Shown one piece after another: positions 1-12,423 of a stretch of DNA of 12,423 bases. The position numbers and the translations under genes were made by a program. The notes under the pieces were generated by a model that had not been told where the DNA came from, did not search any database, and saw only the letters and a list, made by a program, of their open reading frames with translations. The stretch spans positions 1 to 12,423 of the forward strand of contig CAYZRF010000036.1 in the NCBI GenBank assembly GCA_964480775.1. The letters run 5' to 3'. Origin of the DNA: an uncultured Nitrososphaerota archaeon. Its GTDB lineage: Archaea > Korarchaeota > Korarchaeia > Korarchaeales > Korarchaeaceae. Position 1 is the first letter of the stretch. Each line of letters begins with the position of its first letter.

Positions 1-71
1 CTGCGGGATTGGCTATTGTTTTCCTTGTCGTATTGGCTACATACAAATTATATCAGAGTAAAAGAAAATAA
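1..71 (+). CDS. 3' end of an ORF that runs off the left edge; C-terminal hydrophobic helix followed by a basic tail
   Basis: Frame 3 (from nt 3) reads AGLAIVFLVVLATYKLYQSKRK and stops at TAA 69-71. This is a hydrophobic stretch plus a K/R tail, typical of a C-terminal membrane anchor. Only 22 codons are visible. Confidence 0.25.
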   Translation, partial: AGLAIVFLVVLATYKLYQSKRK

Positions 72-73
72 AT

Positions 74-133
74 GGTGGGGTCCAGAACTTTGCGTCGCTT
101 CGCTCTTCGCCCTCACTATCGATATTATTTTTT
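74..133 (+). terminator. Imperfect GC-rich hairpin followed by a T6 run, downstream of the truncated left-edge ORF
   Basis: GTGGGG (75-80) can pair with CCC-T-CAC (110-116, one bulge). Inner pairs are GAA/TTC (85-87/105-107) and GCG/CGC (92-94/101-103). TTTTTT lies at 128-133. Folded by eye only. Confidence 0.25.
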
Positions 134-164
134 AGTTCTTAAATTATTACTAAATTGAATTGTT

Positions 165-1101
165 TTAATTTTCCCCTTCTTCAAACCTTGGATATAGTAG
201 GCTGTCACCGAATTCCATGAAAGCATCTGTAATTCCGTGGGCTATTAGATTCAGTTAACAAAGTCCGTAAATATCTGAATTGTACCCCTGACCGTACAAT
301 AGGAGCTTTTCAGCTTTGCCATTGCCATATTTCTCCCTAACGTACTTGTAAGATACTATTAGCATCCCTCCTGAGCCACATGCGGGATCGTAAACGCTTT
401 GCCCTGGTTTTGGATCTAGAATTTCAACTAAAAGCTGAATAACTTCCCTTGGAGTGTAAACTTCCCCTTGCTTCGCTTGAGTTGGAGCGAACTTGTACAG
501 GATGTGCTCATAGGCATCTCCTATCACATCGCTTGAAACGTACTTGTTGCTGAAGTTATACTGGTTGAATAGCTCAACTAGCTGCCTTAGTTTTTCCCTA
601 TGCTCCTGTGTAGTAAAGCCCAGAAAGCTGAACTTATCTATAACTCCTTTCAACTCTGGATTTAGCTCAGCTATTTTTATCAGAGCATTAGAAAGGTTTT
701 CGGGCAATTTCTTGATATCCTTGGTTATCTCGTCCCATAATAGTTCTCTCTTCAAGTTAAAGGTGTGATAAACCTCGTTTTTCTGCCTTTTTCTCGACCT
801 GTTCTTCATCTAGATACTTCATCAGTTCTTTCTCTTCAAACTCTTCCTTCCACGTATCACTTATGTTCTTCAAGAATAGCAGGACCAAAATGAATTTGTA
901 ATCAGTTACTGTTCTTAATATATCGTCCGCTTTGTCAACAAGAGAGTTTACAGGCTTTTGAGAGAGAAGAACGATGTGTTCGTTGTTTACACTTATGGTG
1001 AAAGCATCAAAGCTAAAAGGGTGAGAGCCATAGCTGGAGGAAAACCTCCACTCATAGGGCTTCTGGAAGAGATAGGATTCATCAGAGTCGCTTCCAATCA
1101 A
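165..1101 (-). pseudogene. hsdM: Degraded type I restriction-modification N6-adenine DNA methyltransferase subunit (HsdM-like)
   Basis: The N-terminal HsdM-type segment VDKADDILRTVTDYKFILVLLFLKNISD lies in the frame of ORF 757-1101. The remainder lies in the frame of ORF 255-809: EVYTPREVIQLLVEIL, then SAM motif I DPACGSGGML, then LLLYGQG. The frame switches within A-runs at about 776-796. An in-frame TAA sits at 255-257, and the same frame continues LNLIAHGITDAFMEFGDSLLYPRFEEGEN to TAA 165-167. No NPPF/Y catalytic motif IV follows. Confidence 0.8.
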
Positions 1102-1297
1102 AACTTGTTCGTGATTTTTTCCAAAGGATTACCCCCTAGCCTTAGGGATACGTACGCGTTAAGGAACTTCATAAAGAGAGAACTTCCAAAAAGATGGGAA
1201 ATTATATCAGAAAAGATAAGACAGAAATATCCCGGGACGAAATACAAGATCCTTGAAAAATGGAGAACTCAGGAAGGTTTCAAAGCGAGCTTCATAG

Positions 1298-1420
1298 TTA
1301 TGAGATGTTTAGGATACCTAATTCATAATAAATTTCATTAGAAAAAGATCCTTCCAGCATGCCACAGGCATCAGGGCAATCCCTCTGGCAGGTGACATAA
1401 GCTTCTTTCTCTTCTCCCAT
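1298..1420 (-). pseudogene. 40-codon Cys-motif ORF; possible severed N-terminus of a Mo/W bis-pterin oxidoreductase (C-x3-C-x3-C 4Fe-4S motif), or an independent small protein
   Basis: Manual translation (below the ORF-track cutoff): MGEEKEAYVTCQRDCPDACGMLEGSFSNEIYYELGILNIS*. The segment TCQRDCPDACGML resembles the N-terminal CP-x-DC-x-D-x-CG(F/L) cluster of the YoaE/YyaE-like molybdopterin oxidoreductase subgroup. The resemblance ends after about 22 residues. Confidence 0.3.
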
Positions 1421-1445
1421 CTCAATGTCAGTTGAAGGTCTCAAT

Positions 1446-1456
1446 TTTATTTTTCA
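1446..1456 (+). promoter_or_regulatory. TATA-like box upstream of glyA; implies a leaderless or very short-leader mRNA
   Basis: TTTTATTTTTC lies about 15-25 nt upstream of ATG 1471. There is no SD in front of either ATG 1471 or the TTG at 1432. Confidence 0.3.
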
Positions 1457-1470
1457 TTACAGCATCGAAC

Positions 1471-2802
1471 ATGGGTGAGATAGTGGAAGCAAAGGAAGCT
1501 TACAATAAGGTATTTAATCTCATAGAGGAGCATCAAAAGTGGTTTGATAGCTCATTACCCATGATAGCCAGCGAGAACGTAACTAGTTACGCTGTTAGAG
1601 AAGCTCTGATTTGTGATTTCGAGCATAGGTATGCCGAGGGATGGGTCGGAGAGCGAGTTTATGCAGGTTGCAAGTTCATAGATCAAGTGGAAATGATAGC
1701 CATGGAGCTTGCTAAAGAGATCTACAAGGCAAAGCACGCAGATGTTAGGCCAATAAGCGGAGTGGTTGCTAATCTTGCTGTATACACCGCCTTCACTAAG
1801 CCTGGCGATGTGATGATGGCCCTCCCCATAACAAAGGGGGGACACATTAGCATGGGTCCTCTTTACGGATCGAAAGGAACTAGAATAGGTGGAACGGCCG
1901 GGGCAGTTCATGGCCTTGACGTTAAGTACATCGCGTTCAATGACGATGAGATGAACATAGACGTTGACAAGACGATCAAAAGGATGGAGAAGTACCAACC
2001 AAAGCTGATAATGTTTGGAGCCTCTGAAATTCTCTTTCCTCAGCCCGTAAAGGAGATAGCTGATGTTGCACACTCCATGGGAGCTGTTGTGAACTATGAC
2101 GCTGCACACCTTGCTGGACTGATTGGAGCTGGAAGGTTTCAGGATCCTCTCAGGGAAGAGGCAGACACAATGACGATGAGTACTCACAAGACATTGCCTG
2201 GGCCCCAACACGGCATGATCGTTACGAATGATGACGAGAAATTTGAGTTGATCAAAGAGGCATGTTTTCCTGGCTTATTGAGCAATCATCATCCTGGGGC
2301 TGTTGCAGCCTTAGCAGTAGCCTTGGCCGAACTTAAAGAGTTTGGAAAGGAGTACGCTGATCAGATCATAAAGAACGCTAAGGCCCTTGCTCAAGCAATG
2401 TATGACTCTGGTTTGAAAGTACTTGGCGCAGATAAGGGGTTCACAGAGTGCCATCAGGTTCTAGTTGATGTAGCTGATATAGGAGGCGGTTTGTGGGTTG
2501 AGAAGGCTTTAGAAGAGGCGAACATAATTGTGAACAGGAATCTCCTCCCATGGGACATAAAGAGAGGGAGGAACTTCAGAGATCCTGGAGGTATCAGGAT
2601 AGGCACTTTGGAAATCACCAGACTAGGCATGAAAGAAGGAGAGATGGAAGAAATAGCTAGGTTCTATAAGAGAGTTCTGTTGGACAAGGAAGATCCGAAA
2701 ATCGTGGCTAAGGACGTAAAGAAGCTTAAAGAGAGGTTCAGACACATACACTACTCCTTCGAGAGCATGAAAGAGGCATATACGCATATAAAGCTCAGGT
2801 AA
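1471..2802 (+). CDS. glyA: Serine hydroxymethyltransferase, archaeal type
   Basis: ORF 1432-2802. Hallmarks are LIASENVTS-like MIASENVTSYAVREA, YAEGW, the PLP-lysine motif STHKTLPGPQHG, and SNHHPG. I prefer ATG 1471 (MGEIVEAKEAYNKV...) because residues encoded from TTG 1432 add a hydrophobic non-SHMT extension and the TATA-like box sits just upstream of 1471. Confidence 0.93.
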   Translation: MGEIVEAKEAYNKVFNLIEEHQKWFDSSLPMIASENVTSYAVREALICDFEHRYAEGWVGERVYAGCKFIDQVEMIAMELAKEIYKAKHADVRPISGVVANLAVYTAFTKPGDVMMALPITKGGHISMGPLYGSKGTRIGGTAGAVHGLDVKYIAFNDDEMNIDVDKTIKRMEKYQPKLIMFGASEILFPQPVKEIADVAHSMGAVVNYDAAHLAGLIGAGRFQDPLREEADTMTMSTHKTLPGPQHGMIVTNDDEKFELIKEACFPGLLSNHHPGAVAALAVALAELKEFGKEYADQIIKNAKALAQAMYDSGLKVLGADKGFTECHQVLVDVADIGGGLWVEKALEEANIIVNRNLLPWDIKRGRNFRDPGGIRIGTLEITRLGMKEGEMEEIARFYKRVLLDKEDPKIVAKDVKKLKERFRHIHYSFESMKEAYTHIKLR

Positions 2803-2806
2803 CTAC

Positions 2807-3682
2807 TCAACTAATCTCCAAAACATCTCCACAATAGAATTCCCTAAAGGCAGAAGGTAACATTTTCGCTATTGCCATTTTGGCCCTAAAGCCAGTGCAA
2901 TGCATCGGAGCTATGAGTTCTGGGTTTAACTTCTTCAACTCCTTTGCAGTTCTTTCTATTCTATCTGAATCGGCATCTATAAGGTGAAATCCACCTACTA
3001 TAGCCTTTATCATCTTGATTCCAGTTAATTTCATCGCGTGAAGTGTCGTGTTAACCACTCCGCTGTGTCCGCAGCCAGTTAGAATCACGATTCCATCGCG
3101 AACTTTAGCTATAAGGGCTATATCATCTAACAGCTCATCTTGCACGAATTTCCCTTCTACAACCTTATAAAACCCATTTAACTTCTCAAAATCAGTGGTT
3201 CTCTGGATCTCTCCACTTGTTGTCACTCCCTCGAAAATCGGCACAGGCTCCTTCGAGAAAAGGAGCAAACCTCCCATGCTTTGGACTTTATCTTTTGTAA
3301 AAGGGGGCCCAGTATAAGTAAGCTTCTTTATCCCAAGGCTTGGAAGGACCGCGTATTTTTGAGAGAAGACCTCTGGGTGCATTATAACAGGTACTCTTTT
3401 GTCTATCTCTCTTAAAAATTTCAAAAGACCACCAGTGTGATCATAATGGTTGTGACTTATGACGACAGCGCTAATCTCCTTGAGATTGATTCTAAGCTCT
3501 CTAGCGTTGTTCACCAAGGGAATTCCAGTTATCCCAGTGTCCATAAGTATAGCTGTCTTAGCATCCTCTGACTCCACTTCTATCAAGAGAGAGATGCCGT
3601 TCTCTGCTAACAAAGGTCCCTCATAATGAGTTTCATTGTCAACAAGAGCTGTAATTTTGATTCTCTTCACCTCTTGTGTCAT
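2807..3682 (-). CDS. MBL-fold metallo-hydrolase (COG1237-like subfamily)
   Basis: 291 aa with an N-terminal ITALVDNE...LLAENGISLLIE segment, the H-x-H-x-D-H motif SHNHYDHTGG, and later GCGHSG and PMHCTG metal-ligand-like motifs. The ATG (3682-3680) overlaps the livF TGA (3681-3679) as ATGA. The SD GGTGAGGA lies 4-5 nt upstream. Confidence 0.85.
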   Translation of the reverse strand: MTQEVKRIKITALVDNETHYEGPLLAENGISLLIEVESEDAKTAILMDTGITGIPLVNNARELRINLKEISAVVISHNHYDHTGGLLKFLREIDKRVPVIMHPEVFSQKYAVLPSLGIKKLTYTGPPFTKDKVQSMGGLLLFSKEPVPIFEGVTTSGEIQRTTDFEKLNGFYKVVEGKFVQDELLDDIALIAKVRDGIVILTGCGHSGVVNTTLHAMKLTGIKMIKAIVGGFHLIDADSDRIERTAKELKKLNPELIAPMHCTGFRAKMAIAKMLPSAFREFYCGDVLEIS

Positions 3683-4404
3683 TTATCCTCACCGAGGATT
3701 CCGAAATACTTCTCTCTAAGATCTGGATCGTCGAGCATTTCCTTCGCACTTCTGTGGTCTTGTATCTTTCCACTAACCAGCAAATAGGCATCATCTCCTA
3801 ACTCCAAGGCAAACTGAGCTTTTTCCTCAGTCATAATTATTTTTGCCCCGGTCTCCTTTCGGATCTCCTTGATCTTGTCGTAGACTTCCATCGTTAGCTT
3901 TGGCATCAGTCCCTCGGTTGGCTCGTCCAGTAAGATAATCTTTGGCTTCTTCATCAAACCTTTAGCAAGTGCAAGCATTCTCCTCTCCCCACCGCTTAAC
4001 TTGCTTGCTTTTCTGTTAAAATATTCTTCCCTCCCTAGAACAGGGAAAAATGACAAAACCTCTTCTAACCTCTCTTCTCTCTCTTCCTTACTGAGCAAGT
4101 AACCTCCAAGCATCAAATTTTCCCTTACTGTGAGCCCGTCGAATACGTTATCCCTTTGAGGAATGTAGGAGACACCTAACCTCACTATTTTGTTTGTCGG
4201 CATTCCAACAATGTTCTTCCCATCGAACAGGATTTCTCCGGAGTAAATGTCAATCAGGCCCATTATAGTCCTCAAGAGAGTTGTCTTTCCAGCCCCGTTT
4301 GGACCTATTATGACTGTTATCTCTCCCTCCCTCAGATCCATCGAGATATCGTAAAGTATGTGTCTAGCACCATAACCCGAGTTAATTCCCTTTAGCTCGA
4401 GCAA
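3679..4404 (-). CDS. livF: Branched-chain amino acid-type ABC transporter ATP-binding protein (LivF-like)
   Basis: Walker A GPNGAGKTT, signature LSGGERRMLALAKGL, Walker B ILLDEPTEGL. TTG start with the SD GAGGTGA 4 nt upstream, embedded in the 3' end of livG. Confidence 0.9.
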   Translation of the reverse strand: MLELKGINSGYGARHILYDISMDLREGEITVIIGPNGAGKTTLLRTIMGLIDIYSGEILFDGKNIVGMPTNKIVRLGVSYIPQRDNVFDGLTVRENLMLGGYLLSKEEREERLEEVLSFFPVLGREEYFNRKASKLSGGERRMLALAKGLMKKPKIILLDEPTEGLMPKLTMEVYDKIKEIRKETGAKIIMTEEKAQFALELGDDAYLLVSGKIQDHRSAKEMLDDPDLREKYFGILGEDK

Positions 4405-4408
4405 ATTA

Positions 4409-5200
4409 TCACCTCAACTTGTACTTTTCTCCTAGATAACTCTCAACCACTTCAGGGTTCCTTATTACCTCATATGGTTTACCCTGAGCGATTATTTTAC
4501 CGTTTGCCATAGCATAAGCGTAATCTACATATCCTAGGGCTATGTCAAGCCTATGTTCAACCATAAGGATCGTATATCCGTGATCATCCCTTATTTTCCT
4601 CAAGCGCTCAAGTATGGTGTGTGCAAAGGACGGATTTACTCCAGCAATAGGTTCATCTATTAGGAGCATCTTAGCCCCGCTCATGATTGCTTTTCCTACA
4701 TCAAGTAATTTTGCGTCTCCTCCGCTCAGTTCGCCTCCAAGTAAGTCCCATTTATCGTCCAAGCCAATTATCTTGAGAACTTTGAATGCTTCCTTTACGG
4801 CCTCCCTTTCATCTTCAATCCAAAATCTTCTAACAGGCGCCCTAAAGAAGCTTTCACCTAAGTTCTTTCTCCTAGCTATTAGGATGTTCTCAAGCACTGT
4901 AAGGCTAGGGAAAATTCTAGGAATTTGAAAACTCCTGGCAAGCCCTAGTCTATATGTTTCTGAAGCTGAGAGGTTTGTTATGTCCATTCCGTTAAACCAA
5001 ACTTTCCCACCATCCTTCCTAATGTAACCAGTTACTAAATTTATCCAAGTTGTCTTTCCAGCTCCATTTGGGCCAAATAAAACCGAAAAGGAACCTTCTT
5101 GTATTTCAAGGCTTACATTACCGACTGCAACTAGTTCTCCAAACTTCTTTGTCAAGTTTTTTGTTCTTAGAATAACCTTTTTCCCTATCTCGTTGCTCAA
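4409..5200 (-). CDS. livG: Branched-chain amino acid-type ABC transporter ATP-binding protein (LivG-like)
   Basis: Walker A GPNGAGKTT, signature LSGGDAKLLDVGKAI, Walker B MLLIDEPIAG, H-loop VEHR, and a LivG-type C-terminal extension (PEVVESYLG). TTG start. Confidence 0.9.
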   Translation of the reverse strand: MSNEIGKKVILRTKNLTKKFGELVAVGNVSLEIQEGSFSVLFGPNGAGKTTWINLVTGYIRKDGGKVWFNGMDITNLSASETYRLGLARSFQIPRIFPSLTVLENILIARRKNLGESFFRAPVRRFWIEDEREAVKEAFKVLKIIGLDDKWDLLGGELSGGDAKLLDVGKAIMSGAKMLLIDEPIAGVNPSFAHTILERLRKIRDDHGYTILMVEHRLDIALGYVDYAYAMANGKIIAQGKPYEVIRNPEVVESYLGEKYKLR

Positions 5201-5229
5201 TTCCTCATCCCAACTCTGCAGGTGATTTT

Positions 5230-5247
5230 AAAGAAAAATAAAAAGGT
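5230..5247 (-). terminator. Oligo-T tract immediately after livK (possible partial intra-operon terminator), adjacent to a TTTAAAA box
   Basis: The minus strand after the livK TGA reads CACCTTTTTTATTTTTCTTTAAAATCACC. The T6 and T5 runs match archaeal termination signals. TTTAAAA (about 5226-5232) lies 25 nt upstream of the livG TTG. Confidence 0.3.
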
Positions 5248-5262
5248 GAGTAGTGATTTAGA

Positions 5263-6570
5263 TCAAGGTCCGAAGCCTTCTGCCCACTCCATCTTGTCGT
5301 CGGCGGCGTAGTAGACTCCTACCTCTGTCCACTCTACCCCAGCAGCCGTCTCCACTGGACGCCAAAGGCTGTAGTCTGCAATCGCTAGATCGCCATTTTC
5401 GTTAAGCATTATATCCCCTGACGCACCTGTGTATACATCTGCTACCTTAGGAAGTATTTCTTTTACCTTCATTGCATCATACTCATTTACAGCAGCTAAT
5501 GCTAAGGCTACTACCCAGACGGAGTCATACGCATCGTAGGCATATATTGTGGGCTCTCTACCGAGCTTGCTCAATATTTCATCGTGAACGTGCCAATAAG
5601 TACGGGTCATGGGTATCTTGAACATCGTGCTAGTGAAGTTCGTCTTCAGGGCAAATTCTGTTTGTGTCGGATGTCCTTCCATATCCGCTAACTCTGGGAT
5701 CATTACTGTTCCATCTGTACCGAACCACCTTACCTTAGAGAGGTCTGGATACTCGGCTGCCACTTCGAAGACAGAAAGAACTTGCCTGTAGCAGATCAAC
5801 AGAACCCCTATCTTGTTGTGAGGAACTCCATTGTTCAAAGCGCTTTTAACTGCTGCATCAATCTCCTCGACTGTCGGAGAGAATTCTAATGTTTCTGGAC
5901 TCCAAGCTATGTGTTGAATCACAGTTCCTCCAAGGGCCTCGAACTTATCGCAAGCCGATTTATCGAGACCAGCTCCCCAATCGTTATCCAGGTAACATGA
6001 AACAAGGTGAGTTATGCCTGAGGAAAAGATAGCTGACGCTATGGCAGGTCCTTGAAGATCATCTATAGCACAGAATCTGAACAAGTTGTCTCCTGGGATG
6101 CTAAGCTCTATCGCCGTTGAGGATGGGCTTATAAAGATAACATTGTGAGCTTCCGCGTAAGATCTTATAGAGGCACATGCTGGACTCATCATAGGACCTA
6201 ACACTATCTTTGCTCCCTTTCCAACTACAGATTCAAACTTCTCGAGTGCTACTTCTGGCGTCGAGGCCGTGTCCTCATGGATCAATTTTATGTGCCACTT
6301 AGCCCCTGCACGTGCCAAGAACTCATTAACGTCCTTCTCAGCTACTTCATAAGCCGCCTTAATGTCCTCACCGTATGTTGTCAATGCTCCGCTTAGGTCC
6401 TCAAGTGCTCCTATCAGTATTTCTCCACTCAATCCTGTTGCTGCAGGAGTTGGAGGAGGCGTTGTTGATCCAGGTGTCCCTGATGGAGCTGGTTTTTTTA
6501 CCACATAGCCTGCTCCGAAGCCTGCTACGAAGACTGCTATTAACAAAATACCTAAAATCTGGTTCTTCAT
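5263..6570 (-). CDS. livK: Leu/Ile/Val-binding-protein-type (type 1 periplasmic-binding fold) substrate-binding protein, membrane-anchored
   Basis: N-terminal hydrophobic anchor ILGILLIAVFVAGFGAG, then the Thr/Pro linker PAPSGTPGSTTPPPTPAATG. A LivK/LivJ-like core follows: IGALEDLSGALTTYGEDIKAAYEVAEKDVN...HEDTASTPEVA...IVLGPMMS. I prefer ATG 6570 (purine-rich GGAAGGG upstream). The alternative is ATG 6615. Confidence 0.85.
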   Translation of the reverse strand: MKNQILGILLIAVFVAGFGAGYVVKKPAPSGTPGSTTPPPTPAATGLSGEILIGALEDLSGALTTYGEDIKAAYEVAEKDVNEFLARAGAKWHIKLIHEDTASTPEVALEKFESVVGKGAKIVLGPMMSPACASIRSYAEAHNVIFISPSSTAIELSIPGDNLFRFCAIDDLQGPAIASAIFSSGITHLVSCYLDNDWGAGLDKSACDKFEALGGTVIQHIAWSPETLEFSPTVEEIDAAVKSALNNGVPHNKIGVLLICYRQVLSVFEVAAEYPDLSKVRWFGTDGTVMIPELADMEGHPTQTEFALKTNFTSTMFKIPMTRTYWHVHDEILSKLGREPTIYAYDAYDSVWVVALALAAVNEYDAMKVKEILPKVADVYTGASGDIMLNENGDLAIADYSLWRPVETAAGVEWTEVGVYYAADDKMEWAEGFGP

Positions 6571-6630
6571 TCCAAACCCTTCCTTCTGGGATTTTGGTTG
6601 ACGCAAACGATTCATTGTTAGGTAAAAAGG

Positions 6631-6653
6631 TTTTGGACAGCTTTACTTAACCA
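6631..6653 (-). promoter_or_regulatory. Copy A of a conserved 23-nt motif between livM and livK, next to a T7/TATA-like tract
   Basis: Plus strand ttttggacagctTtacttAacca matches 9009-9031 (ttttggacagctCtacttGacca) at 21 of 23 positions. On the minus strand it is preceded by AGCTTTTTTTAGCT (A7 at 6662-6668 on the plus strand). Confidence 0.45.
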
Positions 6654-6686
6654 CTTGAGCTAAAAAAAGCTAAGAAGGGATTTTCT

Positions 6687-7769
6687 CTAAAATTTGAGTA
6701 TTTCCTTCTTCATCCTCTCTATCTCTTTTCTCTCAATTGGAATCTCGGGCTTTTCTGGTAGGAGCCCCCTAGGGTTGTATATCAACATGAGCATAAGCAC
6801 AATTCCTAGCAAAAGACCGTCGAGCCAAACTGGTGAGAAAGGGAGAAATGTTTCCAAATCAGCTTTGTAGAAAGTTATTAGTCTCTTCATAGTTATGAAG
6901 ACAGAAGTACCTAAGACAGTCCCCTTACTGCTTGCAAGTCCTCCTAATATCACCATCGCTATGGGCCAAAAAGTCCAAGTGACCCTCTCAAAGTGTAGTC
7001 CTATGACATAGCCCTGATAAAAGGCAAATAAGGCTCCTGCTATTCCAGTTAAGGAGTAGGATATCACCATGACCTTGATGTAAAGCCTTCTTACGTCCCT
7101 TCCTAGTGCTTCAATGCTCTTTTCATCATCTCTAACGGCCTTAAGTAGTCTTCCCATTGGAGATCTAGCCAAAGAAATACAATAGTATCCTACCATGGCT
7201 AGGACCAACGCTGAAACGACTATTATACCAAGAGTCCTCATTGGACCGGGTGAGAGACCAAAGAGATTGTAGTGAGTAAGCCATCTAAATGGATCAGGAA
7301 CCGGAACCCCGTGTTCGCCCCTTATTATCGGTTCCCAATGGTAAATTATTGTGTTAAAGCTTATCTGGATTGAAAGAAGGGTAACACCTAGGTAGAAAAG
7401 CCTAATTCCCCTAAATATAGGCAGAGATGCCAGGAGTCCTAAGCTCCCTGCTGCTACAGCTGCTAAGACAAGAGTTAAGATTAATATTCCTATTGATAGA
7501 GCTGGGCTTTTCTCTAAAGCCAAGTTAACCTTATCTACCACTAAGATGACATGTTCTAAGTAATCCTCCTTTATTCCTAACATCTTGGCCACGAGCCTTC
7601 CTGGAAGGTATCCACAGAGAAATCCACCAGCTCCAGCCGCCATTGCCCTACCGAAGTCTGGAATCCCGGTGTATCCGTATGCAAGGTTATAGCTAAGGGT
7701 TATTATGAGGAATATTATTATGTATATCACAAGAACTGTGAAAAACTCTGCTCCTGGAAAAGAGATCAT
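6687..7769 (-). CDS. livM: Branched-chain amino acid-type ABC transporter permease (LivM-like)
   Basis: Polytopic protein with LivM-like segments (NLAYGYTGIPDFGRAMAAGAGGF; RSPMGRLLKAVRDDEKSIEALG). I prefer ATG 7769-7767, which overlaps the livH TGA (7768-7766) as ATGA. The SD GGGAGGGTG ends about 7-8 nt upstream. The ORF track starts at 7814. Confidence 0.88.
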   Translation of the reverse strand: MISFPGAEFFTVLVIYIIIFLIITLSYNLAYGYTGIPDFGRAMAAGAGGFLCGYLPGRLVAKMLGIKEDYLEHVILVVDKVNLALEKSPALSIGILILTLVLAAVAAGSLGLLASLPIFRGIRLFYLGVTLLSIQISFNTIIYHWEPIIRGEHGVPVPDPFRWLTHYNLFGLSPGPMRTLGIIVVSALVLAMVGYYCISLARSPMGRLLKAVRDDEKSIEALGRDVRRLYIKVMVISYSLTGIAGALFAFYQGYVIGLHFERVTWTFWPIAMVILGGLASSKGTVLGTSVFITMKRLITFYKADLETFLPFSPVWLDGLLLGIVLMLMLIYNPRGLLPEKPEIPIERKEIERMKKEILKF

Positions 7770-8701
7770 CCGAGCACCCTCCCACCATGAAATCTTCCAA
7801 TTACCTTTCCCCATGGAAGGCTCTTCATTCCTTCTGGGAAGACGAAAATCGTGATGATCATGGTCAAGAGAGGAACTAGGAAGCTATAAGATAGGATCCA
7901 AGACCCTATAATACTAGAAAGATACGATACCAAGGCAGTTTGAGCTATTGCCACCATGTATCCTCCTAATGACGCATCATATATCGTGGTGAACCCGCCC
8001 AAAACGCACCCGCTGAAGACTGTAACCACAACGAATAAAGAAGTGGTTGGGTTAGAGATCCAATAAACTGGGAAAAAGGCCCCTGCTACTGCAGGAAGAG
8101 CTCCTACAATGAACCAAGTAATCAAGTAAATGAACTCTGTGTTGACTCCATCGCACTCCGCAAGGAATGGCTTCTCACCTATTGCTTTCATCGCCATCCC
8201 AAGATTAGTCTTTGTAAATAGAAAGTGCATTACAATGAGTACTGAGAAAAAGAGGATCGTTGAAATTACAAACACTCCGTCCATTCCAAATATTTGCCTG
8301 TCATATACTGAGAAAGTAAAATCCCTAGCCATTATCTTAAAGCTTCTTGTCAAATAATCTGCGTATATGTTTATTATGGCCATTAAAAAAATGTCTAAGG
8401 CCAGCGTAGCTATCATGAGCTCCTCACTTGTTGCTCCTCTCCTTCTTAACGGCTTGATCAATAGTAAATATGTAAGGGCCCCGACAAGCCCTCCTCCTAT
8501 GAAACAGAGAGGAATAGAGGAGTAAAGTCCTAATCCAATTAGCTTTATGCATGTAAAGGCTATGTATATGCCCACAGTCCCAAAAGTCGCAACCGCAAAA
8601 TTTGGGACGTTGGTTTTAGATAGGGCAAGGGTTGCAGACATAGCCATAAAGGCAATTACATTAGCAAAGACAATGGCATGCGATATTAAAGGGGGTAGAA
8701 T
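7766..8701 (-). CDS. livH: Branched-chain amino acid-type ABC transporter permease (LivH-like); the 5' end probably lies upstream of the first ATG
   Basis: LivH-like motifs include NFAVATFGTVG (cf. INFAHGE), TNLGMAMKAIGEKPFLAECDGVN and CVLGGFTTIYDASLGG. The first ATG is 8647, but the frame stays open to 8722 and encodes ILPPLISHAIVFANVIAF, which completes TM1. The SD GGGAGGGAGG (8710-8719) lies 8 nt before ATT 8701-8699. Confidence 0.85.
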   Translation of the reverse strand: MLPPLISHAIVFANVIAFMAMSATLALSKTNVPNFAVATFGTVGIYIAFTCIKLIGLGLYSSIPLCFIGGGLVGALTYLLLIKPLRRRGATSEELMIATLALDIFLMAIINIYADYLTRSFKIMARDFTFSVYDRQIFGMDGVFVISTILFFSVLIVMHFLFTKTNLGMAMKAIGEKPFLAECDGVNTEFIYLITWFIVGALPAVAGAFFPVYWISNPTTSLFVVVTVFSGCVLGGFTTIYDASLGGYMVAIAQTALVSYLSSIIGSWILSYSFLVPLLTMIITIFVFPEGMKSLPWGKVIGRFHGGRVLG

Positions 8702-8732
8702 CTCGATCGCCTCCCTCCCTGCTCAAATGGCG

Positions 8733-8745
8733 TTTTATAAAAAAA
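8733..8745 (-). promoter_or_regulatory. TATA-like box proximal to livH
   Basis: The minus strand reads TTTTTTTATAAAA, about 32 nt upstream of the proposed ATT start. Caveat: a start site about 25 nt downstream would fall on or next to the SD, so its role is uncertain. Confidence 0.25.
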
Positions 8746-9008
8746 CTTAGCAATGGGAAGGGTAAGCAAGATGGGTAAAGCCAATTTTCATAAACCGTCT
8801 TTGAAGGGGAAGTTGAGTGTAGCGTCCCTGGCGATCTTAGACGTTTCTTCATTGCTAAAGAAAAAGTGTATTTAGCTAGAATATCAATTAATAACTGTAA
8901 AACAGATGCACCAAATAGATCTAGGGAATCTTCAAGTTTACCACTTTCTGCCATAGTACACACCCTCGGGAAGGGTTTCGTTAGCAACGAGATGCGTCTT
9001 TAAAGGCT

Positions 9009-9031
9009 TTTTGGACAGCTCTACTTGACCA
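9009..9031 (-). promoter_or_regulatory. Copy B of the conserved 23-nt motif, about 300 nt upstream of livH, preceded by an A/T box
   Basis: Matches 6631-6653 at 21 of 23 positions. On the minus strand it is preceded by AAAATTTTAAC (9037-9046), at about the same spacing as the T7 tract at copy A. Confidence 0.4.
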
Positions 9032-9111
9032 ATTCGTTAAAATTTTGAACAGAATCTAAGAATGTTAATTTGGAGTGATTTAGATAGGCTTGTTGATGAA
9101 GTTGATAGGCA

Positions 9112-9125
9112 AATATCTCTAAAAA
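9112..9125 (-). terminator. Oligo-T tract directly after the GTPase stop codon
   Basis: The minus strand reads TAG-TTTTTAGAGATATTT, with T5 starting at the base after the stop codon. Confidence 0.3.
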
Positions 9126-9833
9126 CTATGAAAACTGAGTTTTCGCGTTGATTTTTCTTACTAATAACCTGACAGCTTCCTCTATGTTCTCTCCACTAAG
9201 GGCGCTTGTTTCGATATAACCATCGAAACCAAGTTCCTCAGCTAGCTTCGTTGGATCCACCCCAATGCGGATCCTCAGATCTCTCTTCGTTCCTACAAGG
9301 ACCAATGGGACCCTACCAATGTTGTTCTCTGCTTCTTTTACCCATCCTGGCACATCTTTTATGCTCTGATCATCTACGAGGCTGAAGGCAATGAATCCTC
9401 CAGAACAACCCTTGTAGAATGCTGGTCTCATGAACCCAAACCTCTCTTGACCAGCCATGTCCCATATAACCAGCTTAAACAGCGTTCCGTCTATCACCAT
9501 GTCTTTAGAGTAGAAATCAACACCTATAGTCATCTTATAGCTCTTGTCAAATACTCCTAGAGCGAATCTCCTGCAAAAAGAGGTCTTACCAACGCCTCCA
9601 TTTCCAGAGATGAAGAGTTTGAGTCTTCTAACGTCCTTAAGGATGCTTACCTTTAAGAGAAGATCTGCAGCCTCATCTGGCCCCAATTTCTCTGCTGCCT
9701 CATAGTAGAGGTCCTGAATGACCTTATCAGTGAGTTCATCGCTCTCCTTCAGACCCCTATTGGTCAACCATTTATCAAGGTCTTTCCCAGCATATTTTCT
9801 TAATCTGGGTAGAAAGTCCCCAAGTTTAGGCAT
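9126..9833 (-). CDS. Rab/Ras-like small GTPase with an N-terminal helical extension of about 70 aa
   Basis: G1 GNGGVGKTS; switch I YKMTIGVDF; G3 KLVIWDMAGQERF; G4 LVGTKRDL ([NT]KxD); G5 ETSALSGENIEEA. I prefer ATG 9833 (MPKLGDF...), because the track's GTG at 9842 is part of the SD GGTGG, 5 nt upstream of that ATG. Confidence 0.88.
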   Translation of the reverse strand: MPKLGDFLPRLRKYAGKDLDKWLTNRGLKESDELTDKVIQDLYYEAAEKLGPDEAADLLLKVSILKDVRRLKLFISGNGGVGKTSFCRRFALGVFDKSYKMTIGVDFYSKDMVIDGTLFKLVIWDMAGQERFGFMRPAFYKGCSGGFIAFSLVDDQSIKDVPGWVKEAENNIGRVPLVLVGTKRDLRIRIGVDPTKLAEELGFDGYIETSALSGENIEEAVRLLVRKINAKTQFS

Positions 9834-9944
9834 GATAACCACCGCTTGCCGCCATAAAGGACGACGGCACCTTTGATTTGTTTCCTAGCCTTCTACATTT
9901 GAAGCTTAAAATAAGATCTTTTCCTTTAATGTTCATACCGTAAG

Positions 9945-9960
9945 GAACAAAGCCAAAAAG
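9945..9960 (-). terminator. T-rich tract after the membrane-protein gene
   Basis: The minus strand reads CTTCCTTTTTGGCTTTGTTCC, about 35-50 nt after the stop at 9996. A TTATTTTAAG box (about 9905-9915) follows upstream of the GTPase gene. Confidence 0.2.
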
Positions 9961-9995
9961 GAAGAGCTTTCCCCATCTTTCTTTAGAGAGCATTA

Positions 9996-10799
9996 CTAGT
10001 CATTCTGCAGTTTAACTTTTGATACGATCTTTCTAGCTTGACTGTAATAGAAGAAGGGGAGAAATGCTGAAATGGAGGGATAAATAAGCCTAATTAATGA
10101 GATGAGAAACTTACCTGAGAATATGGGGAGTTCCATTCTTTTAAGCCAAAAAGATACGTCTACAAATACCGTCAGAAAACTTACGATTTGAAAGACGATC
10201 ATGATGCTCCTCAGAAGCCCTTTTGGTAGAGTTAAACTTCCTATAGTCGACAGAGCTAGACACAGTATGTCTAGCAGTATGTGAAGCAGTAGGATTGATG
10301 GTACATCGAAGATATTCCTTACCTCTTGAAAGGGTGGGGCCGTTTTTGCTATAAGCATGTTGAAAAGGAAGAACATCGAGCCCAGAAGGATTAACAACAA
10401 TACCAAGATCTTCTTCCAATCCATTAGAGCGAACCTTGTGGAAAGGACTAAAGTCATTCCTAAGATTAAAGGGGCATAAGAAGTTAGCTCAATTGCCGCT
10501 ATGATAGAGAGGAGTTTCCAAGCTGGCTTAGAGAGCAGTAAAAGCTTTGGTATTCCAATGAGGAGAAGGTAAATGCCAAAGAGAAGGCAATACTTTCTAG
10601 CTAAGGACTTAGGTCTGTGAAGTTTTGAGGATGAGAACCAAGCGACAGCTCCTATTATCACAAGAGAAGGTACTATTAGCTCGGGATAAGGGTATCTCAC
10701 GATCTTCCTTGTAATAAGGGTGATTGTGAGGAGGGATGTGAATAGGCTCGATGTCAATATCAGGCTGTAGTCGGCCAGTGAAAGAGCAGGCTTTTCCAT
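9996..10799 (-). CDS. Polytopic integral membrane protein of unknown family (about 7-8 hydrophobic spans by eye)
   Basis: 267-aa ORF, very Leu/Ile/Phe-rich, with short basic loops (RKIVRYP, HRPKSLARK, MDWKK, WLKRM). ATG 10799 lies 8 nt after the TAG of the upstream Roadblock-like gene. I recognised no catalytic or transporter motif. Confidence 0.7.
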   Translation of the reverse strand: MEKPALSLADYSLILTSSLFTSLLTITLITRKIVRYPYPELIVPSLVIIGAVAWFSSSKLHRPKSLARKYCLLFGIYLLLIGIPKLLLLSKPAWKLLSIIAAIELTSYAPLILGMTLVLSTRFALMDWKKILVLLLILLGSMFFLFNMLIAKTAPPFQEVRNIFDVPSILLLHILLDILCLALSTIGSLTLPKGLLRSIMIVFQIVSFLTVFVDVSFWLKRMELPIFSGKFLISLIRLIYPSISAFLPFFYYSQARKIVSKVKLQND

Positions 10800-10807
10800 G
10801 AACGATC

Positions 10808-11692
10808 CTATATCTGCGACTCGACTTTTTCAAAAAGCTTTTTCAAAGCCTCCTTAAGTTCCATTCCCTTCCCTCTTAAGTAGTCCAAATCCCTTCTCAA
10901 TAGCCTTTCTCCGTCCTCATACAGCAGCACGTATAAGTTCAACGTTCGTTCGTATAGATCCTGCAGCTCTGCAGGCACATAGAATGGCGTCTCTTGTTTT
11001 TCAGATGAGATAATTTCTCTTAGATCTTTTATCCTCTCGAACAAAACATCCAAGTCAGCTTCTTCTTCATTTATTCCTAGTAAGAGAAGTCCGTTCCCTA
11101 CTATCGCTACTAGAACTGGAGCTATTTCCGATTCAATCCTGAGAATGGCATCTTTCCTACGCAAACCTCTAGATCGAGCTATTTCTTTATAGACTCTCTC
11201 ACAAACCTCCCTTATCCTCTCTTCACTGGCCTGGGTTCTGATACTCCACTCACTATCAACATCTCGATAGGCTATGAATTCAATGCCTAACGCTCCACTG
11301 AAATAATAGGGAACAAATTCCTTTTGGCCAACATAACTCAAGACCGTCGCGTCTATCTCTTTCTTAAACCCTCTAAACTTTCCTTTTTCACTTTCATGGA
11401 TAGCTAAGAATTTGTTTGAGATACCTTCGCATATGGCCTCAGCGGTCTCTATCTTCACATCATTGTCAGAAAAGACTATGAATAAGAGGTCTCTTGCCCT
11501 TTTGAATGCGAGATACTGGGACCCTAACATAACTTTTCCAACATCAGTTTTTCCAATCTGTTCCATTAACGGTGTAATCAAATTCACTATGCTAGCTGTG
11601 GCTTCTATCTGCTCAGGCGGCAGCGATCCATAGCTTCTTCTGATTATCACCATGCCTGCATTGTTTGTTATTATCACGTCCCTAACTGGCAA
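10808..11692 (-). CDS. Protein with two tandem Roadblock/LC7 (MglB/longin-like) domains and a helical C-terminal tail
   Basis: Residues about 3-100 are VRDVIITNNAGMVIIRRSYGSL..EQIEATASIVNLITPLMEQIG..VGKVMLGSQYLAFKRARDLLFIVFSDNDVKIETAE. This fits the Roadblock pattern: two strands, a long helix, two strands, then a C-terminal helix. Residues about 125-225 repeat the pattern: IEFIAYRDVDSEWSIRT..ERIREVCERVYKEIARS..AILRIESEIAPVLVAIVGNGLLLLGINEEEADLDVLFERI. TTG start preceded by GGTGAT. The assignment is by pattern only. Confidence 0.65.
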   Translation of the reverse strand: MPVRDVIITNNAGMVIIRRSYGSLPPEQIEATASIVNLITPLMEQIGKTDVGKVMLGSQYLAFKRARDLLFIVFSDNDVKIETAEAICEGISNKFLAIHESEKGKFRGFKKEIDATVLSYVGQKEFVPYYFSGALGIEFIAYRDVDSEWSIRTQASEERIREVCERVYKEIARSRGLRRKDAILRIESEIAPVLVAIVGNGLLLLGINEEEADLDVLFERIKDLREIISSEKQETPFYVPAELQDLYERTLNLYVLLYEDGERLLRRDLDYLRGKGMELKEALKKLFEKVESQI

Positions 11693-11915
11693 GTATCACC
11701 AGCCAGCAAACTATTTCAATTGGCCGATTTAAACATGAGTTCTTTCAAGAACCACTCAGTATTATCCGTTAGTTTTTAAGAAATTGTTTGCTCTCTGAGG
11801 TTTTAATTTTAGAACCAATAGTGCCCTCTCTCTCAACAGATATTCTTCCACGACCTCCATGACCACTTGCCCATCTGGTTTTTGGCTCGTGGACGCTATC
11901 GTTACTCGCCCCAAA

Positions 11916-11933
11916 TTGAGCCTTCCGGCTCAA
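11916..11933. repeat. Perfect 7+7 inverted repeat TTGAGCC-TTCC-GGCTCAA in the divergent intergenic region
   Basis: Read directly: ttgagcc (11916-11922), loop ttcc, ggctcaa (11927-11933). It lies about 80 nt upstream of ATG 12012 and about 225 nt upstream of the Roadblock-gene start. Confidence 0.5.
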
Positions 11934-11969
11934 CTTCCTTTATCTGCAAAACGTTGTCCGAAATTGCGA

Positions 11970-12003
11970 GCCTCCTTTGAGAAATCTTATTAAAGAAGGA
12001 GGC
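11970..12003 (+). promoter_or_regulatory. Hairpin that sequesters the SD of the 12012 gene (anti-SD GCCTCCTT paired with AAGGAGGC)
   Basis: gcctcctt (11970-11977) is the exact reverse complement of aaggaggc (11996-12003), giving 8 uninterrupted base pairs and an 18-nt loop. The 3' arm is the SD AAGGAGG, 8 nt upstream of ATG 12012. Confidence 0.45.
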
Positions 12004-12011
12004 AATAAATT

Positions 12012-12423
12012 ATGAAGATGAAAAACAAAATCTTGACCGCTACTATTGTGGTTTTAGTTTTGGCATCTGGCTTGATTGGCTGGAAATATTTTAAAGGAGA
12101 AAAAGAAATGATTTTTGTAACAGGAACCATAAAATACATTTCTATAGATGGCGGATTTTACGGAATTATCACAGAAAAAGGGGAAAAATATCTGCCTATT
12201 AACTTGCCAGAGGAATTTAAAAAGGATGGTCTAAGAGTTTGGTTTAAAGCAAAGCCAAGAAAGGTAGCTACAATTCAAATGTGGGGGAAGCCAATTGAGA
12301 TTTTGGAGATTATAAAAGCTGAAGCGTGGGCGCTAAAGGAATCGGCACAAAAGATATTATTAAGTACAAGGGTAGCTTGCTGGTATCAAACCATAACAGA
12401 TTATAAAGCCTTTAACAGAACCT
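12012..12423 (+). CDS. Signal-anchored or secreted hypothetical protein, partial (runs off the right edge)
   Basis: Manual translation, open to the window end: MKMKNKILTATIVVLVLASGLIGWKYFKGEKEMIFVTGTIKYISIDGGFYGIITEKGEKYLPINLPEEFKKDGLRVWFKAKPRKVATIQMWGKPIEILEI.... Strong SD AAGGAGG. An N-terminal basic segment plus a hydrophobic helix is followed by a small beta-rich domain. It is absent from the ORF track, presumably because there is no stop codon within the window. Confidence 0.7.
   Translation, partial: MKMKNKILTATIVVLVLASGLIGWKYFKGEKEMIFVTGTIKYISIDGGFYGIITEKGEKYLPINLPEEFKKDGLRVWFKAKPRKVATIQMWGKPIEILEIIKAEAWALKESAQKILLSTRVACWYQTITDYKAFNRT

Follow-up and report, generated by a model that had tools for sequence, protein, structure and literature searches.

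The window analysed here is a stretch of 12,423 nucleotides from a member of the Korarchaeota. It carries three genes on the minus strand, all read in the same direction: a gene for a protein that we call X, then a gene for a polytopic membrane protein, and then a gene for a small GTPase (Table 1). The open reading frame calls agree with an earlier note on this DNA, which had described three co-directional genes, a gap of 8 nt between the stop of the first and the ATG of the second, and a GTPase gene about 160 nt further downstream with its own SD. The GTPase frame has an alternative GTG start (9126..9842), from which the distance to the membrane gene would be 153 nt rather than 162 nt. However, every full-length homologue of the GTPase has MPK(L/V) as its N-terminus, and we therefore take the ATG at 9833 as the true start. 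All three are genuine genes under purifying selection; in a comparison of the window with a 72%-identical species, pN is 0.14, 0.18 and 0.09 for the three genes, while pS is 0.70, 0.80 and 0.76.

The short spacer between the X and membrane genes implies that these two are co-transcribed, and makes coupled translation possible. By contrast, the spacer ahead of the GTPase gene likely holds an internal promoter for that gene, judging from its sequence. In the window, this spacer with its probable promoter separates the GTPase gene from the other two, which probably counts against a single unit. The 64-nt block that includes the TATA-like element is near-identical in one locus (L020) in which the genes on both sides are pseudogenes, and a search for an RNA-structure signal in the spacer region found none (z=0.06). 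Upstream of X, the intergenic region ends at a plus-strand gene starting at 12012 and contains a putative promoter.

Table 1. Features of the three-gene locus, in coordinates of the window
Feature	Position	Strand	Details
GTPase gene	9126..9833	-	ATG start, 235 aa, stop included; Rab-like, Ras superfamily
GTPase P-loop, residues 77-84	9582..9605	-	GNGGVGKT; invariant alignment columns
GTPase N-terminal extension, residues 1-70	9624..9833	-	MPKL...; family-specific, kept in all full-length members
Spacer, membrane gene to GTPase gene	9834..9995	-	162 nt; T-run 9955-9959; SD GGTGG 9839-9843
Conserved 64-nt block within that spacer	9873-9936	-	TATA-like TATTTTAA at 9906-9913
Membrane gene	9996..10799	-	ATG start, 267 aa, 8 TM helices; orphan
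Spacer, X to membrane gene	10800..10807	-	8 nt exactly; X stop ends 10808, ATG at 10799
X	10808..11692	-	TTG start, 294 aa, stop included; two-longin-domain, cytoplasmic protein
X C-terminal three-helix domain, residues 236-294	10808..10987	-	helices 241-257, 261-274, 279-293
X second longin/Roadblock-like domain, residues 131-235	10988..11302	-	model, pLDDT mostly 75-90
X first longin-type domain, residues 1-130	11303..11692	-	DSSP of model and alignment
Divergent intergenic region 5' of X	11693..12011	.	319 nt; TATA-like TTTAAAT 11727-11733; SD GGTGAT 11695-11700

The fold of protein X

An AlphaFold model of X (pLDDT 71, pTM 0.60) consists of two longin-topology domains and a three-helix tail. 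X had earlier been read as a tandem-Roadblock protein, and two Roadblock-superfamily domains are indeed there at the level of the fold, but their topology is that of longins and the Robl_LC7 profile does not recognise them. The secondary structure elements, numbered by residue, are b5-9, b15-17, a26-45, b51-56, b59-66, b69-76, a81-100 and a106-130 in domain 1 and b137-143, b149-153, a157-172, b183-186, b193-198, b201-207 and a214-229 in domain 2. Both domains thus have the longin order b-b-a-b-b-b-a(-a), as modelled at an overall pLDDT of 71 and with domain 1 weak. The Roadblock order (a-b-b-a-b-b-b) was rejected because both modelled domains open with two strands and lack the N-terminal helix. 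Domain 1, the presumed GTPase-binding part, is the least confident region of the model (residues 11-33 have pLDDT <50), and it contains the strongest-conserved motif of X, RRSYGSL...TASIxNLxxPLMEQ. Its b1-b2 loop reads N-x-A-G, with an invariant G13 and no Pro; adjoining strand b2, in the region of pLDDT <50, R18 is invariant in seven sequences, and the close family also conserves R19. The C-terminal domain has conserved residues at Y247, L251, Y254, L265, D268, L272 and L283 and is possibly a wingless winged-helix remnant; the equivalent region of a distant X relative, P0127, has a sub-threshold match to Linker_histone, a winged-helix family (E=0.0024).

A Foldseek search with the X model upheld the assignment to longin/Roadblock-like folds. 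The best matches are 8c7g_C (6.7e-6), 8jbe_C (9.9e-6), 9lol_B (1.1e-4) and 9rs8_B (1.6e-4), together with 8zwc, and the top matches are subunits of the tri-longin RabGEFs Mon1-Ccz1, Fuzzy-Inturned and BLOC-3. Whole-chain TM-scores of X against these GEFs are only 0.24-0.30, and thus the domain order alone matches and the assembly does not. The next tier is formed by single longins (target-normalised TM 0.45-0.69), namely Sec22b (1ifq, 0.65-0.69), COPzeta (0.52) and AP sigma (0.52-0.53), each with probability 1.0, and VAMP7; the Roadblock proteins LAMTOR and the Rag C-terminal domain, as well as the FLCN complex (8dhb_A), are also among the structural neighbours. Phytochrome PAS-GAF-PHY chains appear as weaker matches (E 3e-3 to 1e-2, probability 0.5-0.8), below the longin and Roadblock matches in both probability (1.0) and per-domain TM.

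Sequence profiles did not bear out the Roadblock/LC7 assignment. In Pfam, neither X nor five relatives match Robl_LC7 (PF03259) at E<=1, a PDB sequence search with X returned no match, and no profile method recognises a longin or Roadblock domain in X at threshold. The window X has no match to a longin family of Pfam (PF13774, PF19036 and others) even below threshold. The only hints come from two other family members: P0004 matches PF19036 (Fuz_longin_1) at E=0.014 and 16.0 bits (cut-off 26.1), and the X of L019 matches Longin at E=0.079 and 13.3 bits (cut-off 26.2).

The GTPase and the membrane protein

Judged by PF00071 and TIGR00231, the GTPase is a canonical Ras-superfamily switch; it matches Pfam Ras at 6.5e-38 and 130.3 bits (cut-off 21.6), Pfam Roc at 1e-24 and 87.5 bits (cut-off 27) and TIGR00231 small_GTP at 5e-18 and 65.4 bits (cut-off 42.5). 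The G1-G5 motif set is complete and includes the switch-I Thr (T102, in TIGVDF) and the switch-II Gln (Q129, in DMAGQE). G4 (TKRD, 182-185, which starts with Thr where Asn is usual) and G5 (TSAL, 209-212) are conserved across the family alignment. At the position of Ras G12 the window GTPase has Gly, whereas the GTPases of a second set of loci (locus B, below) have Pro or Ala (GNPRVGKT, GNAAVGKT).

The earlier description of a Rab-like archaeal GTPase holds in so far as the closest PDB sequences are a Thorarchaeota Rab (7ezb, 2.7e-27) and Rab1B (4e-27), and this Rab affinity is a similarity ranking, with Thorarchaeota Rab and Rab1 at the top of the PDB matches. In a comparison by eye with the RabF1-F5 consensus motifs, IGVDF (RabF1) is present, KLVIW is near RabF2 (KLQIW), and RFGFMR, FYKGCSG and FIAFSLVD are partial matches to RabF3-F5. 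The GTPase ends in ...KINAKTQFS and, as had been noted, has no C-terminal Cys of a prenylation motif, and neither does any family member; by this feature it would fall outside the Rabs sensu stricto, which have such a Cys motif and a hypervariable tail. Prenylation sites are missing from archaeal Rab-like GTPases, and one suggestion is that contacts with other proteins may bring them to the membrane (PMC4915359); Vargova et al. have argued that the ‘Rab-like’ proteins of Asgard archaea are not true Rabs. The conserved N-terminal extension of the GTPase may be a docking element for X or for the membrane protein.

The membrane protein has eight hydrophobic segments in its sequence and eight helices in its model (pLDDT 70, pTM 0.68), with a predicted N-in/C-in topology; the orphan with 7-8 TM segments of the earlier note is thus an eight-helix protein, with no family found in Pfam, NCBIfam or PADLOC. 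Among 5.8 billion proteins, its own family amounts to no more than 10 clusters. All of its invariant loop residues (H61, S65, A67, R68; R122, F123, A124; P192, G194, L195) fall on predicted cytoplasmic loops. We detected no HK, HAMP, transporter or kinase motif with Pfam and NCBIfam, and Foldseek matched the model to 7TM bundles only (GPCRs and microbial rhodopsin, best E 7.6e-3, TM-score 0.4-0.56), with no match at E <=1e-3. Similarly, in PADLOC, which covers anti-phage defence, neither X nor the membrane protein has a match, and the GTPase gives only P-loop noise (E=0.05).

Linkage and joint decay of the three genes

All three families are tiny, and the known instances are from Korarchaeota MAGs. 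X has four close homologues, with six clusters matched in an exhaustive HMM search. All X and membrane-protein members with examined context lie in the cassette, save two distant stand-alone X relatives, one of which (P0127) stands without a GTPase. P0127 probably comes from another organism, since its contig and the one that bears the module, both from one assembly, differ 3.5-fold in coverage. Likewise, those membrane-protein clusters whose contigs were read, or that have a GTPase of the family on their contig, are inside the cassette. The same gene order is found in six further full loci and in three that are cut by a contig end in or before the GTPase gene.

The synteny that the earlier note had proposed to look for is thus present, with the trio adjacent and in the same order in two neighbourhoods. 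Of the refuting outcomes that the note had named, neither of the two covered by this analysis, a 294-aa protein unlike Roadblock/longin and a lack of synteny elsewhere, was borne out. Locus A, with genes for a TyrRS/TrpRS-type aminoacyl-tRNA synthetase, a LIV transporter and SHMT, is complete in the window and L015, while L004 and L017 have X and the membrane gene before the contig breaks off. Locus B, with FlK, SIS and CDF genes, is complete in L008-L010 and L019 and stops within the GTPase gene in L022 and L023. Identity between the two is ∼31% for X, ∼28% for the membrane protein and 54-59% for the GTPase. The spacer between X and the membrane gene is 0-10 nt in the other loci, locus B included, and in locus B the membrane and GTPase genes overlap by 17 nt. 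No fourth conserved gene was found across the loci read. Because two unrelated neighbourhoods contain these families in one and the same order, their adjacency is not due to chance, although the synteny could in part reflect shared ancestry, since every instance belongs to a single class of archaea.

Decay strikes the cassette genes jointly, through deletions and frameshifts. In L020 and L021, X is cut to 19 codons and the membrane and GTPase genes are frameshifted; a single deletion, seen in L001 and its equivalent assemblies, fuses residue 194 of the membrane protein to residue 72 of the GTPase, out of frame. In L005, X and the membrane gene were lost in one deletion together with codons 1-38 of the GTPase, and the surviving GTPase is alone in having changes in switch I at positions that do not vary elsewhere (TIGVDF to TISVGF). 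The frequency of decay shows that the module is non-essential. In L003, X and the GTPase are intact and the membrane gene is not between them, and thus the membrane protein is dispensable or encoded elsewhere. The membrane protein is therefore a recurrent component of the cassette, but not an obligatory one.

Proposed mechanism and comparison with known systems

On balance, we lean towards the view that the cassette is a GTPase switch with its longin partner as regulator and the membrane protein as anchor or effector. The analysis shows the gene structure, the fold class of X, the GTPase motifs, the 8-TM architecture and the linkage and joint decay of the genes; how the proteins bind one another, which way the GTPase is regulated and what the switch does in the cell are inferred. 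The three proteins would form a self-contained small-GTPase switch at the cytoplasmic face of the korarchaeon cell membrane, in which the Rab-like GTPase, having no lipid anchor, would be the switch and X its dedicated regulator or platform. The eight-helix protein would supply the membrane address, as anchor, receptor or regulated effector acting through its conserved cytoplasmic loops, and the GTPase extension may dock. The first longin domain of X most likely contacts the switch regions, because characterised longin/Roadblock partners of Ras-superfamily GTPases do so, to our knowledge in every case. We prefer nucleotide exchange, a GEF-like direction, since the best structural matches of X are in Mon1-Ccz1, Fuzzy-Inturned and BLOC-3.

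It is unlikely, in our estimate, that X in the same assembly acts instead as a GAP, but such a role has precedents in MglB, a Roadblock protein whose target is MglA, and in the longin GAPs FLCN-FNIP, GATOR1 (NPRL2) and C9orf72-SMCR8, and the sole biochemically established prokaryotic Roadblock-GTPase relationship is that of a GAP (PMC4316618). The single-domain matches of X include the FLCN complex, LAMTOR and the Rag C-terminal domain, its R18-R19 pair beside strand b2 could provide an arginine finger, and the window GTPase, with its catalytic Gln and with Gly where Ras has G12, should respond to a GAP. By analogy with Ras, however, the Pro or Ala of the locus-B GTPases at this position would usually obstruct an inserted arginine finger. 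Moreover, X has N-x-A-G in place of the GP motif found in the b1-b2 loop of longin GAPs (PMC12290439), and it is GEF subunits that head its structural matches. 

We consider it improbable that the membrane protein is the output, that is, a transporter, channel or 7TM-type receptor that the GTPase and X gate or whose signal they receive. A receptor-G-protein-like circuit of this kind has a precedent in the actinobacterial conservon (CvnA membrane kinase, CvnB Roadblock, CvnD GTPase), and the cytoplasmic loops are conserved. A branched-chain amino-acid (LIV) ABC transporter adjoins the cassette in the window, L001 and L020, but this setting is missing in L003 and in every locus-B locus, and L003 has kept X and the GTPase but lacks the membrane gene between them. 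The resemblance to 7TM bundles alone would fit a receptor; yet GPCRs dominate the membrane entries of the PDB, so any up-down helical bundle would match them, no match reaches E 1e-3, the helices number eight rather than seven, and transporter and kinase motifs are lacking. It is very improbable that there is no module, only fast-evolving, lineage-specific, dispensable genes adjacent by kinship, with X an unrelated PAS/GAF-like or winged-helix regulator. The restriction to Korarchaeota MAGs, the repeated decay, the phytochrome matches and the stand-alone P0127 would fit such genes, but the trio is kept as a unit, with overlapping or abutting frames, in two neighbourhoods at 28-58% identity, pN is far below pS in all three genes, decay affects the genes together, and longin/Roadblock matches of X outscore those to PAS/GAF.

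The switch that we favour can be compared with several known systems. X and the tri-longin RabGEFs (Mon1-Ccz1, Fuzzy-Inturned/CPLANE, HPS1-HPS4/BLOC-3), its best structural matches, both have serial longin-type domains, and the RabGEFs act at membrane surfaces on Rab-family clients, as X may do; PF19036, which one X family member matches weakly, is described as the ‘first longin domain of FUZ, MON1 and HPS1’. However, the RabGEFs have three longin domains per subunit and 400-900 aa, whereas X has two plus a three-helix C-terminal domain in ∼300 aa. They are heterodimeric, and no second subunit was found for X, P0127 being the only paralogue-like relative. Sequence homology between them is not detectable in PDB and HMM searches, and X, unlike the RabGEFs, shares an operon with its presumed client. 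In the longin GAP complexes (FLCN-FNIP, GATOR1 NPRL2-NPRL3, C9orf72-SMCR8), the direct target of a longin domain is a small GTPase at a membrane, and NPRL2 and NPRL3, like X, join a longin domain to a small C-terminal domain; X differs from these complexes in lacking the GP motif and a DENN domain and in its presumed client, which is Rab-like where theirs are Rag or Arf GTPases, and R18-R19 is a candidate counterpart of their arginine finger. In SRbeta/SRalpha, a TM segment keeps a small GTPase at the membrane, where the longin-like SRX domain binds it, but SRbeta is Arf-related and, unlike the cassette GTPase, contains the TM anchor itself, and SRX is absent from the listed Foldseek matches of X.

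The closest analogues of the cassette as a whole appear to be MglA/MglB, the conservon and an Asgard operon. MglA/MglB, of bacteria and archaea, likewise pairs a prokaryotic small GTPase with an adjacent Roadblock-superfamily partner, and MglB regulates MglA as a GAP (PMC4316618). MglB, however, consists of one Roadblock/LC7 domain (Robl_LC7, a profile with no match in X), the cassette GTPase scores as Ras/Rab-like rather than MglA, and MglA/MglB has no dedicated membrane protein. The earlier note did not recognise a membrane protein, Roadblock protein and GTPase together as a characterised system; the conservon CvnA-CvnB-CvnC-CvnD is the one prokaryotic locus described to have all three, and its proteins interact in a nucleotide-dependent manner. 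Still, CvnA, a histidine kinase, carries HAMP and HK domains, whereas the cassette membrane protein has eight helices and no soluble domain; the cassette has no CvnC equivalent, CvnD belongs to MglA group 2 rather than being Rab-like, and the hosts are actinobacterial and archaeal, respectively. The Asgard operon encodes a LAMTOR1-like Roadblock protein, a Rab-like GTPase and a DENN-domain protein (Liu et al., bioRxiv 10.1101/2020.10.19.343400) and is, like the cassette, an archaeal trio of a Rab-like GTPase with Roadblock-superfamily proteins akin to eukaryotic Rab/Rag regulators; it differs in its Asgard rather than Korarchaeota host, in its DENN domain and in having no reported membrane protein. 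The GTPase genes of MK-D1, an Asgard archaeon in culture, generally lie outside operons with Roadblock or longin genes. By analogy, the korarchaeal cassette looks like a minimal operon-encoded counterpart of the eukaryotic switches that combine a membrane GTPase with a longin regulator.

Layout and linkage of the three genes

The genes for X, a cytoplasmic protein with two predicted longin domains, for an orphan membrane protein and for a Rab-like GTPase follow one another in that order on the minus strand, with the coordinates and spacings that the earlier note had reported. The GTG at 9842 called by the ORF finder is ruled out as the GTPase start, because every full-length homologue begins with MPK(L/V) at an ATG. 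Downstream of this cassette, the same strand carries genes for a branched-chain amino-acid (LIV-type) ABC transporter and for a protein with a metallo-beta-lactamase fold. On the upstream side, 319 nt of intergenic sequence lie between X and a divergently transcribed plus-strand gene, which runs off the end of the window (MKMKNKILTATIVVLVLASGLIGW...) and has an N-terminal signal or anchor helix. In the related loci L001 and L020, genes for a HAD protein and a TyrRS/TrpRS-type aminoacyl-tRNA synthetase precede X, while the window has another gene at this position; therefore, a rearrangement has its breakpoint immediately upstream of the cassette. At the other end of the window, two overlapping ORFs resembling HsdM-like halves (...DPACGSGGML...) look like the two parts of a frameshifted N6-adenine methylase of a type I restriction-modification system; beyond SHMT, the equivalent position in L001 holds an N6_Mtase fragment.

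Features of the window
Feature	Position	Strand	Length	Remarks
X	10808-11692	-	294 aa	TTG start, preceded by GGTGAT
Membrane protein gene	9996-10799	-	267 aa	8-nt gap from X
GTPase gene	9126-9833	-	235 aa	162-nt spacer from membrane protein gene
Conserved spacer block	9873-9936	-	64 nt	Between membrane protein and GTPase genes
Divergent gene	12012-12423	+	at least 137 aa	Runs off window end
LIV transporter genes	3679-8647	-		
HsdM-like ORFs	255-1101	-	184 aa and 114 aa	Overlapping

The order of X, membrane protein gene and GTPase gene recurs in two unrelated neighbourhoods. Locus A, to which the window belongs, adjoins genes for the TyrRS/TrpRS-type synthetase, HAD, LIV and SHMT, and has all three genes in the window and in L015 (96-98% identical); two further contigs (L004 and L017) carry X and the membrane protein gene and end before any GTPase. 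Locus B adjoins FlK, SIS and cation-efflux genes, and has all three genes in L008, L009 (GCA_003661265.1), L010 and L019, with the contigs of L022 (GCA_037917635.1) and L023 ending inside the GTPase gene. Between the two loci, identity is ∼31% for X, ∼28% for the membrane protein and 54-59% for the GTPase. In locus B, 0-10 nt separate X from the membrane protein gene, which overlaps the GTPase gene by 17 nt. As far as the comparative data show, the trio is a unit. pN is far below pS for all three genes, indicating purifying selection, and X evolves fast, being 73% and 40% identical where the SHMT proteins of the same genomes are 94% and 79% identical. Neither the X nor the membrane-protein family matched a Pfam or NCBIfam model above threshold; two members of the 90% cluster of the membrane protein (RLG47171.1 and RLG46176.1) are annotated as ‘Candidatus Korarchaeota archaeon’.

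The spacer ahead of the window GTPase gene contains a block that is nearly identical to that of L020, while the remaining spacer has diverged; the block is conserved although the cassette genes of L020 are pseudogenes. It carries a TATA-like TATTTTAA; a role as promoter or 5' leader is probable, which suggests that the window GTPase gene may also have its own promoter. A structured RNA in this spacer was rejected, based on a folding z-score of 0.06 and on Rfam and tRNA searches, which gave no matches in the spacer or elsewhere.

The LIV transporters that adjoin the cassette in the window and in L001 (L001:10114-14970) are not orthologous (LivG is 41.6% identical, compared to 93.6% for SHMT), and their gene order differs, with the binding-protein gene first in L001; the LIV genes of L020 are of the window type (82%). 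We rejected amino-acid sensing through the adjoining transporter, by analogy with Rag/GATOR, since LIV genes are absent both in L003 and in locus B, and since the cluster beside the L001 cassette is a different paralogue. A defence-system reading of the cassette found no support in PADLOC.

Properties of the three proteins

X had no match reaching threshold in Pfam, NCBIfam, a phmmer search of the PDB or a profile search of the PDB (a DUF956 match with an E value of 0.078 was dismissed as noise), and an exhaustive HMM search, run over 1.84 billion representative proteins, yielded only six. We therefore give its fold from an AlphaFold2 model built on a five-sequence alignment (pLDDT 71, pTM 0.60), in which two β-β-α-β-β-β-α(-α) domains (residues 5-130 and 137-229) are followed by a three-helix tail. 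In this model, the predicted order of strands and helices is the longin arrangement and not that of Roadblock, which begins with a helix. Thus, of the earlier reading of X as Roadblock/longin, the longin part agrees with the modelled topology and the Roadblock part does not, and neither has a profile match at threshold. The best Foldseek matches in the PDB are subunits of the tri-longin Rab exchange factors Mon1-Ccz1 (6.7e-6, 9.9e-6 and 1.1e-4), Fuzzy-Inturned (1.6e-4) and BLOC-3. Further matches are COPzeta, AP sigma, Sec22b and VAMP7 as single longins, at target-normalised TM-scores of 0.45-0.69, and LAMTOR and the Rag C-terminal domain as Roadblock proteins. Whole-chain TM-scores against the tri-longin exchange factors are low (0.24-0.30), and therefore it is the series of domains that matches and not their mutual arrangement. 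Independent sub-threshold Pfam matches were obtained for two relatives, P0004 with the ‘first longin domain of FUZ/MON1/HPS1’ (E 0.014) and the L019 X with Longin (E 0.079). The most conserved sequence, RRSYGSL...TASIxNLxxPLMEQ, falls in the β2-α1 region of the first domain, the lowest-confidence part of the model. Comparison of domain 1 with domain 2 by hhalign, as a check for internal duplication, found no in-register similarity (probability 29%).

Two distant relatives of X were found outside the cassette. P0127 (317 aa, E 1e-7; L011:6001-6954 and L012) has the same architecture, with a weak winged-helix (Linker_histone) match in its C-terminal domain, and stands alone, flanked by genes for a HAD hydrolase and a methyltransferase, with no GTPase or membrane protein gene. 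It was rejected as a heterodimer partner of X: contig coverage of 30x versus 8.5x within the same assembly indicates that it is probably from a different organism. P0128 (257 aa; L013:565-1338) shares with X only the first longin-type domain and the C-terminal helical domain, and its tail ends in a winged-helix-like ...GYLKLVS. The domain make-up of P0128 suggests that the architecture of X arose by insertion of a second longin domain into a longin plus winged-helix protein.

The GTPase matches Pfam Ras (6.5e-38), Roc (1e-24) and TIGR00231, and its best solved relatives in a PDB sequence search are a Thorarchaeota Rab (7ezb, 2.7e-27), followed by eukaryotic Rab1, Rab11 and Rab32, which bears out its earlier description as Rab-like; the absence of a C-terminal Cys was also correctly noted. 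All switch elements (GNGGVGKT, T102 in TIGVDF, DMAGQE, TKRD and TSAL) are kept across the family. An N-terminal extension of ∼70 residues ahead of the G domain is specific to this family and marks a small subfamily (P0005-P0011) with 54-98% identity over the full length; the next-nearest archaeal GTPases, from Korarchaeota and many Asgard lineages, align over the G domain only, at 35-46% identity. An Arf-like N-terminal amphipathic helix was rejected, as the hydrophobic moment of residues 2-15 (0.25-0.53) is inconsistent across the family. A separate archaeal contig (L006:6001-12655, and L007) has three small Ras/Arf-like GTPase genes in 7 kb, two of them adjacent, with a WD40 beta-propeller gene and a large DEAD-box helicase gene between GTPase genes; neither an X-like nor a membrane partner lies beside them.

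The membrane protein contains eight hydrophobic segments, is likewise modelled with eight helices (pLDDT 70, pTM 0.68), belongs to no family in Pfam, NCBIfam or PADLOC, and has a family of only ten clusters in 5.8 billion proteins. Its Foldseek neighbours are weak matches to 7TM bundles (best E 7.6e-3), on which we base no assignment. A GPCR-like reading is unsupported, given no match at E ≤1e-3, eight helices instead of seven and the bias of the PDB towards GPCRs. Positive-inside counts (13 K+R inside versus 2 outside in P0130) favour a predicted N-in/C-in topology. The invariant loop residues are all on three predicted cytoplasmic loops, with none on the predicted outer loops L1-2 and L7-8; thus, the conserved face looks towards the compartment of X and the GTPase.

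Decay of the cassette

Four assemblies of a 72%-identical sister species (L001, at 8903-9974, L002, L014 and L016) share the same ∼0.6-kb deletion, which joins residue 194 of the membrane protein to residue 72 of the GTPase out of frame. The junction reads ...TLPKA/FHIRQ... against ...KLFISGNGGVGKT, and the first start left for the GTPase is M101, after the P-loop. Since a 234-aa full-length GTPase (P0147) falls in the same 90% cluster, the deletion is recent or polymorphic. The junction is one frame shift away from a natural membrane protein-GTPase fusion.

In Korarchaeota archaeon EYP68 (L020:5561-7281 and L021), all of the cassette consists of pseudogenes: X is cut to its last 19 codons, and frameshifts break the membrane protein gene into four pieces and the GTPase gene into three. 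The neighbouring genes, for PFOR, the aminoacyl-tRNA synthetase, HAD and LIV, are intact. In the locus B neighbourhood, L005:5899-6594 lacks X, the membrane protein gene and GTPase codons 1-38. The GTPase remnant is 87% identical to a full-length relative; only it and the near-identical P0012 are altered at otherwise invariant switch-I positions (TIGVDF to TISVGF), and it has further substitutions at otherwise invariant positions (D154N and P162L). The L005 contig comes from the same sample as L001. Finally, L003 (8942-9435; GC 57.6% versus 42% for the window) has an intact X (40% identical) and GTPase (58%), separated by a 490-nt non-coding gap with neither a membrane protein gene nor a detectable remnant of one.

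Proposed function and comparison with known systems

To our knowledge, all characterised longin or Roadblock partners of Ras-superfamily GTPases bind the switch regions. Such partners serve as GEFs (Mon1-Ccz1, TRAPP and DENN), as GAPs (MglB, FLCN, NPRL2 and SMCR8) or as a scaffold (Ragulator). By this analogy, X would regulate the GTPase encoded beside it as its cognate partner, the membrane protein would give the membrane address via its conserved cytoplasmic loops, and the N-terminal extension of the GTPase would be a docking element; the loss of the first 38 GTPase residues together with X and the membrane protein gene in L005 is a hint that the extension works with both. A module with X as regulator is the reading towards which we lean, with only a mild preference for a GEF: the structural ranking and the absence from X of the GP motif of longin GAPs favour a GEF, although the difference is weak, and it is unlikely that X is specifically a GAP.

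It seems rather improbable to us that X is truly related to the multi-longin Rab exchange factors, as a minimal form outside the Asgard archaea, and that the cassette is a complete three-part Rab circuit, in which a GTPase and a longin GEF would work with a dedicated integral-membrane receptor in place of lipid anchoring. If it were so, TACK archaea had, or were able to assemble, Rab-type switching that is addressed to membranes and uses longin GEFs, and the cassette would lend itself to recombinant work on the way in which archaeal Rab-like GTPases without an anchor reach membranes. We consider it distinctly doubtful that the membrane protein is instead the regulated output; the L003 locus argues that the X-GTPase pair is the core, with the membrane protein accessory or encoded elsewhere. 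The cassette is evidently dispensable, and one might suppose that there is no functional module at all. This we regard as very unlikely: the repeated joint decay is a natural experiment, and the joint loss of the genes argues for functional interdependence.

Archaeal Rab-like GTPases lack a prenylation site, and their recruitment to membranes, if it occurs, is an open question (PMC4915359). In the cultured Asgard archaeon MK-D1, the GTPases are mostly outside operons with Roadblock or longin genes (PMC10933270), so that GTPase-regulator pairs cannot be read from the genome. The cassette is a dispensable module of very narrow distribution in an uncultured host. Two protein families, those of X and of the membrane protein, are defined by it. 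In a lineage outside the Asgard archaea, it unambiguously pairs one Rab-like GTPase with one multi-longin protein and one membrane protein. This pairing makes testable with recombinant proteins whether an archaeal longin protein is a GEF or a GAP, whether a membrane protein substitutes for a lipid anchor, and what role the conserved extension of the GTPase has.

The general kind of module, a GTPase plus a Roadblock or longin protein, is already known from MglA/MglB, from the actinobacterial conservon and from an Asgard operon that combines a LAMTOR1-like Roadblock protein, a Rab-like GTPase and a DENN-domain protein. The earlier note did not recognise the three-gene arrangement with an integral membrane component as a characterised system. 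Full-text searches on small GTPase, longin, Roadblock or Rab-like proteins of Korarchaeota and on archaeal tri-longin proteins gave no description of the cassette, and ArfR, acquired horizontally, is the one korarchaeal GTPase that these papers discuss; a membrane protein is, however, already included in the conservon. What is new here is the two-longin protein, with a domain series that in the model resembles that of the tri-longin GEFs, its orphan partner with eight TM helices, a Rab-like GTPase with a dedicated N-terminal extension, and a host in the Korarchaeota rather than in the Asgard archaea.

What the first reader, a model, noticed from the sequence alone, without database searches (positions are those of the whole stretch)
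9126..9842. GTPase carries Rab-family signature motifs, an N-terminal extension of about 70 aa, and no prenylation site
The G domain goes beyond the generic G1-G5 motifs and matches Rab family motifs:
- IGVDF (RabF1)
- KLVIWDMAGQERF (cf. KLQIWDTAGQERF, RabF2 plus G3, with the catalytic Gln retained)
- FYKGC (cf. YYRGA)
- ETSALSGENIEEA (cf. ETSAKTGxNVEEAF)

Three features are unusual:
- G4 is TKRD rather than NKxD.
- The C-terminus (…RKINAKTQFS) lacks any Cys.
- A predicted helical N-terminal extension (MPKLGDFLPRLRKYAGKDLDKWLTNRGLKESDELTDKVIQDLYYEAAEKLGPDEAADLLLKV) precedes G1. It could be the docking element for the neighbouring proteins.
Basis: partly seen in the sequence, partly recalled or inferred. 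Interest (0 to 1): 0.6.

Follow-up and report, generated by a model that had tools for sequence, protein, structure and literature searches.

The report
Korarchaeal Rab-like GTPase with novel N-domain
This gene encodes an intact Rab-like molecular-switch GTPase from an uncultured hot-vent archaeon outside the Asgard group; it carries a unique four-helix N-terminal domain and always sits beside a longin-type regulator gene and a membrane-protein gene, so its likely partners can be read from the gene order and tested.

Summary
The minus-strand ORF 9126-9842 (true start most likely the ATG at 9833) encodes a 235-aa Ras-superfamily GTPase with all five G boxes, every quoted motif, a ~70-aa N-terminal extension and no C-terminal Cys.

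The Rab reading is partly supported.
- The P-loop to switch II half hits only Rabs in the PDB.
- A family profile scores eukaryotic Rabs 92-117 bits against 76-81 for plant Rho (Rop).
- Only RabF1 and RabF2 hold. RabF3 and RabF4 are partial, and RabF5 is absent (IAFSLV, Rho-like).
- TKxD is normal in Rho/Rop, and all archaeal Rab-likes lack the Cys.
- Deep phylogeny is unresolved.

The special feature is the extension. It is a confidently predicted four-helix domain with no credible sequence or fold relative outside this family.

The family occurs in two of seven Korarchaeia genera. The window's genome belongs to GTDB genus QMVU01. The gene always lies in an operon with a longin-domain protein and a polytopic membrane protein, and the whole three-gene set is duplicated in this genome.

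Most likely it is a membrane-associated switch regulated by the longin protein, with the N-domain as a partner-specificity module. That role is inferred, not shown.

The scan had already found the paralogous operon on another contig of this genome.

The parts
9126..9833 (-). CDS of the 235-aa N-extended Rab-like GTPase (ATG start; the listed ORF begins 9 nt upstream at a GTG, 9842)
   Evidence: ORF list; homologues start at MPKL or a near variant; Pfam Ras 6.5e-38
9839..9843 (-). GGTGG Shine-Dalgarno-like box 5 nt upstream of the ATG
   Evidence: sequence read
9627..9833 (-). N-terminal extension, residues 1-69: predicted four-helix domain specific to this family
   Evidence: AF2 pLDDT 81-94 in the full-length model and 82 alone, pTM 0.66. 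A profile search of 1.84e9 proteins finds only family members credibly. No Pfam, Foldseek or Atlas match. Best VIA Z 5.4, within noise
9129..9626 (-). Ras-type G domain, residues 70-235
   Evidence: Pfam Ras 75-232 of the 238-aa frame; PDB Rab hits; Foldseek Rab/Rho/Ras
9582..9605 (-). G1 P-loop GNGGVGKT
9513..9530 (-). Switch I Thr plus RabF1 (TIGVDF)
9438..9476 (-). RabF2 plus G3 with catalytic Gln (KLVIWDMAGQERF)
9375..9419 (-). FYKGC (partial RabF4) and beta4 IAFSLV (RabF5 position; Rho/Rop-like, not Rab-like)
9279..9290 (-). G4 TKRD (T, K and D invariant in the family; also found in plant Rop)
9198..9209 (-). G5 TSAL
9996..10799 (-). Upstream operon gene: 267-aa polytopic membrane protein (about 8 hydrophobic spans), an orphan
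   Evidence: hydropathy; 3 proteins in 5.8e9; conserved position in the paralogous and orthologous loci
10808..11692 (-). First operon gene: 294-aa two-domain protein with a longin-like N-terminal domain
   Evidence: conserved upstream of the GTPase. Weak Longin and Fuz_longin_1 Pfam hits in the paralogue and in the orthologues of the second genus. Atlas lead. The second domain was not tested here

Best explanation
The gene encodes a functional GTP/GDP switch of the archaeal Rab-like type. Its switch I, interswitch and switch II surface is the part that Rab GEFs, GAPs and effectors read, and it is Rab-like. The rest of the G domain is generic Ras-superfamily, with local Rho-like traits.

It belongs to a small family restricted to two genera of Korarchaeia. 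A unique N-terminal four-helix domain defines the family. The gene is obligately co-encoded with a longin-domain protein and a polytopic membrane protein.

Proposed mechanism:
- The GTPase has no lipid anchor, so it acts at the cell membrane through protein contacts.
- The longin (or longin plus second domain) protein is its GEF or GAP platform, as longin and Roadblock proteins are for Rab, Rag and MglA GTPases.
- The membrane protein is the anchor, sensor or effector.
- The N-terminal domain is the module that ties the GTPase to its own partners and keeps the two paralogous modules in this genome separate.

Shown here: intact G motifs, Rab-biased similarity, the fold prediction and uniqueness of the N-domain, operon conservation, and duplication of the whole triad.

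Inferred: GTPase activity, the regulator role of the longin protein, membrane localisation, and the docking or specificity role of the N-domain.
For: - Intact G1-G5 and catalytic Gln.
- Pfam Ras 6.5e-38.
- The top 60 PDB hits are all Rab or Thor-Rab, and the N-half of the G domain hits only Rabs.
- The family HMM favours Rabs over Rops by about 30 bits.
- The family is monophyletic (SH-aLRT 99) and sits within an Asgard-dominated set.
- The N-domain is confidently folded and has no relatives elsewhere.
- The three-gene set is present twice in this genome and in all 5 genomes of the genus.
- The second genus has membrane protein, 146-aa longin and GTPase genes overlapping by 14-22 nt, in a different order.
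- Three orthologues of the second-genus longin protein hit Pfam Fuz_longin_1 (Mon1/Fuz/HPS1) at E 3e-4 to 6e-3 over nearly the whole model.
- Between the two paralogous modules the G domain is 64% identical. The N-domain is only 34% identical, close to the partners (membrane protein 30%, longin protein 33%).
- No residue corresponds to the intrinsic Arg finger: Met aligns with Thor-Rab R37 (with PMC10933270). A GAP is therefore expected.
- No prenyltransferase alpha repeats in the genome.
Against:
- The faster divergence of the N-domain may only reflect weaker constraint.
- The membrane proteins of the two genera show no detectable homology (hhalign probability 0.1%). If the N-domain binds the membrane protein, that interface is not conserved.
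- All longin hits are below Pfam's gathering cut-off.
- In the window copy a 162-nt spacer with a TATA-like box separates the GTPase gene from the membrane-protein gene, so co-transcription is less certain here than in the paralogue.
- pTM 0.75 for the full-length model suggests the N-domain packs on the G domain. That would fit an intramolecular role equally well.
Confidence: 0.6

Rival explanations
1. The N-terminal four-helix domain is an intramolecular regulatory or oligomerisation module. It packs on the G domain and gates nucleotide state or dimerisation, as the N domain does in SRP54/FtsY/FlhF NG GTPases. It is not a docking site for the operon partners.
For: - The full-length AF2 model has pTM 0.75 with a high-confidence N-domain, which suggests a fixed orientation on the G domain.
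- The layout of an N-terminal helical bundle plus a TKxD G4 is reminiscent of SRP-type GTPases. FlhF and crenarchaeal SRP54 appear in the fold list, though only at Z 3.5-4.1.
- The membrane partner is not conserved between genera, while the N-domain is.
Against: - The fold matches are at noise level.
- The G domain is Ras-type, not SIMIBI.
- The N-domain diverges in step with the partner proteins rather than with the G domain.
- No interface data are available.
Confidence: 0.22
2. The extension is a membrane-binding element (an amphipathic helix, Arf/Sar-like) that replaces prenylation.
For: The first helix (LGDFLPRLRKYA) is moderately amphipathic, with muH 0.59. There is no lipid-anchor site and no prenyltransferase.
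Against: - The region is predicted as a compact four-helix domain with pLDDT above 80 rather than a free helix.
- Its net charge is 0 (14 K+R, 14 D+E).
- There is no Gly2 for myristoylation.
- The first helix is poorly conserved between the two genera.
Confidence: 0.08
3. It is a generic prokaryotic Ras-like GTPase (Rup, MglA or Roc type) whose Rab motifs are coincidental, and the gene neighbourhood is fortuitous.
For: - Only 2 of 5 RabF motifs are kept.
- The deep phylogeny is unresolved.
- Pfam Roc also hits at 9.9e-25.
Against: - G3 is D-x-A-G-Q, not the MglA type. The genome's own MglA-like GTPases form a distant outgroup (branch 2.0, SH-aLRT 99).
- The protein has no LRR or COR domains.
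- The switch-region half hits only Rabs.
- The neighbourhood is conserved across two genera and two paralogues.
- The closest outside relative, a Borrarchaeum GTPase (40% identity), is also followed by a longin-like gene.
Confidence: 0.07

Closest known systems
Asgard archaeal Rab-like GTPases, e.g. Thor-Rab (PDB 7EZB; PMC10933270) and the Lokiarchaeum Rab-like set (PMC4915359)
   Same: - Thor-Rab is the best PDB hit (2.7e-27).
- About 35-45% identity to Asgard GTPases.
- RabF1 and RabF2 are conserved, the C-terminus is short with no Cys, and the catalytic Gln is kept.
- The family nests among Asgard sequences in trees.
   Different: - The host is Korarchaeia, not Asgard.
- It has a 70-aa four-helix N-domain that none of the Asgard relatives sampled carry.
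- G4 is TKxD rather than NKxD, and the RabF5 position is AFSLV rather than (L/V)VYD(I/V)T.
- It has Met where Thor-Rab has its Arg37.
Eukaryotic Rab family (Rab1/Ypt1, Rab5, Rab7, Rab23 and others)
   Same: Switch I, interswitch and switch II motifs (IGVDF, KLxIWDxAGQERF). About 31-36% identity over the G domain. The P-loop to switch II half hits Rabs exclusively.
   Different: - No hypervariable C-terminal tail or prenylatable Cys.
- RabF3 and RabF5 are not met.
- It has an N-terminal domain.
- There is no REP/GGTase context.
- Placement with eukaryotic Rabs is neither supported nor rejected (AU p 0.24).
Tri-longin-domain Rab GEFs with their Rabs (Mon1-Ccz1/Rab7, Fuzzy-Inturned, HPS1-HPS4)
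   Same: A Rab-like GTPase is genetically coupled to a protein whose only Pfam signal is the first longin domain of FUZ/MON1/HPS1. Action at a membrane is expected.
   Different: - The partner has one longin domain (second genus), or a longin domain plus a second domain (this genus), not three.
- The hits are below Pfam's cut-off.
- GEF activity is untested.
- The module also includes an integral membrane protein.
MglA/MglB (Ras-like GTPase with a Roadblock GAP) of bacteria and archaea
   Same: A small GTPase encoded next to a longin/Roadblock-fold regulator. It is a prokaryotic polarity-type switch without a lipid anchor.
   Different: The G3 motif and switch regions are Rab-type, not MglA-type. 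The genome has separate MglA-like genes that are a distant outgroup.
Candidatus Borrarchaeum weybense locus (L006): 172-aa GTPase followed by a 401-aa protein with a longin-like N-terminus, flanked by KaiC-like ATPases
   Same: It is the closest non-family GTPase (40% identity, 6e-42) and shares the derived FxFMRPxxYxGxSGGF stretch. The next gene's N-terminus aligns with the korarchaeal longin proteins (pairwise E 3e-6; co-linear alignment).
   Different: It has no N-terminal domain, G4 is NKID, the RabF5 position reads LVYDVT, there is no membrane-protein gene, and the context is KaiC-like.
Rho/Rop family
   Same: G4 TKxD and the beta4 AFSL motif. Plant Rac/Rop structures rank next to Rab5 for the alpha2-to-G4 segment.
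   Different: There is no Rho insert: 23 residues separate TKRD from TSAL, and the region aligns to Rab1B with only 1-3-residue gaps. The switch regions are not Rho-like (VFDNF and DTAGQEDY in Rop). The family HMM scores Rops about 30 bits lower.

Membership tests
Ras superfamily small GTPase (Pfam PF00071) | Score above the curated cut-off over the full domain | tested here: met
   130.3 bits against a cut-off of 21.6, profile positions 1-161 of 162; TIGR00231 at 65.4 bits against 42.5
Ras superfamily small GTPase (Pfam PF00071) | G1-G5 nucleotide-binding motifs and catalytic Gln intact | tested here: met
   GNGGVGKT, switch I Thr, DMAGQ, TKRD, TSAL. The T, K and D of G4 are invariant in the family
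Eukaryotic Rab family (RabF motifs as listed in PMC8776137 and used in PMC4915359) | RabF1 IGVDF | tested here: met
   IGVDF in 9 of 11 family rows
Eukaryotic Rab family (RabF motifs as listed in PMC8776137 and used in PMC4915359) | RabF2 KLQIW followed by DTAGQE | tested here: met
   KLVIW + DMAGQE here; [KR]L[VL]IW + D[LM]AGQE across the family
Eukaryotic Rab family (RabF motifs as listed in PMC8776137 and used in PMC4915359) | RabF3 RFRSIT | tested here: not met
   RFGFMR, 2 of 6 identical
Eukaryotic Rab family (RabF motifs as listed in PMC8776137 and used in PMC4915359) | RabF4 YYRGA | tested here: inconclusive
   FYKGC: 2 identical and 2 conservative. Asgard Rab-likes mostly have FY[KR]GA
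Eukaryotic Rab family (RabF motifs as listed in PMC8776137 and used in PMC4915359) | RabF5 LVYDIT | tested here: not met
   IAFSLV, 0 of 6. Plant Rop has LAFSLL at this position
Eukaryotic Rab family (RabF motifs as listed in PMC8776137 and used in PMC4915359) | C-terminal prenylatable Cys motif | tested here: not met
   No Cys in the last 90 residues; the protein ends ...AKTQFS. No PPTA repeats in the genome, which is 90% complete
Eukaryotic Rab family (RabF motifs as listed in PMC8776137 and used in PMC4915359) | More similar to Rab than to other Ras-superfamily families | tested here: met
   The top 60 PDB hits are all Rab or Thor-Rab. The family HMM scores Rabs 92-117 bits and Rops 76-81 bits. 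Ras, Ran and Arf references could not be brought in for a full test
Eukaryotic Rab family (RabF motifs as listed in PMC8776137 and used in PMC4915359) | Phylogenetic placement with eukaryotic Rabs | tested here: inconclusive
   In the free trees the eukaryotic Rabs lie outside the archaeal group (SH-aLRT 80-81). The AU test does not reject family+Rab (p 0.24) or family+Rop (p 0.42)
Archaeal Rab-like GTPases (sensu Surkont and Pereira-Leal 2016; Thor-Rab) | RabF1/RabF2 conserved, short C-terminus without Cys, nearest relatives are Asgard Rab-like proteins | tested here: met
   criteria from PMC4915359
Archaeal Rab-like GTPases (sensu Surkont and Pereira-Leal 2016; Thor-Rab) | Single-domain architecture of about 165-200 aa | tested here: not met
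   235 aa with a separate 70-aa four-helix N-domain. Multidomain forms are, however, reported among Asgard GTPases
Rho/Rop family | Rho insert helix between G4 and G5 | tested here: not met
   23 residues separate TKRD from TSAL, and the region aligns to Rab1B and Thor-Rab with only 1-3-residue gaps. A full-length Rop (P0129) has about 36 residues there
MglA family | MglA-type G3 (no Asp; TxGQ or PGQ) | tested here: not met
   DMAGQ here. The genome's own MglA-like proteins (GTPGQ, GTTGQ) are a distant outgroup
MglA family | Intrinsic Arg finger in switch I | tested here: not met
   Met aligns with Thor-Rab R37, the residue PMC10933270 equates with MglA R53
Arf/Sar family | N-terminal amphipathic helix with Gly2 and an Arf-type interswitch | tested here: not met
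   The protein starts MPKL. The extension is a folded four-helix domain. Pfam Arf does not pass for this protein
SRP-type NG-domain GTPases (SRP54, FtsY, FlhF) | N-terminal four-helix bundle homologous to the SRP N domain, plus a SIMIBI-class G domain | tested here: inconclusive
   FlhF and SRP54 appear only at Z 3.5-4.1, within noise. The G domain is Ras-type by Pfam. The resemblance is one of layout only

The most novel reading that the evidence does not exclude
Two Korarchaeia genera carry a self-contained three-gene Rab-like switch module: a longin-type regulator, an integral membrane protein, and a GTPase. The module is shared with or acquired from Asgard archaea, since Borrarchaeum has the GTPase and longin genes adjacent. 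In it, a previously unseen four-helix N-domain does the job that prenylation plus GDI/REP does in eukaryotes: it recruits the GTPase to its membrane partner and sets pairing specificity. This would be a minimal, tractable prokaryotic counterpart of a Rab/longin-GEF system outside Asgard.
Probability: 0.25. Interest if true: 0.75.

Novelty: new variant of a known kind. Interest (0 to 1): 0.55.

Why it matters
Rab-like GTPases and longin or Roadblock regulators are central to arguments about how eukaryotic membrane trafficking arose. In Asgard genomes they occur in dozens of copies, with partners that cannot be assigned.

Here a non-Asgard archaeon with a 1.8-Mb genome has only two such GTPases. 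Each is hard-wired by gene order to one longin-type protein and one membrane protein. That makes the GTPase-regulator pairing, and the way a Rab-like switch reaches a membrane without a lipid anchor, directly testable with three recombinant proteins.

The family-specific N-domain is a fold with no detectable relatives, attached to a well-understood switch.

The distribution is also informative. The family is found in two of seven Korarchaeia genera, and its nearest relative is in Borrarchaeum. This bears on how far 'eukaryotic signature' GTPase modules have moved between archaeal lineages.

Tried and rejected
- **Relatives of the N-domain.** None of the following gave a credible match:
  - Pfam at E up to 1: only a chance Gag_p17 hit at E 0.07.
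  - A profile search of 1.84e9 representative proteins: 4 hits. Only the family member P0003 is credible. P0121 is a repeat protein sharing a DD..L..YE.A..G.D.A pattern.
  - Foldseek against the PDB: nothing below E 3.
  - VIA-align wide: best Z 5.4 to Af1502, within the stated noise range.
  - ESM Atlas: no usable hit.
- **Fold of the G domain.** Foldseek puts Rab38, RhoA, Rab32, Rab1b and KRAS all near E 1e-12 to 1e-13. The model rests on a shallow 11-sequence alignment and has rmsd above 4 A. Structure therefore does not discriminate between families.
- **Full phylogeny with Ras, Ran and Arf.** Not possible: no route to those reference sequences without typing them. Only eukaryotic Rabs and plant Rops could be brought in. 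The sister group of the family changes with taxon sampling, from a small Loki clade (91) to Borrarchaeum (85). The careful tree search did not finish within the time limit, so all trees are quick trees.
- **Longin protein against the PDB.** A sequence-profile search gave nothing. hhalign of the family profile against the Borrarchaeum 401-aa protein was not significant, although pairwise BLAST with the shorter second-genus longin protein was.
- **Membrane proteins of the two genera.** No detectable homology.
- **CaaX reading of the second-genus C-termini.** Rejected. The endings are SACVNI, SACLR and SALPEI. The Cys is not conserved and the motif is not canonical.
- **Literature.** No paper found on Rab-like GTPases in Korarchaeia. 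The 2026 Korarchaeota genomics paper does not mention GTPases.
Full report
**What is there**

The finding's coordinates hold a minus-strand ORF, 9126-9842. All 7 full-length homologues begin at MPKL or a near variant. A GGTGG box that contains the listed GTG start lies 5 nt upstream of the ATG at 9833. The CDS is therefore most likely 9126-9833, 235 aa.

The protein matches Pfam Ras at 6.5e-38. Its best solved-structure matches are Thorarchaeota Rab (7EZB, 2.7e-27) and Rab1B, and all 60 listed hits are Rabs.

**How Rab-like is it**

I scored the five RabF motifs (as listed in PMC8776137, and used for archaea in PMC4915359) on an alignment of the family, its relatives and eukaryotic references.

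| Motif | Rab consensus | This family | Result |
|---|---|---|---|
| RabF1 | IGVDF | IGVDF | kept |
| RabF2 + G3 | KLQIW + DTAGQE | [KR]L[VL]IW + D[LM]AGQE | kept |
| RabF3 | RFRSIT | RFG[FLI]MR | 2 of 6 |
| RabF4 | YYRGA | FY[KR]G[SC] | about 2 of 5 |
| RabF5 | LVYDIT | [IV]AFSLV | 0 of 6 |

The last stretch and the invariant TKxD G4 match a plant Rop that happened to be in the hit list (LAFSLL, TKLD).

Searching the PDB with halves of the G domain shows the same mosaic:
- The P-loop to switch II half hits only Rabs.
- The alpha2-to-G4 half hits Rab5a first, then plant Rac/Rop proteins, Rab21, Rab11 and Rac1.

There is no Rho insert: 23 residues separate G4 from G5, aligned to Rab1B with only 1-3-residue gaps. 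A profile of the family G domain scores eukaryotic Rabs at 92-117 bits and full-length Rops at 76-81 bits.

So the Rab label is justified for the switch surfaces and for overall similarity, but not for the whole set of Rab family motifs. TKxD is ordinary in Rho/Rop. Lack of a prenylation Cys is the rule for archaeal Rab-likes. The genome also shows no prenyltransferase alpha repeats.

**Phylogeny**

- The family is monophyletic (SH-aLRT 99) on a long stem. It has two subclades that correspond to the two paralogues in this genome.
- It sits within an Asgard-dominated set of Rab-like GTPases. Eukaryotic Rabs form a separate group.
- Its sister changes with sampling: a small Loki clade in one tree, Borrarchaeum in another.
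- AU tests reject neither family+Rab (p 0.24) nor family+Rop (p 0.42).
- The deep position is unresolved, as reported before for archaeal Rab-likes (PMC4915359).

**Host and distribution**

- The closest homologues (55-58% identity, same architecture) come from MAGs labelled Thermoproteota, including isolate Kor4.
- The whole-genome search places QMVU01000111.1 (locus L003 = G036) in the same genus as the window's genome. PMC10667645 names QMVU01 as a GTDB genus of class Korarchaeia.
- Of 40 species genomes in 7 genera of that class, the family is found in all 5 genomes of this genus and in 4 of 5 of a second genus. It is found in none of the other 30 genomes at E 1e-40 or better.
- In 5.8e9 clustered proteins only about ten clusters share the architecture.

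**The N-terminal extension**

- It aligns co-linearly between the two genera.
- AlphaFold2 predicts four helices with pLDDT 81-94 in the full-length model and a mean of 82 with pTM 0.66 when folded alone.
- A profile of it searched against 1.84e9 representative proteins finds only a family member credibly.
- Pfam, Foldseek and the ESM Atlas give nothing, and the best VIA-align Z is 5.4, within noise.
- It carries no net charge. Its first helix is only moderately amphipathic.

**Surroundings**

Upstream on the same strand lie a 294-aa protein (10808-11692) and a 267-aa protein with about eight hydrophobic spans (9996-10799).
- The same three genes, in the same order, occur a second time in this genome on another contig and in the orthologous loci of the genus.
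- In the second genus the operon reads membrane protein, then a 146-aa protein, then the GTPase, with 14-22 nt gene overlaps.
- The 146-aa protein aligns with the N-terminal domain of the 294-aa protein.
- Three orthologues of it hit Pfam Fuz_longin_1 (first longin domain of FUZ, MON1 and HPS1) at E 3e-4 to 6e-3 over nearly the whole model. This is below the gathering cut-off but consistent. The paralogue of the 294-aa protein weakly hits Longin.
- The membrane protein is an orphan, with three proteins in 5.8e9. It has no detectable homology to the membrane protein of the second genus.
- The closest GTPase outside the family is from Candidatus Borrarchaeum weybense (40% identity). It shares a derived switch II/alpha2 stretch. 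It is followed by a gene whose N-terminus aligns with the korarchaeal longin proteins. This hints that the GTPase-longin pair is older than the N-domain.

**Mechanism**

The sequence shows a competent switch: P-loop, switch I Thr, catalytic Gln and guanine-specificity motifs. It has no intrinsic Arg finger, since Met aligns with Thor-Rab R37. A GAP and a GEF are therefore expected.

It is established that longin and Roadblock folds are the platforms that regulate Rab, Rag and MglA GTPases (PMC3747258; PMC10933270). From that and the conserved operon, I infer three roles:
- The longin protein is the cognate regulator.
- The membrane protein is the anchor or effector.
- The N-domain is the family-specific adaptor.

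One quantitative observation fits a specificity role. Between the two paralogous modules the G domain is 64% identical. The N-domain is only 34% identical, like the partners at 30-33%. Weaker constraint could explain this equally well. An intramolecular regulatory role remains a serious rival.

**Relation to earlier notes of this scan**

The paralogous operon on another contig was already followed up and read as a korarchaeal longin, membrane protein and Rab-like GTPase operon. I used that as a lead. My own tests reached the same operon picture independently. They add:
- the mosaic Rab/Rho character of the G domain;
- the uniqueness of the N-domain;
- the distribution within the class;
- the variant operon in the second genus;
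- the Borrarchaeum link.

I did not test the fold of the second domain of the 294-aa protein.

**Verdict**

This is a real and intact gene. It is a new variant of a known kind: an archaeal Rab-like GTPase in a non-Asgard host, with a novel N-domain and a fixed partner set. Interest is moderate to good because it offers a small, testable GTPase-regulator-membrane module.

Noticed in passing
L001:5900-6160 (= G039:C30), compared with window 9560-10320: In the orthologous locus of a co-assembled MAG, about 560 bp are missing. The membrane-protein gene (after ...LPKA) runs directly, out of frame, into the GTPase gene at FISGNGG. This removes the membrane protein's C-terminus and the whole N-domain. 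It is either a real deletion or a co-assembly artefact.
   Followed up: partly
L081:6177-6884 (G000:C3), and L002, L004: The paralogous GTPase subclade has GNPRVGKT in the P-loop, with Pro and Arg at the positions of Ras G12 and G13. The window copy has Ras-like GG. This may mean the two paralogues differ in intrinsic or GAP-stimulated hydrolysis.
   Followed up: no
L006:5176-8574 (Candidatus Borrarchaeum weybense): The gene order is KaiC-like ATPase, 172-aa Rab-like GTPase, 401-aa protein with a longin-like N-terminus, then a second KaiC-like ATPase. Response-regulator and histidine-kinase genes lie upstream. It is a different wiring of the closest outside GTPase.
   Followed up: partly
window 9843-9995: A 162-nt spacer separates the membrane-protein gene from the GTPase gene. 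In the paralogue these genes overlap by 17 nt. The spacer has a TATA-like ATTTTAAG about 70 nt upstream of the ATG, and a 55-codon ORF (9826-9993) that looks non-coding. The window copy may have gained its own promoter.
   Followed up: no
P0121 (327 aa, metagenomic): This protein is built of roughly 57-aa acidic helical repeats. It matches the middle of the N-domain profile (E 6e-7 summed over three repeats). The match is probably a shared helical pattern rather than homology.
   Followed up: partly
L093-L095, L088 (second Korarchaeia genus): Three of four orthologues end in a Cys three or four residues from the C-terminus (SACVNI, SACLR), and the fourth does not (SALPEI). This is not a canonical CaaX box and it is not conserved.
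   Followed up: yes
L004:5596-6291 (= L085, G039:C34): The paralogue-B GTPase of the co-assembled MAG has an interrupted N-domain. The open frame starts at about residue 39, while tblastn matches from residue 12. This suggests a frameshift or an assembly error.
   Followed up: no
G000:C1:90614-91153, C22:9238-9696, C3:38077-38418: The same genome also encodes three MglA-like GTPases (GTPGQ or GTTGQ at G3). They are distant from the Rab-like pair.
   Followed up: partly
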